This document shows positions 1 through 64,000 of a stretch of DNA of 64,000 nucleotides, one piece after another. Each line of letters begins with the position of its first letter. Position 1 is the stretch's first letter. A program made the translations under genes and the position numbers. The notes below the pieces were generated by a model. It worked only from the letters and a program-made list of their open reading frames with translations. It searched no databases and was not told the DNA's origin. This DNA comes from a virus: IMG/VR virus record IMGVR_UViG_3300045988_079665, one strand, 5' to 3'.

Positions 1-27
1 TATAGCACCATAGCGGCGATTTGTCAA
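1..27 (-). promoter_or_regulatory. sigma-A-type promoter, -10 cut by window edge
   Basis: rc: AAAAATAATAC-TTGACA(22-27)-17 nt-TATA|edge; 21 nt identical to promoter at 2589-2617. Confidence 0.5.
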
Positions 28-428
28 GTATTATTTTTAACTTTCTTAATCATCTCATCATATTTCCCACCAGATAAAACTCGTTCACACTCTTCAATGT
101 TCTGTGTAAAATAGTAAATCGCTGGAATGTTATAGGCTTTACTTTCCCATTTGCGGAGCGATACGCCCTTTTCAACACAATACCAATCAATAGAAATAAT
201 GTTCTGAAATGGATAAGCAGTTTCGCCTACCATAATATATCCCTCATGTTTTATATCGATCATAATCCATTCAGGAATACTACATCTGATTGTATTTGGG
301 TCAATGTAAAATTTATGCCTAAATGAATGCTCATCACCATCTAAGGTCTTAAATGTCGCGCCCCATTTTTCAACAATTACAAAATCAGTTGGCTTGTATT
401 TCTTTTCTCGTTTCTTAAATAATATCAT
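24..428 (-). CDS. hypothetical early protein (134 aa)
   Basis: ORF track; GGTGGTGA RBS; TGA stop lies inside the TTGACA box. Confidence 0.7.
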   Translation of the reverse strand: MILFKKREKKYKPTDFVIVEKWGATFKTLDGDEHSFRHKFYIDPNTIRCSIPEWIMIDIKHEGYIMVGETAYPFQNIISIDWYCVEKGVSLRKWESKAYNIPAIYYFTQNIEECERVLSGGKYDEMIKKVKNNT

Positions 429-455
429 ATATTCACCACCATTCTTTTCCTTTAG

Positions 456-490
456 AAAAATCCCTATAATCTTTCGACCATAGGGATTTT
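456..490 (-). terminator. intrinsic terminator after HU gene
   Basis: AAAATCCCTAT / ATAGGGATTTT stem, 12-nt loop, T-run on minus strand. Confidence 0.7.
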
Positions 491-504
491 AACAGGCGGA
501 TTAT

Positions 505-780
505 TTACTCATTGATTTCCGCCTTCAATGTACTTGTTGGCTTAAATGCCAAAGCATACTTGGCAGGAACTTCAATGGTTTCACCAGTCTGTGGATTACG
601 AGCCGTTCTTGCATCTCTCAGCTTAGTTGTGAACTTGCCAAAGCCATGAATCACAACGTCCTCATGCTGGACTAGACTGCGCTTTACATAATCAATGAAC
701 GTGTCTACGATTTCAGTTGTGTCCTTGACAGTATTTTCTGTGCTATCTGCTACGAACTTAATTAGTTCCTTCTTTGTCAT
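505..780 (-). CDS. hup: HU-family histone-like DNA-binding protein (91 aa)
   Basis: GFGKF...RNPQTGE.IEVPA...AFKP hallmark; aligns along full length with HBsu from memory. Confidence 0.9.
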   Translation of the reverse strand: MTKKELIKFVADSTENTVKDTTEIVDTFIDYVKRSLVQHEDVVIHGFGKFTTKLRDARTARNPQTGETIEVPAKYALAFKPTSTLKAEINE

Positions 781-1319
781 AATTTCCTTTTAATTTCCTT
801 TCGATTTCTAATAAAATTTTATTAAAACAAGTCGCAATGTTCATGCGCATATTGACTTGATATATAGGGTTATTTTGTCGCACTATTAACTACTTACAGG
901 TACTCACTTCACCAAGCCCTATACTATTTGCGCGGAATAGGATTATCACCACACTATAAGCACATTTTCCAGTTTTGCTCTTCGGATGGTACTAGATGAG
1001 ATTCGACCAACAGCCAACCTTAGCAGTGACGCGCGTTATTTACTAAGGATTTTTAGAATTGCCACACTCTCTACAAATTCATGTTAAATTGAATTTACAG
1101 TTGCGCAACCATCTTAAAATCAAGAGTGTGGCGACGTTGCCTCATAGCATCAAGTGGTCAGCTATCAACTATTCAGCAACTAGCATTATAACCTATAAAC
1201 TAGACTATCCGCAGTGACCAAATCTTGAGGACTGTCTTACAAAGCTAGGATTTTCGGCTTTTCCACCAGACGGCTATCAAGTGTGCTTACAATGCTAGTA
1301 GAGGCATGATAGACGTTTT

Positions 1320-1392
1320 TGACCGTGGTAGGATTCGAACCTACATCTCATCCGCTATGAACGGAGAGTATTACCAATTAGGAGACGCGGTC
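1320..1392 (-). tRNA. tRNA-Met/Ile2-like (anticodon CAU), D-stem not base-paired
   Basis: Perfect T-arm GTAGG-TTCGAAT-CCTAC, loop TTCATAG, acceptor GACCGCG/CACGGTC (1 mismatch); A14,G18G19,A21 present but D-stem positions 10-12/23-25 (TCC/TAC) cannot pair (only 13-22 T-A does). Confidence 0.5.
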
Positions 1393-1399
1393 ATATGGA

Positions 1400-1517
1400 A
1401 ATGGGCTTTAAGCGTCAACCCATTAGAAGCATTGGATTCCTATTCAGTTTATTAAGTCGTATGTATCCAACAACCAGTGGACTTTGGTAATGGGCTTTAA
1501 AGATAAACCCATTAGAA
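1400..1517 (-). repeat. two copies of a 29-nt hairpin module (1400-1428, 1489-1517)
   Basis: AATGGGCTTTAAGCGTCAACCCATTAGAA vs AATGGGCTTTAAAGATAAACCCATTAGAA; AATGGG/CCCATT stem. Confidence 0.7.
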
Positions 1518-1831
1518 CTAATCAGCAAGTCTACACTCTAACCTAGTCCTAAGACTGCTAGAACCTCTCCACATTTTTGTATGCCTCGCCTCGACTTACT
1601 GATTGCAACTATAATTAGTATCCCTTAGTTGCCTAGGGGCCAATCCCTGCTTAATCCGTCTGGTTCTCGTTATCGACATGATTGACTGCATATGCCTTTA
1701 TGCTGTTAAGCAATTTAATTTCCTCTCACCAGCTCGATTTGCATTTGATAACGAAGTGCTTATGACCAATTCTCTTCTCCGTATTAGTAGTCTATAAACC
1801 AGCCACTATATATCGTTTCAAGTGGACTTAA

Positions 1832-1910
1832 TGGTGCGGGATAGGAAAGTCAAATCCCTACGCCTTACGGATTTTGAATCCGCTCCCTCTGCCGATTGGG
1901 GTACCGAGCC
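1832..1910 (-). tRNA. tRNA-Leu(CAA)-like element with non-complementary acceptor (pseudo-tRNA or tRNA-like module)
   Basis: 5' two-thirds canonical (GGCTCGG TA CCC-CAATCGGCAGA-GGG A GCGGA-TTCAAAA-TCCGT); T-loop TTTGACT; 3' strand ATCCCGC-ACCA does not pair with 5' strand. Confidence 0.35.
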
Positions 1911-2588
1911 ATATTTATCTTAAGCCGACTTTCTACCTCATAGCTATTTCTAGCATCGGCTCGTGAATGATGTTTACATATGATGTGCTATCACGCCAAA
2001 AAATCCATGTTGCTAAGGCATATCCCAACACACAACATAATGCTTAGCAAGACAAATTTGTGTGCCAGTAGTCGCTAACTACTCTTGGGAACAAGTGAAT
2101 ATCGAACTACCATTTCTGGACGGTGCGACCGATTTATTCTTGTGCAAAGCACTATGTTCATTCACTGTTAGTGACTCGCGATCAGGCTTCCTCTGATTTA
2201 ACTGTCACCATTGCCACGATTTACTCCTTAGACGATGGCTGCCTCTAAGCCAACATTTCATATGTATGTAATATCCTTATATCACCTTTGCCGTTATGTT
2301 TTTGCCCTCATGCTAACGGAACACGCTCAGGCGCGACCCCAATTCTCTATAAGCTATCTGCCGCTTCTCAAACTCTGCACAGACCTGCTTCACAGGCGTG
2401 ATATAGATTTGACGGTTATCTTCAAATCCGGTCGGATATTATAAACGATGGCTGTTCATCTCACTCCATTTACTACTGCTCCTGTGTTCCAAAGATTCTA
2501 TATTGCTATTCATTATCGGCTTTGCCGTCCTGTCTTACCGGGCGCTCATAATCTTTAGCTTCGTAGCACCATCATCTTTACATTCTCA

Positions 2589-2617
2589 ATTATAGCATAC
2601 TTGATTTCATTTGTCAA
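2589..2617 (-). promoter_or_regulatory. consensus sigma-A promoter
   Basis: rc TTGACA-aatgaaatcaagtatgc-TATAAT, 17-nt spacer, TGc extended -10. Confidence 0.75.
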
Positions 2618-2760
2618 GTATTATTTTTGAAATTATTATTTATTTTTTCTAAGATTTCTTCCATTTGCACATTGGCTTTAGTCCAATGATATACGACTAT
2701 CAGCATCCCAACTGCAACACCAACCGCAAATGAACCTAAACAAGCTAACAGAATAATCAT
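2614..2760 (-). CDS. small membrane protein (48 aa), tentative
   Basis: ATG..TGA ORF below track cutoff; hydrophobic N-terminus MIILLACLGSFAVGVAVGMLIVV; weak RBS. Confidence 0.35.
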   Translation of the reverse strand: MIILLACLGSFAVGVAVGMLIVVYHWTKANVQMEEILEKINNNFKNNT

Positions 2761-2822
2761 ACACTAATAATCAATAAATTTTCCCAAACTCTTTACCCTA
2801 CAAACTTACCTTACCTAATTAA

Positions 2823-3062
2823 CTAATCCTGTTTTTCTTCATTATTAGTCAATGATTTCTTTGCTAGACGAGCTGATTTGAGCCGTTCTGCCGCAGCTTG
2901 CTTCTGTTCATCGGTCATCTCTCTTTTTCTAAATGGATTGTTGCCTAGGCGAAACGGATATAAATTGCAATCGTGGATAGTACAATTCTTTACTTCATAA
3001 GCCGAGCCACAGCTACATTCTAAGCAGTGCTGACGGATGACTTTTAGTGGAGATTTTTCCAT
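2823..3062 (-). CDS. Cys-rich small protein (79 aa), putative zinc-binding
   Basis: ORF track; CLECSC...C....C motif; basic C-terminus. Confidence 0.7.
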   Translation of the reverse strand: MEKSPLKVIRQHCLECSCGSAYEVKNCTIHDCNLYPFRLGNNPFRKREMTDEQKQAAAERLKSARLAKKSLTNNEEKQD

Positions 3063-3280
3063 ATTATCACCTCATTGATAATTGGTTCCGTTTATTATTA
3101 TCTAATGCCTTATAAACGGTTTCCTTAAAATTTGGCCCCTACTTTATACACTCATAGGTGAATTGTGGTCAGTTAACGATTGATTTCTGAACGAATTGAT
3201 TTTTGGCTCATACAATCATAACCCGCAATTTCAACTGTTTGTTTAAGTGTTAACTGAAATTGCTTTAACTGCGATCACTT

Positions 3281-3373
3281 TGGTACTGGCGCTCGGACTC
3301 GAACCGAGATTTTGCGGCAATCGACCGCTAAACTGTGTATAGGACAGCTGGCTTACCATTAACCGACACCAGC
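3281..3373 (-). tRNA. 93-nt class-II (long variable arm) tRNA with anticodon loop CCUAUAC (UAU), CCA encoded
   Basis: Acceptor GCTGGTG/CGCCAGT, D-arm GGTT-AATGGTA-AGCC, T-arm CTCGG-TTCGAGT-CCGAG, 23-nt variable region with GCGG/CCGC stem. Confidence 0.6.
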
Positions 3374-3471
3374 ATATTTGAGCCTTTTATCGTCATGCTC
3401 AGGACTATATTTTAGGAGGTTCACAATGAAGAACTGTAATTGAGATTACCCAATCTCTCAACCACATCTGT

Positions 3472-3500
3472 ATTATATCATATGAGTTGCTGTTTGTCAA
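3472..3500 (-). promoter_or_regulatory. consensus sigma-A promoter upstream of tRNA 3281-3373
   Basis: rc TTGACA-aacagcaactcatatga-TATAAT. Confidence 0.75.
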
Positions 3501-3510
3501 GAATTATTTT

Positions 3511-3714
3511 TTATAGTTCTTGAAACATCTTTTCCCATTTTTCCATCCACAACATAACTGGAGTTGTATCGCCTGTTCTATAAGTTTCATATGCGATAGC
3601 ACCACGCACGAATGTCATAATACTAGACTTTGTAACAAGACCGGTTGGGTCTGGCAATTCTGTTTTACCAGTTTCATATTGCTTCATGATAAAATCTGTA
3701 AGTTTCTCATCCAT
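3511..3714 (-). CDS. hypothetical early protein (67 aa from ATG 3714)
   Basis: ORF track 3511..3747; first ATG at 3714. Confidence 0.6.
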   Translation of the reverse strand: MDEKLTDFIMKQYETGKTELPDPTGLVTKSSIMTFVRGAIAYETYRTGDTTPVMLWMEKWEKMFQEL

Positions 3715-3741
3715 TATATCACACCAACTTTCATTTGTCAA
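3713..3741 (-). promoter_or_regulatory. consensus promoter motif overlapping a gene junction
   Basis: rc TTGACA-aatgaaagttggtgtga-TATAAT; -35 holds upstream TGA stop, -10 overlaps ATG 3714. Confidence 0.5.
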
Positions 3742-3893
3742 GAACAAATTTTATTCATTTCAATAAATTTTTCACAAGCCCATCCATTTAGAACTGGTAC
3801 TTCATCACAGTTGTAACCCCACAATCCAGTTTCACGGTCATAGCAATCTACATGACAAAGATAATCACCGATTTTGAAATAGGTATTAAGCAT
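3738..3893 (-). CDS. small Cys-containing protein (51 aa), tentative
   Basis: ATG 3 nt after stop of 3897..4109; MLNTYFKIGDYLCHVDCYDRETGLWGYNCDE...; below track cutoff. Confidence 0.45.
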   Translation of the reverse strand: MLNTYFKIGDYLCHVDCYDRETGLWGYNCDEVPVLNGWACEKFIEMNKICS

Positions 3894-3896
3894 ACG

Positions 3897-4109
3897 TTAA
3901 TCCTCTACATAATATGTTTCACATACATCTTGTACATCATCTCTGTTCGATTTAATATCTAATGTTGCATATGTTGGATTTGCGCCTTCATATACAATTT
4001 TTAGTTTGCAGTCAATCCCAAGATTTTTCATCACAGACTGAATCTTCTGAAATGCCTTACCAAGCAATTCTTCCCTGAGCTGATATTCTTCCAATGTTTT
4101 CGCTACCAT
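3897..4109 (-). CDS. hypothetical early protein (70 aa)
   Basis: ORF track; co-directional tight packing. Confidence 0.7.
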   Translation of the reverse strand: MVAKTLEEYQLREELLGKAFQKIQSVMKNLGIDCKLKIVYEGANPTYATLDIKSNRDDVQDVCETYYVED

Positions 4110-4119
4110 AATTTACTCC

Positions 4120-4461
4120 TTACCAATCAGCATTGATTATAATTTTATTGCCATCAATACGAGCTGATTCTATCAGCCGATAGACGCAATCCATATGCCA
4201 CAAACCTTCAAAATCAGGTCGATTGACAAATTTGCTAAGCTCATCAACTTGTTTGTCGTTAAGTGACATATCTTTACCGTACATAGGTTGTGAATACGGT
4301 TGTCCTTTTACATATGGCTTATAATAACCAATAGATTCGAGAAATTCATACCACCAACTACCGCCACCATCAACTGTATCAACGGCTCGATATGTAACCA
4401 ATTCACCGCAATGTGGACAATAAATTGGCTCTGCACGACTGATTCTAATGTCTAGCCCCAT
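4120..4461 (-). CDS. hypothetical protein with CPHCG zinc-ribbon-like motif (113 aa)
   Basis: ORF track; GGAGATGA RBS; 25-nt leader from promoter 4493-4521. Confidence 0.75.
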   Translation of the reverse strand: MGLDIRISRAEPIYCPHCGELVTYRAVDTVDGGGSWWYEFLESIGYYKPYVKGQPYSQPMYGKDMSLNDKQVDELSKFVNRPDFEGLWHMDCVYRLIESARIDGNKIIINADW

Positions 4462-4492
4462 ATATTATCATCTCCATTCATTTGATAATTGG

Positions 4493-4521
4493 ATTATACC
4501 ATATAAAATTAGATTTGTCAA
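4493..4521 (-). promoter_or_regulatory. consensus sigma-A promoter
   Basis: rc TTGACA-aatctaattttatatgg-TATAAT; -35 contains TGA stop of 4518..4943. Confidence 0.75.
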
Positions 4522-4943
4522 GCATCTTTGATAAATTTATTTTCAATAGCAACCCACTTTTTAATCTGGTCATCTACTCGCACCCATTTGCCATAACAAT
4601 TCAGGTCTGGGTCAAAATACCAGAGTCCATAATAGTTTAGATGCGCCTCGTTGGTAATATTGCTGAATGGATTATCATAACCAATCCAACCAAACAAACC
4701 CGTAACAAACTTTACATCAGAATCATTACCTACTGTAAATACCGCCAAATCGCCTAGTTCATCATGAACAGCCTGCACATTAAATTTGATTTCTGTCCCA
4801 TCTTCTCTATAAAATCCAAGACAACTTCCTTCGCGCTTCTTTACATCTTCATACTGACACACATACTCATGGCAATGCGCCTCATACTCATCATCAAATT
4901 CTGCGCCGCAATATTCACATTTATAAATCGTTGTTTCAATCAT
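4518..4943 (-). CDS. hypothetical protein with C2H2-like motif (141 aa)
   Basis: ORF track; YKCEYCGAEFDDEYEAHCHEYVC. Confidence 0.75.
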   Translation of the reverse strand: MIETTIYKCEYCGAEFDDEYEAHCHEYVCQYEDVKKREGSCLGFYREDGTEIKFNVQAVHDELGDLAVFTVGNDSDVKFVTGLFGWIGYDNPFSNITNEAHLNYYGLWYFDPDLNCYGKWVRVDDQIKKWVAIENKFIKDA

Positions 4944-5515
4944 TTGAACAATTCCTCCATTTCTCTAGTATTGTATTTTCTATTCTTCACATATTCAACT
5001 CGACTTTTGAATTTGCCCCAATCTGCACTACGGATATTATCGTCAATCAATTCACGAATAAAAATCTCATCCTTATATTTGCGCCGTTCGAGCCGTAAAT
5101 CATGTAGCAACTTATATATCTTATATCCATCTCTTGCATTGTATGAATTGAACTCAATAGCATGAAGCACATCTTGAATTTTATTCTCTACTTCTTGCAG
5201 TTTATATTCGACCCATGTCGCCCTTGCTACAAGCTGGTCATGCAGGTCACAGAACGCGCCAATTTGCGCCAATGCTAAATCATAATTGACCAAATTTGAA
5301 TTGTTAAACTGGTCGAAATCGACGGGTTTAGATGGTGCATCAATCTGTTGCACAAAATATCCAAGATTGCGCATTTGCTTTGGTAAATTAACAAGCGCAT
5401 TATCGGCTTTGGTTTTATCATTGAATTGAAATGACTCGCTTAATTCAGTTGTTGGAATCCATTGCCCTATGGCATTATGCATGAGATAGTATTTATTGTT
5501 ATAGAGTACATACAT
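4940..5515 (-). CDS. hypothetical early protein (191 aa)
   Basis: ORF track; 4-nt overlap with downstream gene. Confidence 0.8.
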   Translation of the reverse strand: MYVLYNNKYYLMHNAIGQWIPTTELSESFQFNDKTKADNALVNLPKQMRNLGYFVQQIDAPSKPVDFDQFNNSNLVNYDLALAQIGAFCDLHDQLVARATWVEYKLQEVENKIQDVLHAIEFNSYNARDGYKIYKLLHDLRLERRKYKDEIFIRELIDDNIRSADWGKFKSRVEYVKNRKYNTREMEELFK

Positions 5516-5517
5516 GA

Positions 5518-5748
5518 TTATCGTTTCTTTCTTTTAGATTTACGACGTTCGGCTCGATTTGGAGGAAATGAGACACCATTTGGATATAGATAATCCTTCA
5601 ATGCTAAAGTAAAATCGTAGAAGGATATATCGTATGGTAAATTTAATTTGTCACACCATCTGTTCCACCATTCATCGAATCCTATAGTCCATGTGGCTGT
5701 TTCGTCATCGCCGAACGATTCCAAATATTCAAAAATCCTATCGTTCAT
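5518..5748 (-). CDS. hypothetical early protein (76 aa)
   Basis: ORF track. Confidence 0.7.
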   Translation of the reverse strand: MNDRIFEYLESFGDDETATWTIGFDEWWNRWCDKLNLPYDISFYDFTLALKDYLYPNGVSFPPNRAERRKSKRKKR

Positions 5749-5917
5749 TTAGCACCTCATCCAATCCAACAAAATACGGACACTTCTTCGTATCTTCGCA
5801 AATGTGCTTATCTTCACCAACTTGACATACCCAACTATGAAATTCCATATTCCCTTCTTGACGGCAGTTGCGGCATTCATATGGATAATTAGGCATTTCA
5901 TTTACTATAATTTTCAT
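5738..5917 (-). CDS. Cys-rich small protein (59 aa), tentative
   Basis: ATG..TAG ORF just below track cutoff, overlaps start of 5518..5748; CRNC...C...C...C pattern. Confidence 0.5.
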   Translation of the reverse strand: MKIIVNEMPNYPYECRNCRQEGNMEFHSWVCQVGEDKHICEDTKKCPYFVGLDEVLNER

Positions 5918-5969
5918 CTATATGTCTTTCCTTTAACTTTTATAAAATGTGAAAATCTGCGGTATTTGG

Positions 5970-6167
5970 TTAAGATACCCAATAAGCAATAGAGATTATA
6001 CCAGATATAATAATTGCAATAATTGGTAGCATAATCAATCCAAGCCAATTTCCATTTTCAAGTAACGTCACACCAAAAGCTAGTGTCGCAAACGCAAGAG
6101 TGACTAAAATCATTACAAGAAAAATCCATAATGTTCGCTTCAAAAATCTAATTATGTTATTCTTCAT
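5970..6167 (-). CDS. small membrane protein (65 aa, two hydrophobic helices)
   Basis: ORF track; LWIFLVMILVTLAFATLAFGV and LGLIMLPIIAIIISGIISIAYW. Confidence 0.65.
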   Translation of the reverse strand: MKNNIIRFLKRTLWIFLVMILVTLAFATLAFGVTLLENGNWLGLIMLPIIAIIISGIISIAYWVS

Positions 6168-6481
6168 CTATATTTCTTTCCTTCTTCAATCAGCTTAGAA
6201 ATTTCATCTGTGCATCTCAATACACGTTGTTTCCACATAAATTCACCCACATCTCGTTTTCTAAAAAAGTCGTACTTGCCAATAGAATCAAACAATAACA
6301 CGATGTCCTGTTCGTCAATATCCAGACATATTGATCTATTAAATTCATCAAATTCAATTCCAATTCGATACGTCTTATCAATCATTTCGTTGGTTGGGTA
6401 CATACAATATGTAATTCTTCCAGTTCGATTATGTAACTTGACATAATCTCCAGCATTAAATTGATACTTATTTGTATTCAT
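6164..6481 (-). CDS. hypothetical early protein (105 aa)
   Basis: ORF track; ATGA overlap with next gene. Confidence 0.75.
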   Translation of the reverse strand: MNTNKYQFNAGDYVKLHNRTGRITYCMYPTNEMIDKTYRIGIEFDEFNRSICLDIDEQDIVLLFDSIGKYDFFRKRDVGEFMWKQRVLRCTDEISKLIEEGKKYR

Positions 6482-6524
6482 ATCTTAATCCTTTCCAATA
6501 TACATAACATCATATTCAATATTG

Positions 6525-6914
6525 TCAATTGTGTGATTCAATTCTATATATTCCTTTCTCACATTTAGAATACCAGAATGTCAATTCACCAATTTTCGAG
6601 CCTTCTTTAAGAAATCCAAATCCACCAATCACCCAATTGACATTAACTGCACTAATTACATCCATTACAATTTTGATTTTGTTTGTAAAGCATTCTAGCA
6701 TATCTGGTTCTGGATTACAATCTTCAAGATAATCAGCATATGCCCATATATCAATATTACTATGAGTATGCAAAAAGAAATATTGAGGTGCATTCATTCT
6801 CAACGTAGAATCAACTAAGAATCTACCAATCTCAATGTCATATTCATCATATACATATCCTACGCCAGAAATAGAAATGGGAACACCAGATGAAGCAGAA
6901 ATTTCAACACTCAT
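6525..6914 (-). CDS. hypothetical early protein (129 aa)
   Basis: ORF track. Confidence 0.75.
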   Translation of the reverse strand: MSVEISASSGVPISISGVGYVYDEYDIEIGRFLVDSTLRMNAPQYFFLHTHSNIDIWAYADYLEDCNPEPDMLECFTNKIKIVMDVISAVNVNWVIGGFGFLKEGSKIGELTFWYSKCEKGIYRIESHN

Positions 6915-7156
6915 ATATCAATACCTTCTTTCAAATTTCCCAATAGAATACGCGATATTGTTTCTTTATCTCTATCTGAGCAATCGCCAAATTGCATTAC
7001 GGAACACCATAAAACAGGACGTTTAATTCTCCAGTTATTGCGTTTTGAATATATTACAACAAACTCAATCGGAATACGCTTATCCATTCTAACTTTGAAT
7101 CCATTCCGTTCCACTTCTTTATCATCATGTTTCATATTAAAAATAAATTTGCCCAT
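6911..7156 (-). CDS. hypothetical protein (81 aa); possibly C-terminal part of a TAA-interrupted 126-codon frame
   Basis: ORF track; in frame with 7211..7291 across one TAA. Confidence 0.6.
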   Translation of the reverse strand: MGKFIFNMKHDDKEVERNGFKVRMDKRIPIEFVVIYSKRNNWRIKRPVLWCSVMQFGDCSDRDKETISRILLGNLKEGIDI

Positions 7157-7210
7157 TGGCTCACCTACATATGCAACAGGCTTAATTCCATTACAATAGG
7201 CTTGAATATA

Positions 7211-7291
7211 TTATAATTTTTTATATACCCAATCTTTATGTATCATATAGCCGCCCCAAATATCATAGTCATCAGCAAGAAATTCAATCAT
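7211..7291 (-). CDS. 26-codon micro-ORF with strong RBS
   Basis: AAAGGAGGTG 7 nt before ATG 7291; own promoter 7324-7352. Confidence 0.3.
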   Translation of the reverse strand: MIEFLADDYDIWGGYMIHKDWVYKKL

Positions 7292-7313
7292 AATCCACAC
7301 CTCCTTTTCGATT

Positions 7314-8036
7314 TCACGGTTCAATTATACCATATTCATTTACTTTTGTCAAGAGAATATTTGCCCATTCTGCATTTTCATCTTCAGAGAGATAAAAGAA
7401 CTTATGGTTAGCAATGTTTCCCCAATATTCCTGAGCCTCATGCCATTCACTATAGCCATATGCAGGATTATAGAAATATAAAATCGGCTTGTCTGTTACA
7501 AATTTACCACCATAGAATATATCCATTACAGCATTCTTTATTTCATCATATGCTTTTTTATCCTGCTTATCCAAATTTTCATTCCAGCCATCGTATCTAT
7601 ATGCCGATTTTACTTCTGTAGCTGACAGACCATCTTTCAGCATTGCGCTAAAATAACACTGAGCAACAGCCAGCTTGCCTTCATACGGCTCACCAGCGGC
7701 CTCACCACCTACTACACATTCAACAAACCATGTTTCATATTCAGTTAGATGAAACGGTGGCTCATAGGCGATAGTAGATTCTGATTCCTGTTCTTCAATC
7801 TGTGGTTCAGTTACTACAGTATCCATAACAACCACATCATTATCTTGTTGATATTCAATTTTGGTTGTATCAATTGGTTCACATTTAATCCATTTAACAA
7901 CCGGTTCAGATTCGCGCCGTTCATCCATCATCGAATTGTATTCTTGAATCTGTGTATACACAAATCCGCCACAAGCTGTAAATCCAACTAATGCCAACCC
8001 AATTCCTGCAATCATATATCGAATTTCATTTTTCAT
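7314..8036 (-). CDS. membrane-anchored SleB-type (Hydrolase_2) cell-wall hydrolase
   Basis: N-terminal TM IRYMIAGIGLALVGF; GEAAGEPYEGKLAVAQ ... LYFYNP ... NHKFFY matches SleB C-domain pattern; start at ATG 8036 with AAAGGAGAA RBS. Confidence 0.7.
   Translation of the reverse strand: MKNEIRYMIAGIGLALVGFTACGGFVYTQIQEYNSMMDERRESEPVVKWIKCEPIDTTKIEYQQDNDVVVMDTVVTEPQIEEQESESTIAYEPPFHLTEYETWFVECVVGGEAAGEPYEGKLAVAQCYFSAMLKDGLSATEVKSAYRYDGWNENLDKQDKKAYDEIKNAVMDIFYGGKFVTDKPILYFYNPAYGYSEWHEAQEYWGNIANHKFFYLSEDENAEWANILLTKVNEYGIIEP
7324..7352 (-). promoter_or_regulatory. consensus sigma-A promoter
   Basis: rc TTGACA-aaagtaaatgaatatgg-TATAAT inside 3' end of hydrolase gene. Confidence 0.7.
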
Positions 8037-8074
8037 TGTCGATTCTCCTTTTTCAATCTCTGCCTCTGTATATG

Positions 8075-8103
8075 TATATATCACATTTAATTCTATTTGT
8101 CAA
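8075..8103 (-). promoter_or_regulatory. sigma-A promoter (-10 TATATA)
   Basis: rc TTGACA-aatagaattaaatgtga-TATATA. Confidence 0.6.
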
Positions 8104-8109
8104 GTACAA

Positions 8110-8193
8110 TTTTCAATTTTCATTTTCTGAATAGGAATATTGATTTTCAATTTCTAACTTGTTTTTCATTTTCGAAAATCATTTTTCATTTTC
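8110..8193. repeat. five phased copies of TTTTCA(A/T)TTT(C/T)
   Basis: Starts 8110, 8117, 8144, 8163, 8183; last three about 20 bp apart; directly upstream of promoter 8075-8103. Confidence 0.7.
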
Positions 8194-8426
8194 TAGCCCG
8201 TACATACATAGATATTTATATACATATCTATCTGCACATACATTTACATATTCATATGCAGATTCATCTGCATCATCATGCATATAAATGATGTAGATAG
8301 ATGTATTTATAGATAATACGTGGCTTTGTGTCTATAAATATAAACGCCACATTTACTTTCATGCACATATCGGCAAACATATTAGCACCAAAGTCAATGT
8401 CATTCACATTTTTCATATGAATATAT

Positions 8427-8438
8427 GTGAATATTCAC
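8427..8438. repeat. 12-bp perfect palindrome GTGAATATTCAC
   Basis: Read directly. Confidence 0.8.
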
Positions 8439-8719
8439 ACATTTTCCCAACAAGTTTATGTATTGATTTGCCGCTTTTTCTATTTAGACATATAGATATA
8501 TACTATTATCATCAGTCTATTACATGCACACATTATTTTGTATAGATATAATGCTTGATTGTCAACTATGGCAGAATCGCCGCAATTAGCTGTATTGCAC
8601 CATCTGCGTCTCACTATGCCAATTTCAACGCAATCTCATATACATACTAGACTCGGCGCAAAAGTCCGTTGTACGTCATCAGAGCCGCACCGCCACGATT
8701 ATATGTAGGCATATATTAC

Positions 8720-8906
8720 TGGGGAAAATCTGCATAGCTTAAGCCGCACACACACATGAGAAAAATCTAGTCGATTTTTTCGCGCCGAGCCAGTGTATGT
8801 ACTGTATATAGTTGGGGAAAATGTAAAAAATTGTAAGGTCACATATACGCGAGGATTTTTTGCATCGATTTATTGCTTCATTTGAATAAAGTGTATCTGG
8901 GAAAAT
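8720..8906 (+). repeat. three direct copies of T(G)GGGAAAAT (8720-8729, 8813-8822, 8898-8906)
   Basis: Read directly; inverted copies at 8441-8449 and 13106-13115. Confidence 0.6.
8837..8877 (+). repeat. left copy of imperfect ~45-bp direct repeat
   Basis: GGTCACATATACGCGAGGATTTTTTGCATCGATTT vs 12781-12827 GGTAACACGTACGCGAGTATCTAATTTTTTGCAATCGATTT. Confidence 0.5.
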
Positions 8907-9139
8907 ATGATAATTGGAAACCACTGGCAATTTAGTTAAATGTCTCTAACTCATGGCCGACTTTCCCCTCCTCATAGGTGCTTCCCTAGGTCACTTTAAT
9001 TATAGCAGATCGTGTGCCATATGTCAACAAAAAAATTTGTACAAAAATAAGCCACCCATTTTAGGCACATTGTACAATGCTCTTCTGGCGGCTTTGGCGG
9101 CTTTATACGGCGCGAACTATGCTAGAGCTATAGAAAACA

Positions 9140-9178
9140 TAGGGAAACAAAGAAAACCCGTTAACGTCTGTCAACGGG
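9140..9178 (-). terminator. intrinsic terminator ending the GC-richer cassette
   Basis: minus strand CCCGTT-gacagacgtt-AACGGG followed by TTTTCTTTGTTT. Confidence 0.6.
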
Positions 9179-9337
9179 CTTGTTGCAATATGTATCAATA
9201 GCGCACTGGCAATCTTTCTTTGTGCGATATTTTCCGAAACATAGCAACTTGGAAAATTTGCGTTCTTCTGTATTATAAACACACCACCATAATCTTCTAT
9301 CAATCGCAGTTCTTTTCATTGGTATAAATTTGTCCAT
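9161..9337 (-). CDS. small basic Cys-containing protein (58 aa), tentative
   Basis: GGAAGGAG RBS 8 nt before ATG 9337; below track cutoff; different frame from track ORF 9103..9303. Confidence 0.5.
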   Translation of the reverse strand: MDKFIPMKRTAIDRRLWWCVYNTEERKFSKLLCFGKYRTKKDCQCAIDTYCNKPVDRR

Positions 9338-9454
9338 TTTATTTTACTCCTTCCATTTCTCAACCGCTCAGCGCCTTGCTACGGACTTTCCAGCGCGTCC
9401 GGCTATGTTTACTTGTCTTTTCTGTTTGTGGCGTGGTGGGCTTGCTATGCCGTC

Positions 9455-9688
9455 TTAAGATAATTCAAACTTGACAAGCTCCACAGCGGCCGCGTGTAGC
9501 TGAGACGGCACGCTTGCGATATAGTCATATAGCTCCGCCGGGAGCAAATCACAACCTACCGCCATATATCCGGCGCGCTCCGTCCAACGTGTATAAATAT
9601 GGCACTTGTCACAATGGCGGCAGTCTCCACCACATTTTTCCAATTTTCTTCCAGCCGTTTCTAACTGTTTGATCTGTTTTTTCGTCAT
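9455..9688 (-). CDS. hypothetical Cys-rich protein (77 aa)
   Basis: ORF track; CGGDCRHCDKCH; GGGGGA RBS. Confidence 0.7.
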   Translation of the reverse strand: MTKKQIKQLETAGRKLEKCGGDCRHCDKCHIYTRWTERAGYMAVGCDLLPAELYDYIASVPSQLHAAAVELVKFELS

Positions 9689-9703
9689 GGTAAAATCCCC
9701 CTA

Positions 9704-9892
9704 TCATTTAACATATTCAAAAGTCAATTTATCATAGTCATAAATCGTAACATATTTAACAGGAATTGACGCGATTTCAATATGTTTTACGTTGTGTAAG
9801 TAATTTTTTAGCGCCTTTTGACTGGAAAATTTTGTGGTAGTGAAAAGATATTCCCCGTTAACATAGCAACGGATTTTCCTATTTCTTTCCAT
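9704..9892 (-). CDS. hypothetical protein (62 aa)
   Basis: ORF track; AGGAGGA RBS. Confidence 0.65.
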   Translation of the reverse strand: MERNRKIRCYVNGEYLFTTTKFSSQKALKNYLHNVKHIEIASIPVKYVTIYDYDKLTFEYVK

Positions 9893-9907
9893 GGTAAAAT
9901 CCTCCTC

Positions 9908-10132
9908 TTATTTATAATTTTTTACAATAAATTCCATTGCTTCTTCTTCCGTGTCAAATATTTTGACTCTGTTTTCCCAATTTTTACAAGTGTAAGGATT
10001 TCCCGCCCACGCTATAAAATAAGTTTGTTTAACGCTTCTACAATGATCTTGTAACATTCCGATATATCCATTTTTTGTATGGATGTAATACGTGTCAAAA
10101 TAAGCGTTCCCTTGTCTGTAAATCTTTTCCAT
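9908..10132 (-). CDS. hypothetical protein (74 aa)
   Basis: ORF track; AAGGAGAA RBS. Confidence 0.7.
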   Translation of the reverse strand: MEKIYRQGNAYFDTYYIHTKNGYIGMLQDHCRSVKQTYFIAWAGNPYTCKNWENRVKIFDTEEEAMEFIVKNYK

Positions 10133-10134
10133 GG

Positions 10135-10365
10135 TTATTCTCCTTTACAATTTCTAACACTCTGTACCCGCTCGACCACCTTGTAAAAAAGTGGCAGAAT
10201 TTCCGGGCGCGGATACTTCATTTTGCAAAATTCCTTATACGTCGCAGGCTGACAAGCACAAGCCGCGATATAATCTTGATCGTTGTCTATGTCATATCCC
10301 ACGGAGTCGGCCAGACGTTGTAGGGATAATAATTTCTTATCCCAAAATTTTACAGTATGTTTCAT
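10135..10365 (-). CDS. hypothetical protein (76 aa)
   Basis: ORF track; AGGAGGT RBS. Confidence 0.7.
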   Translation of the reverse strand: MKHTVKFWDKKLLSLQRLADSVGYDIDNDQDYIAACACQPATYKEFCKMKYPRPEILPLFYKVVERVQSVRNCKGE

Positions 10366-10369
10366 TATG

Positions 10370-10495
10370 TTAACCTCCTAAAATTTTACAAATAAGCGCA
10401 GGAATCCAAAACAAGCTGGAAATTGCTACCAGACCACCTAAAAACTGGAGCGTCCAGTAAATGGGATTTAAACGGCGTTTACGTCTTTTTTGCAT
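10370..10495 (-). CDS. small membrane protein (41 aa), tentative
   Basis: MQKRRKRRLNPIYWTLQFLGGLVAISSLFWIPALICKILGG; AAGGAGGCA RBS; below cutoff. Confidence 0.4.
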   Translation of the reverse strand: MQKRRKRRLNPIYWTLQFLGGLVAISSLFWIPALICKILGG

Positions 10496-10507
10496 GGTTT
10501 TGCCTCC

Positions 10508-10834
10508 TTACTCAATAATGACGCTTGTGCTATCGGTATACAAATAATCATAGCCCTGACGGCACCACGCCGCCCCGTATGGGTAAATATATTTATCAGC
10601 ATATCCAGCAAAAGACGGATTTAATTTTCTGCGTTCACGTTCGGCCCTTGCAAGCTGGAGCGCTTGTGCGCGTGTAATACGTTCTGCGTCTGGATAATCT
10701 TGTAAAAAATCTTCCGTTGTAAATTTCTTACAATAGCTAGGATTTTCTGGATAGTATCCAGCATCGGTTGTGTAAAAAAGCTTGTATTGATTGCCAAAAT
10801 CCCCGTGTACTACAAAATATTTTCTTTTTTCCAT
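10508..10834 (-). CDS. hypothetical protein (108 aa)
   Basis: ORF track; AAGGAGGAA RBS. Confidence 0.75.
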   Translation of the reverse strand: MEKRKYFVVHGDFGNQYKLFYTTDAGYYPENPSYCKKFTTEDFLQDYPDAERITRAQALQLARAERERRKLNPSFAGYADKYIYPYGAAWCRQGYDYLYTDSTSVIIE

Positions 10835-10917
10835 TGTAATTTCCTCCTTATTTTATCTTAAAAAAATGTTATGGGGTGCCGCTTTTTTATGGAAAACGGC
10901 CTAGAAAACCGCTTGTT

Positions 10918-11466
10918 TTATTCCGCAAAAAGATTTTTAATTTCTTCCAGGTCTTTTTCCGGTATGTTGGAAATGACCCACCCGTGACCGTATTTATAGG
11001 GCTTTCCGTCCGCTTTACGTGTTCCGATCAAATCAGCAGTTAACGGCACTTCATACAGTCCGCAATTTTTTAGCATTTCACAAACTTTTTTATAGTCATA
11101 TTCATTCCCTTTAACTTTCCACTCCGCAACAGCTTTTTCTTGTTCTGGCGTCCCAGCGTGCATGCCGTTCAAATGATATTTTTTCCAAAAAGTATAAATT
11201 TTTTGGAAAAGAGGCGTTTTAATATATTTTGCAATGTCATCAAGATTTTGACCGCCGGAACAAATATCAGAATGGCGAGAGTTCCAGATGCTCCCACTCG
11301 CAGAAAATTCAATATATTTATTATTATATTTTTCGGTAAAATTGCCAGCCTTATCAAATACTTTTTCTCCGCCTTTTTCTTCCAGACAAATAGTCACGTC
11401 AACGGCGCAATCTTTCCGGCCTCTGTTCATATAATCGATTTTACCAAAATTAAAAGTTTTTTCCAT
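10918..11466 (-). CDS. hypothetical protein (182 aa)
   Basis: ORF track; AGGAGGAA RBS. Confidence 0.8.
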   Translation of the reverse strand: MEKTFNFGKIDYMNRGRKDCAVDVTICLEEKGGEKVFDKAGNFTEKYNNKYIEFSASGSIWNSRHSDICSGGQNLDDIAKYIKTPLFQKIYTFWKKYHLNGMHAGTPEQEKAVAEWKVKGNEYDYKKVCEMLKNCGLYEVPLTADLIGTRKADGKPYKYGHGWVISNIPEKDLEEIKNLFAE

Positions 11467-11620
11467 TTTTTGTTCCTCCTGAATTTTTTGTTTGGTTGTT
11501 TATCGTGCCTTAAGTATAACCGATATTTTTTTATAATGTCAATCGGCATGTTGTACAAATTTTAATTGGTTTCTTTGTTTATTTTTTTATAGTTTGGCGG
11601 GATTGCTCCCGCCTTGCTAG

Positions 11621-11761
11621 TTACTGTCTATCAATCCATTCTCTAGCGGCTTTTTCGGTTTCTACCTTTGCTATAATTTTACCGCTTGTGTCTCGAATGT
11701 AATAGACGCTTTCGGATTCCTGAATTAAGAATCCTTTGTATTGTTCTTCCGTTGTTCTCAC
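11621..11761 (-). CDS. possible 46-aa ORF with GTG start
   Basis: Protein-like frame ...EEQYKGFLIQESESVYYIRDTSGKIIAKVETEKAAREWIDRQ but no well-spaced start codon. Confidence 0.3.
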   Translation of the reverse strand: MRTTEEQYKGFLIQESESVYYIRDTSGKIIAKVETEKAAREWIDRQ

Positions 11762-11778
11762 CTCCCTTGCATGGTTAT

Positions 11779-11807
11779 ATGATACAGCACGACACCGGAA
11801 AAGTCAA
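11779..11807 (-). promoter_or_regulatory. sigma-A-type promoter (TTGACT-17-TGtATCAT)
   Basis: Read on minus strand. Confidence 0.5.
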
Positions 11808-11877
11808 TATAGCAGCTATAAAAATATTGCACAAAAAAGCGCGGCTGATTTTATGCAAATTGACGAAGGATATGGAC

Positions 11878-11912
11878 ATAAAAATCCCGGCCAGCTATGA
11901 CGGCCAGCCGGG
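11878..11912 (-). terminator. GC-rich hairpin plus T-run
   Basis: minus strand CCCGGC...GCCGGG followed by ATTTTTAT. Confidence 0.5.
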
Positions 11913-11920
11913 AAAAACTA

Positions 11921-12079
11921 TTATTTTTGTTTGCGCCAGATATTATAATCGCTTGCACTCATAATCTTGTAACCTCCGTCCACTTTAACAATCACTTGAT
12001 CTCTTGTTGCTGCCTTGCTTGCATAATAACGGGATGCATACAAACCGGACTTCTGATCGTAACCCTTGCAATATGTCAT
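11921..12079 (-). CDS. small protein (52 aa), tentative
   Basis: CTGGAGGT RBS 7 nt before ATG 12079; below cutoff. Confidence 0.5.
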   Translation of the reverse strand: MTYCKGYDQKSGLYASRYYASKAATRDQVIVKVDGGYKIMSASDYNIWRKQK

Positions 12080-12125
12080 TGTAATAACCTCCAGATAATG
12101 TATTATTGCCTTGTGGCTTGTTTAT

Positions 12126-12154
12126 AATATAGCAGACTATGCGCCATTTGTCTA
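12126..12154 (-). promoter_or_regulatory. candidate promoter of the cassette (TAGACA-17-TATATT)
   Basis: Read on minus strand. Confidence 0.4.
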
Positions 12155-12576
12155 TCTTTTTATAATGTTTTTTTGTATATTTTAATATATGGTTATTATA
12201 TATATTATATGTATATGCGATCAATTTACTACAATGTTATTGTAAGGCCACTGGAGCCGTTTTAAGTAGTTTTCAGGTCGAGCCGTGTTTTTATATGCCT
12301 GATCTTTTTATTCCGTTATACAGTTTTTATACAGTTTGATTATTCATTGTTTTGATAGTAAATAGCTATGATATACACTTAGAAAGTTAGAATATACTAG
12401 AATTACATAGATTATTGTATAGATATGATATGCATATACTACATATTTATTCATTTATTGCTTATTGGTACAGTGTCTTAATAGTTATATAGATATAATT
12501 ATATCGATATTGATTATTGTATATTTTTATCGATATATTATATCGGTATAATTATCTATATAATGTACTGATTATA

Positions 12577-12598
12577 ATAGTTACAATATTGTAACTAT
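12577..12598. repeat. 22-bp perfect palindrome ATAGTTACAATATTGTAACTAT
   Basis: Read directly. Confidence 0.9.
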
Positions 12599-12780
12599 GT
12601 ATTACAAAGTAGTAACAGTATTTAAATATCGATATAATAGTATTGAATATGGTATCTTGTGTGGTATATTAGATGTTATTGTATGTTATAGTAGTTGGTA
12701 TGATATAGATAATGGGGTAAATGATAGTAAATAGGGTTTATTGCATGGAGTAAATATGGTTTACCAAAAAGCGTGTATCA

Positions 12781-12827
12781 GGTAACACGTACGCGAGTAT
12801 CTAATTTTTTGCAATCGATTTTGACAA
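12781..12827 (+). repeat. right copy of imperfect ~45-bp direct repeat
   Basis: See 8837-8877. Confidence 0.5.
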
Positions 12828-12872
12828 CAGAAATTTTAGACTATTCTAAAAATCCGGAAAAATCAGTCTATA

Positions 12873-12895
12873 ATAATAGGAATCATTCCTATTAT
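12873..12895. repeat. 11-bp inverted repeat ATAATAGGAAT-c-ATTCCTATTAT
   Basis: Read directly. Confidence 0.85.
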
Positions 12896-13158
12896 AGCCC
12901 GATACGCCGGCAAAGTGCTATTTTCAGGCGTTTTTTAAGATGGTAGCATTTTCCAGTACGGGGGCTAGGATATGGATGGGAATGGTAGAAATGGAAGAAA
13001 TTGGCATTTAGCACAACAAGCTACATACCATGTAATCACATCATAAATTCATATAACCCACGCATCACTATTTAGCAACAATTCACACAACCCGTAACAG
13101 ATATTATTTTCCCCATCATAATAATTTACAATTTGTTAACAAATAGATGATTAGAATA

Positions 13159-13167
13159 TGGTATAAT
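13159..13167 (+). promoter_or_regulatory. extended -10 promoter TGgTATAAT
   Basis: No well-spaced -35 (TTAACA lies 20 nt upstream). Confidence 0.45.
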
Positions 13168-13200
13168 TAGATGATGATAAAAAAGTTGTACAATCGCTGA

Positions 13201-13232
13201 TACTAATATAATACGTTAGTATTATTATAGTG
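13201..13232 (+). promoter_or_regulatory. leader inverted repeat sharing the core AATACGTTAGTATT with 19424-19451
   Basis: 7 bp + 2 mismatches + 5 bp stem (last pair G-U), loop GTTA. Confidence 0.5.
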
Positions 13233-13289
13233 TCACGCAATGTACAAAAATTTTACATCAATGTACAAAAAAATAGAAAGGAAGAAAAT

Positions 13290-14330
13290 ATGCCAAGCAA
13301 ACCAAAATACCTGCCATCCAACGAAGATAATAAATTAATTGACGCTCTTATCAAAATAGAAGGGCGCGAATTAAAATATCCAGAGTTATGCAAGGCGCTT
13401 GATATTCCAACCAAATCTGGCAACACTAAGATATCTCAACTAGATAAAGTTCGGAATTATTGCCAACTAGATACTCTAGAACATCCCACCCGTTATATTG
13501 TCCAAGAGGTCTATCCTGAAGCAGATGCCCTTATCAATGAGCTAGATAAAGATTCCTATCAAGCCGCATTTGAAGCCGCTCTTTATCAAATATTTCTAAA
13601 GACAAACTGCGCCACTATATATGCGTCAACCAGCAATTTGCTCAGGATGTTCCAAGAGGTTAATGATAATTTCAGCTATACATATAGCCAAGCCGTAGAA
13701 AATTCAGAGCATTATGGATATATGAGCTTAGTCAATGGCGTTGTTTATAATATCCTAGCTCAATGGACTAGGCGCAAATTGCTAACCATGAAAAATCGTT
13801 ATGTCATTGATCTAAATAGGGGCTATCGTCTCTATAAACAACGGCGCAACCCAGAAGGAAAAGAAACGTGGCTCGAAACATATGATGTGCCAGAAGATAG
13901 CATAGATCATCAGACCTGCTTATCCATCTATTCTAAAGCCGTCAATGAGATTATGCCGCCAAATTGGGGCAAGGTCATAGATAATAGGGTCTACAAGCCA
14001 TATGTGTCAACAGAACAATATAAGGCGTTTGAAGCACGACTTGCACAATTAACCCAAGAGGCATTTGATGGTGAATATGTCAAAGTCAAAGAGGTTTATA
14101 TCATCAAGCCAGCAACAAAGGAATGGATTGTCAATCGGCTATTAGATGTCTATGAGCATTATCCTAGCTTTGAGAAAATCAATAAAGAAGCGTGTGCGAA
14201 GATTATTCAGACCAGCCAGCTTAGTTGTATTACAGGCAAACAGCGGCGCGAATTTGTTGACATCAATATGGACAATAAGCAAAGCGATAAACTCAAGGAT
14301 TTAGTTGCTAGTGAAAAGTGTAATCAATAA
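13290..14330 (+). CDS. hypothetical protein (346 aa); lone rightward gene, possible regulator
   Basis: ORF track 13230..14330; ATG 13290 after AGAAAGGAAGAAAAT. Confidence 0.8.
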   Translation: MPSKPKYLPSNEDNKLIDALIKIEGRELKYPELCKALDIPTKSGNTKISQLDKVRNYCQLDTLEHPTRYIVQEVYPEADALINELDKDSYQAAFEAALYQIFLKTNCATIYASTSNLLRMFQEVNDNFSYTYSQAVENSEHYGYMSLVNGVVYNILAQWTRRKLLTMKNRYVIDLNRGYRLYKQRRNPEGKETWLETYDVPEDSIDHQTCLSIYSKAVNEIMPPNWGKVIDNRVYKPYVSTEQYKAFEARLAQLTQEAFDGEYVKVKEVYIIKPATKEWIVNRLLDVYEHYPSFEKINKEACAKIIQTSQLSCITGKQRREFVDINMDNKQSDKLKDLVASEKCNQ

Positions 14331-14333
14331 AAA

Positions 14334-14380
14334 ATCTGCCCCAATTTATTCCCTATATGTATAGGGTCTTTGGGGCAGAT
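14334..14380. terminator. bidirectional compound hairpin between convergent genes
   Basis: ATCTGCCCCA/TGGGGCAGAT outer stem, CCCTATA/TATAGGG inner stem, A-run and T-run flanks. Confidence 0.75.
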
Positions 14381-14386
14381 TTCATT

Positions 14387-14581
14387 TTATTCTACTGTAT
14401 TACAAGTTGAACCTTCATCATAAATGAACGGTGGGTTGCCTGTGTTCACATATGTTAATCCATTGTACTCGTATTTTTGACCAGTACAAATTTTGGCGCT
14501 TCTCCAATTTGTCACAAATTGCTTATATTTACATCCTAGCGTCGTTTCTACACATTCAGGCCAATTTGCATTTTCTCTCAA
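14387..14581 (-). CDS. hypothetical protein (64 aa)
   Basis: ORF track. Confidence 0.6.
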   Translation of the reverse strand: MRENANWPECVETTLGCKYKQFVTNWRSAKICTGQKYEYNGLTYVNTGNPPFIYDEGSTCNTVE

Positions 14582-14639
14582 TTGCTTATATTCTGACCTA
14601 TTCTAAGTCTCAATAGTTGACGTATATCCACTTGCCATA

Positions 14640-14921
14640 TTACCAAAATGCACCTTCATCATAATCTTCAAATCTCCTATTCCATGCTTCAGCGGCTTGT
14701 TCTTCCGTGTCGTAAATATATACACCACCCAAAATCCCGCCATCGCACTCATAGCTTGCAATCGGACATTCCGGGTTTTCCTCGTGAGCATGGTGAAGCA
14801 TAAATCCAAGCCCACTATAGGGATGTTCTCTATATGTCTCATCATGCAGATTCCCTTCGTCATCGCACAAAACAATGCTAACTTTACCTCCGCAGAATGG
14901 GCATAGCTTCAACTTAGTCAT
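14640..14921 (-). CDS. Lar-family restriction-alleviation-like protein (93 aa)
   Basis: LKLCPFCGG... second Cys cluster ... EEQAAEAWNRR, the Lar family pattern as I recall it. Confidence 0.65.
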   Translation of the reverse strand: MTKLKLCPFCGGKVSIVLCDDEGNLHDETYREHPYSGLGFMLHHAHEENPECPIASYECDGGILGGVYIYDTEEQAAEAWNRRFEDYDEGAFW

Positions 14922-15120
14922 CCTTCTTGTCCTCCTCTACACGCGACTTAAGCCATTCTTTGATTTGCATTGCGCAGGAGCAGCAAAGCTCGATATCGGG
15001 TGATTCCTCATGAAACGCGCTTCGTACATTTACATACGTCGCAGAGCTTGTGGGGTTTATTTCCGCCCCACAACGGTCACATACTCGTTTTGTTGCCATC
15101 TTTCTCATCCTCCATTTCAA
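14914..15120 (-). CDS. zinc-ribbon protein (68 aa)
   Basis: ORF track; CDRCG ... CCSC. Confidence 0.65.
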   Translation of the reverse strand: MKWRMRKMATKRVCDRCGAEINPTSSATYVNVRSAFHEESPDIELCCSCAMQIKEWLKSRVEEDKKDD

Positions 15121-15299
15121 TCCTTCTTATCAAGTTTATTCATGTAATTTTCAATAATTTTATTAGCTTGGTTTGTTATATTAACCAATCCACCAAGCCC
15201 AACAACGATATTCCACTCATTTATGCCAATTTGATAATAGTCATGTCCGGCACATTCGATTGGCTTGATTTCTACATAATCTTGATTGATATATTTCAT
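15117..15299 (-). CDS. hypothetical protein (60 aa)
   Basis: ORF track; ATGA overlap. Confidence 0.6.
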   Translation of the reverse strand: MKYINQDYVEIKPIECAGHDYYQIGINEWNIVVGLGGLVNITNQANKIIENYMNKLDKKD

Positions 15300-15312
15300 T
15301 CAATCAATCCTT

Positions 15313-15990
15313 TCAACAATCAAACTCAAATACGATGCGCACATCATCCTCTGTGCCACCATCTGGAATAAGTCGCCTCAACCCTTCCATCGTTTCATTA
15401 TAGAACCAATCCGCGCATTCTCTATAGGTGATTGGCGCAAAATAGCAAGCAGTATAATATTGTTTTGATTCGTCTCTTAGATATTCACCATTGATTAAAT
15501 CAACCATTTCTGGCTCGGTCAATTTAACAATGTTGCATCCCCATATATCACCACTGTAAGAATTTGGTTGTTTACCCTTCATGATATAATCACGATATGT
15601 AGCTTCATCAACATAGCCGTATTTTCTATGCAGCTGTTCCCAATCATATTCGTGCAACTCTCTCAATGTAAGCCAAGAACCATAGCCATATTCATCACCA
15701 AACAACACATCATTTTTAGACATATCGTCAGGATAACCCTTTAGATTGGCAATAGGATTGAATCTTTCCCCGGTTCTACATCCAGCAAATCCTTCACCAT
15801 TTCTAACTCCTGCAAGAATGGCAAACAAGTTATAATTGCGACTATCGTCAGGTTCGCTCATATATTCTTCCATAGCCCATTTCTTGTTTGAAGCTGGGTC
15901 ATAATATGGATTCTTGAATACTTTAGCAGTTGACATTTCCCACACACCATTACGCCGCACTTCGGCAATCATGTTAATATCAGTTCCCAT
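15313..15990 (-). CDS. hypothetical protein (225 aa)
   Basis: ORF track. Confidence 0.8.
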   Translation of the reverse strand: MGTDINMIAEVRRNGVWEMSTAKVFKNPYYDPASNKKWAMEEYMSEPDDSRNYNLFAILAGVRNGEGFAGCRTGERFNPIANLKGYPDDMSKNDVLFGDEYGYGSWLTLRELHEYDWEQLHRKYGYVDEATYRDYIMKGKQPNSYSGDIWGCNIVKLTEPEMVDLINGEYLRDESKQYYTACYFAPITYRECADWFYNETMEGLRRLIPDGGTEDDVRIVFEFDC

Positions 15991-16440
15991 CTAATCAATC
16001 CTTTCTTCAGCAATTCCATCAGCCGTACTATAGCAAATATGCTTAATTCCCAATTCTTTTATATATTTCATACAAGCAGGACATGGACGCGCCATTGCTT
16101 TATTACCATTTGCATACTCACGATATACATACAGTGTTGATTTGCTAAAATCAATATCCAGATATTTTACTTTGCTCAATGCCCTGATTTCGGCATGGAG
16201 CGAATTTACCACGCCGCTTTGATTTGGGTCAAATTCACGCTCTGCATTAAGCCGCTTTTGCAACGGGCTTGTTTTGGTACTATTGCATCCAGTAGCCAGC
16301 AATACGCCCTTATAGTACAGAGCTGCGCCAAGGTGGTATCTTGGAAATTCAGATTCTTTGCTTGCCCTACAAGCCGATTCAATGCCGCGCTTAGTTCTCT
16401 GGTTCATCTGGTTCTTTGTGTTCCTCATCAAGCCAATCAA
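15991..16440 (-). CDS. dCMP (deoxycytidylate) deaminase
   Basis: HAEIRAL ... PCPACMKYI zinc-binding CDA motifs; start may be an internal Met. Confidence 0.85.
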   Translation of the reverse strand: MIGLMRNTKNQMNQRTKRGIESACRASKESEFPRYHLGAALYYKGVLLATGCNSTKTSPLQKRLNAEREFDPNQSGVVNSLHAEIRALSKVKYLDIDFSKSTLYVYREYANGNKAMARPCPACMKYIKELGIKHICYSTADGIAEERID

Positions 16441-16558
16441 TCCAGCATTCCGTACATGATTTGATAATGTCAGGACAATGATAATGAGGACATGGCTTTG
16501 ACATATTTGTAATAGTTTGTTCTTTAGATTGGTTCATCAGCCATTCACGATTAGTCAT
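16391..16558 (-). CDS. small Cys-rich protein (55 aa), tentative
   Basis: ATGA overlap with 16555..16743; CPHYHCPDIIKSCTEC; below cutoff. Confidence 0.45.
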   Translation of the reverse strand: MTNREWLMNQSKEQTITNMSKPCPHYHCPDIIKSCTECWIDWLDEEHKEPDEPEN

Positions 16559-16743
16559 TCGTTCACCTCACTTTTAATTAAATATTTGTGGCATTTGCAG
16601 ATAATATCAATAGCTCTTTGAGCTGGAAAGAAATTAGCAGAATTATCGTCAAAAATACCATACTTCACAAAATTCGCTTCATCATCTGCTTCAGCTTTTT
16701 TAAATGCCTCAACCGCATCATCAAGTTTGATATAAATAGCCAT
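16555..16743 (-). CDS. hypothetical protein (62 aa)
   Basis: ORF track. Confidence 0.6.
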   Translation of the reverse strand: MAIYIKLDDAVEAFKKAEADDEANFVKYGIFDDNSANFFPAQRAIDIICKCHKYLIKSEVNE

Positions 16744-17279
16744 TATTCATTCACCTCATATCCCAATTCAATCAACGTCATAATAGCATAATTAGCCATA
16801 TCAAGCAACGTGTCCTCAATTTTTTCATCTTTTACCTGAGCATCATGTGATACAGCAAGTGACATAAGTCGATTCATCTTATCACTAAGCCGAGTCACAG
16901 CACTGATGATGCCGAGTTTTTTGTATGTGTCACCAAATGAATCACCATAGTCATGATTTTTGGCTTTATATACCTGATTTAGCTTCTGACAGATTTCATA
17001 GTGCCGCGCCACTTTTGACTCAATATGTAACTTTAGGTCATTGGGCTCTTTGTTGCAACATTTAGCCTCAATATTTTCACAAGCTGCTGGGTCTAGCTTT
17101 TTATACCAGTTATAGCATTTGTTGAGCATATCTTCGTCCATTTCATCAAACACACAACCATTGCTATCTGTAAAAACATCTACTTGTTCATCGTATAACT
17201 TTCTTAGTTCACAAGTGTCGCATTTATGGCATTCCTGACAATATTCTTCAAGAGCGTCAATCATCATTTCAGTGGTCAT
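16743..17279 (-). CDS. DUF1599-like (MazG-like all-alpha, nucleotide-modification-associated) domain protein with Cys-rich N-terminus
   Basis: KAKNHDYGDSFGDTYKKLG...RLSDKMNRL...EDTLLDMANYAIM matches remembered DUF1599 pattern. Confidence 0.65.
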   Translation of the reverse strand: MTTEMMIDALEEYCQECHKCDTCELRKLYDEQVDVFTDSNGCVFDEMDEDMLNKCYNWYKKLDPAACENIEAKCCNKEPNDLKLHIESKVARHYEICQKLNQVYKAKNHDYGDSFGDTYKKLGIISAVTRLSDKMNRLMSLAVSHDAQVKDEKIEDTLLDMANYAIMTLIELGYEVNE

Positions 17280-17303
17280 ATTTATTCATCCTTCATCAAT
17301 TAT

Positions 17304-17519
17304 TTAGTCATTCAGCATAACGTTCTCAATGTTTTCATACATTGTCCAATCTTCATCGAGCTTGGCTTTGATTGGTTTGAATGGGCGATATTCAATTCCG
17401 TCTTTTTCTTCATACCGCCAGTCACAATCTAGGCAAGCCCATACATCAATAGGCGGCAATGTACAGATACAAGTATGGTAAATATCGCCACCACACTTTG
17501 GGCAAGTATAGATAATCAT
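17304..17519 (-). CDS. zinc-ribbon protein (71 aa)
   Basis: CPKCGG ... CLDCDW. Confidence 0.65.
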   Translation of the reverse strand: MIIYTCPKCGGDIYHTCICTLPPIDVWACLDCDWRYEEKDGIEYRPFKPIKAKLDEDWTMYENIENVMLND

Positions 17520-17822
17520 TTATTTATCCTCCTCATCTAGCGTTCTATTAGCTAACACAATTTCTTTTGCTTCTTCATATGTCAACACATCATCAAACGT
17601 ATGACCAACATCTTCAATTATTGAGTCAAGAGCATATCCACCCCATCCATCACCAACATCAATACCGTCTGCATTGAATTTAAGAAATTTTCTAAATGTA
17701 TCATACCATCCTAAACACCAGTCTCTATCACCGCATTGTTCGCAGTATAAGTCGTGTGGTGAGATATAAGCATCACTTGTATAATAACCGCCTAGATGGC
17801 TTTCATAAACATAAGCTCCCAT
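17520..17822 (-). CDS. hypothetical protein (100 aa)
   Basis: ORF track. Confidence 0.7.
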   Translation of the reverse strand: MGAYVYESHLGGYYTSDAYISPHDLYCEQCGDRDWCLGWYDTFRKFLKFNADGIDVGDGWGGYALDSIIEDVGHTFDDVLTYEEAKEIVLANRTLDEEDK

Positions 17823-17825
17823 AAT

Positions 17826-18986
17826 TTATTCATCCTCCTCATTTTCATCACAATTTTCATCTACAAAATGGACATCTACATTGAAAATTTCTTTCAGAAC
17901 ATCAATAGCTTCTTTTGGCTCGATGCGGAAAAATTCTCTATCTGGGTTGACCCGCTCTTTGTCGAAATATTTATGGATATTATTTTCCAGCTCAAAGCAA
18001 TCATCACTGAATACAAAACAATGAGCATGATATGGTTCTGGCAAGCTGCTTGAGCTAAGTTCACGCACTCTTAATGCAGGATTCAATCTTCTAGTGCAAC
18101 CGAGCTTTACCAATCCGGGCAAGCTTGGTGAACTAATTACATATAGCCAACCAGCTTTGCTATGTGATTCACGATAAGCAATAGAATCGAGCCGCTTGTC
18201 AATACTAGCTAATTGAGATTTAATTCTATTACGCTCATCGTCTGTTAGCGCTTTATCAAACGCAATATTCATTGCTTTCTTTTCTTCAAGCAATTTAGCG
18301 CGTTCTCTAGCAATATCAGCAAGCAACTGTTCCTGTTCTTTTAATCTGCGCTTTTCTTCACGGATTCGCGCCTTTTCTTCTTTCTGTTTAACCTTAATTG
18401 CTAAGTTGATATATAGCATATCAAGCCGCGCCTTTACATATTCAGCATTGAGCGCCAATCCGACTTTATTTGCCTTAGACTGATAAGAATTAAATTTATT
18501 CTTAATCAATTCTTTGCTCTTAGCAATATTGCTTGTTGTTATGGATTTTTCTTTGTTGTCAATATATTCTGACATAGCATAGCACAATCCGCGCCCATAT
18601 ACATCCTGCATTTCTTTACCGCGCCTAGCAGAATCATTGAGGGTATATCCTTGCTCAATGCGATATAGACCAGTATTTACGGCAGATTCAATTTTGCTTT
18701 GTAGCTCATAGCGTTTATGCTCAAGTTCATCTAGTGAATCTTGATAATATGGGATATTATAATCCTGCATTTCTTCAATGGTATGGATTTTGCCATTTAG
18801 AGCATTAAGGACGGATTGAGCTTCTTTTGCGGCGATTTCGGCACTTTCTGCTGATTTACGGCTTTTTTCTTCTTTTGTTTCAAGAGAATCAATTTCCTTA
18901 TACAACTCTTGAATCTTAAAGTCTAGTAAATCGATATAATGCTCAAGTTCTTTCTTCTTCTTGTTCATCTTGAAAATCTCGAACAC
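17826..18986 (-). CDS. DUF4041-like coiled-coil + T5orf172/MUG113 (GIY-YIG superfamily) domain protein
   Basis: C-terminus GWLYVISSPSLPGLVKLGCTRRLNPALRVRELSSSSLPEPY...EFFRI; long Lys/Glu coiled-coil N-part. Confidence 0.75.
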   Translation of the reverse strand: MFEIFKMNKKKKELEHYIDLLDFKIQELYKEIDSLETKEEKSRKSAESAEIAAKEAQSVLNALNGKIHTIEEMQDYNIPYYQDSLDELEHKRYELQSKIESAVNTGLYRIEQGYTLNDSARRGKEMQDVYGRGLCYAMSEYIDNKEKSITTSNIAKSKELIKNKFNSYQSKANKVGLALNAEYVKARLDMLYINLAIKVKQKEEKARIREEKRRLKEQEQLLADIARERAKLLEEKKAMNIAFDKALTDDERNRIKSQLASIDKRLDSIAYRESHSKAGWLYVISSPSLPGLVKLGCTRRLNPALRVRELSSSSLPEPYHAHCFVFSDDCFELENNIHKYFDKERVNPDREFFRIEPKEAIDVLKEIFNVDVHFVDENCDENEEDE

Positions 18987-19173
18987 GCCTAGCCGCCTCC
19001 TTGCTAAAAATTTTATCTATATGCTTATCAAAATCCAATGGATTATTGCTCTTTGCTAAAATTTGCTTGGTGCTGGTATTATATAGCTCGAATTGCCCAT
19101 TGCCGCAATCGTTGATAATCCAGCCTGTATCGCCATATTGGACTACGGCGTTAATTTTCTTTGTTCTTGGCAT
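18943..19173 (-). CDS. hypothetical protein (76 aa), first gene of leftward operon
   Basis: ORF track. Confidence 0.65.
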   Translation of the reverse strand: MPRTKKINAVVQYGDTGWIINDCGNGQFELYNTSTKQILAKSNNPLDFDKHIDKIFSKEAARRVRDFQDEQEEERT

Positions 19174-19193
19174 TTATTTCACCTCATATTGCA

Positions 19194-19222
19194 ATTATAT
19201 CACAGCCATTTGCATTTGTCAA
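19194..19222 (-). promoter_or_regulatory. consensus sigma-A promoter of the 14.4-19.2 kb leftward operon
   Basis: rc TTGACA-aatgcaaatggctgtga-TATAAT. Confidence 0.75.
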
Positions 19223-19254
19223 GCATAATTTTTGGCAAATTGATTTTTCCCATC

Positions 19255-19302
19255 AATTTAACTATTATCTACGAATGTATATGAGTAGATAATAGTTAAA
19301 TT
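19255..19302. repeat. perfect 18-bp inverted repeat with 12-nt spacer between divergent promoters
   Basis: AATTTAACTATTATCTAC-gaatgtatatga-GTAGATAATAGTTAAATT. Confidence 0.9.
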
Positions 19303-19387
19303 GTAATTATATATTATTATATATACTAATAGATATTATAACATAGAAAGTATGTAATGTCAATAGAAAAATTTTTTATTTTACCAC

Positions 19388-19416
19388 TTGACAAAGTGAT
19401 GAATATATGGTATAAT
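19388..19416 (+). promoter_or_regulatory. consensus sigma-A promoter
   Basis: TTGACA-aagtgatgaatatatgg-TATAAT. Confidence 0.8.
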
Positions 19417-19423
19417 ATAGTAA

Positions 19424-19451
19424 ATAAGTAAATACGTTAGTATTTACTTAT
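19424..19451 (+). promoter_or_regulatory. perfect 12-bp stem, GTTA loop, at the predicted 5' end of the transcript
   Basis: ATAAGTAAATAC-GTTA-GTATTTACTTAT; core shared with 13201-13232. Confidence 0.6.
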
Positions 19452-19509
19452 ACATTGTTTCTTTCTTTTGGTTCTTTTCTTTCTTAGAATTTATAGATAG
19501 GAGATAAAT

Positions 19510-20088
19510 ATGGAAAATAATAACGTTGTATATAAGCACACTAACTTAGAAAATGGATTGGTCTATTATGGGATTGCTGAAAATTATGTAACAAGATGGA
19601 ATGACGGCTTTGGATACCAAACAAATCAGAGATTTTGGAAAGATATAGTAAAATATGGATGGAAAAATTTTAAGCATGAGATACTTGTGGAAAATCTAAC
19701 TCGCGATGAGGCAAAATTTTATGAAGGTATGCTAATTCAAGAAACAGGCTCGTATCTTCCTGAGAACGGATATAATCAAAGTCTTGGCGAACATATGAAT
19801 TATCAAGAAGTAACACCTGATGATATTAGAGATGACATTATTAGAACACAAAGACCAAGAACTGGGCGTGCAGGTACACCAGTTGTTTGCAATGGAAAGA
19901 CGTATTTGACGATTGCTGAATTGTCCGAAGAAATCAATGAAGATGCTGGTGTGCTTGCTCAGATGCTAAGTCCTGCTTGCACAAGAAAAATGTCTAAAAT
20001 TTATGAAGATATGGGGCTTAGATATGCTACAGAAGATGAAATTCTTGCCTGTGTGAATGAGCGAATGGAAAGAGATATCTTGGGTTGA
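19510..20088 (+). CDS. free-standing GIY-YIG homing-endonuclease-like protein (192 aa)
   Basis: VVYKHTN..GLVYYGIA...R...KYGWKNFKHEIL...EAKFYEGMLI...ENGYN. Confidence 0.7.
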   Translation: MENNNVVYKHTNLENGLVYYGIAENYVTRWNDGFGYQTNQRFWKDIVKYGWKNFKHEILVENLTRDEAKFYEGMLIQETGSYLPENGYNQSLGEHMNYQEVTPDDIRDDIIRTQRPRTGRAGTPVVCNGKTYLTIAELSEEINEDAGVLAQMLSPACTRKMSKIYEDMGLRYATEDEILACVNERMERDILG

Positions 20089-20113
20089 CAAATAATCAAA
20101 TATATGATATAAT
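20085..20113 (+). promoter_or_regulatory. consensus sigma-A promoter
   Basis: TTGACA-aataatcaaatatatga-TATAAT; -35 contains TGA stop of the GIY-YIG gene. Confidence 0.75.
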
Positions 20114-20142
20114 AGCATTAAGCTCAAGGAGGTGGTAAGAAA

Positions 20143-20286
20143 TTGTGGAGCGAGATGAGCTATAACTGGTATGTATCGGAAGATACAGAGCCAGAAGTAT
20201 GGGATGATGAATATGAACCAACTGAGCGCGATTGGGTGCTTTGGATATATGGTAGTTCAGAGAATGAATTAGAGGTGATTTATTAA
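20143..20286 (+). CDS. acidic small protein (47 aa, TTG start), tentative
   Basis: AAGGAGGTGG RBS; below cutoff; stop abuts the RNAP start. Confidence 0.4.
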   Translation: MWSEMSYNWYVSEDTEPEVWDDEYEPTERDWVLWIYGSSENELEVIY

Positions 20287-22875
20287 GTGCCATTAACAGA
20301 GTTCTGTTATATACCTTCTGTGGCAACGGATGCTTTTTATACGCCAGAGGAACAAGTAATACATAATCGACTTGTCAAGCTATATGCCTTGAGAATGCGC
20401 GAGAAGAATGGTCAGAATCGAAAATGGCGTGTTTCATCAATTAACCGTGTTATCAAGAAGCATAAAGATGAACTTGTTGAGTTGCTGAGAAAATCGCTTG
20501 AAGACAACATTACAAGAGAACTTAATCCAGATGCGGTAACAGATAAGACAATTATTAACCTGTTTTGTTCTGAGTTGACTCGTAGCCTTGGCATTAAGAC
20601 ATTTGAGCGAAGTGACAAAATTATTATTGTCAATGTTTTCTTTTTCGAGGTATTAAACAGCATCATTCATAATGGATTCAATTACAATGGGGAGCATTAT
20701 ATTTTCTATTCATGTGGCGCTGGCATGATACGTACAAAGCGATTTATGGCTGTTCGTGAAAAAGATTATTTGGCGGTTGAACAAACCCTCATGTGTGGAC
20801 TGACCATTGAATCAATCAATGCGCTGGGTGGCATGAATGAAAATAAACTATTGAGCTATAAGAGCCTTATGGCATCTGCAACAGATAGAATTACAGACTT
20901 TGACATAGACCGTTGCATTATAGTTGATGATTTCGAAATGCCAGTTATGGCTGAATCAGATTTCATTGATTATACGGATTATAGCATTACGCGTAAAACA
21001 TCAGAGACAATTATAGCTGAAACTGACGGTTGGGGAATGTGTTGCAAGCCCGGATTTAAGACACAGATTGTTCGTGCGCCTTGGATAAAAGGACTAGTGT
21101 CATACTTTGATTTTAGGGCATGGTTAAAGGAATATTGTCCTGCCGACGATTGGACTGTAACTGATATATACGGAAGAGAATGGAATATTATTGTGGATGA
21201 CATTCAGTATATATTAACTAAATCAATGTTTAAGTTGTATAAATTTTATCCATCTTGGCTTTGCTACAAGACTAATTTTAAGAGTTATGGTTGTTATTTT
21301 GGATGCTGTAAAGTTGAGGAAGATTATATACCAAAGGCGCGAATCAATTATCAGATGCTTCAATCTCTAAGTGATATGACGGATAATGAGATTGAGCGGC
21401 TTATTGCCAAGACAGCAGATGAAATTAATAGTGTCGGGAGAGATTATCAAACTACCATGAGACTATTAGGCGCGACTGAATACAATCAAACAAAATCAGC
21501 CATGCAAGAAGCGTTGACAATATATCCAGAATTATTTAAAGATGCGTATAACCGGGAGTTGTTGAAACAGACAAAGAAAAGTTTGGTAAAACAAGCAAAA
21601 GGTGGCAGATTGAGAATTAACGGCAAATACCTGTTTATTTCGCCTGACCCTGTGGCATTTTGTGAGTGGTTGTTCAAAGGTGAGCAATTCCCAACTGGTA
21701 TACTTGAGAATGGAGAGGTTTATACTAATCAATTCAAAGATGGTGACGAGCTTGATTGTTTGAGAAGCCCACACTTGTATCAGGAACACGCGGTTAGAAT
21801 CAACAAGCGAAATGGGCTGACCGATAAATGGCTTGGCGGAACAAAATGCATATATTTCAGTGCACACGATATGATTAGTCGTATATTACAACAGGACTTT
21901 GATGGGGATATTTCCTTGGTTGTGAAGGATAAGACGTTGACAACTGTGGCAAAGCGCAATATGCAAGGAATTGTACCGTTATCGTATGACCTCAAAAAAG
22001 CACGTGGCGGTATTATTGATGCGGATAGACTGTATGAAGGTGTAAGTACTGCATATACAGGTGGGTCGATTGGCCCGATTAGTAATGCAATCAGTAAGGT
22101 AAAAAATGCTAATGGTGGTAAAATGACTGAGGAGCAAATTAGAGTAATTGCTTGGCTTACAATGAAGAACAATCAAATTATTGATTTTGCGAAAACGTTA
22201 TGGAAAAGTGAGCCACCAAAAGAAATTGCAGATATTATAAAAAAATATACAAAGTCAAAATTGCCTCATTTTTTTATCTATGCCAAAGACAAAGACCCAG
22301 ATACTCAAGTTGAGTTGCCAAATAATTCCACGATGAATCGTATATCAGCCAAAATCCCTACTTCTCGAATTCGATATAATAACAAGATTGGGAAATTCGA
22401 TTGGACGATGTTGATAAATAAATCAGTCGATTATACTACTAGAGAAAATTCACCAATCATTGAGCGGTATAATTGGTGGATGTGGAATCAGCGCCGATTT
22501 GATTATGGCGATGACCCGCATATCAATGAGGACGATTTATATAAATATCGTCGCATAGCACAAGATATTGTGGAATATAGCAACGAGCCACTAGATGTTG
22601 TGGCAAATAGCCTAGTTGCTTATCTATATACAGTTAAAAAATCAAGCAATAAGAAAATGCTGTGGGCTTGTTTCGGTTGGACGATTGTAGAGAATTTGAG
22701 AACCAATACGGCGCAACTTAATCCAATCTGTCCCATTTGCGGCAAGCGCTTCAAGCCGCGAGATGTATGTCAGCATTATTGCTCAGAGGAATGTTATAAG
22801 AAAGCAGATAATCAGAGGCGTACTGAATCGCGCGAAGCCCCACCTGTCCGCACGGGGGACATGTTAAAACAGTAG
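20287..22875 (+). CDS. YonO-like single-subunit two-barrel RNA polymerase (RdRP-like), 862 aa
   Basis: RSPHL (R493) then QQDFDGD (D537-D541, nt 21895-21909), the DxDGD Mg-binding signature; C-terminal CPICG...C..C zinc ribbon; HU-like genes adjacent. Confidence 0.6.
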   Translation: MPLTEFCYIPSVATDAFYTPEEQVIHNRLVKLYALRMREKNGQNRKWRVSSINRVIKKHKDELVELLRKSLEDNITRELNPDAVTDKTIINLFCSELTRSLGIKTFERSDKIIIVNVFFFEVLNSIIHNGFNYNGEHYIFYSCGAGMIRTKRFMAVREKDYLAVEQTLMCGLTIESINALGGMNENKLLSYKSLMASATDRITDFDIDRCIIVDDFEMPVMAESDFIDYTDYSITRKTSETIIAETDGWGMCCKPGFKTQIVRAPWIKGLVSYFDFRAWLKEYCPADDWTVTDIYGREWNIIVDDIQYILTKSMFKLYKFYPSWLCYKTNFKSYGCYFGCCKVEEDYIPKARINYQMLQSLSDMTDNEIERLIAKTADEINSVGRDYQTTMRLLGATEYNQTKSAMQEALTIYPELFKDAYNRELLKQTKKSLVKQAKGGRLRINGKYLFISPDPVAFCEWLFKGEQFPTGILENGEVYTNQFKDGDELDCLRSPHLYQEHAVRINKRNGLTDKWLGGTKCIYFSAHDMISRILQQDFDGDISLVVKDKTLTTVAKRNMQGIVPLSYDLKKARGGIIDADRLYEGVSTAYTGGSIGPISNAISKVKNANGGKMTEEQIRVIAWLTMKNNQIIDFAKTLWKSEPPKEIADIIKKYTKSKLPHFFIYAKDKDPDTQVELPNNSTMNRISAKIPTSRIRYNNKIGKFDWTMLINKSVDYTTRENSPIIERYNWWMWNQRRFDYGDDPHINEDDLYKYRRIAQDIVEYSNEPLDVVANSLVAYLYTVKKSSNKKMLWACFGWTIVENLRTNTAQLNPICPICGKRFKPRDVCQHYCSEECYKKADNQRRTESREAPPVRTGDMLKQ

Positions 22876-22963
22876 GAAATATATGGATAAAATTAACTCA
22901 CCACAATATGTTGTGGTAGACTAATAGGGAGACATATCTTTGAAATGAAGGGTGGTGAATGTG

Positions 22964-24055
22964 ATGGCATACATGGCTTATAAATTTAGGATGTATCCCA
23001 ATACTGAACAGGAAAATCTTATAATAAAGACATTTGGTTGTGTTCGGTTTATTTATAATAAGATGCTTGAAGATAAAATAAAGTTTTATGAATGTACAAA
23101 GAAAAGATTAAATAATACTCCCGCACAATATAAAAAAGAATATCTTTGGTTAAGAGAAGTTGACGCTTTTGCTTTGTGCAACGCACAAATTCATTTGCAA
23201 GCAGCATATAATAATTTTTTTAAGAATCCAAAGAGCGGGTTTCCTAAATTTAAGAGTAAGAAAACGGGCAAGAATAGTTATACAACAAATAACCATTCGG
23301 AAAATATAAGGATTGTAGATAAAACTATTAAACTTCCGAAACTTGGAATGGTTAAAATAAAGCAACACAGAGAAATCAAGCAAAATCAAAAAATTAAGTC
23401 TGTTACCATCACAAGAAAACCATCTGGGAAATACTTTGTATCAATTTTAGTTGAATATAATATTGTTGAAAAGTCGGTAAAATTAAATAAGGAAAAATCG
23501 ATTGGACTTGATTATTCAAGTCATAGCTTTTACGTCGATAGCCAATGTGTAGAAGCAGATTATCCACGATTTTATCGAGCGTCTCAAGATCATTTGTCCA
23601 AAGAGCAAAGGAAGTTGGCTACAATGAAGAAAGGTAGCAACAATTATTATAAGCAAAAAGTAAAAATTGCTACTATTCAAGAAAAAATAGCAAACCAAAG
23701 AAAAGATTGGATGCACAAATTAAGTACAGAATTATCAAATAAGTACGATTATATTTGCGTTGAAGATATAAATTTACAACAAATGTCACAGCATTTAAAT
23801 CTTGGGAAATCTACATATGACAATGGATTTGGTATGTTTAGAGATATGCTTTTTTATAAATTAAAGCAAAGAGGGAAAAAGTTCATCAAGATTGATAAAT
23901 GGTATCCATCTAGTAAAATGTGTAGATATTGTGGCACGATAAATTCTAATTTAACTCTAAGCCAAAGAGTATGGACATGTGAATGTGGAAAAGTGCTTAA
24001 TAGGGATGAAAATGCAGCGATTAACATATTGAACGCTGGATTAAGTATGATATAA
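22964..24055 (+). CDS. tnpB: TnpB (OrfB) RNA-guided nuclease family protein
   Basis: AYKFRMYPN N-terminus; RuvC D (IGLDYS), E (CVEDINLQ), D (NRDENAAINI); zinc finger CRYCG...CECG. Confidence 0.85.
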   Translation: MAYMAYKFRMYPNTEQENLIIKTFGCVRFIYNKMLEDKIKFYECTKKRLNNTPAQYKKEYLWLREVDAFALCNAQIHLQAAYNNFFKNPKSGFPKFKSKKTGKNSYTTNNHSENIRIVDKTIKLPKLGMVKIKQHREIKQNQKIKSVTITRKPSGKYFVSILVEYNIVEKSVKLNKEKSIGLDYSSHSFYVDSQCVEADYPRFYRASQDHLSKEQRKLATMKKGSNNYYKQKVKIATIQEKIANQRKDWMHKLSTELSNKYDYICVEDINLQQMSQHLNLGKSTYDNGFGMFRDMLFYKLKQRGKKFIKIDKWYPSSKMCRYCGTINSNLTLSQRVWTCECGKVLNRDENAAINILNAGLSMI

Positions 24056-24150
24056 ATAAAAAATAACCGTAGGGGCTACGGAGTTAGCTTGTTGATACTT
24101 ATGCTTTAAGCATATTGAGCAAGAAATTTGTTGAAACACAAATAGCCCAC
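23930..24150 (+). ncRNA. presumed omega RNA (reRNA) of TnpB; boundaries not determined
   Basis: By analogy: overlaps the tnpB 3' end and the hairpin-rich right end. Confidence 0.35.
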
Positions 24151-24169
24151 TAGGGAAAGGACGATATAA

Positions 24170-24589
24170 TTGCATAAAAATAAATATCCTCGGCTAGGCA
24201 AAGCCGATATGAGCAAAGAGCTACGACGGCGCACAGGCGTTGATTCTAAAATCATTGAGCTAGTGTTAAGAAACTATCATGACATTATTCGTGAGACACT
24301 ACAACATGGCGTGGAATATTCTTTGCCAGATATTGGTGTTATTACATTCCGCGACCACCCACCAAAGCCAGCTGGCGAATATTGGAACGGATTCCAAAAG
24401 CGGCGTATGTACTATCCTGACAGAATGGGATATTATCGACTAGAGTTTAAGGCTGAGAAACATATGGCTAGTTATGTAAAAGCTGGTACATTGTATGGTA
24501 AAGGCCCGACAAAAGAAGAATGGGATGCTTGGGTATTAGAGAATTATCCTAATAATCCTAAGTTTGCTAAGGAAGAAGAAGATGGCTGA
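24170..24589 (+). CDS. divergent HU/IHF-fold DNA-binding protein (139 aa)
   Basis: MSKELRRRTGVDSKIIELVL...LPDIGVITFRDHPPKPAG...RLEFKA follows HU topology. Confidence 0.55.
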   Translation: MHKNKYPRLGKADMSKELRRRTGVDSKIIELVLRNYHDIIRETLQHGVEYSLPDIGVITFRDHPPKPAGEYWNGFQKRRMYYPDRMGYYRLEFKAEKHMASYVKAGTLYGKGPTKEEWDAWVLENYPNNPKFAKEEEDG

Positions 24590-25145
24590 ATATAATAAGC
24601 TGAATCAAGAATTTTATGCTTATGCTGGTGGATTGCTCAATGTATCGCCACAGACTGCCAAGAAATATTGGATGGGGTTTGTTGATACTATCATCCATAT
24701 TCTTCATTTTGATGGCAAATGCCAAATGCCAAGTGTAGGCACATTTACACTAGAAGAATTGCCTGAGCGTAGAGTAATGGCTAAGAATGAGCAGGGTGAA
24801 CTTGTTGAGCAAATTAACCCTGCTTGGTTTAAGATATTATACAAATATAATGAGGATTTTCTTAATAACGTAAATGGACGCGGCGTTACAAAGAAATATC
24901 GTAGGCGTGTTCGTGAACGTAAGTTGACACCAAATGATCTCAAGCTGATAACTCAAGCTGAAATGGAACGAACGGCAAAGCGAACATTAGAGCAAATGCA
25001 AAATGAGCGCATTGAGAAAGCAAAGCAACAGAGCTATGATGATTTTATCAATGTCATCAATCAGAAAAAAGAAGATTATGAACGGAAAAAGAAGGAAAAG
25101 GAACAGAAATTGAATGAATCTAATGAAGATACGACAAGCGACTGA
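24582..25145 (+). CDS. divergent HU/IHF-fold DNA-binding protein with Lys/Glu-rich tail
   Basis: ...MPSVGTFTLEELPERRVMAKNEQGELVEQINPAWFKILYKYN...; ATG 24582 overlaps the upstream stop. Confidence 0.55.
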   Translation: MAEYNKLNQEFYAYAGGLLNVSPQTAKKYWMGFVDTIIHILHFDGKCQMPSVGTFTLEELPERRVMAKNEQGELVEQINPAWFKILYKYNEDFLNNVNGRGVTKKYRRRVRERKLTPNDLKLITQAEMERTAKRTLEQMQNERIEKAKQQSYDDFINVINQKKEDYERKKKEKEQKLNESNEDTTSD

Positions 25146-26298
25146 GCTGCTAGATAGCAAATTGATTGACTTGCAAGAATGGACGGCTCGTTGTCTTGGT
25201 GAGGATTATAGGGGCGTCTGGTCAGAGGAATATTTACGTCGATGTGCTGTGTTTGTTCGCAATATGCTAAATGGCGCAGACGATTGTGAGTCAGACGAAA
25301 AAGACGCTGAGATTTTAGCCCAGCTTAAAGAAGCAAAAATTGAGTTAGAGAAAGAACGCAAGAAATTACAGAGCGAGAATATTCAGTATGTTCAAAATCA
25401 GAGACTTGACGCAAGAGCAGACTTGATTCAAGAAAAGATTGCTGAGTCGATTAAGAACCTTGAGCCGTTTACTATTCGTGAGTTTAACATTCTGCCGCAA
25501 ATGAATGTAAGTGGACTTCTTTGTATTTCTGACCTTCATGCTGGCTCGACCTATGAAATCAAGGGTGCATATAATGAAATTGTAAACAAGTACAATTTTG
25601 ATATTATGAGGGCGCGGCTTGATGGGTTGCTTAACAAGATGTGTAATGATGACAACTGCATCTGGATTGATGATATTACGGTTGCTGTGCTCGGTGACTG
25701 CGTAGAGAATATTTTACGTACATCTAGTTTAACTAAGCTAAGAGAGCCAGTTATTGATACGGTTATCAAGTTGTCTGAATATCTGGCTGATTGGTTTGTT
25801 GAGTTACATGACCGGCTTGAAATTCCTGTTAATGTGGTGATGGTTGGTGGTAACCATGATGTATGCCGCCCGTTGACATCTAAGCCACAGTTTGAGGAAG
25901 AAAATCTAGGTAAAATCATTGTATGGTATCTACAAGAGCGGTTAAAGTCAGTAGATGGAATTACAGTTGATGATTACACAGATTGTGCTATTAAATACAT
26001 TAAGAACAATGCAATCATGCTTCATCATGGGGATGGCGGCGATGTAACTGAGACAATGCGATATTTTGAAAATTTATATAATATTGACATTGATGAATGC
26101 TACGTTGGGCATCTACACCGACAAGAAATGAAGAATGCTGGTATTACTGAGTTAGGTGATAAACTGTGTTGGCGCGTTGGCTCGGTATGCGGTGTTGATG
26201 GATTTGCCAAGTCTATTCGTAAAGCATCAAGACCATCTTGTATGTTTACTACATATTCAGAAGATGGTGCAGAATGGCGTAAAACATTTTATCTTTAA
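25114..26298 (+). CDS. calcineurin-like metallophosphoesterase (SbcD/Mre11-like) with coiled-coil N-terminus
   Basis: ISDLHAGS, GDCVEN, GGNHD, HHGDGG, GHLH motifs in order. Confidence 0.75.
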   Translation: MNLMKIRQATELLDSKLIDLQEWTARCLGEDYRGVWSEEYLRRCAVFVRNMLNGADDCESDEKDAEILAQLKEAKIELEKERKKLQSENIQYVQNQRLDARADLIQEKIAESIKNLEPFTIREFNILPQMNVSGLLCISDLHAGSTYEIKGAYNEIVNKYNFDIMRARLDGLLNKMCNDDNCIWIDDITVAVLGDCVENILRTSSLTKLREPVIDTVIKLSEYLADWFVELHDRLEIPVNVVMVGGNHDVCRPLTSKPQFEEENLGKIIVWYLQERLKSVDGITVDDYTDCAIKYIKNNAIMLHHGDGGDVTETMRYFENLYNIDIDECYVGHLHRQEMKNAGITELGDKLCWRVGSVCGVDGFAKSIRKASRPSCMFTTYSEDGAEWRKTFYL

Positions 26299-26300
26299 TA

Positions 26301-26329
26301 TTGACAATCAATAGATTATGTGATATAAT
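26301..26329 (+). promoter_or_regulatory. consensus sigma-A promoter
   Basis: TTGACA-atcaatagattatgtga-TATAAT. Confidence 0.8.
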
Positions 26330-26335
26330 ACAACT

Positions 26336-27266
26336 ATGGAATTGCGGCTAATATCTGCGGAGTTAGCCTTGGCTTGGGGATGCGTCCTACAAGTCTCATA
26401 ATAGAGGAAAAGTCTGAACTCTTTTCGCCGTCACAAGACGGAATTTAGAACAATCGGTAGCGTCAGTTGCAAATGGCGCTACCAACTTAAATTGATTCAT
26501 TCTCTGCTAGGTGATAGCTATTTTAGCTGTGTTAATCATGCTTGTGGGGCGATTGACCCACCTAGTAGAGTTGGATATCTTCGCCGTGAATCTGCAATTC
26601 AGCAGAGCCTGATACGAGCGTGTCATATACTGTGGCGAGATATGACAATTTATCTCGTGTACCATGCGTACATGGAGTTTTCAGGGTCGTTTATGGCGGC
26701 TCTTGCAAAATCCTATCCTTGACGATAGGCGTATAGCAACAGGTGTGTTATACGAGCGTATGAAGCATAGAACCGGGTTGTCTTTCGGCAATATGTGGAC
26801 GTTAATCGAAGGTTTGCGGTATACCATATGGCAACAATGAAAACCGCATCGCCATTAGAACGATGCAAAGGCGAGATGTGATGGCATCTAATACCCATTG
26901 CACCATAATACCGAGCGACACGGTAAATATGTCGCACTTGTAAAATGATAAAACATAACAATGAGTGGCGCTCGATACCGGCATGCGCTTGATAAATACC
27001 GGACATTGATGAGTCCCTAGGCAAGGACAATAAACTACCTGTCGCTACTACTCATTGGCGGCTATGAATATCCGAAAGGAGGTCACTATTCTCTTGAATT
27101 ATCCACTGGTTTATCCGAAGCATAATTAAAGAAAGGATGGTGGTCAGAGCCAATCGGCTCATATCTACAATAAGCCCAACTCAATGGGAACTGTTGTTTA
27201 ACTGAATATTGAACCTTGACAAATACAAAGCAGCTGAGAGCAATCTTGGCTGCTTTGTCATATTTA
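26336..27266 (+). ncRNA. ~0.93 kb promoter-driven ORF-free structured RNA (candidate large ncRNA or late-operon leader)
   Basis: No credible ORF or RBS; >=10 local helices plus long-range AATGAGT/ACTCATT; higher GC; terminal hairpin. Confidence 0.5.
27226..27266 (+). terminator. hairpin CAAAGCAGC/GCTGCTTTG with T-rich tail
   Basis: 9-bp stem, 14-nt loop, then TCATATTTAT. Confidence 0.5.
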
Positions 27267-27300
27267 TAGGAAAGTAAACGGAACAGAAAGGAATGAGAAT

Positions 27301-28125
27301 ATGTTTTGCCCATATTGCGGCAAGGAAAAGCAAGACAGCCAATTCTATAAAAGCCCAATCAAAACGGGCGAATATATTAAGCCATGCAAATCATGCGTAA
27401 CTGAGATATATAAACAAGCTCTTGAATCTACTAAAGACCAAGGCGCGGCATTATGGTCAACTTGTATGCAGACTGGCATTCCCATGAGACGTGCTGAATA
27501 TACGGCTTGTCTTGATACGCTAGAAAAGGCGGCTAAAGGTAAAAAGCCTAGTCTATTTATGTTGTATCATACATACTTATCAACATCTCCTGATAAATTA
27601 ACAGGCGTATGGGATAGCGATATGGAGTTGTCTAATTTCAAGGATTTGGGCGATGTAGCTAAGGGTGAAACAGATGAAGTTGCGCTTAAAGCAAGATGGC
27701 GCAAACAATGGGGCGGTGACTATGAAGATGAGGACTGTCAATGGCTAGATGATATGTTCGATAGCTATACGGCAGATATATTTGAAATGGATACCGCTAT
27801 GGAAATGCGTTATCGTGATCTGTGTAAGCTAGAACTTGAACAGTATAAAAATGGTGTTAATAAAGACACTCAAGCACAGATCAAAACGTTAATGTCACTA
27901 CTTAAACTTGATGATTTTAAGAGTAATCAGAAGTCGGACGCGGAACGAGCATTTGAGAAACGTATAGCTTGGGTGGAATATACTAAACCATCTGAATGTG
28001 AAGATTTGACAAGATTCGTAGATATGGTTGGATATGAAAAGGACAAGGGTGAAAAGATGCGTAGCTTGCGCAACGCTGTTGCTGGCACTAGAGATTATCC
28101 AGCAATCCCGAAGGAGGAAGCATAA
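27301..28125 (+). CDS. putative terminase small subunit (position-based), N-terminal zinc ribbon
   Basis: Immediately upstream of and overlapping terL; CPYCG...C..C. Confidence 0.35.
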   Translation: MFCPYCGKEKQDSQFYKSPIKTGEYIKPCKSCVTEIYKQALESTKDQGAALWSTCMQTGIPMRRAEYTACLDTLEKAAKGKKPSLFMLYHTYLSTSPDKLTGVWDSDMELSNFKDLGDVAKGETDEVALKARWRKQWGGDYEDEDCQWLDDMFDSYTADIFEMDTAMEMRYRDLCKLELEQYKNGVNKDTQAQIKTLMSLLKLDDFKSNQKSDAERAFEKRIAWVEYTKPSECEDLTRFVDMVGYEKDKGEKMRSLRNAVAGTRDYPAIPKEEA

Positions 28126-29969
28126 TGCGCTCTAGGATGGGCGGTCTTAGAGAATCATTTAAGGCTGATAAACTTCGCGCCGTATCTGGCATATCTAAAA
28201 AAATAGATAGTGCCTTAGAAGATAACATCATAGAGTGGACAACTCTATTCAGACGAAATTGGGATATATTTGCTGAATTTTATCTAGGGATTCCATTAAA
28301 ACCATATCAGCGTCAGGCATTACATGAAATTGGTGTATCAGATGTGTACTTTTGGAGAGCAGGACGTGGCGGCGCAAAATCGTTTATTACTATGCTTGCG
28401 GCGGTCTGCAAGCTACTATTGTATCCAAACTGTCAGATAGTTATTACATCCTCTACTGTTGACCAAGCTAATAAGATGGTCAAAGAAAAGCTAGAGAAAG
28501 AATTGATAAAAAAGTTATCTCAACTACTTTTGCTTTATTATGAAAAAGACTGGATAAAAATAACAAAGCCGAACGATGGATATTATGTAGAGTGTACACT
28601 TAACAATTCGTCCATTACTGTTCTTGCCCCTGTTGAATCAGCTAGAGGTTCGCGTTCTAACTTTACCATATATGATGAGGTTGCCATTATGAAGAAAACG
28701 GCAATAGACCAAATCTTTGATGGGATGTTGTTTCCAAGGCAACCAAATTATTTAAGCAATCCTGCATATTCTGGAAACAAGAGATGGATAGAAGAATCTA
28801 AGAGTATATATCTAACATCATCTAAGTTCAAGTTCCAGTGGTGGTATAGATTGTGGTGCGATTGTGTAACAGGATATTATGTTGATAAGCGTACTAAATA
28901 TGGCATATTCGCAACTGACTTTTTTGATAATATAGAAAATGGCTTAAAAACATGGGGTGATTATCGTAGAGCTAAAAGGCAGAACGACGATATATCATTT
29001 AGGACAGAATACTTAAATGAAGCGATTGGCGAGTCAGAGGATTCTTTCTTTAGTCTTGAATCATTTAAGGAAAATCAAGTTATTACAGATGCGTTTTGCC
29101 CACCAAAACCGATGGATTTATTGGTTGCTAGTGAATTAGAAGATGACGAGAAAAAAGACGATGAAGTGCGCCTCATTGTATCTGACTTTGCTTGGACAAC
29201 AACTGGCAAAAAAGCAAACGAATCGGATAATAGCATTGCTATATGTATAAGAGCAAAGTGGAAAAAAGACCATTTTGATAAATATGTAGAATATATTGAA
29301 CTGCTACCAACGGCAGATGACGCAGATGGTTGTGCTGATAGGTTAAAAGAATTGTTTTGGTTGTATCAAGCAGACTATTTAGTGCCTGATGCTAGATCGG
29401 GTGGCGAAGCGGTTATGATAGCTTTATCTAAACCATATACCAATGAACGTTATTCGGCGTTCATCAATAATCATGGCCTAACTATGGCTGATAAAAAAGA
29501 ATATCATGTGGCTCGACCCGATAAGCTAGATTACTATAGAGCCAATGCAGTAGACCCAAATGCTTATCCTTGTATCATACCTATTGTTGGTAGTGAAACG
29601 CTCAATACGTCTTATTGGAAAGCAACTAAAATGTCACTTGAGAATAATCGTATAAAATTCTTGATAGGGATGAGCGATAAGCAAGATGTTATTGTTGAAA
29701 CTGGCGAATATTACAAATACACCGGCGAACAGATAGCAGATATACTTGCGCCTCATGGCAATACTGATTTGCTTATATCGGAGGCAGTTAATTTAACCAC
29801 CATATTCAAAGGCGAAAACATTAAACTGGAAGCGCCGAGAACAGGGCATCGTGACCGTATTGTTACATTAGCTATGGGTATTTTAATATGTGATTATATT
29901 GAAAATGAATGGAATAGACAGAATCATGCTGAAGAATATGATTTAGATGACATTCAATTAGTATATTGA
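28125..29969 (+). CDS. terL: terminase large subunit
   Basis: Walker A-like GRGGAKS, Walker B IYDEVA, C-terminal nuclease-like acidic motifs. Confidence 0.85.
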   Translation: MRSRMGGLRESFKADKLRAVSGISKKIDSALEDNIIEWTTLFRRNWDIFAEFYLGIPLKPYQRQALHEIGVSDVYFWRAGRGGAKSFITMLAAVCKLLLYPNCQIVITSSTVDQANKMVKEKLEKELIKKLSQLLLLYYEKDWIKITKPNDGYYVECTLNNSSITVLAPVESARGSRSNFTIYDEVAIMKKTAIDQIFDGMLFPRQPNYLSNPAYSGNKRWIEESKSIYLTSSKFKFQWWYRLWCDCVTGYYVDKRTKYGIFATDFFDNIENGLKTWGDYRRAKRQNDDISFRTEYLNEAIGESEDSFFSLESFKENQVITDAFCPPKPMDLLVASELEDDEKKDDEVRLIVSDFAWTTTGKKANESDNSIAICIRAKWKKDHFDKYVEYIELLPTADDADGCADRLKELFWLYQADYLVPDARSGGEAVMIALSKPYTNERYSAFINNHGLTMADKKEYHVARPDKLDYYRANAVDPNAYPCIIPIVGSETLNTSYWKATKMSLENNRIKFLIGMSDKQDVIVETGEYYKYTGEQIADILAPHGNTDLLISEAVNLTTIFKGENIKLEAPRTGHRDRIVTLAMGILICDYIENEWNRQNHAEEYDLDDIQLVY

Positions 29970-30213
29970 TATTTGCCTATGAAGCGGCTACTATGTTGGT
30001 GTGTGGCTGTGGAGGTGCTATTAGGGTTGTGTGGTGAATATACTCCAAGTTCCAACTTAGGCTTAATTGAAAGCTGAAAATAAAAACACTCAAAAATATC
30101 AAACGAGCGGATAGGGAGGACAAGTAGCTCAATGAACTTTGGCATACGTTAATGAAGTCCATAATCTAACCGCTCTAATATATAAACAATAAAACAAAGA
30201 AAGGAGGTTGAAG

Positions 30214-31788
30214 ATGCCAAAAAATAATGAAGATGTAAAGCTATCTAAAAATGACCTTCAAGACATTATTGATTTTAGTGCTGGCTTGATGGCGGTTGAT
30301 AATTTTTATTCACCATTTTTGAGCAATCAGCTATTGACCAATCTAAACAATAATCCACGCTTACCTAATGCAGAGGCGGTAAAAAAGGCGCTCAATGACT
30401 ACAAGAATAGTGGCGCTGATTTACAGGGGTTTGTAGAATTTGCATCAGCGTTTGATATGATTTTCAAGCGTACTTTATATTCTTATGCAAATGTGCTATC
30501 TTTCGACCTTCAGATAACCTGCAAAAACGCATATACAAAAGGCGACTATGAATCAGAGGAATATAAGAAAGACCGGCAAACAGTAGATAATTTCTTGACT
30601 AATTTTGACTACAAGAAAGAATTTTATAATGTTCTGCTAAACGTCCTAAAGCGTGACTCATATTTTACTTGGTTCAGAAAGACTAAGAGCGGCAATCGCG
30701 GCAAGATGAAGTATGCTCTACAAATTATGCCACAAGATTATTGTATGCTTACTGGATACTTTGAAAAAGGGTTGCTGTGGTCTTTTAATGTACTGTATTT
30801 TATGCAACCGGGCGTAGATATTGAGGGGTTTGACCCAAGTCTTAAAAAGACATATCTTGATGCGATTGAAAATGCGGAGCTAAATTATAAGCCGTCTGCA
30901 CCACTCGATAAACGTAATGGTAGTTATGCACTATGGGCAGATGTATCACCGCTTAATGGTGCTTATGCTTGGAAATTTTCCACAGACAACTTTGCTAACA
31001 ATCCATTCTTAGCACCATATGTAGCCAATGTTCTACGCAGTGATGAGGTTGGTGAGTTGCAATATAACAAAGACCTTATCTCTGCGGCTGGTATTTTAGC
31101 TGGTGAAATTAGACTATTTGATTCAGCCAAGTCAGGCACGAAGGCGAATCAATTTGCTATTGACCCGAAAACGCTTGGAGCATTTATGCAAAAGGCGGCT
31201 AATGGACTCAAGAATATTGCTAAACTGGCCGCTATGCCACTTGAGAATATCAAGTTTTTCCAATTTGAGGACAAGAACCCAAATAGCTATACAAATGAAC
31301 TAACTACAACAGCTGGTATTGGTACTGGTATTAGCCGTGTTATCTATTCATCTGATAAGATGAGCAATGCTGAGCTAGAGGCGGCGCTTAATGAGGTATA
31401 TCAGACTATGAAGCCAATGTATGCTCAGTTCAATAATTTCCTTGATTTCTATGTCAATCAAATGACTAGCAAATATAAGTTTAAGTTTGAGTTTGTTGGC
31501 TCTAACTATCAATTTGAGCGTGATGCCAGATTTGATAAGATGATGAAAATGGCTGATAAGGGACTTGTGCTCAATTCGTCCGCATGGGCTAGTGCTATTG
31601 GCATGAATCCTATTACATTCGATAGGATGCTTGCTGAGAGCAAATATACTGGATGGATTGACAAGTATTCAACGCTTATGTTAAATGCAAATACCACAGC
31701 GCAATCAAATGAAGGTGGCCGCCCCCGTCAGTCAGGAACATCACTTACTGAAAGCGGAGAGGCAAGCCGAGAAACATTAGAGGAATGA
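30214..31788 (+). CDS. portal protein (position- and size-based)
   Basis: 524 aa directly after terL; AAAGGAGGT RBS. Confidence 0.6.
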   Translation: MPKNNEDVKLSKNDLQDIIDFSAGLMAVDNFYSPFLSNQLLTNLNNNPRLPNAEAVKKALNDYKNSGADLQGFVEFASAFDMIFKRTLYSYANVLSFDLQITCKNAYTKGDYESEEYKKDRQTVDNFLTNFDYKKEFYNVLLNVLKRDSYFTWFRKTKSGNRGKMKYALQIMPQDYCMLTGYFEKGLLWSFNVLYFMQPGVDIEGFDPSLKKTYLDAIENAELNYKPSAPLDKRNGSYALWADVSPLNGAYAWKFSTDNFANNPFLAPYVANVLRSDEVGELQYNKDLISAAGILAGEIRLFDSAKSGTKANQFAIDPKTLGAFMQKAANGLKNIAKLAAMPLENIKFFQFEDKNPNSYTNELTTTAGIGTGISRVIYSSDKMSNAELEAALNEVYQTMKPMYAQFNNFLDFYVNQMTSKYKFKFEFVGSNYQFERDARFDKMMKMADKGLVLNSSAWASAIGMNPITFDRMLAESKYTGWIDKYSTLMLNANTTAQSNEGGRPRQSGTSLTESGEASRETLEE

Positions 31789-31792
31789 TATT

Positions 31793-32305
31793 ATGATGTT
31801 ATCAGAAAGAACAAGTGAAGCCCTAGATATTCTAGTTGGGCAGTATTTCCAGTTGAACCGCACATTCGACCGTTGCGTTTCGTGGATGGAAGTGAAATTT
31901 GCTATGCCAAATGCTGCAAATATTATCCATCACAAATTAGCGCATCTCTGGCCGCTTATGGCTGACACTGTAAGCGACTTTAAGCATCAGTGGAATATTG
32001 TAACATACTATCCTGAGACGCGCGGCGATAAACGCACATATGAGAATCTTGAGGATATGATGGGTACTATGCTTAGAGAAACATTAGATGTTTATGATGT
32101 TATTAAGCAGACATATTATATTGCTAAAGAAGAAAAAGATTTTAATGCCAATGTTATGCTACAAGAGCTTATGCAGGATATGAATAAAGTTGTAGCGCAG
32201 ATTATTCTATTGGATGATAAAGCCAAACAAATGTCAACAGAATATGATGAATACGACCGCCATATTGACAGTTGGGGCATTGTTGGCTTGGAGGATTATC
32301 AATGA
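31793..32305 (+). CDS. hypothetical helical protein (170 aa)
   Basis: ORF track. Confidence 0.75.
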   Translation: MMLSERTSEALDILVGQYFQLNRTFDRCVSWMEVKFAMPNAANIIHHKLAHLWPLMADTVSDFKHQWNIVTYYPETRGDKRTYENLEDMMGTMLRETLDVYDVIKQTYYIAKEEKDFNANVMLQELMQDMNKVVAQIILLDDKAKQMSTEYDEYDRHIDSWGIVGLEDYQ

Positions 32306-32481
32306 TTATCATTGGAATCCCCAAGAATCCAGAAGATTATTTCATTGCTGATGATGCGCTTGCATGGGAATTAGACAAGGCTGGCTTTTCAGCTAAATAT
32401 TTAGATGATGACGCGCATTATTATAAGCGTAATGCAAAATTGCTAAAATGGCTTGAAAAGAATGGAATAAAAGAAGGATAA
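32302..32481 (+). CDS. hypothetical protein (59 aa)
   Basis: ATGA overlap; internal Met of track ORF 32272..32481. Confidence 0.6.
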   Translation: MIIIGIPKNPEDYFIADDALAWELDKAGFSAKYLDDDAHYYKRNAKLLKWLEKNGIKEG

Positions 32482-32505
32482 TACGCTAGAAAGGAGGAGC
32501 TATGA

Positions 32506-32925
32506 TTGGAAACAGTCAAGAACATTGCTGCAATTTTAGGAGCAATTCTTTCTTTAGCAGCGGTTATTACCCTATGTTGCAAACCTATTAAAGCATATAT
32601 TGCAAATGCTCTAAAGAAATATCAGAGCGAACAAGATGATAAATTACAGCAAAATACCATCAAAGCGACGCTCAAGAGAATTGAGAGTAAGCTAGACGCA
32701 ACTGTAGCATATACAACAGAGGCGTGTCGTGGTGAAATCAAAAATATGTTCTATAAGTACATAGACAACAAGACATTGCCGTATTACGAAAAAATGCACA
32801 TGTTGCAAATTGAGGATATTTATGTCAATAAGCTACAAAAGAATCACTATACTAAGGGGCTTATTGAAGAAATGAAAACGTGGTCTGTTGACTATACTGG
32901 GGTTGATTCACAGGATGTCAATTAA
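32506..32925 (+). CDS. membrane-anchored hypothetical protein (139 aa)
   Basis: N-terminal TM IAAILGAILSLAAVITLC. Confidence 0.65.
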   Translation: METVKNIAAILGAILSLAAVITLCCKPIKAYIANALKKYQSEQDDKLQQNTIKATLKRIESKLDATVAYTTEACRGEIKNMFYKYIDNKTLPYYEKMHMLQIEDIYVNKLQKNHYTKGLIEEMKTWSVDYTGVDSQDVN

Positions 32926-33016
32926 CCATAAATTGGCGGCTTGGGCATAGTGCTCTTTGGGCCACCGTAAACGGGATGAATATCTCGTTATATCCTTGCA
33001 GAAAGGAGGAAGATGA

Positions 33017-34726
33017 TTGCAAAAAACAATTAAATTTGAAGCATCAAGTATCAAGCATATTGATATGAGCGAATATGACAACGATGATTACATGGTAGGT
33101 CGGACGGCATTTTTATCAACACGTCCAAACTCACATGATATTGTCATTCCAGAAAATGTACTCAGAGAATATGCGCCGTCCGTGCTTGGTAAATGGGTCA
33201 CTGCTGAGGTTAAATTTAATGACTGTACTACACATACCAACGGGCAGTCAATCGTAGGGATTGTGCCGAAAGAACAGGATGTTGAGTTTATCGAAGCTGA
33301 TGACGGCTATCTTGATGCTTATGTTGATTGTATTATCAGTAAACGATATGCTAAAGAATATTGTAATGTTTTCTCAGAGGATGATGCAACGCGCTCTGTA
33401 AGTATTGAGGCTACATTCTCAATGATTGATGAACATGAATGTGATGGATTTAACATTAAAACAATCACAACTCTTGGGCGAACTGTGCGCCCATCTGTGC
33501 CTGACGCAAATATTACAATCGTTAGATTCTCAGAGGAAGATGCGGAGAGCTATTACAGTAATCTACATAAATCTGATTCTCTATCTAATCTAAAGCAATT
33601 TGTCGAAGAAAGGAAACAATCAATGGTTGAAAAATATGTAAACCATCCTATCAATACATCTAAGGATGCTGTATATACAGGCGAATGGGATGGTGATGAC
33701 GCAAAGAAAAATTTAGTCAAAGAGAAAAATTATAAGACTCTAGCACCCAAGGTGTGCCTCAGACTTGAGGAAGGTTGGGAAGATAGAGAGGTAACCAAGT
33801 TGGGTTACCCCGTCATGGGACTATATGACGGTGAATGGCGTTATTCAACCAAAGCCCTATCATCTGCACTAGCGTATGCAAAACAGAATGATGAGACTGA
33901 GGTTGTAAATAAAATTGAGGCTATCTATAAAAAGTTAGACCTTGATGACGATTCTGAAAGAAAGGAGGACAAGAAAATGGCTGAAATTGAATTTAGCGCA
34001 GTTGATATTGGCGATATGTGGGGTAGACTATATGGCGCTATGCGCGAAGCTCGTAATTGGGAATATGGTATTCAGGGTATTTATGAGGAGGACAATAAGA
34101 AATTTGCTATCCTCATTGATGATGCCAAGAAGCTATATCGGCTCGATTTTAGTCTGACTGAGGACGGTCTTACTCTTGCAGATGAGGTTGTTGAGGTCAA
34201 GCAGGAATTTACTGAGACAGACAACATGAAGAAATTTGCTGAACCAGAAAATGTTGCCGAATATCGTCTAGCTGAATGTGATGAATGTGAACATGATGAC
34301 GATGAGCACGAAGAGGAAATGTCCGCTGACGAAATGAAGGCAAAGATGGCTGATCTTGAAAAGGATATTGAATCCCGTGATAATATCATTATGGAAAAGG
34401 ACGTAGAGCTAGAAGAACTGCGCAAGTTTAAGGCAGAAGTTGAGGAACAGCGTAAAGCCGCAACCGTTGAATCTATTATGGCTGAATGTAAGGAATATAT
34501 GTCTGATGAGCAGTATAAGGAAATGCGCGATGAGGGCATGGCTTGCAAGATGTCTGAGATTGATGGTTGGACAAATAAGGTCAAGGCCGTATCTTTCTCT
34601 GCCGTAAAGAAGAATGTAAAGAAAACAAATGATGGGTTGTTCCGCTTTGCGGCTCCTATCGCCAAGACAAATCGTGAAGATGAGGACGTTTGGACTCGTT
34701 TAAAGAGAAAATCTGAAAATATTTAA
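33017..34726 (+). CDS. candidate prohead protease/scaffold fusion (569 aa)
   Basis: Position before the capsid gene; acidic coiled-coil C-half; N-half loosely protease-like. Confidence 0.4.
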   Translation: MQKTIKFEASSIKHIDMSEYDNDDYMVGRTAFLSTRPNSHDIVIPENVLREYAPSVLGKWVTAEVKFNDCTTHTNGQSIVGIVPKEQDVEFIEADDGYLDAYVDCIISKRYAKEYCNVFSEDDATRSVSIEATFSMIDEHECDGFNIKTITTLGRTVRPSVPDANITIVRFSEEDAESYYSNLHKSDSLSNLKQFVEERKQSMVEKYVNHPINTSKDAVYTGEWDGDDAKKNLVKEKNYKTLAPKVCLRLEEGWEDREVTKLGYPVMGLYDGEWRYSTKALSSALAYAKQNDETEVVNKIEAIYKKLDLDDDSERKEDKKMAEIEFSAVDIGDMWGRLYGAMREARNWEYGIQGIYEEDNKKFAILIDDAKKLYRLDFSLTEDGLTLADEVVEVKQEFTETDNMKKFAEPENVAEYRLAECDECEHDDDEHEEEMSADEMKAKMADLEKDIESRDNIIMEKDVELEELRKFKAEVEEQRKAATVESIMAECKEYMSDEQYKEMRDEGMACKMSEIDGWTNKVKAVSFSAVKKNVKKTNDGLFRFAAPIAKTNREDEDVWTRLKRKSENI

Positions 34727-34746
34727 TAAAAAGGAGATTATATATT

Positions 34747-35280
34747 ATGGCTTTTCATGGTCTAGTTAATACTATGGGTATGTCCTGCACCAATGTTGAT
34801 GCAATGAATAAGGTTGGTGTGGCAACTTCTGACATTGATAATGGCACTCTTGTCACTATCGGTAAGATGGAACAGGCTGCTGACGGTACTGTTACCAGCT
34901 ATCATTATGAGCTAACCCCTGCTACTGCAAATGCAGAGCACGTTCTACTTGTTGCTTCTCCAGAGGTTGGTAGAACTTTTGAGATGCAGATTCACAATGA
35001 CCGTCGCTATTTCTACAATGAAAAGGGTTATCCTGTTGATGTAAAGGATATTCTTGCGCAGGTTGATACTTTTGAGGTTGATGCTGTTGCGTTTGGTGGC
35101 ACTTTCCCTGTTGCTGCCGATGTCGGTAAGTTTGTATCTCCTGATGCAAACGGCAAGTATAAGGTCGGCACAACTGCTGCTCCCGCTACTGGTGCATACT
35201 TTAAGGTTGAGGGCTTTGGCTCTATTACTTGCGGTCAGGATGAGGTTAAGACTGTTATCCTCCGCTGCATCAAGAACTAA
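34747..35280 (+). CDS. head-module protein (177 aa), possibly decoration
   Basis: Position; codon use of highly expressed genes. Confidence 0.6.
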   Translation: MAFHGLVNTMGMSCTNVDAMNKVGVATSDIDNGTLVTIGKMEQAADGTVTSYHYELTPATANAEHVLLVASPEVGRTFEMQIHNDRRYFYNEKGYPVDVKDILAQVDTFEVDAVAFGGTFPVAADVGKFVSPDANGKYKVGTTAAPATGAYFKVEGFGSITCGQDEVKTVILRCIKN

Positions 35281-35316
35281 GCGGGAAACTAATTATTGTA
35301 AAGGAGAAAGAATAAT

Positions 35317-36357
35317 ATGCTAATGAATAAAGAACTCGTTCAGTTTGCCGCTGGTAATACTGAATTTTATGAAGGCGCTATGTCCTACTTCTGCGACAAG
35401 AAGCAGAGTGTCGAAAATAAGGGTCTACTTCAAGAGGCTTTTCTAGCAGAAGTTGAGCGCAAGTCTGGCGTTTCTCGCTCTGGCAATGAAATTTCTGCTT
35501 GGCTCAATAACCCCAACGTTCAGTGGGCGGCTTTTGCTATTGTTGATAGAACTATCAATGCAATTCTTCCTATCAGCATTCTCCCTCAGTTCAGTCTATT
35601 TGCTGATTTCCGTCTACAGAATTTTGGCGACATTACCAAGTTTAAGATTCTACCAGGTAGCTTCTATACTGTTTCTCTTGATGGCCGTGGTCAGCGTACT
35701 ACTCTCCGTCAGAAGAAGGGTGCATCCGACATTACTGTCGCTCCCAAGGGACATATTGTCACCATCTTCAGTGACCTATTCCGTGTTCTAGCTGATATGG
35801 ATAACATTGCTGATTTCATGGGTTGGCTACTCATCTCTGTTGAGTCTGAAATGTACAAGGATGCTGTTGGCGCTCTTAATGCTGGTCTTACTGCAATTCC
35901 TGCTGGCGACCTTAATGTTACTGGCGCAATCGACCTTGGCAAGCTAGTTACTATGTGTGAGCTAGTTGAGGCTCGTAACGGTGGAGCTCCTGCTACTATT
36001 GTTGGCTCTGCAACTGCTCTTATGAAGGTTCTACCTGATTCTACTCTTGGCTATCGTGTGAATGTTGGTAGTGAGGGTGGTCGTATTGAACTACTTAAGG
36101 ATATTGTTGGTTATGACGTTATGCGTCTCCGCAATGCCGTTGATGGTACTGGCAAGCTAGTCCTTGATGCCAACAAGATTTATGTTGTTTCTGCATCTGC
36201 TGATAAGCTAATTAAGGGCGTTATGTCCAACGCTATGACTAACACCAATCAGCATTTCGACAACGCTGATATTACTTCCAACTTTACTTATCGTAAGGAA
36301 TGGGACTTCGTTTATGCCTCTGCTGCAAAGGCTGGCGTTTATAACATTACTGACTAA
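35317..36357 (+). CDS. major capsid protein (position-based)
   Basis: 346 aa, strong codon bias, followed by a strong terminator. Confidence 0.6.
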   Translation: MLMNKELVQFAAGNTEFYEGAMSYFCDKKQSVENKGLLQEAFLAEVERKSGVSRSGNEISAWLNNPNVQWAAFAIVDRTINAILPISILPQFSLFADFRLQNFGDITKFKILPGSFYTVSLDGRGQRTTLRQKKGASDITVAPKGHIVTIFSDLFRVLADMDNIADFMGWLLISVESEMYKDAVGALNAGLTAIPAGDLNVTGAIDLGKLVTMCELVEARNGGAPATIVGSATALMKVLPDSTLGYRVNVGSEGGRIELLKDIVGYDVMRLRNAVDGTGKLVLDANKIYVVSASADKLIKGVMSNAMTNTNQHFDNADITSNFTYRKEWDFVYASAAKAGVYNITD

Positions 36358-36366
36358 TTATATTTT

Positions 36367-36398
36367 GAGAGGGGTTAGAAATAGCCCCTCTCTATTTA
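36367..36398 (+). terminator. intrinsic terminator after capsid gene
   Basis: GAGAGGGG-ttagaaatag-CCCCTCTC + TATTTATA. Confidence 0.8.
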
Positions 36399-36428
36399 TA
36401 ACGGAAATAAGAAAGGAAAATAAAAGGA

Positions 36429-37082
36429 ATGGCAAACACTACTAATACCAAATCCACAACTACACCAAAGACAACCACCAAGAAAGAAACCACGCCAACT
36501 ACGCCTGTTGTTGATACAGAGAAGGAACAGCTAAAGGCGCAGCTTGCCGAACAACAGAAGCGTATGGAAGAAATGATGGCGCAGATGCAGGTTCTTATGC
36601 AAGCACAGAGCAACGCTGTAACGCCCACAAAGCCAGTCAATAATCGCAAGATTAAATTTGTTAATATGTGTACTGGTAAGCTAATTCTAAAGGGCACATC
36701 TCTATGGGAAATTGATGGACAGTTTAATGATCGCGATTTCTCAGAGACAGAGGCTAATATCATTGTCAACAATATGGCAAATGCAATTCGTTCAGGATGT
36801 GTATATATTGCTGACGCGCAGTATGTAGAGGAACATCAGCTACAGCCAATTTATGATAATCTACTTTCTGATAAGCAGATGTTAGACCTCCTTAATCACG
36901 ACTATAAATATGTTCTTGATATGTATAAGACGGCTAGTGACGCACAGAAAAAGATTATTGTTGATACTATTGTATCAAAGCGTAGCAATGGCGAATACGT
37001 CGACGCAAATATTATGATTAAGCTCGGTGAGCTTTGTGGGAGAGATTTGGTTGGTATCACCTCACTAGATAATGAGGAGTGA
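36429..37082 (+). CDS. hypothetical protein with Thr/Pro/Lys-rich N-terminus (217 aa)
   Basis: ORF track. Confidence 0.75.
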   Translation: MANTTNTKSTTTPKTTTKKETTPTTPVVDTEKEQLKAQLAEQQKRMEEMMAQMQVLMQAQSNAVTPTKPVNNRKIKFVNMCTGKLILKGTSLWEIDGQFNDRDFSETEANIIVNNMANAIRSGCVYIADAQYVEEHQLQPIYDNLLSDKQMLDLLNHDYKYVLDMYKTASDAQKKIIVDTIVSKRSNGEYVDANIMIKLGELCGRDLVGITSLDNEE

Positions 37083-37088
37083 TAAATT

Positions 37089-37529
37089 ATGGCAACATCA
37101 TTTGATGTTATTGGGCAAAGAGCATTAAGTGTAATTGATGACTATAAACTGCGCAAACTATACGACGCAAATATTGAGCTGTTTCACGACAAGATTGATG
37201 GATGGGTCATTAGTTCAGCTGCAAAGTTTATAGAATGTGAACAACCGCTAACATATGATTTAGAGCTTAGACAATTTGACGCAGATTTAACAGATTTAGA
37301 GATTCAGATTCTTGCCGAATATTGGGTTATATACTGGTGGCGCGGTGAGACGGACGTAGCAACACAGATTGCACAAAAACTTAAAGTTCCATCCTCTTTC
37401 CAGATGGATGGCGTATCCTCGCAGAATTTCAAAGAAAAGCAGAACGTTATTGATAAGCTAGAAGAAGATGTAGATAGGTTAATTCACGACAAATACCAGC
37501 TCTTATATCTATCCTCCTATAATTATTAA
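37089..37529 (+). CDS. head-tail connector-like protein (position-based)
   Basis: ORF track. Confidence 0.5.
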   Translation: MATSFDVIGQRALSVIDDYKLRKLYDANIELFHDKIDGWVISSAAKFIECEQPLTYDLELRQFDADLTDLEIQILAEYWVIYWWRGETDVATQIAQKLKVPSSFQMDGVSSQNFKEKQNVIDKLEEDVDRLIHDKYQLLYLSSYNY

Positions 37530-37543
37530 AGAGGGGTGGATAT

Positions 37544-37810
37544 ATGAGTAGAACAGATAAGCAAGAAAAAATTCATGCTTTATATAAAGTCCTGTTGCTG
37601 TTTGAAGATTTGACCAGTCTTGAGCCGACAATTGAAGAAGCCGACTATACAGCATATTGTGAGCGGCTATCTGTACGATTTAGGGCGGTTGATGGTGAAA
37701 TTGCTGATACATTGGCAGGATTAAGCAAAATGGGGCTTGAGCTTACTCATCCTATTATCCGTTCATGTGTATTGCGCATGACAAACAGAATTGAAAGGAT
37801 GGGTGATTGA
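37544..37810 (+). CDS. hypothetical protein (88 aa)
   Basis: ORF track. Confidence 0.7.
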   Translation: MSRTDKQEKIHALYKVLLLFEDLTSLEPTIEEADYTAYCERLSVRFRAVDGEIADTLAGLSKMGLELTHPIIRSCVLRMTNRIERMGD

Positions 37811-37811
37811 T

Positions 37812-38522
37812 ATGGCGTATGATGAATTTATTCAGGACATATTAAATACTCGTGGTAGATTTGCTTGTGGCGATGAATATCATGAAAGACACCATATCAT
37901 TCCTAAATGTCTTGGTGGCACTAACGACGAGGATAATCTTATAGATTTGTACGCGAGAGAACATTATGAGGCACATAAACTCCTTTCTGATGAAAATCCT
38001 GGGAATACACCTTTGCAACATGCTTTTTTTATGATGTCGACGTGTATTTCTCAGAATAAAGGTAGATATAAATGCACCGCAGAAGAATATGAGATTGCTA
38101 AAAAGAGAGTTTCAGAATGTAAGTTTTCTGAGGAAACATTAAAAAAAATGTCTATTACCAGAAAGGGAAGAACTCTTTCTGAAGAACATAGAAAACATAT
38201 GTCTGAGGCTCAAATTGGAAGAAAAGTTTCATTAGAAACTAGATTAAAGTTGAGTTTGGCACAAAAAGGAAAATCTCGTCCACATAAAGGACACATACCG
38301 TCTGATGAAACAAGGGCGATATGGTCTAAGCAGAGAAAGGGACGAGACGCAGGTGGTAAAAATCCAAATGCGAAAAAAGTTTTGTGCGATGGCGTACTAT
38401 ATGATTGGGCTGGAGAATGTGCTGATAAATTAGGGATTGCAAGAACAACTCTTAGAAGTTGGTTGAATGGACAACGTAAGATGCCAAAGCAGTGGGTAGA
38501 TAGGGGGCTTTCATATGTATGA
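37812..38522 (+). CDS. HNH homing endonuclease with NUMOD3 repeats and C-terminal HTH
   Basis: HERHHIIPKCLGGTNDEDNLIDLYAREHYEAH; repeats SEETLKKMS/SEEHRKHMS/SLETRLKLS/SDETRAIWS; GIARTTLRSWL. Confidence 0.85.
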   Translation: MAYDEFIQDILNTRGRFACGDEYHERHHIIPKCLGGTNDEDNLIDLYAREHYEAHKLLSDENPGNTPLQHAFFMMSTCISQNKGRYKCTAEEYEIAKKRVSECKFSEETLKKMSITRKGRTLSEEHRKHMSEAQIGRKVSLETRLKLSLAQKGKSRPHKGHIPSDETRAIWSKQRKGRDAGGKNPNAKKVLCDGVLYDWAGECADKLGIARTTLRSWLNGQRKMPKQWVDRGLSYV

Positions 38523-39264
38523 TATGTTTCAATATCAAACCCGCCCGAATGATTACTATAGAGATTTAATGTCTGAATATATTTGTGCGCAATGGGATAA
38601 CACGTCTGCTAAAACACCTGAGAATGGTGGCGCATTACTAGAACAAAATGGAATAGGGTCTAATGAATATAGTTGTGTTCAAGCATGGGTTGCTCCTACT
38701 GTGGCAACAACATCAACCGGACAAAAGGATACTATAGATTTTTTGCAGTTTATATTCAAGAACATTGACCATTTTGTTGTGCGCGGGCTTTACTACAAGT
38801 TTGATAGCAATGTGTGGATTGTCCACGATTCTGGCAAATTTGATGGCTTGCCCCGTGGTGTTGGTGTGCGTCGTTGCAACAATGTTATGCGGATTAAAGA
38901 TGAGGTCAATGACGTAATCTTTAGCACTCCATGTGTTGTTGACTATGATATGCAATCACCATCAGCACAGGTTAGTACGCCTATCATCACACCAAACAAC
39001 CATGCCGTTGTTATGGTTCAGGGCAATGAGGATGTATATAGGCTATTCAAGCTGAATACCAGATATATCCTAGGTGGCAGACCATTTAAACTGTTATCGT
39101 ATCAAAATGCTATTAATGCTTATGGTATTAGCAAACCAACATTGCTCACGCTTGAGCTATATCTTGATGAGGCTCATGCTGGTGATGACATTGAGAATCA
39201 GCTTGCGGATAATAGCTCTGTTGATTATCCAATGGACGAAAACGCGCCATTTCCAATGGGCTAA
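38515..39264 (+). CDS. head-tail module protein (249 aa)
   Basis: ORF track. Confidence 0.7.
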   Translation: MYDMFQYQTRPNDYYRDLMSEYICAQWDNTSAKTPENGGALLEQNGIGSNEYSCVQAWVAPTVATTSTGQKDTIDFLQFIFKNIDHFVVRGLYYKFDSNVWIVHDSGKFDGLPRGVGVRRCNNVMRIKDEVNDVIFSTPCVVDYDMQSPSAQVSTPIITPNNHAVVMVQGNEDVYRLFKLNTRYILGGRPFKLLSYQNAINAYGISKPTLLTLELYLDEAHAGDDIENQLADNSSVDYPMDENAPFPMG

Positions 39265-39281
39265 AGGAGGTCGGTTAGATT

Positions 39282-39860
39282 ATGTATAATTCATTAAGTC
39301 GCTTGCCGACAATACCATATAATATTATGGTATATTTAGCAAAATCGACTGACCCTATTGCTGATGTCTTTTGGAAGATGCTGGCATATAAGGACTATAA
39401 GGCGTTAAGCCATGAACCACTTACATTTCAACAGAAAATGAAATTAGTGTGGTCATATGGCAAGCAGGATACATATAGCGTATTCTTAACTAATCTAATT
39501 GAGGACGCTATGGCTGAATCTAAGCAGATTGTTAAGATATATCAATATTATATCCATGCGTCTGAGCTATATACTAGCACAGTAGTCTATGCGTTTGATT
39601 GTTTATATGGCGGTCAAATGAGCTTAGTTGAATATAATGGTATTCCTGTCAATCGTGGCGATTTGTTCATTCATTGTGTGTTATATTTGCTCAATGGCGC
39701 AGAGGTGGGCGGTGTAGGTAAGCTCATGTTCTTAGATGATATGAGCCGATACAGCGCGGCACGTTCAACTATTGGCAATAATAAGACATTCACCGGTGTT
39801 CAGTTATATATGGCGGTCAATGTTGGTGATTCTGGCAAGGTGGTAGATTGTGGCGATTGA
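39282..39860 (+). CDS. head-tail module protein (192 aa)
   Basis: ORF track. Confidence 0.7.
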   Translation: MYNSLSRLPTIPYNIMVYLAKSTDPIADVFWKMLAYKDYKALSHEPLTFQQKMKLVWSYGKQDTYSVFLTNLIEDAMAESKQIVKIYQYYIHASELYTSTVVYAFDCLYGGQMSLVEYNGIPVNRGDLFIHCVLYLLNGAEVGGVGKLMFLDDMSRYSAARSTIGNNKTFTGVQLYMAVNVGDSGKVVDCGD

Positions 39861-40698
39861 TATTGCCGTCCTTGAAAAAGGATATTTTTATTTCGACAAG
39901 CCCGTACCATATAAATTATCAGATACGACCCATATTGATATAACGCCTATATCAGTATATGACAGCGAGGTCTTTTTGTCAAGTTGTGATATTCTTCAAA
40001 TAGATAAAAATGCGCTTAATTCTGTTGAGATAATACAGATGAGTTATCTTGATTTTTTATTGAAAATTATGTTGCCAACAGACCAATCAGGATTATTACT
40101 AGATAAATTCTGTAATATACTTAAATTATGCCTTGGCATGCCAGATTGGAAAATCAAGATGGATGGAAAAAAAAGAATCAGCATACTTGCACCTGATGAA
40201 TCGTTTGAAATTACAGGCAAGCAATTTGATGATATTAAGCGTATTATATTGTATCAGAATGTGCCGCATTATGACGATACCTATATTGACCCAGAGGCAA
40301 AGGCAGCAATGCAGGAATTAGATAAACTGAAAAGCGCTAATATCAATATGCCGACACTAGAGCGGCGCATGGCTATTATTACAGCTCATTGCGGCATTGA
40401 TAAACAAGCATTGATGCAGTATACAATGCGGTCATTACAGTTACTATTTGAAGAATGCGCTGGAGAAGTTGAGTTTACAACTTTGCGTCCTATTATGCTA
40501 TATGCTGGGAAAGCTAAAGAGCTTGAACATTGGATATATAAGAAAAAGAAAGATAAGTTTGATGGCTATTTCACTAGTGTTGGCTCATATCAAGAAAAAT
40601 TTGGTGGAGAATCTGGTGTAAAAATATCTAACGTATCTCAAGAAAATTCTGTTGGTGCTAGTTTTGACCAACAATTTAATTCATTTAGAAAAAATTAA
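39850..40698 (+). CDS. head-tail module protein (282 aa)
   Basis: ORF track; GTG start. Confidence 0.7.
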   Translation: MAIDIAVLEKGYFYFDKPVPYKLSDTTHIDITPISVYDSEVFLSSCDILQIDKNALNSVEIIQMSYLDFLLKIMLPTDQSGLLLDKFCNILKLCLGMPDWKIKMDGKKRISILAPDESFEITGKQFDDIKRIILYQNVPHYDDTYIDPEAKAAMQELDKLKSANINMPTLERRMAIITAHCGIDKQALMQYTMRSLQLLFEECAGEVEFTTLRPIMLYAGKAKELEHWIYKKKKDKFDGYFTSVGSYQEKFGGESGVKISNVSQENSVGASFDQQFNSFRKN

Positions 40699-40710
40699 GG
40701 AGGAAAATAT

Positions 40711-41781
40711 ATGAACTATGTAGCTGGCGGTGCTGGCAGAGCGCTACTGTTCCTTGGCGAACAGCTTTATTCTGTCGGTAATACGCTTGACAACAATGCG
40801 ATTCATTTCTCTATTACAGCTGAAGACATTCGTGGCGGCAAGAAACATTTCCTGCTTGCTCAGTATTTTCATGACCCCAACATGACCGTTGATCTACAGA
40901 ACGTTTTCTTTAACTTCAACGAGCTTGGTCTAGTCACTGGCAATACTATCGAACAGGGTGGTCTTTCCCTAAAGGAAGAACAGGTTGTTGCGGCTGCCGG
41001 TGGCGTTGTAACTCCAACTCAGACACCTGTTGCTCCTGTTGGAATGGGAGGCAAGATTCTTGTTTGGTACAAGAAGCCTACTGAGGACAATTGGAAGGAT
41101 GTTACTTATACCAATGGCGTGACCATTCCGGGCGCTGTTCTTGGCGAAGTATATTGCATCAAGTATTTCTGGAACAATCCTAACGCAGAGTCTATGACTC
41201 TCAATGCAAACAGTGAACCTGCTGAACTTCAGCTTGTTCTTATTCAAGACCTGTATTCTGCTAGCGTTCAGAAGGGTGTTACTACTCCCGGTGCAAAAGC
41301 TGGTCAGGTAATTACTATTTGTCCAAGATATAAGTTGAATGGTACAACCGACCTTGACTTTGCGGCTGCATCTACTGTTGGTACGTCTCTGAGTGGTACT
41401 GTTCTAGCCGTGGAAGATGATTCTAGCTGTGAAGGCGATTACATCTTTGGTTATATGACTCAGGAAATCTTTGGCGCAAAGTGGCAGAATGAAGTTAGAG
41501 CGATTGCATTTGAAGATGCTGACATGTCTCTAGCTGCTCAGGGCACTCAGACTGCTGTTTGTTATGTCTTGTTTAACGGTAATAAAGCACCAAAGATTGT
41601 TGATAATGCCAACTTTACGTTTGCTGTTGAAGATGGCGATACGTTTGCATCTGTTGATGCTAAGGGTGTTGTTACCGCTAAGGCAGCTGGTAAGGCTCAC
41701 ATTTCCGCGACTCTAAAGGGTGCAGACCCCGGTAACGGCCCTGCTGTCGTTGGCTATTTTGAGGTCACTGTAACTGGCTAA
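40711..41781 (+). CDS. major tail protein with C-terminal Ig-like (Big_2-type) domain
   Basis: Position, terminator after it; FTFAVEDGDTFASVDAKGVVTAKAAGKAHISATLKG. Confidence 0.6.
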   Translation: MNYVAGGAGRALLFLGEQLYSVGNTLDNNAIHFSITAEDIRGGKKHFLLAQYFHDPNMTVDLQNVFFNFNELGLVTGNTIEQGGLSLKEEQVVAAAGGVVTPTQTPVAPVGMGGKILVWYKKPTEDNWKDVTYTNGVTIPGAVLGEVYCIKYFWNNPNAESMTLNANSEPAELQLVLIQDLYSASVQKGVTTPGAKAGQVITICPRYKLNGTTDLDFAAASTVGTSLSGTVLAVEDDSSCEGDYIFGYMTQEIFGAKWQNEVRAIAFEDADMSLAAQGTQTAVCYVLFNGNKAPKIVDNANFTFAVEDGDTFASVDAKGVVTAKAAGKAHISATLKGADPGNGPAVVGYFEVTVTG

Positions 41782-41794
41782 TTCGTTTGATTTC

Positions 41795-41830
41795 AATGGG
41801 GAGAGATAGCAATATCTTTCCCCATTTTAT
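41795..41830 (+). terminator. intrinsic terminator
   Basis: AATGGGGA-16 nt-TCCCCATT + TTAT. Confidence 0.8.
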
Positions 41831-41858
41831 TACGTTCAAATAAAGTAGGTGAGAAATA

Positions 41859-42173
41859 ATGGATTGTCCATATTGTAATGTAGTAAATTATGATACCATC
41901 CCAACTTGCAACAAGCAAGAGGGGCATCATATTTGCCCTCATGTCAGGCGGTGCATTGAGCATCATACATGGAAGCCACTAAATTTTATGGCTAATTGCC
42001 CAATCAAATCCGCGCCAACCGGGAACGTGCAGTTTGAACGGCATGGTTATCTATATGTTAAAGTAGGCAATGAGGTTATTAAGGTACAAAACCCATATAA
42101 TTATATCCCAGATAATGTAGAATTAAGGAAATATAAAGGAAAATATAAGGTAGTAAAGGAGAATAAGGAATAA
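41859..42173 (+). CDS. Cys/His-rich small protein (104 aa)
   Basis: ORF track; CPYC...C...HHICPH..C. Confidence 0.7.
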   Translation: MDCPYCNVVNYDTIPTCNKQEGHHICPHVRRCIEHHTWKPLNFMANCPIKSAPTGNVQFERHGYLYVKVGNEVIKVQNPYNYIPDNVELRKYKGKYKVVKENKE

Positions 42174-42568
42174 TGAAGGAAAATATTAAGGCATTTGAAT
42201 CTGTAGAATTGGCTGATTATGGTATTCGTGTTAATCGTTATCTGACATATAGTCAGATTCAGTCTATTGTTGATGGGCTAAAAAAGCTAGATTCATGGGC
42301 AGAGCGTCAGCAGAGTATTGATATGTGTATACTCTATTTTGCAACTGACCTAAAGAAGGAAGAAATTGAGAATCACGATCATGATTATTGGCTCAAGACT
42401 GGCATTATTGAAGCTGTGAATGATAAGATTGTGAATATCTATCAGCTCAATGAGGCGATTGATTATGAGGAATCACTAAAGAAGGCGATTGTTCAGATTT
42501 CGCGTGAACTGCCCAGATTCAGCAATAAGGTGGATGAGGTGATGAAAAATGCCTCAAGCAAGAAGTAA
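42173..42568 (+). CDS. possible tail assembly chaperone (position only)
   Basis: 131 aa acidic protein between tail tube and tape-measure genes. Confidence 0.35.
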   Translation: MKENIKAFESVELADYGIRVNRYLTYSQIQSIVDGLKKLDSWAERQQSIDMCILYFATDLKKEEIENHDHDYWLKTGIIEAVNDKIVNIYQLNEAIDYEESLKKAIVQISRELPRFSNKVDEVMKNASSKK

Positions 42569-42584
42569 TAAAGAGGTCTTAGCT

Positions 42585-43100
42585 ATGTTGCATAGCCCTA
42601 TAGCTAATGCTATCAACTATGTCATAGATAAGATATATGATGAGAATATAGGCGCGATACATGATATAGTATATATGGCATATAGCCCAGAGGAGTATGA
42701 GCGAACTGGGGATTTTTATAGAGCATGGGGCATGGGCGAACCAACTAAAGCACTAAATGAAAGAACTACCAGAGGCGAGTTCACATATAAGCCCAATAAG
42801 ATGAGTATTGGTAGCACTGATCCAAACAGCTCTAGCTATGGACAACATATTGGTCTAGCCGGTGATTTCTATGGGCAGGATGCGCGACCATACTTAGCCG
42901 AATTAATATATAATGGCGCAACTGGCGGCTATTTTGGCGATGGTGCGTTTAGAAAAAAGCGCGACGCATGGGAAGAATTGAATAAGCGTATAGGTAGACG
43001 TAAGATGAAACAATGGATGAAAGAGGGGTTGGAGGCGGCTGGGCTTAAAGTGCAGATGCACAATAAAGCCATAGAGGTCACGACAACTAAGGTGGACTAG
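42585..43100 (+). CDS. hypothetical protein (171 aa)
   Basis: ATG 42585 with AAAGAGG RBS inside track ORF 42549..43100. Confidence 0.65.
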   Translation: MLHSPIANAINYVIDKIYDENIGAIHDIVYMAYSPEEYERTGDFYRAWGMGEPTKALNERTTRGEFTYKPNKMSIGSTDPNSSSYGQHIGLAGDFYGQDARPYLAELIYNGATGGYFGDGAFRKKRDAWEELNKRIGRRKMKQWMKEGLEAAGLKVQMHNKAIEVTTTKVD

Positions 43101-43102
43101 AT

Positions 43103-43621
43103 ATGATTATAGCAGGATTAGATGCTAGTACGTCTTCTACTGGATGGTCTATATTTGATAATGGGAGGCTCATTGCATATGGCACAATTAAGCCAAAGGG
43201 CGATGATTGGCATGATAGAGTAATGGGACTTACTATGGAATTATCAAGCATATTGAGACAGTATAAGCCAACAATTCTCTATGCTGAGGAAGTGCCATTA
43301 AAAAAAGGCGCGTCAACCATAGAGAAATTGGGTGCAGTACAAGGCGTAATATTAGCATTATGTGCTGGCTTCAAGATAAAGCCATGCTTCTTGATGCCAA
43401 GTAAATGGCGTGGCGACCTTAATCTCTTTGATGGCACAAGAGCTGGTCTACAAAGGGATGTTCTGAAAAAAAAAGCCATAGAGATGGCGAATGAAGAATT
43501 TAGCCTCGATTTGGCATGGGTTGCCCCAAGTAGCAAAAAAAATGAGGATGATTGCGCAGAAGGAATCCTCATAGCCTACTCACAAATAAAAAAAGGGAGT
43601 GTGATGAATGGCTGGAAGTAA
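43103..43621 (+). CDS. RuvC-like Holliday junction resolvase
   Basis: MIIAGLDASTSSTGWSIF..., YAEEVP, KWRGDL, EDDCAEGILIAY fit the RuvC catalytic layout. Confidence 0.7.
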   Translation: MIIAGLDASTSSTGWSIFDNGRLIAYGTIKPKGDDWHDRVMGLTMELSSILRQYKPTILYAEEVPLKKGASTIEKLGAVQGVILALCAGFKIKPCFLMPSKWRGDLNLFDGTRAGLQRDVLKKKAIEMANEEFSLDLAWVAPSSKKNEDDCAEGILIAYSQIKKGSVMNGWK

Positions 43622-44006
43622 CTCTCAGTACTCGATTCTGGTTGATGTTCAGCTACAAGAAGAGAGTATAAAGAAGCAACTTAAAGATATACAAAATAGC
43701 AAAGACACCAAGTTAAAGATTGGCGTTACAGCAGATGGAGCAGAACGAACCAAGACAGAGTTAGATGGTGTAACTCAATCTACTAAAAATCTTGATAATT
43801 CTACTAAAGATTTGATGTTTACATATCAACAATATCGTCAAGTCTTAGATAGTGTAATTAATATCACTGAAAAAATGTATCAGTCAGTGAAATCACTGGA
43901 TGATGCGCAGACAGAACTAAAGAAGGTGTCTGATCTACAAGGCGCGGCACTTGATAATTATACTAAGAAATTATCTGAATCTGGAAAGACAGTAGCAAGA
44001 ACCGGT
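43608..44006 (+). CDS. tape measure protein, exon 1 of 3
   Basis: Ends ...SGKTVARTG at GGT before the group I 5' splice site. Confidence 0.65.
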
Positions 44007-44352
44007 AAACCAAATCGGTCTGAGCCGGTATGTACAGATGGTAAATGTGCATAAAGAACAGCTCCTAAACCCTTGAAAGCCTAAAGAGCCTTATCACTAC
44101 AACATGAGGATTAGATATACCTGAGTGTGAATTATTCATTGTTAACAATGAATTAGTGCGAAAGCAGAAAGACGATAAGGATGATTCCATGGTTGAAAGA
44201 CCTAAAGAATCTGTTGCAAATAATGTATAATATTTGGGACAAAAGGGCAGATTGGGCGCGAAGTCCTGATGAGGGATGTGTCAACAGAATATACAGAGCG
44301 ACCCTCCAATAATATAGGGTGAAGAATTATTCGGGAAGGGATTGAAAACCCC

Positions 44353-44381
44353 TTGACAAATTATTTAAGATGTGATAGTAT
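44353..44381 (+). promoter_or_regulatory. sigma-A promoter inside intron 1
   Basis: TTGACA-aattatttaagatgtga-TAGTAT. Confidence 0.65.
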
Positions 44382-44421
44382 GTAGATACTTAAATAATAT
44401 CTACGAAAGGAAGTATTTATT

Positions 44422-44643
44422 ATGTATCTATCTATTGCGACATTTGTTCTTATAGGCCCATTGATTGTCATTTGTGGTTGGGTAATTATCGTTAAGGATA
44501 TTATTCATTGGATGGAAAAAGACAATGAAGAGGTAGACAAACAGCTGAAAGAAAAATATAATGTGCGCAATGAAACGCCAGAAGAGGAAGAGGCGCGTGT
44601 TGAAGAATACGGGCTTGATGACCAATGGAGTATTCTTAAATAA
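44422..44643 (+). CDS. intron-borne small membrane protein with acidic tail (73 aa)
   Basis: ORF track; GAAAGGAAG RBS; TM LSIATFVLIGPLIVICGWVIIV. Confidence 0.6.
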   Translation: MYLSIATFVLIGPLIVICGWVIIVKDIIHWMEKDNEEVDKQLKEKYNVRNETPEEEEARVEEYGLDDQWSILK

Positions 44644-44657
44644 TTTGTAAATAACTG

Positions 44658-45209
44658 TCAGAAATGGTTTCTGCGGCTACTATGTTTAGGAAGTCCGGCT
44701 TTAATGATTCTGATGCCGTGATACTAGCAAAGGTAGCCGCACAATATCAAAACGTAGCGGATACTGCGGTGTCAGCAGAAGATGCCGTCGCATCTATTGT
44801 TTCTCAGATTCGCGCATTTGGCAAGGATGCAAGCTTTGCCACTACGGTAATCGACGCATATAACGAAGTAGCAAATCGTTTTAGTGTAGGTACTAATGAC
44901 CTATCTAATGCCATGGAAATTGCATCTAGCGGTATGGCTACTTATGGCAATGAATTCTCTGAAATCATTGGGTTAGTTACCGCAGGTACAGAAATCATGT
45001 CAGGACGCAGCTCACAGGTTGCTAGAGGCTTATCCACAATTGCATCTCGTATTGTAAAAAATCAAGATGCTCTTGCAGAATATGGTATCACAGTAAAAAA
45101 TGTAGATGGTAGTTTAAAAAGCACATATGACGTGCTTGCTGAATTGAAGCCAAAATGGGATTCAATGACAGATGCTCAAAGAACTGCTTTAGGCGATACT
45201 ATAGCTGGT
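44658..45209 (+). CDS. tape measure protein, exon 2 of 3
   Basis: SEMVSAATMFRKSGF...AQRTALGDTIAG, TP901-type TMP core pattern. Confidence 0.65.
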
Positions 45210-46777
45210 TAAATTGATTTAGCCAGAGACAGACTTAATTGACGGGAAAGAACAGGGTCGGACTTGTTATCTGTGCATTCGCATGGATGCCTAAGAGCCT
45301 TATACACCAACTTATTATGGCGACATAATAGGGGTCTAAACTAATCATTTAGAGTATGGTAAAAGAGATGAGGATATATGGTCAATCCGCAACGAAGCAT
45401 CTATTGGAATATAGATGAACGCTCAACGAACATCGAAAGCAACCAATAAGTATTGGTAAATGTAACTAACGATAGTTAGAATAAGCCGTTTAACGGACGA
45501 AGCGAGTAGAGTAAGCGATAGTGCTAGTCGCTGAAAGAGTCTGCGTATTACAGTATTGTAATATAAAATATGTTCTATTCCTATGCGAAAGGCATAGGCA
45601 ATGATATTATCAAAATGTGATTGATGGAGGAAGGTGAAAACATATCAAGACTAACAAAGGAAAAAGTTGATGATATATTGATGTCAAGAGGGCTAAAGCT
45701 AAAAGACGATGTATATATTTCAAGTAAATCTAAAATTCACTGTGTAGACGAATATGGATATGAGTACAGTTTAACATTAGATAATATACAAGATAAGAGA
45801 ACGGTTAGTTTTGCTAGATATTCTGTACGAAATCCATATACATTGCACAATTTGAATCTATTTATAAAAGAAAATGAGCTTGAATGCGAATTGCTTTCTA
45901 CAGAGAATCCTAAAAGTGAAAAAGACAAGTTAGAGTTTAGATGCAAATGTGGCAAACATTATTTTCTATGTTATAATCATCTATTGATGAATCAAAAAGA
46001 TACTTGCAATGAATGTGGAAGAGCAAGGGAAAGTAGATATACTCCGGAATATATAAATAGCATTATATCTGTTTTAGGCTACTCTTTGATACCAAATACT
46101 CCTGCGTCATACCGTTCTGTTTGTGTGCAAGATAATGATGGATACAAATATAAGGCAACGTTACCAAATTTGATGAATGGTGCAACGCCTATCAAATTTC
46201 ATAAACTCAATCCATATACAATAGAGAACATGAAGTTGTTTCTAGCTTCTAATAAGTATCCAGTTAAACTTTTAGAGCCAGATGATAAAGTGATAGAAGT
46301 ACGAACAGATTATCTTAAATTTTCTTGTTGCGTATGTGGTTCTGAGTATATGGCGACTTGGGGACAAGTGGTAGAAACAGATAGATTTAGATGCGAAAAA
46401 TGTGTTAAGAAACAATCAAATCTATCATATTATGTTGAACAATATTTAATAGAAAAAGATGTTGAATATATTAGAGAATTTAGATTTGATGATTGCCGTT
46501 ACAAAAGAGCATTACCGTTTGATTTTTATTTGCCATTACATAATTATGTTATTGAGGTAAATGGCGATCAGCACTATTATGAGAATCCAATGTTCCAACA
46601 ATCTCTTGACGAAAGACAGAAAATAGATAAAATTAAAGAAAATTATTGTAAAGAAAATAACATAGGATTTTTAGCAATGCCACGATGGTGGATTCAAAAC
46701 AAATATGAAGTAAAAAGATATAAACAAGAAATAGATAATATCGTTGGGCGAGATTAGCACCCTCGTTTAATAAAAAG
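45210..46777 (+). mobile_element. group I intron 2 in tape measure gene (1568 nt)
   Basis: P1 CUGGU(45205-09)/GCCAG(45222-26) with U.G; TAA at first intron codon; ends in G 46777; in-frame join. Confidence 0.65.
45624..46757 (+). CDS. intron-encoded DUF559/Vsr-like PD-(D/E)XK nuclease with duplicated zinc-ribbon modules
   Basis: FDFYLPLHNYVIEVNGDQHY...DERQKID; two CxxC...CxxC modules each followed by a related ~40-aa repeat. Confidence 0.6.
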   Translation: MEEGENISRLTKEKVDDILMSRGLKLKDDVYISSKSKIHCVDEYGYEYSLTLDNIQDKRTVSFARYSVRNPYTLHNLNLFIKENELECELLSTENPKSEKDKLEFRCKCGKHYFLCYNHLLMNQKDTCNECGRARESRYTPEYINSIISVLGYSLIPNTPASYRSVCVQDNDGYKYKATLPNLMNGATPIKFHKLNPYTIENMKLFLASNKYPVKLLEPDDKVIEVRTDYLKFSCCVCGSEYMATWGQVVETDRFRCEKCVKKQSNLSYYVEQYLIEKDVEYIREFRFDDCRYKRALPFDFYLPLHNYVIEVNGDQHYYENPMFQQSLDERQKIDKIKENYCKENNIGFLAMPRWWIQNKYEVKRYKQEIDNIVGRD

Positions 46778-49700
46778 ACAAATCAATATAAAGTCCTTGC
46801 TGCTGTTATGCAGAACTTTGAACATGCTACAGATGCAACAAAAGTAGCGCTCAACTCTGCGGGCTCTGCTGCACATGAAAATGAACGTTATATGGAGAGC
46901 CTCGAAGCAAAAGTTCAAGCTGTAAAGGCTGAATTTGAAGATTTCTCTAATCGTGTATTGTCAAAAGAATTAGTATCTGGATTCCTTGATGCCGGACAGG
47001 CAGTTCTACAATTTGTGAATACAGATTTTGGCGCATCATTGACAAGAATAGCCGGTGTTGGTACTGCCGTTGCTAGCACACTTGGCTTGATTGGCACAAT
47101 GGGCGCTAAGTTGGTACTTGTAGCAAAACAGCTGCAAAATGTAGGCGGAGCAACTGGGTTATTAGGATTGCTAACAACACCAAAAACAGTGCTTGCCATT
47201 GGTGGCGTTGTGGCTGCACTTACAGCCATGTTCGAGATAATGAAAGCCATTGATGGGATTGATGACAAGAAGCTCACATCTCTCAGTGATACATTGCAAA
47301 CAACAAATGATAAAATAGCTGAAATGTCAGCTGATGGCTCTGAATATGATACACTAATTAAAAAGGCGGGCAATCTTACAGAACAAGAAGAGGCGCGACT
47401 TGGTATTTTACAAGCACAGTTAGATACTCTAAAGAAGCAATCAGTTGAAGAAAATAAGGCATATTATACCGAGTGGCAAAAACAACAGCAAAAAGGTGAC
47501 AGCAGATGGGAATATGGTGAAGGTGATGGTACAGGTACTACATTAACATTTGAGGGACAGACATATACTTTCTATACAACGACTAAAGCCGAAGAAGCGA
47601 CACGGAATTTAAGCGCAGCGATTGTTGATTTACAACAAAAATATGACAATGGAATGTCACAGCAAGAATATATTGCTGGGTTACAAAATATAATTGATGG
47701 TGCTCAAGAAACATATGACAATATTCTTGCGTTAAAAGACCTGTATGCAGAGACCGGGGATGAACAATATAAGCTCACACAACAGCAAGAGATATTTGTT
47801 GACATCATTGAGCATCAAAAAGAAGTTGTAGCTGGTCTTGGCGCAGAATATGCACAAAATTCTGAGGATATTGGACAATTTGGCGATGCAGTAGAAGAAT
47901 CAGCCTCTAAGCTAGATACATATGTTTCCGCTCTTGATGAATATCGTGGTGCAAATGAAGATGCGGCCAGTTCGTCTGAGATTCTTGTCAATTCCCTATT
48001 TGACGCAAATGGACAATTGACAGAAGCCGCCAAACAAGCGTTAACCACAGATGGTGCTATGGCAAGCATGGCGCAATCATTTATTCAGGCACAGCAAGCA
48101 CAAGCACAGGCAGATTTTAGCGCATTGATATTGGCTATTAGTAAAGTTGGAGAAGCGGCTATGGTTACAACCAGCCAATTAGCAACTATGATGGCTATGG
48201 CTGGCGTTGATATTTCTGGCGGAGAAACAAGTGCAGTAGCAAGCCTGAGGCATCAATATTATCTTGAAACCGGTAAAGGTAGTACATCTGGGTCTAAAAT
48301 GGTGGGCGGCAAAGTTGAAATGCAGAACACCAAAGAATTTACAGATTGGGCAGCTTCATATATCCAAAAACAAGCACAAGAAAAATTTGAGAAGCAACAA
48401 AAAGAGTATGCTGATAAGCTCAAGCAGATAGGTACATTTGTCCCATCTGGTGGAGGAGGTGGCGGTGGTTCATCCAGAACCAAGCAAGACCAAGAAGAAG
48501 TTAAAGCTCAAACCATCAATACCATTGAAGAACTGCGTGAATATTTAACTGATGAATCAACTCGCCTCAAGTTAATTGACCCAGATATTAGTAAATCTGA
48601 TTTACAGTCAACTCTATCAGAAGTAGCTACTATATATCAATCCTATCAGGATTATCTATCTCAGCTCAAGCAACAGGGATTTGATGAAACAAGTGAACAG
48701 TATCAACAAGCCGAGGCTGAATTTGCTCAATTTGTTGAAGTATTAAAAACGCTGTTCACACAACTTGTATCTGGTGGCAAATACAGCGTAGATGAGCTTG
48801 TTGGGTATATTGAACAAAATTGTGGCAATCTATCAACCACCATTAGCGGGATGCTAAGTGGATTGAAAACAGAGGTTCAATCGACAATAGCATCTATATC
48901 TGCTTCTACGCATCAAGCATTTGCTTCTGGCGACGCTAACAGTATTATTGGCTCGATTGAAAATGCTTGGGATATGATTAGCTCTATGGGAAGCTCTATA
49001 GATGAGTCTTATAGCTCTGCCGTAGATGAGATTATAGCAAAAGCTGAGCAAGAATCAGAGGTTGCCCAAGAAGTAGCGGATAAATACGAATGGCAAAACA
49101 AGCTACTTGAGGATAAGATAGCTCTTGAAGAAAAGTTAGAGGCACTTGAAAAAGCAAAACAGCGGCGCATGCTTGTATATAGCGAAGGTCGCTTCCAATA
49201 TATGCAAGATGTTGATAAAATATCTTCTGCACAAGCTGAATATCAAGAAACATATAGAGGTGTTGAGCAAAGCCAGATTCAAGGACTTTTGGATAAGATA
49301 GGCGAAGAATCATCCGAGTTCTTTGCTGACTATTTTACAAAAGCTAAAGAGAAAGGATACGGCGACCTTCCAAGTAGTAGCATACAGGCATATCCATCGG
49401 TGTTGAAAAAGCACCTAATGGATTATCTTGAAAAGCAAACAAAAGGAACAGTTCTTGAAGGCGCGGACGAAAGCCAACTAGAAAAGATTTTTGGTTCAGC
49501 TATGAAACCGGGCGAAGCATATGCACAACTTGCAGCCGCTGAAGCCGCAAGACAAGCTGCCGCAGATGAAAGAGCTGAACGAAAAGCAGAGTTAAAAAAG
49601 CAAATTCAGGAAGAAAACGTAAAATATTACGGAGTTCAAACTGACTTTGGTGAGAAGATATTAAACGCACAAACCCAAGCAGAGGTTGAATATTGGACTA

Positions 49701-50431
49701 AGCTTAGAGATACCAAGCAACAGATGATTAAGGAATATAGAGAGGCATATGGTGATGAAGCCGCCTCAAAATATTTCGGAACAGATGTTAGTAAGCAAGA
49801 AGAATGGAAATCTAATAAAGACTTATATAAAGAGGCTTACGAGTCTGGTAGTGAAGCTTGGAGAACTAAAAAAGCCGAGTTCGAAAGGCAACATTATTTT
49901 GACGAAAAAGATAAATATACTGAAAAGAATCCAGACCTCACAGTAGCACAGTATAATGCTGCGACCGCTGTTGATATGGAAGGATTAGGCGAGCAGAGAT
50001 TATATGACAGAATATTTAGAGGCTCTATCACTAAGTCTGAGATTCAAGACCTATATAACAAGTCAAAATCTGACATTTCTAAGGGCTACTTGCTTAATCT
50101 AGCATCTGAGATGCATAAAGCTGGTTATCAGGGATATGCTAGAGGAACTACAAAAGCTGGCGGTGGCTTATCTCTAGTTGGTGAAAACGGCCCAGAACTA
50201 AGAGTGCTGAATCAGGGCGATGGTATATTACCTAACAGCATCACAGATAATCTATGGCGATGGGGCTCTATGACTCCTAGTGATATGCTGGCTTCTTTGG
50301 CTCAAAAAGCACAGAATTGGGCGCAAACGCTTAATATTAGTAATGTCACATTGCCAAATGTACGTGACGCTCAATCGTTCGTAACAGGACTTAGAGAATT
50401 GGCGCAACAATATGTGACAAGACGTAGTTAA
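46778..50431 (+). CDS. tape measure protein, exon 3 of 3
   Basis: TNQYKVLAAVMQNFEHA...; 1217 aa coiled-coil-rich; spliced total about 1534 aa. Confidence 0.7.
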   Translation, partial: TNQYKVLAAVMQNFEHATDATKVALNSAGSAAHENERYMESLEAKVQAVKAEFEDFSNRVLSKELVSGFLDAGQAVLQFVNTDFGASLTRIAGVGTAVASTLGLIGTMGAKLVLVAKQLQNVGGATGLLGLLTTPKTVLAIGGVVAALTAMFEIMKAIDGIDDKKLTSLSDTLQTTNDKIAEMSADGSEYDTLIKKAGNLTEQEEARLGILQAQLDTLKKQSVEENKAYYTEWQKQQQKGDSRWEYGEGDGTGTTLTFEGQTYTFYTTTKAEEATRNLSAAIVDLQQKYDNGMSQQEYIAGLQNIIDGAQETYDNILALKDLYAETGDEQYKLTQQQEIFVDIIEHQKEVVAGLGAEYAQNSEDIGQFGDAVEESASKLDTYVSALDEYRGANEDAASSSEILVNSLFDANGQLTEAAKQALTTDGAMASMAQSFIQAQQAQAQADFSALILAISKVGEAAMVTTSQLATMMAMAGVDISGGETSAVASLRHQYYLETGKGSTSGSKMVGGKVEMQNTKEFTDWAASYIQKQAQEKFEKQQKEYADKLKQIGTFVPSGGGGGGGSSRTKQDQEEVKAQTINTIEELREYLTDESTRLKLIDPDISKSDLQSTLSEVATIYQSYQDYLSQLKQQGFDETSEQYQQAEAEFAQFVEVLKTLFTQLVSGGKYSVDELVGYIEQNCGNLSTTISGMLSGLKTEVQSTIASISASTHQAFASGDANSIIGSIENAWDMISSMGSSIDESYSSAVDEIIAKAEQESEVAQEVADKYEWQNKLLEDKIALEEKLEALEKAKQRRMLVYSEGRFQYMQDVDKISSAQAEYQETYRGVEQSQIQGLLDKIGEESSEFFADYFTKAKEKGYGDLPSSSIQAYPSVLKKHLMDYLEKQTKGTVLEGADESQLEKIFGSAMKPGEAYAQLAAAEAARQAAADERAERKAELKKQIQEENVKYYGVQTDFGEKILNAQTQAEVEYWTKLRDTKQQMIKEYREAYGDEAASKYFGTDVSKQEEWKSNKDLYKEAYESGSEAWRTKKAEFERQHYFDEKDKYTEKNPDLTVAQYNAATAVDMEGLGEQRLYDRIFRGSITKSEIQDLYNKSKSDISKGYLLNLASEMHKAGYQGYARGTTKAGGGLSLVGENGPELRVLNQGDGILPNSITDNLWRWGSMTPSDMLASLAQKAQNWAQTLNISNVTLPNVRDAQSFVTGLRELAQQYVTRRS

Positions 50432-50437
50432 CATAAC

Positions 50438-50475
50438 ATCCTAGTAGGTTGAAATATACCTACTAGGATTATTTA
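50438..50475 (+). terminator. intrinsic terminator after tape measure gene
   Basis: ATCCTAGTAGG-10 nt-CCTACTAGGAT + TATTT. Confidence 0.8.
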
Positions 50476-50489
50476 AAAGAGGTGATTTA

Positions 50490-50819
50490 GTGTTACCTAG
50501 TGAAGAATTATTACAATCCATAGACATCTTGGCACAAAATGCGGTCAAAGATGTGGTTAAGATATATACAGCTATAGTAACAGCTATAGCCAATAATGGC
50601 ACATGCTCAGTTAGAATAAATGGCAAGACGCATAGTAATATAGCATATTATGGGGATGCGCCTAGTGTAAATAAAAGCTATAGGGTATTCTGTCCAAATG
50701 GCTCATTAAATCAAGCATTTATTATTACAGAATTTAATTTACCGCCATATACAAAAGAGGATGCTGGAAAGGTCTTGTCAATAGATTCAGAAGGAAAGCT
50801 AATTTGGAAAACATTATAG
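50490..50819 (+). CDS. tail module protein (109 aa)
   Basis: ORF track; GTG start with AGAGGTGA RBS. Confidence 0.65.
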   Translation: MLPSEELLQSIDILAQNAVKDVVKIYTAIVTAIANNGTCSVRINGKTHSNIAYYGDAPSVNKSYRVFCPNGSLNQAFIITEFNLPPYTKEDAGKVLSIDSEGKLIWKTL

Positions 50820-50834
50820 GAAGGAGGATGAGAT

Positions 50835-51917
50835 ATGGCTTTAACAAAACCTAGTTTATATCCAGTAGCCGCATTCGATGCAAGCAAAGAGCAGAAGTTT
50901 AAGTTCTACTCACAAGGCGGCTCTCAGGTCACAGGTAACATATTAACAATAAAAAATAATGCAACGTTGGCTCAGGTATATAAACAGACGGTTACATCAT
51001 TTGCTTATATTCATACATTACCAGCCAACACATTAACCAATGGTGTGCGATATCAGGCAACAATCCAGACCATTGACGCACAGGGCAATATATCAGTTGA
51101 ATCTGATCCAATTTTATTCTATTGCTATACTCAGCCTACTTTAGCGTTTACTAATATACCAGCAAGCAATAATATTCCGAACGCATCATTTGAATTTGAG
51201 GCACAATATAATCAGGCTGAATCTGAGCCATTGGCGCAATATCAGTTTAATCTATATGACGCTCAGGGTGATTTGGTAGCAACTAGTGGCGTTAAGTATC
51301 TACAGAATCAAGCTGTGCCAACAACCATATCATATATGTTCTCAGGATTTGAGGATAAGTTGACATATCAAATTGAGGTTGTTGGGCAGACTGTAGAAGG
51401 AACGGTTGTAGAATCAGGCAAGACTAGTATATATATTGTTTACTATGTGCCGCGTGTATACACAACCATGTACCTAACCAATAATTGTCGTGATGGTTAC
51501 GTAACCATTGAGAATAATATGGTTGGTATTCCGGGTGATTCTAATCCGTATCCTCCTATCTATATTGATGGCAAAGAGGTTGACCTTAGAGCTGATGGCT
51601 CATGGGTAGAATGGAAGGACAACTATGAGATAGCTGGCGATTATACCATGGGTATATGGGGACGCGACTTCAATCCTAATTCAACCATCCTAACATTTAC
51701 TAATGATGATGGAGCAACTGTCACAATATCATATTATGAAACAAATACACAAGCATGGGTTGAACTTGTGGCTATTCATCCAAAATGGCGGCATTATTAC
51801 AACATCGTATCTAACAAAATAGCCAAGCCAGCTGATACAGAATATCTATTTATCTGGAATCGGCGCATCAACAATGTATATGACTTAAAAATTGAGAATA
51901 GAGGTGAGACGGTATGA
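50835..51917 (+). CDS. tail/baseplate structural protein (360 aa)
   Basis: Position after TMP. Confidence 0.6.
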   Translation: MALTKPSLYPVAAFDASKEQKFKFYSQGGSQVTGNILTIKNNATLAQVYKQTVTSFAYIHTLPANTLTNGVRYQATIQTIDAQGNISVESDPILFYCYTQPTLAFTNIPASNNIPNASFEFEAQYNQAESEPLAQYQFNLYDAQGDLVATSGVKYLQNQAVPTTISYMFSGFEDKLTYQIEVVGQTVEGTVVESGKTSIYIVYYVPRVYTTMYLTNNCRDGYVTIENNMVGIPGDSNPYPPIYIDGKEVDLRADGSWVEWKDNYEIAGDYTMGIWGRDFNPNSTILTFTNDDGATVTISYYETNTQAWVELVAIHPKWRHYYNIVSNKIAKPADTEYLFIWNRRINNVYDLKIENRGETV

Positions 51918-52822
51918 TTGCTGTATTAGGATATAATTTTTGTGCAGATAGAAACGCTATTGACCCTATGCCAACTAACGTCTCACATATTACTAAGACA
52001 CGCATTGAAAATGGTATATATGACCATTTTAATGTAAGTCAAAATGTAACTAAGCCATATAATCCGGTTATCCCTACTGATTGGGATTGGGAGACATTGA
52101 TGGATTGCAACTTTGAGAATAATATCTCAGCTGGTAATGTTGACCAAATTGCAAAGGATATTACAGGTTACAGACTAAAGCGGCGCAAAGTGGGCGAATT
52201 TGAATGGACAACGATTAAAGAGGAAGAAATCGCCGACTTGTCAGAATTGGCGTTTACGTTCACTGATAATTTAGCGCTTAACTTCACCGAATATCAATAT
52301 GCATATGTGCCTATGATGAGCGGCGTTGAGGGTGATTATATTATAGAACAGATTGCCACTAACTTCAAAGGTGTATTCATTTGCGACCTAGATACAGTAT
52401 ATAAGCTATATAGTGGTGTATCTTATGGTAACAATGACCAAGTACGGCAAGTTGGTGTATTTACACCATATGGGCGCGAATATCCTATTGTTATTAGCAA
52501 TGGCTTACAGAATTATCAGATTGGCTCAATTCAGGGCAAGGTGCTACCTGTTGATTTTGAGAAAAATGGAAATCTTGATAGACAGGAAATCACAGCTAGA
52601 AAGAATACCTTGCTAAAGTTCTTAACGAATGGGAAACCCAAGATAATAAAGGACTGGAATGGTGAGGCTTGGCTCTGCCTTATCACGGGTAATCCCTCAG
52701 TATCTTATGATAGTAATTATGGTATGGGCATGTGCGATATTAGTGCAAGTTGGACAGAAACAGGTAAACCGGATAATAAGTTTGATTTGTTTATGAATGG
52801 GCTTATCCCAACGGAGGCATAA
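51914..52822 (+). CDS. tail/baseplate structural protein (302 aa), Dit-like by position
   Basis: Position; overlapping start. Confidence 0.5.
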   Translation: MIAVLGYNFCADRNAIDPMPTNVSHITKTRIENGIYDHFNVSQNVTKPYNPVIPTDWDWETLMDCNFENNISAGNVDQIAKDITGYRLKRRKVGEFEWTTIKEEEIADLSELAFTFTDNLALNFTEYQYAYVPMMSGVEGDYIIEQIATNFKGVFICDLDTVYKLYSGVSYGNNDQVRQVGVFTPYGREYPIVISNGLQNYQIGSIQGKVLPVDFEKNGNLDRQEITARKNTLLKFLTNGKPKIIKDWNGEAWLCLITGNPSVSYDSNYGMGMCDISASWTETGKPDNKFDLFMNGLIPTEA

Positions 52823-52825
52823 CAT

Positions 52826-54907
52826 ATGGCATTGAATATCACACAGGATGATTATAATATTCTTAGACAATCATATATCAAGCAATATATTAAACTAGAC
52901 CTATTGGATTTCAACATGAACGTCGTAGATGAACTAAGCGGAAATCTGATTGGATTATCAGTTACAGTTGATGCTAATGCTGATTTGCGGCGTTCATGTG
53001 AATGTAGCTTAGTTGTTACGGACAACTCCTTTGAGATTAAGGCTGGCGGTAAGATTTTTCTTGACAAATATATTCGTCCGTGGATAGGTTATTTGAATAT
53101 CCGTACAGGTAATATCCAGTGGTATAATCAGGGTATATATCTAATCAATGCACCTAGTTATCAATATGATGCGGCGACATATACATTATCTTTCTCAGGG
53201 CTTGACTTGATGTCCAAATTGACAGGGTTGAGAAATGGTGAACTGCCGGGTGTGCCAACTAAAATACCTATTGGCTCAGATGTGCGTGGTGCTATTATCG
53301 CCGCATTGGAATTAGGCGGGTTTAATAAGTATATAGTAAGTGAATGCAAAAATGTGGATGATACCATACAAGAAGTACCATATGATATTGAGATAGCACA
53401 AGGCGGCACAGTATATGACATTCTCAAAGAGCTATGTGCTATATTGCCACAATATCAGATGTATTTTGATACAGATGGCGTATTTCACTATGAGCTAATT
53501 CCAACTGGCGCGAACGACCCTGTGCTAATTGATGACGATATGTGGCAGAATATCCTTATCTCAGAATCAGTAAGTACAGATTTTGAGAATGTCAAGAATT
53601 ATATAGAGGTATATGGACGAAGCCATGATATTGACCATTTCAGCGATAAGACAACTGTATCAGGCTCAACTGTGACATTGCATATCCCGTCATTAACACC
53701 AACTGAAACAGGTGGCTCACCATTACAAGAATGGACAGAAATTGGCTTTGTTCCGCCTAGTGATGTAACAGGTGATATCCAGCTTACAATTACAGCTGGT
53801 GCTAGTGAAGCAGAGCCTACCACATTAGGCACATATAAATTTGTCAATAAAGATGGCTCATATGTAAACAAGCTTGAAAAAGACAAATATTATGTTGGAC
53901 AATTCCAAGCGGACGACACATTTTTAGACCTAGGACAAGACCAAGCATATGGAATAGCATATGATAATAACCCAGACAGCCCATTTTATGTGGGTGACCC
54001 TGTTGGTTCTAGCTCCGTTGGTATTATTAGACATGTGTGCTATAGTGGAGAATATGATAATATCACATCTAATGATTTAGCCAAGCAGAGAGCTGACCTT
54101 GAATTATATTGGAGCTGTCGGCTTAATGATAGCATATCATTAGCTACTATACCAATTCCATGGTTAGATGTCAACATTATTATGAGCCATGCCATGAAAT
54201 TGCAAGGCGACCCAAAGAAATATATGATACAGTCATATAATGCAACATACGGTGAATCAAATAGTATGACCATATCAGCGTCAAGTTGGTATCCATATTA
54301 TCTTGTAGATGGAACACAAGAGCCGGTTGAGCTAGAATATATTATGTCAACTGGAACACAATTCATCAGCACGGGTTTTATCCCTAATAATAATACGCGT
54401 GTCCAGATGACATTAGCAATACTTAATGATGTTAGCGGATATTTATTTGGCTCACATTATACTAACGAGAAAGAAAAGCAGGAAGACCCAGATACATACA
54501 CTTATTATTCATTACAATATGATAAGGGTGTGTTTACAATGGGATACGACCAAGAAAATACCAAGACGTTGACTATAGAGCCAACTTTTAATCGTATTAC
54601 GGTTGACATGAATAAAAACCAGCTTACTGTCAATGGACAATCTATTCAGTATGATGCAAAAGAATTCAAGATGAAAAATAATATGGCGCTATTGACTTAT
54701 ACTAAAGACGGATTCTTCCAGACTCCCTGTTTGTCATCATTTTTATATTCATGTAAGATATGGGACGATGGTGTATTGATTAGGGATTATATTCCATATC
54801 AAAATAAATTGGGCGATGTCGGATTATGGGATAAAGTGCATAGCGTATTTTATGGCAATTTTGGCACGGGTAAATTTATTGCTGGGCCAATTGTTAAAAA
54901 AGAATGA
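52826..54907 (+). CDS. tail-associated (Tal-like) baseplate protein (693 aa)
   Basis: Position and size. Confidence 0.5.
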   Translation: MALNITQDDYNILRQSYIKQYIKLDLLDFNMNVVDELSGNLIGLSVTVDANADLRRSCECSLVVTDNSFEIKAGGKIFLDKYIRPWIGYLNIRTGNIQWYNQGIYLINAPSYQYDAATYTLSFSGLDLMSKLTGLRNGELPGVPTKIPIGSDVRGAIIAALELGGFNKYIVSECKNVDDTIQEVPYDIEIAQGGTVYDILKELCAILPQYQMYFDTDGVFHYELIPTGANDPVLIDDDMWQNILISESVSTDFENVKNYIEVYGRSHDIDHFSDKTTVSGSTVTLHIPSLTPTETGGSPLQEWTEIGFVPPSDVTGDIQLTITAGASEAEPTTLGTYKFVNKDGSYVNKLEKDKYYVGQFQADDTFLDLGQDQAYGIAYDNNPDSPFYVGDPVGSSSVGIIRHVCYSGEYDNITSNDLAKQRADLELYWSCRLNDSISLATIPIPWLDVNIIMSHAMKLQGDPKKYMIQSYNATYGESNSMTISASSWYPYYLVDGTQEPVELEYIMSTGTQFISTGFIPNNNTRVQMTLAILNDVSGYLFGSHYTNEKEKQEDPDTYTYYSLQYDKGVFTMGYDQENTKTLTIEPTFNRITVDMNKNQLTVNGQSIQYDAKEFKMKNNMALLTYTKDGFFQTPCLSSFLYSCKIWDDGVLIRDYIPYQNKLGDVGLWDKVHSVFYGNFGTGKFIAGPIVKKE

Positions 54908-54916
54908 GGTGATTAA

Positions 54917-55243
54917 ATGGCGACTAAATTTCCCGGTCAAGTTGATATATTTCCAACTATGCTAGATATTACAGCTGATGATGCTGAGTTGGTTAAGCAA
55001 TATCAAGATGCTATGGAGGCTGGTAGTTATGATGTGGCGCAACAGGTATTATCTCAAATACCAAATGGACAACAGAAGATTATTTCAGCTGGTCTTATGA
55101 ATGATGTGCTAGACGGGCTTACAGCAACAGAGCAATATTTTGGCGATAGATATAGCCCCGGTTATGTTGTATCTGAGACGCAACCGACATTTCAGCAAGC
55201 TACGGATTTTTGGTTTCATGTGACAGGAGCGGCTAGTATATGA
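54917..55243 (+). CDS. tail module protein (108 aa)
   Basis: ORF track. Confidence 0.65.
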   Translation: MATKFPGQVDIFPTMLDITADDAELVKQYQDAMEAGSYDVAQQVLSQIPNGQQKIISAGLMNDVLDGLTATEQYFGDRYSPGYVVSETQPTFQQATDFWFHVTGAASI

Positions 55244-55527
55244 TGACAATGAAATATCAAGATTTACACCTGACTGATGTTGAATTAAATACACGGTTCA
55301 AGCAGTATATGGTGACTGGGCAGTATGAGGAGGCTCTTGCCATTCTAAAAAATGACCAGTTAACAGATAAGACAGTAGTAGCCGCATTATTCAATTATGT
55401 GACTGGGCGCATTGTTGCAGTTCAATCAACATCAGACCCTACATTTAAGCAGGATAAAATCAAGGTTGCCGCTGAGCCTCCGGCGGGCATAACAAGCGGA
55501 CAAGTATACTTCAAATTGAAGGAGTGA
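55240..55527 (+). CDS. tail module protein (95 aa)
   Basis: ORF track. Confidence 0.65.
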   Translation: MMTMKYQDLHLTDVELNTRFKQYMVTGQYEEALAILKNDQLTDKTVVAALFNYVTGRIVAVQSTSDPTFKQDKIKVAAEPPAGITSGQVYFKLKE

Positions 55528-56867
55528 ACAAATTGGCTGAAAAGAAAAATTTTATCATAGAGAATTATAATGGCACAGATTATGACACACTATATCCAGA
55601 AACAAATAGTGGACAGGTACTATTAGATAGTGTTGCTCAAGCCAGTACTAACCTTTCATCTGGTTCAACGCTAGATGATGCGCTAAATGGTATTACTAAA
55701 GACGGTGGTGGATTCCAAGTTGGTGATACATTGACAACGGCTAGAAAAAATTTAGGTAATAAATGGCTATTGTGCAATGGTGCACATGTTTTAACAGAAA
55801 ATTATCCAGAGCTTGGAGAATTGTTTGATTCGAAGGAATTTGATTGGACAGTAATAGGTGACTCCGGTAAGACAATATTAAACTTTGCAACGAATGCAGA
55901 CCAAACAAATGAGAAATTTCTAATTTCAACAAATGATGGGGTATATTTTGGTAGCACTTTGGTTAATAGCGCTTCTTGGACTAAATTATTCACCTATACA
56001 AATGCTGACGTATATTATCTAAATAACACATGGATAGTAATTAGTGATACTAATTGGAAATATTATTCTGGTAATGAAGTCACGGCAGATAATTTTGCTA
56101 ACATTTCAGTTCCTAGTTCACCAAGGTACACTTTCGATGACATTGCTTATAGTGGAGACAAATATTATATTTTGTCTAAGTATACAAAAAGCGATAATAC
56201 CGAAAAAGATGTTTTAATTTATACAGATTTAGCGGTCGTTCCATCCACTGTAGATACTAATTATAACAGCTCCTATCGTGCATGGTCGGCACTGTATCCT
56301 GTACCAAATGGTGTAGCGACAACAGGACATATTTATTCATCGACATCACAACAAAACATCCCCATTCTTTTGATAACGTCTAACGGAACAACAGAGTTGT
56401 TTACATCTGATGCCCCGTATTATGACCAGATACCAAAACTATCTATGTTTAGACATGCACTTTGTTATTTTAACAACAAATATTACATTTATAAATGCAC
56501 CGATATTTCAACTAGTGACACAACCACCACATATCACAAATCCTTATATAGCAGCGATACTATTAACGGTACGTACACTATTGTCCAAAATACCAATTCT
56601 ACTAGTTATATGAATCATCCATTTGTATTTTCTGATAACTTCTTAATTTCGTATTATGGATGTTATATTGACAAAGAGAATGTTGCACATCCATGGGATT
56701 CAGACCTGTCGACTCCAACAGATATCGAAGTTGGCGCAGATAAATATTATGCTACAATTGGTAGTATTGTGTATAGTTGCCCTAAATCACAACATTTTGT
56801 ATTGCCCACAGTATCTGTTGCAGATGGGTTGTATACCTACATTAAGGCAAAATCAAAAAGTAATTAA
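55524..56867 (+). CDS. tail fibre/receptor-binding candidate (447 aa)
   Basis: Position; N-terminus NYNGTDYDTLYPETNSGQV is fibre-like. Confidence 0.5.
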   Translation: MNKLAEKKNFIIENYNGTDYDTLYPETNSGQVLLDSVAQASTNLSSGSTLDDALNGITKDGGGFQVGDTLTTARKNLGNKWLLCNGAHVLTENYPELGELFDSKEFDWTVIGDSGKTILNFATNADQTNEKFLISTNDGVYFGSTLVNSASWTKLFTYTNADVYYLNNTWIVISDTNWKYYSGNEVTADNFANISVPSSPRYTFDDIAYSGDKYYILSKYTKSDNTEKDVLIYTDLAVVPSTVDTNYNSSYRAWSALYPVPNGVATTGHIYSSTSQQNIPILLITSNGTTELFTSDAPYYDQIPKLSMFRHALCYFNNKYYIYKCTDISTSDTTTTYHKSLYSSDTINGTYTIVQNTNSTSYMNHPFVFSDNFLISYYGCYIDKENVAHPWDSDLSTPTDIEVGADKYYATIGSIVYSCPKSQHFVLPTVSVADGLYTYIKAKSKSN

Positions 56868-56882
56868 AATGGAGGGAAGTAT

Positions 56883-57092
56883 ATGATTATAACTCCACAA
56901 TTACCGGCAAGAGCTGGGTATGTAGAAATCGTTGACGAGTATGACAATCATGTATATGCACCTACTCAAGATACGATTGATAAACAAGCACAACAGGCTC
57001 TAATTGATGAGCTACAAACAAAACTGAATGAAGCCAATAAGGTTATCGATACTATGATTGGCTTGTCTACAAAAGAGGAGGTGGCTGAATAA
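56883..57092 (+). CDS. hypothetical protein (69 aa)
   Basis: ORF track. Confidence 0.6.
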   Translation: MIITPQLPARAGYVEIVDEYDNHVYAPTQDTIDKQAQQALIDELQTKLNEANKVIDTMIGLSTKEEVAE

Positions 57093-57739
57093 TGGAAAGA
57101 ATTGCATATGCAGAACAATTTAGAAAAGCAGTGCAGTATTTCGCTACAACTCTACCAGAAGAAAAAGCGCTAGTTGTATCTAGTATCTTTGATGAATGGG
57201 CTGTTAATGTAAAATATGTAACTGGTGAATGGGTGGCGTATGGTGTTAATACTGTAGGCGACCCACAGCTATATCAGGTGCTACAAGATCATACATCTGC
57301 GGCTGAATGGACACCAGATACGGCCACTAGCCTGTATAAGGCGGTTGGCATTGACTCAACTGGTATCCCTCTATGGGTTCAGCCACTAGGCGCGACCGAC
57401 GCATATAAGCTCGGTGATATCGTTATGCACAATGGGAAGAAATGGAAAAGTTCTATTGACAACAATGTATGGGAACCGGGCGTATATGGCTGGGAAGAAG
57501 TGACTGAATCCACAGGAGATGGTGGTGATTCAGGTGGAACTGGTGGAGGCAGTACAACTGAGCCGGAAACCCCACCTGCTGAAACAATCCCCGATTTTGT
57601 CCAACCAACAGGCGCACATGACGCATATAAGAAGGGCGATAAAGTGAGATTCAATGGCAAGATTTATGAGAGCCTAATTGATGCTAATGCATATAGCCCG
57701 TCTGACTATCCTGCTGGTTGGAAGGAAATTACTGAATAA
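57092..57739 (+). CDS. protein with two CBM5/12-like carbohydrate-binding repeats
   Basis: VQPLGATDAYKLGDIVMHNGKKWKS...W and VQPTGAHDAYKKGDKVRFNGKIYES...W separated by a Gly/Ser/Thr linker. Confidence 0.55.
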   Translation: MERIAYAEQFRKAVQYFATTLPEEKALVVSSIFDEWAVNVKYVTGEWVAYGVNTVGDPQLYQVLQDHTSAAEWTPDTATSLYKAVGIDSTGIPLWVQPLGATDAYKLGDIVMHNGKKWKSSIDNNVWEPGVYGWEEVTESTGDGGDSGGTGGGSTTEPETPPAETIPDFVQPTGAHDAYKKGDKVRFNGKIYESLIDANAYSPSDYPAGWKEITE

Positions 57740-57762
57740 TAGGAATATAGGAGGAATATAAA

Positions 57763-58080
57763 ATGGATTATACTCAGATTATTGTTAGTGTTATTAGTCT
57801 TATCGTTGCTGTTCTTACTGGTGTTCTTGTACCATATCTCAAGCAGAAATATGGTGAAACTAAGATTGCCCAGACACAGCAATATGTAGATATTGCAGTC
57901 AGAGCCGCAGAACAACTGTTCAAGACCGAACAAGCACAAGAGAAAAAGGCATATGTTGTCAATTACCTGTCTGAGCGTGGCATTAAGTTCGATACGGCTA
58001 CTATTGAGAATATGATTGAATCCAGCGTCCTACTGCTCCACAATGAGCTATATGGCACTAAGCAAGAGGAGAATAAATAA
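57763..58080 (+). CDS. holin (LL-H-type layout)
   Basis: Single N-terminal TM IIVSVISLIVAVLTGVLVPYL, helical tail, immediately upstream of the endolysin. Confidence 0.65.
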   Translation: MDYTQIIVSVISLIVAVLTGVLVPYLKQKYGETKIAQTQQYVDIAVRAAEQLFKTEQAQEKKAYVVNYLSERGIKFDTATIENMIESSVLLLHNELYGTKQEENK

Positions 58081-58748
58081 TGGCTGTTTATATTGGTCAA
58101 GCTAGCATTGATGAAAATGGCGGCATTAAGAATGGCCAAGCTGGTAATCAATCAGGTCGTGAGCTGAATCGGTCTAATTGGTATAATGGCGGTTGGACAT
58201 TACTGATTCGAGCTAAAGACCCAAAGACGGCTGAAAAGATGGCTAAGGCGTGTGAAGCCGGTGTAGCTAATAAAAATATTGGCTATGATCAATGGCAGAG
58301 AAATACGCTTAGAGTTGAAGCAAAGAAAGCTAGTTGGAATCTAGGCGCAATCAAGACGCCATGTGAAACAGACTGTAGTGCATTTATGGCGGTTTGCGCT
58401 GAAGCTGCTGATGTCAATATGGATGTGGCATATACACAGGGTAATGCTCCTGCTACATTCCAGATGAAACAGCAATGGGCTAAGACGGGTAAATTTGAGA
58501 TGATTACAGATAAGAAATATCTAACATCTAGTGATTATCTCAAGCGTGGCGATGTGCTAGTTAATGAGTCTAGACATACCGTAATGGTGCTTAACGATGG
58601 GTCTAAAGCCGAACAGATTGATGAGAAGCATGAGGCAAACAAAGCCAAGGTAAAGAGCCGTTTTGGATTTACCGATGCTACAGTAAATTGGCTAGATACA
58701 TATAAATATAATAAAGACCTGATGGATAAATTAGCTAATAAGGGATGA
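58080..58748 (+). CDS. endolysin, Cys-His peptidoglycan amidohydrolase type (Amidase_5-like)
   Basis: GYDQWQR...CETDCSAFM...GDVLVNESRHTVMV; ATGA-type coupling to the holin. Confidence 0.6.
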   Translation: MAVYIGQASIDENGGIKNGQAGNQSGRELNRSNWYNGGWTLLIRAKDPKTAEKMAKACEAGVANKNIGYDQWQRNTLRVEAKKASWNLGAIKTPCETDCSAFMAVCAEAADVNMDVAYTQGNAPATFQMKQQWAKTGKFEMITDKKYLTSSDYLKRGDVLVNESRHTVMVLNDGSKAEQIDEKHEANKAKVKSRFGFTDATVNWLDTYKYNKDLMDKLANKG

Positions 58749-58754
58749 TAACCC

Positions 58755-59015
58755 ATGTTTAAACTTAGAAATAAGCGAAGATGGGCTAAAGGGGAAATGA
58801 GCCGGACGATAGTAATATACTGTCTCCGGCTCTTAACTTTAGTAATGATATGGGCAGCTTGCCTAAAGACATATGCTATTATACGCTGGGGTGAGACAAT
58901 TGGGTGTGACCTTAGTGATGTGCTGATATATGCAGCTGGTGCATTTGGCTTTGAGCTGATTTCTTTGGCATTCAAGCGCATCTTTGCTAAGAAGAATGAA
59001 GAGGTAGAAATATGA
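58755..59015 (+). CDS. two-TM membrane protein (86 aa), lysis accessory candidate
   Basis: ORF track. Confidence 0.6.
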   Translation: MFKLRNKRRWAKGEMSRTIVIYCLRLLTLVMIWAACLKTYAIIRWGETIGCDLSDVLIYAAGAFGFELISLAFKRIFAKKNEEVEI

Positions 59016-59501
59016 AAATTTTAGCCAAAGATGGTAAAGCAATTAAGCTTAATGGGGGAGTGATATTGCCTCCTTCTGCCGCTGGCTCTGATGTTAATAT
59101 CCAATATAATGTAATCGACGCATCTTTTTTTTGAAAGAAATAAAAGTGACGGTAGCGTAACAATCAATCTACCAACAACCGCTAACAATTGGGCGTTTTT
59201 AGTGCAAGGTACTGGAGTTATGACAGATTATAATACAGGTTTAGTCCCGGCGAGTGGAGACGAATCACCAAGCAGCTTTATGATGTTTGCTAGTTTTGAT
59301 AGTAATGACGCAGAGAATAATACCCTATATTCTGCTTGCGGTTATTTATATAATGTTGAATCTGACACAGGTTTAATGTTTGTGCCAATTAAATATGAAA
59401 ATAATAAATATCAACTACCGTTTATTGTTGAATTTGCTAAAGAAAGTTATTTTATTTGGACAGTCACATCAGTTTGTTATTCTGTTTTAATAACGTGGTA
59501 A
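59012..59501 (+). pseudogene. fibre-module gene split by a frameshift at T8 (59125-59132)
   Basis: ATG 59012 frame stops at TGA 59132-34; frame of 59202..59501 is open from 59115; removing one T gives about 162 codons. Confidence 0.6.
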
Positions 59502-59526
59502 TAATAAATAAAAACAAGGAAAGGAG

Positions 59527-60240
59527 TTGGTAGAGGTGAATATAACATTAACAGGTAAGAAAATATCACAAGATGAGCGGATTTTAGCGTTCAAGAAAGA
59601 TAATTTGACTGCTCAGATGACATTCACTGTGGACACTGACGATTCTTGGGTATACAAGCTAGATGTGCGATTACCTGAAAAATGCTGCACTGGCGAAGAA
59701 TTGTTCAATATTATTGATCTGCCAATGGACGCAAACCGCACTTGCACGATTGATGTCACGGCGGCTATGGTGCCCCTTACTGGCAAATATACCATGCAGT
59801 TGCGCGGCATTAGTGGCGAACAGGTGTATCATAGTGATACATTTGAAGTATGGGTTAAGTACAGTATAGACCCCGGCATGGCATATGACCCAGTTCCTAG
59901 CGAATTTTATCAAATTGAGCAAAATATAACAGAAATTAACAATCATCCTCCTTATCCTGATATTAGTGGATTCTGGATGATATGGAATCCGCAAACACAT
60001 AAATATGAATTGAGTGATATTCCTGTGCCTACTGAGGGTGGCGGCGATAAGACATATGTATTCACTCAAGCCACAGCATCAGACACATGGGAAATTAAGC
60101 ACAACCTATATAAATACCCATCTGTATCTATTGTAGATACTGGGGATAATATAGTATATGGTGACGTTGAATATATAGATATTAACAATTGTGTATGTCA
60201 TTTTTCCGCGCCATTTAGCGGAAAGGCGTATTTGAATTAA
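59527..60240 (+). CDS. tail fibre-associated protein (237 aa)
   Basis: ORF track. Confidence 0.65.
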   Translation: MVEVNITLTGKKISQDERILAFKKDNLTAQMTFTVDTDDSWVYKLDVRLPEKCCTGEELFNIIDLPMDANRTCTIDVTAAMVPLTGKYTMQLRGISGEQVYHSDTFEVWVKYSIDPGMAYDPVPSEFYQIEQNITEINNHPPYPDISGFWMIWNPQTHKYELSDIPVPTEGGGDKTYVFTQATASDTWEIKHNLYKYPSVSIVDTGDNIVYGDVEYIDINNCVCHFSAPFSGKAYLN

Positions 60241-60255
60241 GGAGGATAATATAAT

Positions 60256-62073
60256 ATGAAATATGTAAATTCATTAAATCTATTACAGAACGAACTACAA
60301 AATGCCGTAATTCAGGTGCTAGCTACTGACCCAGCCAATGGCAAGATGGGGCAGATTTATTATAATAGCACAATTAAGGCGCTCATGCAGTATGATGGCA
60401 CACAGTGGAATAGAGTTGGCGTTGTATATCAGCAAGATTCAACAACTGGCGCGGTCATTACTGGACTTGATGCTAGCGGCAATGTAACCACTACTAATGT
60501 CACGGGTCTTACTCTGACTGATTATACCCCTGTTGAGGACGGCTATGTGTCTGCCAATATGAGCTTGGAGGATGCACTTAAGGCTCTTGATACAGCTGTT
60601 AAGAATGCTGTAGCTGGTGGTGGTGAAGTCAACCAGAACGCATGGTCTAATATTAGCGTTAAGAAGCAAAGCACAGCTACTACAGCGGTTACGGGAGCTG
60701 CGGCCGATACGACCATTGCCGCTACTGCCAAGACGGATACATTCTCTGTAGCATCTGGTAACAAATGGGTTGATGTTGGTTCAACTGGTAAGCAAATCAA
60801 TATTGGGCATAGTCTGAGCGGTGTTACAGCTGGTACTACAGGTGCGGCTAATTCCGTTCCTGCTATCACGGTTGATGCGGCTGGTCATATTACCAAGGTT
60901 GAGGCTAAGACAATCACCGCTGCTGCTATTGGTGCTGACCCTGCCGGTTCTGCTGCGGCTGTTCTAGGCGTTGATGGCGACACTAGCGATAAGAATACGG
61001 TATTTGGCGTTAAGGCGCTAGCTACTCAGGCATCTGCTGATGCGGCTGCTGCTGAAGCGTTAGCCAATGAGAAGGTGGCATCTGTTGGTGCTACTGCTAA
61101 TGGCGGCATTGAAATTGGTGGCACGGCAACTGAGCCTACTGTTGGCATTAAGCTAGACCCAGCAAGTGGCAATGCGGCTACTTTAGGTGCGGCTGGTCTT
61201 ATGGTTACCATTCCAGAAGTGACAGTTCCAGAATATACAATCAAAAAGCTAGCCACAGCTACCACAGGCTATTTAGCATCTTATCAGCTTGAGAAAGATG
61301 GAGCCAAAGCTGGTGAGGTCATTAACATTCCCAAGGACTATCTAGTAAAGAGCGCTGAAATCAAGACCTCTACTGGCACGGCTGACCCATCCAAGTTACC
61401 TGAAGGCTCTAAGTATATTGACTTCGTTATCAATACTTATGATACTGCATCTGGTACTGGTACAGAGAGCCATATCTATCTAGATGTTCAGAGCCTAGTT
61501 GATGTTTATACAGCTGGTAATGGTATTGAGATTAGTGAGGCAAATGCTATCTCAGCAAAGGTCGTTGCGGCTAATGGTTTATCTGTTGGCGCAACTGGTA
61601 TTGCTATGGCTCTTGTATCTGCTGATACAAATGGCGCAATGTCTAGTACACAGTTTACCAAACTAGCAGGTATTGATGAAGGCGCAACTAAGAATACCAT
61701 TACTCTCAATGGCACAGTAACAAAGACTCCCAGCTTCTATGCACCTACTACGGCTGGTACATCTGGTCAGCATCTAGTATCTAATGGTACAGGTGCGCCA
61801 ACATGGCAGAATATGCCAACTATTCTCAAGAAATATACGGCTACTAATGGCGCTATCACGGCGGTTGGCGGTGCGTTCTCTTGGACTATTGCGGCTGCTA
61901 CCCATGGTGTTTCTAGCCCTATTGCTGTACAGGTATATGAAGTTTCAACTGGCGGCATGGTGTTAACAGATGTTAGTGTTGCGACTAATGGTAATGTAAC
62001 GATTGGAATTAACGATACTGAAAATGCTGGCACTCTAACAGCTGGCACATATCGGGTTGTTATTATCGGATAA
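60256..62073 (+). CDS. tail fibre protein, Ala/Gly/Thr-rich (605 aa)
   Basis: ORF track; composition and position. Confidence 0.6.
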   Translation: MKYVNSLNLLQNELQNAVIQVLATDPANGKMGQIYYNSTIKALMQYDGTQWNRVGVVYQQDSTTGAVITGLDASGNVTTTNVTGLTLTDYTPVEDGYVSANMSLEDALKALDTAVKNAVAGGGEVNQNAWSNISVKKQSTATTAVTGAAADTTIAATAKTDTFSVASGNKWVDVGSTGKQINIGHSLSGVTAGTTGAANSVPAITVDAAGHITKVEAKTITAAAIGADPAGSAAAVLGVDGDTSDKNTVFGVKALATQASADAAAAEALANEKVASVGATANGGIEIGGTATEPTVGIKLDPASGNAATLGAAGLMVTIPEVTVPEYTIKKLATATTGYLASYQLEKDGAKAGEVINIPKDYLVKSAEIKTSTGTADPSKLPEGSKYIDFVINTYDTASGTGTESHIYLDVQSLVDVYTAGNGIEISEANAISAKVVAANGLSVGATGIAMALVSADTNGAMSSTQFTKLAGIDEGATKNTITLNGTVTKTPSFYAPTTAGTSGQHLVSNGTGAPTWQNMPTILKKYTATNGAITAVGGAFSWTIAAATHGVSSPIAVQVYEVSTGGMVLTDVSVATNGNVTIGINDTENAGTLTAGTYRVVIIG

Positions 62074-62091
62074 TATAAGGAATCTAATTAA

Positions 62092-62131
62092 ATATCCCCA
62101 TGATTTTGATATGTCGTGGGGATATATTTTT
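62092..62131 (+). terminator. intrinsic terminator
   Basis: ATATCCCCA-16 nt-TGGGGATAT + ATTTTT. Confidence 0.8.
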
Positions 62132-62147
62132 AGAAAGGAGGAATTTT

Positions 62148-62525
62148 ATGAAGAATCTATCATCGTATAATCAAGATTTATCCGTTCCACGCAAGAAAGA
62201 TATTGACGCAAAGCAGAATAAAATCACCGTCAATGGTATTGTTCAAGGTGATGGAGCTGGTAATCTATCTGCCGTTGAGACGGTAAATGCTGATTTACTT
62301 GATTTGAATCCAGCCGCTGTTGGATTGGGTAATGTTGATAATGTCAAGCAATACAGTGCATCTAATCCACCTCCTTATCCTGTCACAAGTGTAAATGGCA
62401 AAACAGGAAACGTGACGATTGATATACCGGTTGCTGGCACTAGCATCTCAACGAGTGGTACTCAACCAGTAGGTCAATCGGTTGGCGATTATTGGTATCG
62501 AATTACAGGAAAAGCAAATATGTGA
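62148..62525 (+). CDS. fibre-like protein (125 aa)
   Basis: ATG 62148 after AGGAGGAA; LGNVDNVKQYSASNPPPYPVTSVNGKTGNV. Confidence 0.6.
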   Translation: MKNLSSYNQDLSVPRKKDIDAKQNKITVNGIVQGDGAGNLSAVETVNADLLDLNPAAVGLGNVDNVKQYSASNPPPYPVTSVNGKTGNVTIDIPVAGTSISTSGTQPVGQSVGDYWYRITGKANM

Positions 62526-62545
62526 GGAGGGTGGTAGATTAGGTC

Positions 62546-63802
62546 ATGAAAGTATTAGCAAAAGACAATAAGATTATTACATTAAACAATCAACCAATCT
62601 TGCCTCAATATATAGAAAAAGAGCCGCCCAAGGAGTCGGACATCAATTTCTGGGACTACGACGGGACACTTTTGTATGCGTGGACACTCGCCGAGCTGGC
62701 CACAAAGACCGAGCTTCCGCCGCTTCCTTCACACGACGGGCTGATCTGTCAGGGTTGGAACTGGACGCTTGCCGACATCAAGGACGCAGACCGCGAGCTC
62801 GATATCGGCGCGCTGTATATCACAGATGACGGCAAGACAAGGATCTATGTCGACGTGGACACCGAGACGTGGGACGACTTTGTTTTAAACTATTGGCAGG
62901 GCACAAAAAGCGGCACAACGGTAGACTGGGGCGACGGAACGACCCCGGAAGCAATAAACGACTGGTCTTATATAGAGCATCGGCATGTGTACGCATCCAG
63001 CGGCTCATACGTGATCACTATGAGCGTCAAAGAGGGTGCGAAGATGTGGCTTGGAAGAGACGGTCGAATGCTGATTGCAAACGGTGGGACTGATAGTGGC
63101 CGCTGCGCGATGCTGCGGAAAGTCGAGGTCGGTGCAAGGGTAACGGCAACAGATCCGGATTGCTTTGAAAATTGTTGTAGGCTTGAGAGCGTCTCACTCC
63201 CGCAAACCTCGAAAGTAAATGCCTATCATGCATTTGTACAATGTCCACAACTGCGTGTGTTTGTTGCGGCGGATATGGATGAGATTCAGCGGACGTTTTA
63301 TAAGTGCTGCAATCTCCGCGCAATCGCAACACCGAAAGGGACGACGCAAAGTAATGATGAGTATGCCATCACAAGTACAGCAGTCCGGCAGGTAAATTTT
63401 GATATGACTGCTGCCACCACGGCCGAAGCCCTCGAGCGCGTCCATATCAAGGCTGTCAACGGGCAAGTTGGAGATTTCAATTCCTGCCGCGCTCTGTTGG
63501 AAGTCACCATCCCGGCGGACGCTACAACCTTCGTCGCTGCCGCATTTTCGGGCGACAACGCGCTGCGCAGGGTGACATGCCTCGGGGACATCGCAAGCAT
63601 CCCGGCGCAGGTGTTCCAGCGATGCTATCCGCTACGGTTTGTGGACTTCACGCGCTGTACGGCTGTTCCAACGCTGGCCAACGTCAACGCGTTCGATCAG
63701 ACGCACGCACAGCTGGAAATCAGGGTTCCCGCATCGCTTGCGGATGCGTGGAAAGCGGCGACAAACTGGAGTTCACTGGCAGACCATATTGTGGGGGTAT
63801 GA
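62546..63802 (+). CDS. chimeric fibre protein: phage-type N-terminal 25 aa + GC-rich BspA-like leucine-rich-repeat domain
   Basis: CFENCCRLESVSLPQ...AFVQCPQLRVF...FYKCCNLRAI LRR_5-like repeats; composition switch at about 62620. Confidence 0.6.
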   Translation: MKVLAKDNKIITLNNQPILPQYIEKEPPKESDINFWDYDGTLLYAWTLAELATKTELPPLPSHDGLICQGWNWTLADIKDADRELDIGALYITDDGKTRIYVDVDTETWDDFVLNYWQGTKSGTTVDWGDGTTPEAINDWSYIEHRHVYASSGSYVITMSVKEGAKMWLGRDGRMLIANGGTDSGRCAMLRKVEVGARVTATDPDCFENCCRLESVSLPQTSKVNAYHAFVQCPQLRVFVAADMDEIQRTFYKCCNLRAIATPKGTTQSNDEYAITSTAVRQVNFDMTAATTAEALERVHIKAVNGQVGDFNSCRALLEVTIPADATTFVAAAFSGDNALRRVTCLGDIASIPAQVFQRCYPLRFVDFTRCTAVPTLANVNAFDQTHAQLEIRVPASLADAWKAATNWSSLADHIVGV

Positions 63803-64000
63803 GCATGATCGTAAGAGAGCACTACAAAACGCGCACGGACGGCGTGGAGCTGTACCGGACGTACTCGGATGCGGGCTATCTCATCCGGCAGGTGGAGACG
63901 GGTGCAGAGTACGATGAGGCAATTGACATTGACGGTACGTCGTACACCTACACGGAAACTGGCAAGCTTGTCACAGACAATTTTGACATCGAGACGGCAA
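63799..64000 (+). CDS. GC-rich hypothetical protein, 5' partial at window end
   Basis: ATGA overlap with previous stop; frame open to the window edge. Confidence 0.5.
   Translation, partial: MSMIVREHYKTRTDGVELYRTYSDAGYLIRQVETGAEYDEAIDIDGTSYTYTETGKLVTDNFDIETA

Follow-up and report, generated by a model that had tools for sequence, protein, structure and literature searches.

Positions 44007-44657 of the window, by which we mean the whole 64,000-nt stretch of viral DNA that was analysed (IMG/VR record IMGVR_UViG_3300045988_079665), very probably form a group I intron that splices itself out of the tape measure gene and loops out an independent cargo gene, for which a role in membrane-level competition is the best guess. 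An initial annotation had proposed three core features, namely a group I intron, an internal promoter, and a membrane-protein open reading frame (ORF) that is not an endonuclease, and the comparative evidence set out below supports all three.

A clean insertion in the tape measure gene

The insertion splits the tape measure gene in frame, and short sequences near its 5' end can pair with both flanking exons. The elements at the exon borders are the following:

43608..44006, + strand: tape measure exon 1, the last six bases of which (ACCGGU, 44001-06) are the 5' strand of P1
44007..44657, + strand: proposed group I intron 1, 651 nt, with a terminal G at 44657
44658..45209, + strand: tape measure exon 2, the first five bases of which (UCAGA) are the P10 strand
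44019..44029, + strand: internal guide sequence, pairing with both exon ends
44001-06 / 44024-29: P1, the end of exon 1 (ACCGGU) with GCCGGU, and U44006.G44024 at the splice site
44019-23 / 44658-62: P10, UCUGA with UCAGA of exon 2

Read through, the exon-1 frame meets a TAA at 44052-54, soon past the 5' splice site. Joining 44006 to 44658, as had been suggested, does yield an in-frame and tape-measure-like protein (...KTVARTG/SEMVSAATMFRKSGF...). In profile searches this spliced protein aligns in one stretch across the junctions, both with PF10145 (residues 120-317) and with TIGR01760 (residues 91-375). Its first 402 aa align by tblastn in a single piece, at 99-100% coverage, with unbroken tape measure genes from five Enterocloster phages in culture. 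The Enterocloster phage CB457P1 has no break at the intron 1 site (..VARTADEMVEAAT..).

The P1 pairing was present as claimed, including the U.G at the splice site, and so was the terminal G of the intron; a G precedes the 3' splice site in 25/25 extracted copies. Among 17 variants the splice-site pair is U.G in 14, C-G in two, and G-C in one, and one internal P1 pair covaries from C-G to U-A. The latter is a compensatory change in variant L032, where the exon sequence ACUGGU pairs with the guide GCCAGU. In variants L028 and L042, exon 2 starts with UCGGA, a one-sided A-to-G change that retains the P10 pair as U.G.

The probable ribozyme core

A group I fold was derived from an alignment of the 17 divergent variants, and their comparison argues strongly for it. 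Pairing is possible in 97.0% of cells compared with 87.1% in shuffled alignments, and 0/500 shuffles reach 97.0%; 33/67 pairs have changed on both sides, compared with 15.6 in the shuffles. Slid controls give only 28-45% pairing and just 2-4 both-sided pairs. The predicted core, comprising the covarying helices P2 to P9 and a P3/P7 pseudoknot, is laid out as follows:

44030..44052, + strand: P2 hairpin (44030-36 / 44046-52), with a nearly conserved loop GAUGGUAAA
44061-64 / 44296-99, + strand: P3, GCUC with GAGC, forming a pseudoknot with P7
44070..44256, + strand: P4-P5 domain
44070-72 / 44254-56, + strand: P4, 3 bp, invariant
44079-81 / 44246-48, + strand: P5, 3 bp, invariant
44089-95 / 44174-80, + strand: P5a, with 5/7 pairs compensatory
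44107-09 / 44120-22 and 44157-59 / 44164-66, + strand: hairpins within P5a, the second a GAAA hairpin
44183-87 / 44207-11, + strand: helix enclosing a GAAA hairpin (44191-94 / 44199-202)
44135-52 and 44213-40, + strand: optional hairpins in the P4-P5 domain
44263..44277, + strand: P6 hairpin (44263-66 / 44274-77), followed by J6/7 GUGUCAA
44285..44333, + strand: P7 region, enclosing the P3 3' strand and P8; pairs C44285-G44333, G44287-C44332, and 44288-91 / 44328-31, with A44286 bulged
44301-05 / 44316-20, + strand: P8, preceded by J7/3 ACA and followed by J8/7 GAAGAA(U) at 44321-27
44336..44354, + strand: P9 hairpin, AAGGG 44336-40 with CCCUU 44350-54, with 5/5 pairs compensatory

Compensatory change is found in P3, P6, P7, and P8 alike. 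P3 is 100% paired with 3/4 pairs changed on both sides (variant L041 has CCUCUC/GGGAGG), P2 has changes on both sides in 4/7 pairs, and P6 switches from UCC/GGA to CCG/CGG in 11/17 sequences. In the P7/P8 region, C-G and U-A switch in step across all 17 sequences (6 and 11), and an A-U pair is replaced by G-C or U-A in four sequences. P4 and P5, being invariant, are consistent with the fold without adding covariation support, and the register chosen for them is favoured by L041 alone. The invariant pair G44287-C44332, beside the bulge at 44286, is a candidate for the G-binding pair. Variant L040 has an extra hairpin inserted in L8.

Less can be read from a single sequence: the minimum-energy fold of the core is weakly better than that of shuffles (z -1.87) and misses the pseudoknot. 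A search with Rfam RF00028, the kind of covariance-model check suggested beforehand, returned no match to intron 1 (441 nt searched), either at the gathering score or at E<=10. Several helices placed manually at an early stage were dropped on covariation, namely GAGGG/CCCUC as P8, GGGC/GUCC and UGUGU/AUACA as hairpins, CCCUU/AAGGG as P4, and ACCCU/AGGGU as P3.

A probable promoter inside the intron

Downstream of the core lies a sequence with all the parts of a host-type promoter:

44353..44381, + strand: sigma-A/sigma-70-type promoter, with -35 TTGACA (44353-58), a 17-bp spacer, TG (44373-74), and -10 TAGTAT (44376-81)

The promoter originally read here (TTGACA-17-TAGTAT) holds up well, being conserved throughout the variants and one of the phage's own class of promoters. 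Simple promoter-like matches are not enriched in this AT-rich stretch (21 vs 16.3 expected). The extended motif TTGACA-N14-TGnTAnnnT, on the other hand, occurs at 13 sites in the window vs 0.09 expected. Eleven of these 13 sites fall in the non-structural region at 2.5-26 kb, and one at 26301 stands upstream of + strand ORFs that continue as far as the structural genes; from their position only, early use of these promoters may be supposed. Transcription from the intronic copy would start near 44387-90.

The first two bases of the -35 hexamer overlap the 3' strand of P9. The promoter site is kept in 17/17 aligned variants, including those in which it and P9 do not overlap. In principle, RNA pairing instead of promoter function could explain the conservation of the -10 region, a point taken up again below.

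The predicted ORF-bracketing helix and the leader

Between the core and the 3' splice site, a long-range helix brackets the ORF, and the leader can cover the start codon:

44353-70 / 44634-51, + strand: predicted long-range helix (P9.1-like), 18 bp, looping out the ORF
44634..44651, + strand: 3' strand of this helix, spanning the final three codons, the stop codon, and the next 8 nt
44382..44431, + strand: candidate translational-control hairpin, GUAGAUAC (44382-89) with GUAUCUAU (44424-31), overlapping the AUG
44406-13, + strand: Shine-Dalgarno sequence AAAGGAAG

An ORF-bracketing helix of 13-18 bp, made of differing sequences, is found in 8/8 variant types tested. For the leader, the hairpin GTAGATA/TATCTAC (44382-88 / 44398-404) that had been put forward did not survive: the minimum-energy fold lacks it, and relatives do not conserve its 3' arm. 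A better fit is obtained when the -10 zone pairs with the start codon. This candidate AUG-covering hairpin is part of the leader's minimum-energy fold (-16.5 kcal/mol, z -2.9), and an analogous -10/AUG pairing is found in 7/10 variants.

The cargo protein and its diversity

44422..44643, + strand: 73-aa ORF, with an N-terminal transmembrane (TM) helix at about residues 3-24 and an acidic tail containing ..EEYGLDDQW..

This is the only substantial ORF of the intron, and, as described earlier, its stop codon lies 14 nt before the 3' splice site. The reading as a membrane-protein ORF without endonuclease character is borne out by a conserved coding frame and by the occurrence of the protein in this intron only. 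In 15 clusters at 82-99% identity the protein has a constant length of 73 aa, except for one 43-aa fragment, and the window differs from L020 by 11 synonymous and seven non-synonymous codon changes (counted by eye on the alignment). In total 144 clusters were found, and 9/9 of those for which encoding contigs were looked up sit between exon 1 and exon 2.

Searches of Pfam, NCBIfam, PHROGs, and PADLOC gave no homology of the 73-aa protein to exclusion, holin, toxin, defence, or endonuclease families. Known exclusion families, such as HK97 gp15, T4 Imm, and lactococcal Sie, are mutually unrelated, so that a missing match to them says little. The AlphaFold model, a single long helix (pLDDT 67), offers too little information to be worth a fold search.

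All copies seen (about 45 loci with at least 12 cargo types) have one or two small ORFs, and no ORF-less or endonuclease-carrying copy occurs among these loci. The cargo proteins, 56-110 aa in length, combine 1-3 TM helices with a charged tail, and an acidic-[WYF]-G motif, mostly at the end, is present in every one of the at least 12 types except one. The proteins are 14-49% identical, compared with about 80-90% conservation of the ribozyme, and the cargo type tracks the type of tape measure exon 1.

Distribution and mobility

The intron is probably fixed at one tape measure site in a clade of gut siphophages of about 70-100 kb that are related to Enterocloster phages. It was present in 23/23 related IMG/VR loci and in 41/41 contigs with the core motif, and IMG/VR yielded no tape-measure junction that was without the intron. 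Among the matches listed, only distant Enterocloster phages are without intron 1, and none of at least 120 bacterial-genome loci contained the intron. The search pattern AAAGCCTN{1,2}AGAGCCTT proved too unspecific for the genome and viral collections. Among cultured phages, nucleotide searches returned no close relative, and the sole match was that of 76 nt of intron 2 to CB457P1, a phage isolated from sewage (PMC11035940).

With respect to homing, we found neither an intron-encoded endonuclease (LAGLIDADG, GIY-YIG, HNH, His-Cys, PD-(D/E)xK, or EDxHD) nor, among the matches listed, a presence/absence polymorphism at the site in close relatives. The cargo had also been called a moron. Morons are added independent transcription units, with their own promoter and usually their own terminator, that are expressed from a prophage. 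In favour of the label is strong evidence for the gene's own, conserved promoter, of a class with 13 sites vs 0.09 expected. Less in keeping with it, there is no terminator directly after the ORF (a weak terminator-like site lies at 44780-95), and the two cultured relatives with a described lifestyle are virulent, PMBT24 being reported to be a virulent siphovirus and CB457P1 coming from sewage (PMC11035940). Since the term implies expression from a prophage, a safer wording is an independently transcribed gene nested in a late-gene intron.

How the intron may work, and other readings

In the tape-measure transcript, the first ~350 nt of the intron would fold into the ribozyme, from P1 to P9 with the P3/P7 pseudoknot, and the 18-bp long-range helix would loop out a 263-nt segment with the ORF, bringing the 3' splice site beside the core. 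P10 would then align exon 2, and GTP-initiated splicing would join ...ACCGGU to UCAGAA.... Separately, the host-type promoter within P9 and the long-range helix would start an mRNA near 44388. This short mRNA would contain neither the ribozyme nor the 5' arm of the AUG-covering hairpin, so that the 73-aa protein would be made mainly from it. Such an escape of a short transcript from an AUG hairpin would follow the logic of the T4 intron endonuclease genes. The cargo would behave as a cassette, swapped or diverged beyond alignment between lineages, with the ribozyme, promoter, and helix flanks fixed.

The most likely role of the cargo is phage competition at the membrane, for example by blocking DNA entry of related phages, and superinfection exclusion is our best guess for its function. 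We tentatively suggest that the intron persists through the benefit of its cargo and not through homing, with diversifying membrane-protein cassettes for exclusion or other competition at tape-measure-mediated DNA entry being exchanged between fixed flanks among competing gut phages; this is possible, and well short of probable. If true, the ribozyme is a neutral docking site for a host-polymerase-driven gene within a late structural gene, which it leaves unbroken, and the intron carries a hypervariable phage-against-phage locus.

There is a substantial, though less than even, chance that the intron and its independent cargo are real and that the protein is something other than an exclusion factor, namely a holin/antiholin-like protein for lysis timing, a small toxin that stabilises the intron-bearing allele, or a helper in membrane insertion or tail assembly of the tape measure protein. 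Holins and small type I toxins are generally described as small, with TM helices and a charged C-terminal tail, and the cargo proteins (56-110 aa, 1-3 TM helices, a highly charged C-terminal tail) would suit that description; a cargo type that tracks the exon-1 type would suit a partner of the tape measure protein. However, no holin or toxin family was matched in Pfam, NCBIfam, PHROGs, or PADLOC, and a structural helper would be expected to be conserved, whereas the cargo falls to 14-20% identity at a ribozyme conservation of 80-90%.

It is improbable that the promoter-like sequence is kept as RNA structure only, with the ORF being translated from the excised intron or the pre-mRNA and no independent transcript being made. 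All promoter parts do overlap proposed RNA pairings (the 3' strand of P9, the long-range helix on its 5' side, and an arm of the AUG hairpin), and the local lack of enrichment in simple promoter matches agrees with this. However, the paired sequences covary freely, and TTGACA, the 17-bp spacing, and TGnTAnnnT do not; the motif is constant even in L026, L040, and L041, whose helices use other bases, and 12 other sites in the window carry its extended form.

Very unlikely is a decayed, splicing-dead relic or another kind of insertion with separate tape-measure polypeptides (one made of exon 1 extended by 16 intron codons, the other of exons 2-3 with a start at ATG 44664): gene callers annotate the pieces as separate ORFs, the PMBT24 paper described the split CB457P1 gene (broken at the intron 2 site) in the same manner (PMC11035940), Rfam gives no match, and three variants are without the U.G, but compensatory changes preserve the exon-intron P1 and the whole catalytic core across lineages, P10 is still pairable, the terminal G is invariant, ATG 44664 has no preceding Shine-Dalgarno sequence, and the profile and tblastn alignments cross the junction directly.

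Known systems and significance

For phages, we found no description of an intron in which a promoter-bearing membrane-protein gene replaces the homing endonuclease. Phage group I introns are usually viewed as selfish, with a homing endonuclease or with nothing. The intron described here constantly bears a membrane-protein gene, replaced or diverged many times over a constant ribozyme, across an abundant clade of gut phages.

The nearest parallels are the T4 introns. Gott et al. reportedly found in 1988 that the ORFs of these introns have their own promoters, giving a short transcript that escapes the hairpin. The sunY ORF also lies near the 3' end of its intron. Both td/I-TevI and nrdD (sunY)/I-TevII resemble the present case in that the intron sits in an essential phage gene and the ORF is looped out from a peripheral helix. 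Further likenesses are that the 3' end of the ORF and intron structure overlap and that an in-frame stop is met shortly past the 5' splice site. T4 introns are described with hairpins that sequester the ribosome-binding site and with overlap of ORF and core (PMC3073962); the hairpin over the translation start has its counterpart here in the candidate AUG-covering hairpin. Unlike in T4, the cargo is a small membrane protein and not a GIY-YIG or HNH endonuclease, the promoter has a host sigma-A-type consensus inside a late structural gene, and the cargo is hypervariable, with no endonuclease-bearing or ORF-less form found.

For the possible function, HK97 gp15 offers a comparison. This small membrane exclusion protein is encoded beside the tape measure gene, and its block of DNA entry depends on the incoming phage's tail (PMC3594210). 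As is proposed for the cargo, it is a small membrane protein whose gene, located at the tape measure gene within the tail operon, forms a transcription unit of its own. In contrast, gp15 is intergenic instead of intronic, is expressed from a prophage, and has no sequence similarity to the cargo, whose function remains our guess.

Group I introns with genes unrelated to mobility are described from organelles, including fungal mitochondrial rps3 and the Discosoma ND5 intron, which houses 15 genes (PMC3073962). They share with the present intron the housing of genes unrelated to homing or splicing. Those are housekeeping genes, for which own promoters are not described in that source, whereas here a phage carries a fast-evolving accessory gene with a dedicated promoter.

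If confirmed, the case would mean that introns can carry accessory genes in phages and would offer a means of nesting one gene within another that follows a different transcription programme. It would also point to a family of phage membrane proteins that is new and unannotated, and the location of these proteins in the tape measure gene hints at involvement in competition over DNA entry. Interrupted tape measure genes of this kind are treated as separate ORFs by gene callers and in the published account of related phages, and Rfam misses the ribozyme.

A second intron in the same gene

45210-46777: intron 2, with a homologue in Enterocloster phage CB457P1

Like intron 1, intron 2 is assigned to group I and has an ORF 3' of the core that ends 14-20 nt before the splice site. 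It differs in that its P4 is canonical (UGaCGGG/UCCGCA) and that a large insert separates P7 from the 3' strand of P3. Its ORF is of 340-414 aa or is absent altogether, and the intron itself is missing from many relatives that retain intron 1. Rfam gives a sub-threshold match to intron 2 (22.9 bits, E 9e-4, with a gathering score of 50).

Two motifs near the 5' end of intron 1 had been noted as shared with intron 2, where the first recurs exactly and the second in a similar form. The first, AAAGAACAG at 44053-61, reappears at 45247-55; it was rejected as a homologous element, being part of J2/3-P3 in intron 1 but of J4/5 and a hairpin arm in intron 2. The second has the same structural role in both: GCCTAAAGAGCCTTATCAC (44079-97) resembles GCCTAAGAGCCTTATACAC (45289-307) apart from a 1-nt indel and two more differences, and the two introns share the P5/P5a strand GCCUAA(A)GAGCCUUAU.

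Insertion in the tape measure gene

The tape measure gene lies in three pieces (43608-44006, 44658-45209, and 46778-50431), and its first gap, 44007-44657 (intron 1), spans 651 nt. The frame of exon 1 continues for 16 codons into this insertion and then meets a TAA stop (44052-54). Joining 44006 to 44658 and 45209 to 46778 yields a tape measure protein of 1535 aa, which PF10145 matches in one stretch (residues 120-317, E 6.9e-22), as does TIGR01760 (residues 91-375, E 2.8e-26). The junctions at residues 133/134 and 317/318 are crossed by these matches. The first 402 residues align by tblastn in a single piece (99-100% coverage) with the corresponding genes of five cultured Enterocloster bolteae phages (CB473P3, CB473P1, CB457P2, CB473P2, and PMBT24), the last being a virulent siphovirus with a tape measure protein of 1508 aa (PMC11035940). 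Enterocloster phage CB457P1 has ...GLTVARTADEMVEAAT... where the window joins GKTVARTG to SEMVSAAT, and it is ungapped there; its tape measure gene was called “split” in the PMBT24 paper, in which the intron was not recognised (PMC11035940). The stretch 44007-44657 is a clean insertion in one gene. All sequence features listed for it in the initial annotation were found, with three corrections concerning the hairpin arms, the end of the exon 1 frame, and the second of two motifs said to be shared with intron 2 (45210-46777). Both motifs are present, the second being similar rather than identical.

Proposed ribozyme fold

Rfam gave no match for intron 1, at gathering score or at E<=10 (441 nt searched), and we therefore derived its structure from relatives; for intron 2, a full-length group I match was obtained below threshold (22.9 bits, E 9e-4). 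A protein-guided scan of IMG/VR returned 23 related loci, all 23 interrupted at exactly the intron 1 site, by 616-829 nt. Seventeen distinct intron 1 versions from related loci were aligned (alignment A3), and this alignment is the basis of the pair counts.

Paired elements of intron 1 (window coordinates, 5' strand / 3' strand)
44001-06 / 44024-29 (+): P1; U44006.G44024 is the splice-site pair
44019-23 / 44658-62 (+): P10, aligning exon 2
44030-36 / 44046-52 (+): P2
44061-64 / 44296-99 (+): P3, pseudoknotted with P7
44070-72 / 44254-56 (+): P4
44079-81 / 44246-48 (+): P5, bearing a branched extension
44089-95 / 44174-80 (+): P5a of the P5 extension, which also has two GAAA-capped hairpins and two optional hairpins
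44263-66 / 44274-77 (+): P6
44285, 44287-91 / 44328-33 (+): P7; the A44286 bulge adjoins the invariant G44287-C44332 pair
44301-05 / 44316-20 (+): P8
44336-40 / 44350-54 (+): P9

In A3, standard pairs fill 97.0% of cells, a value that none of 500 shuffles attains (87.1 +/- 0.6), and both-sided changes occur in 33 of 67 pairs versus 15.6 in shuffles. When the 3' partners are moved by 1-3 columns, pairing falls to 28-45% and both-sided changes to 2-4 pairs. The outermost P7 pair switches in step between C-G and U-A in all 17 sequences, and another P7 pair is found as A-U, G-C, or U-A. P3 appears as GCUC/GAGC, GCCC/GGGC, and CCUCUC/GGGAGG, all five P9 pairs show compensatory change, and in related locus L032 P1 covaries between exon and intron. 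P4 and P5 have three pairs each, all invariant, and their chosen register is favoured by the most divergent copy (L041) alone. A terminal G is present in each of the 25 extracted intron 1 copies. At position -1, three variants (L027, L036, and L041) replace the canonical U.G, two with C-G and one with G-C; in L041 both sides of the 5' splice-site pair have changed, so that pairing is kept and the wobble lost. The covarying fold, the terminal G, and the in-frame insertion all argue for the group I assignment made in the initial annotation, and we regard intron 1 as very probably a group I intron.

At 44181-44312 lies a 43-aa ORF, shared with relatives, that overlaps the ribozyme core. Since its amino acids change along with the compensatory RNA changes in P6, it seems to reflect conservation of the RNA and not to be a gene.

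Site occupancy

A core-motif scan of IMG/VR found 41 contigs with one copy each. All those with a sufficiently long locus share one 5' end, located 220-270 nt upstream, and therefore one insertion site. Among the copies examined, no ORF-less or endonuclease-bearing intron 1 was seen, and a search of IMG/VR gave no intron-less junction in tape measure context.

Many independent metagenome contigs begin within intron 1 (L003, L012-L019, and L021-L024), seven of them at P9, 84-88 nt before the ORF, adjoining the boundary between conserved core and variable cassette; another (L020) begins 3 nt before the 5' splice site. The pattern looks like assembly breaks at the point where a ribozyme common to several phages in one sample is joined to differing cassettes.

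The predicted cargo protein

The cargo is a 73-aa ORF (44422-44643) with 15 cluster-level homologues at 82-99% identity, all of 73 aa save one 43-aa fragment. Between the window and L020, 11 synonymous and 7 non-synonymous changes were counted by eye on the alignment, a ratio of roughly 0.2. Between lineages, ribozyme cores are about 80-90% identical and the ORFs only 14-49%. The architecture is constant, namely 56-110 aa with 1-3 N-terminal TM helices and a charged linker, and every cargo type but one has a C-terminal acidic-[WYF]-G motif, in many cases KYDND[WY]G. A tandem pair of such small ORFs is present in some introns. AlphaFold models the 73-aa protein as one long helix.

A profile search of 5.8 billion proteins gave 144 clusters, none of them named or carrying a Pfam domain; of these, nine had their contigs looked up, and all nine are located in the gap separating tape measure exon 1 from exon 2. 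The cargo has no meaningful match in Pfam, NCBIfam, PHROGs, or PADLOC which, together with the constant TM helices, agrees with the earlier description of a membrane-protein ORF that is not an endonuclease.

A predicted internal promoter

In 4 kb of AT-rich DNA, 21 sequences resemble promoters where 16.3 are expected; the proposed TTGACA-17-TAGTAT promoter with its upstream TG is one of them, and such a match taken alone proves nothing. The extended motif TTGACA-N14-TGnTAnnnT, on the other hand, occurs at 13 sites in the 64-kb window versus 0.09 expected, a count that none of 100 shuffles attains. Eleven of these sites lie at 2.5-26.3 kb, amid non-structural genes and on both strands, and that in intron 1 is the only + strand site within the structural block. 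All 17 variants keep both hexamers, the TG, and the 17-bp spacing, including three (L026, L040, and L041) with other bases in P9 and in the long-range helix around the ORF, and paired bases around these fixed positions covary freely. From the excess, the conservation, and the free covariation we conclude, on sequence grounds, that intron 1 carries one of the phage's own predicted host-type promoters; a promoter at this place had been proposed in the initial annotation. The motif appears to define a sharp promoter class marking the presumed early region, and the positions of the sibling sites suggest that the intron 1 promoter would fire early.

The 12 further copies (2589-26329 and 54146-54174) often start with TTGACAAAT and end in TATAAT; one minus-strand copy lies within the structural block. 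A terminator-like hairpin (AGATGC CGTC GCATCT) with a T-rich tail at 44780-44795, in exon 2 and 137 nt past the intron ORF stop, might end the cargo transcript or be a chance match.

Leader and ORF-bracketing helix

The leader hairpin of the initial annotation did not hold up: its arms, relocated to 44382-88 and 44398-404, pair in the window's sub-lineage only, and the hairpin is missing from the minimum-energy fold (-16.5 kcal/mol, z -2.9). That fold instead joins GUAGAUAC (44382-89) to GUAUCUAU (44424-31, overlapping the AUG) and GUGAUAG to CUAUUGC. In 7 of 10 cargo types, differing in sequence, the -10/+1 zone pairs with the Shine-Dalgarno or AUG zone in the minimum-energy fold (z -4.2 for the L026 leader). 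Transcription is expected to start near 44388, and the 5' arm of this hairpin is situated there or further upstream, so that promoter-initiated mRNA would be without it; in read-through tape measure RNA, the hairpin would cover the start codon. The folds suggest translational control by covering of the AUG. The intron ORFs of T4 are reportedly provided with their own promoters, letting a short transcript escape the RBS hairpin, as attributed to Gott et al. 1988. Hairpins that sequester the RBS are described for the ORFs of T4 introns (PMC3073962), which intron 1 resembles in the predicted hairpin over its translation start.

A long-range helix (44353-70 / 44634-51; 18 nt, 94% complementary) encloses the entire 73-aa ORF in its loop and ends only 6 nt from the 3' splice site. 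Its 5' strand consists of the -35 hexamer and spacer of the promoter, and its 3' strand of the last three ORF codons, the stop codon, and 8 nt beyond. All eight cargo types tested have such a bracket, fully paired in L025 (14/14), L028 (15/15), and L041 (13/13), and elsewhere of 16 nt at 94% (L032 and L042), 17 nt at 88% (L040), or 16 nt at 75% (L026). Its recurrence from unlike sequences marks it as a selected structure. Intron 1 resembles T4 td/I-TevI in that the ORF overlaps the intron core, an overlap documented there (PMC3073962).

CTTAAATAAT occurs twice, in the ORF leader (44389-98) and at the ORF end (44635-44), both copies being perfectly complementary to ATTATTTAAG in the promoter spacer (44360-69). 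The leader copy could thus compete locally for pairing with the 5' strand of the long-range helix, and this choice of partners might work as a switch.

Function and novelty

Comparison among relatives makes an intron 1 with putative membrane-protein cargo well supported. For its role our best, though tentative, guess is membrane-level competition between phages, e.g., superinfection exclusion, prompted by the independent host-type promoter, the small membrane protein, its fast sequence turnover beside a conserved ribozyme, and the tape measure location. A holin-like, toxin-like, or assembly role may apply instead. The closest functional analogue for this putative role is the moron HK97 gp15, which sits next to the tape measure gene on the side of the tail chaperone gene; its product, a small protein of the inner membrane, prevents DNA entry in a manner that depends on the tail (PMC3594210).

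It is well known that phage genes can contain group I introns and that these can have internal promoters and RBS hairpins. Organelles provide examples of group I introns with non-mobility ORFs (rps3; Discosoma ND5) (PMC3073962). For phages, a full-text literature search turned up no group I intron whose cargo is a membrane protein or a hypervariable cassette.

Other introns of the tape measure gene

In this phage clade the tape measure gene (window 43608-50431; loci L025-L047) is an intron hotspot, relatives combining sites after residues 133, 317, 104, 204, 238, 251, and 359 differently. At the sites other than that of intron 1 (after residues 104, 204, 238, 251, 317, and 359), inserts measure about 310-480 nt or 1.2-1.8 kb, and the long ones at the intron 2 site carry ORFs of 340-414 aa. 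Comparison of intron 2 with the CB457P1 homologue shows covariation in P7 (GAACA/UGUUC) and in several hairpins, and a multi-hairpin insert of roughly 115 nt separates P7 from the P3 3' strand. The 378-aa ORF of intron 2 (45621-46757) has a C-terminus that looks nuclease-like by eye and no match in Pfam, NCBIfam, or PADLOC. Among relatives, intron 2 lacks an ORF in L006 and L010, carries ORFs of 340, 377, or 414 aa, or is absent (L004, L005, L007, and L008).

The tape measure gene of CB457P1 was published as two separate ORFs; between them (L001, about 3988-5150) lies an intron 2 homologue, by our reading inserted 11 nt downstream of the window's site. The ORF of this intron seems in turn to be disrupted by a structured insert of about 290 nt (about 4700-4990), possibly a nested element. 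The close relative L010 has a 241-aa GIY-YIG ORF (1462-2187) between a RuvC-like gene and tape measure exon 1; this free-standing endonuclease, beside an endonuclease-less intron, might mobilise the region in trans. Elsewhere in the window, Rfam gave gathering-level matches to drum RNA (29974-30094, + strand, 45 bits) and a tRNA (3284-3373, minus strand, 45.6 bits).
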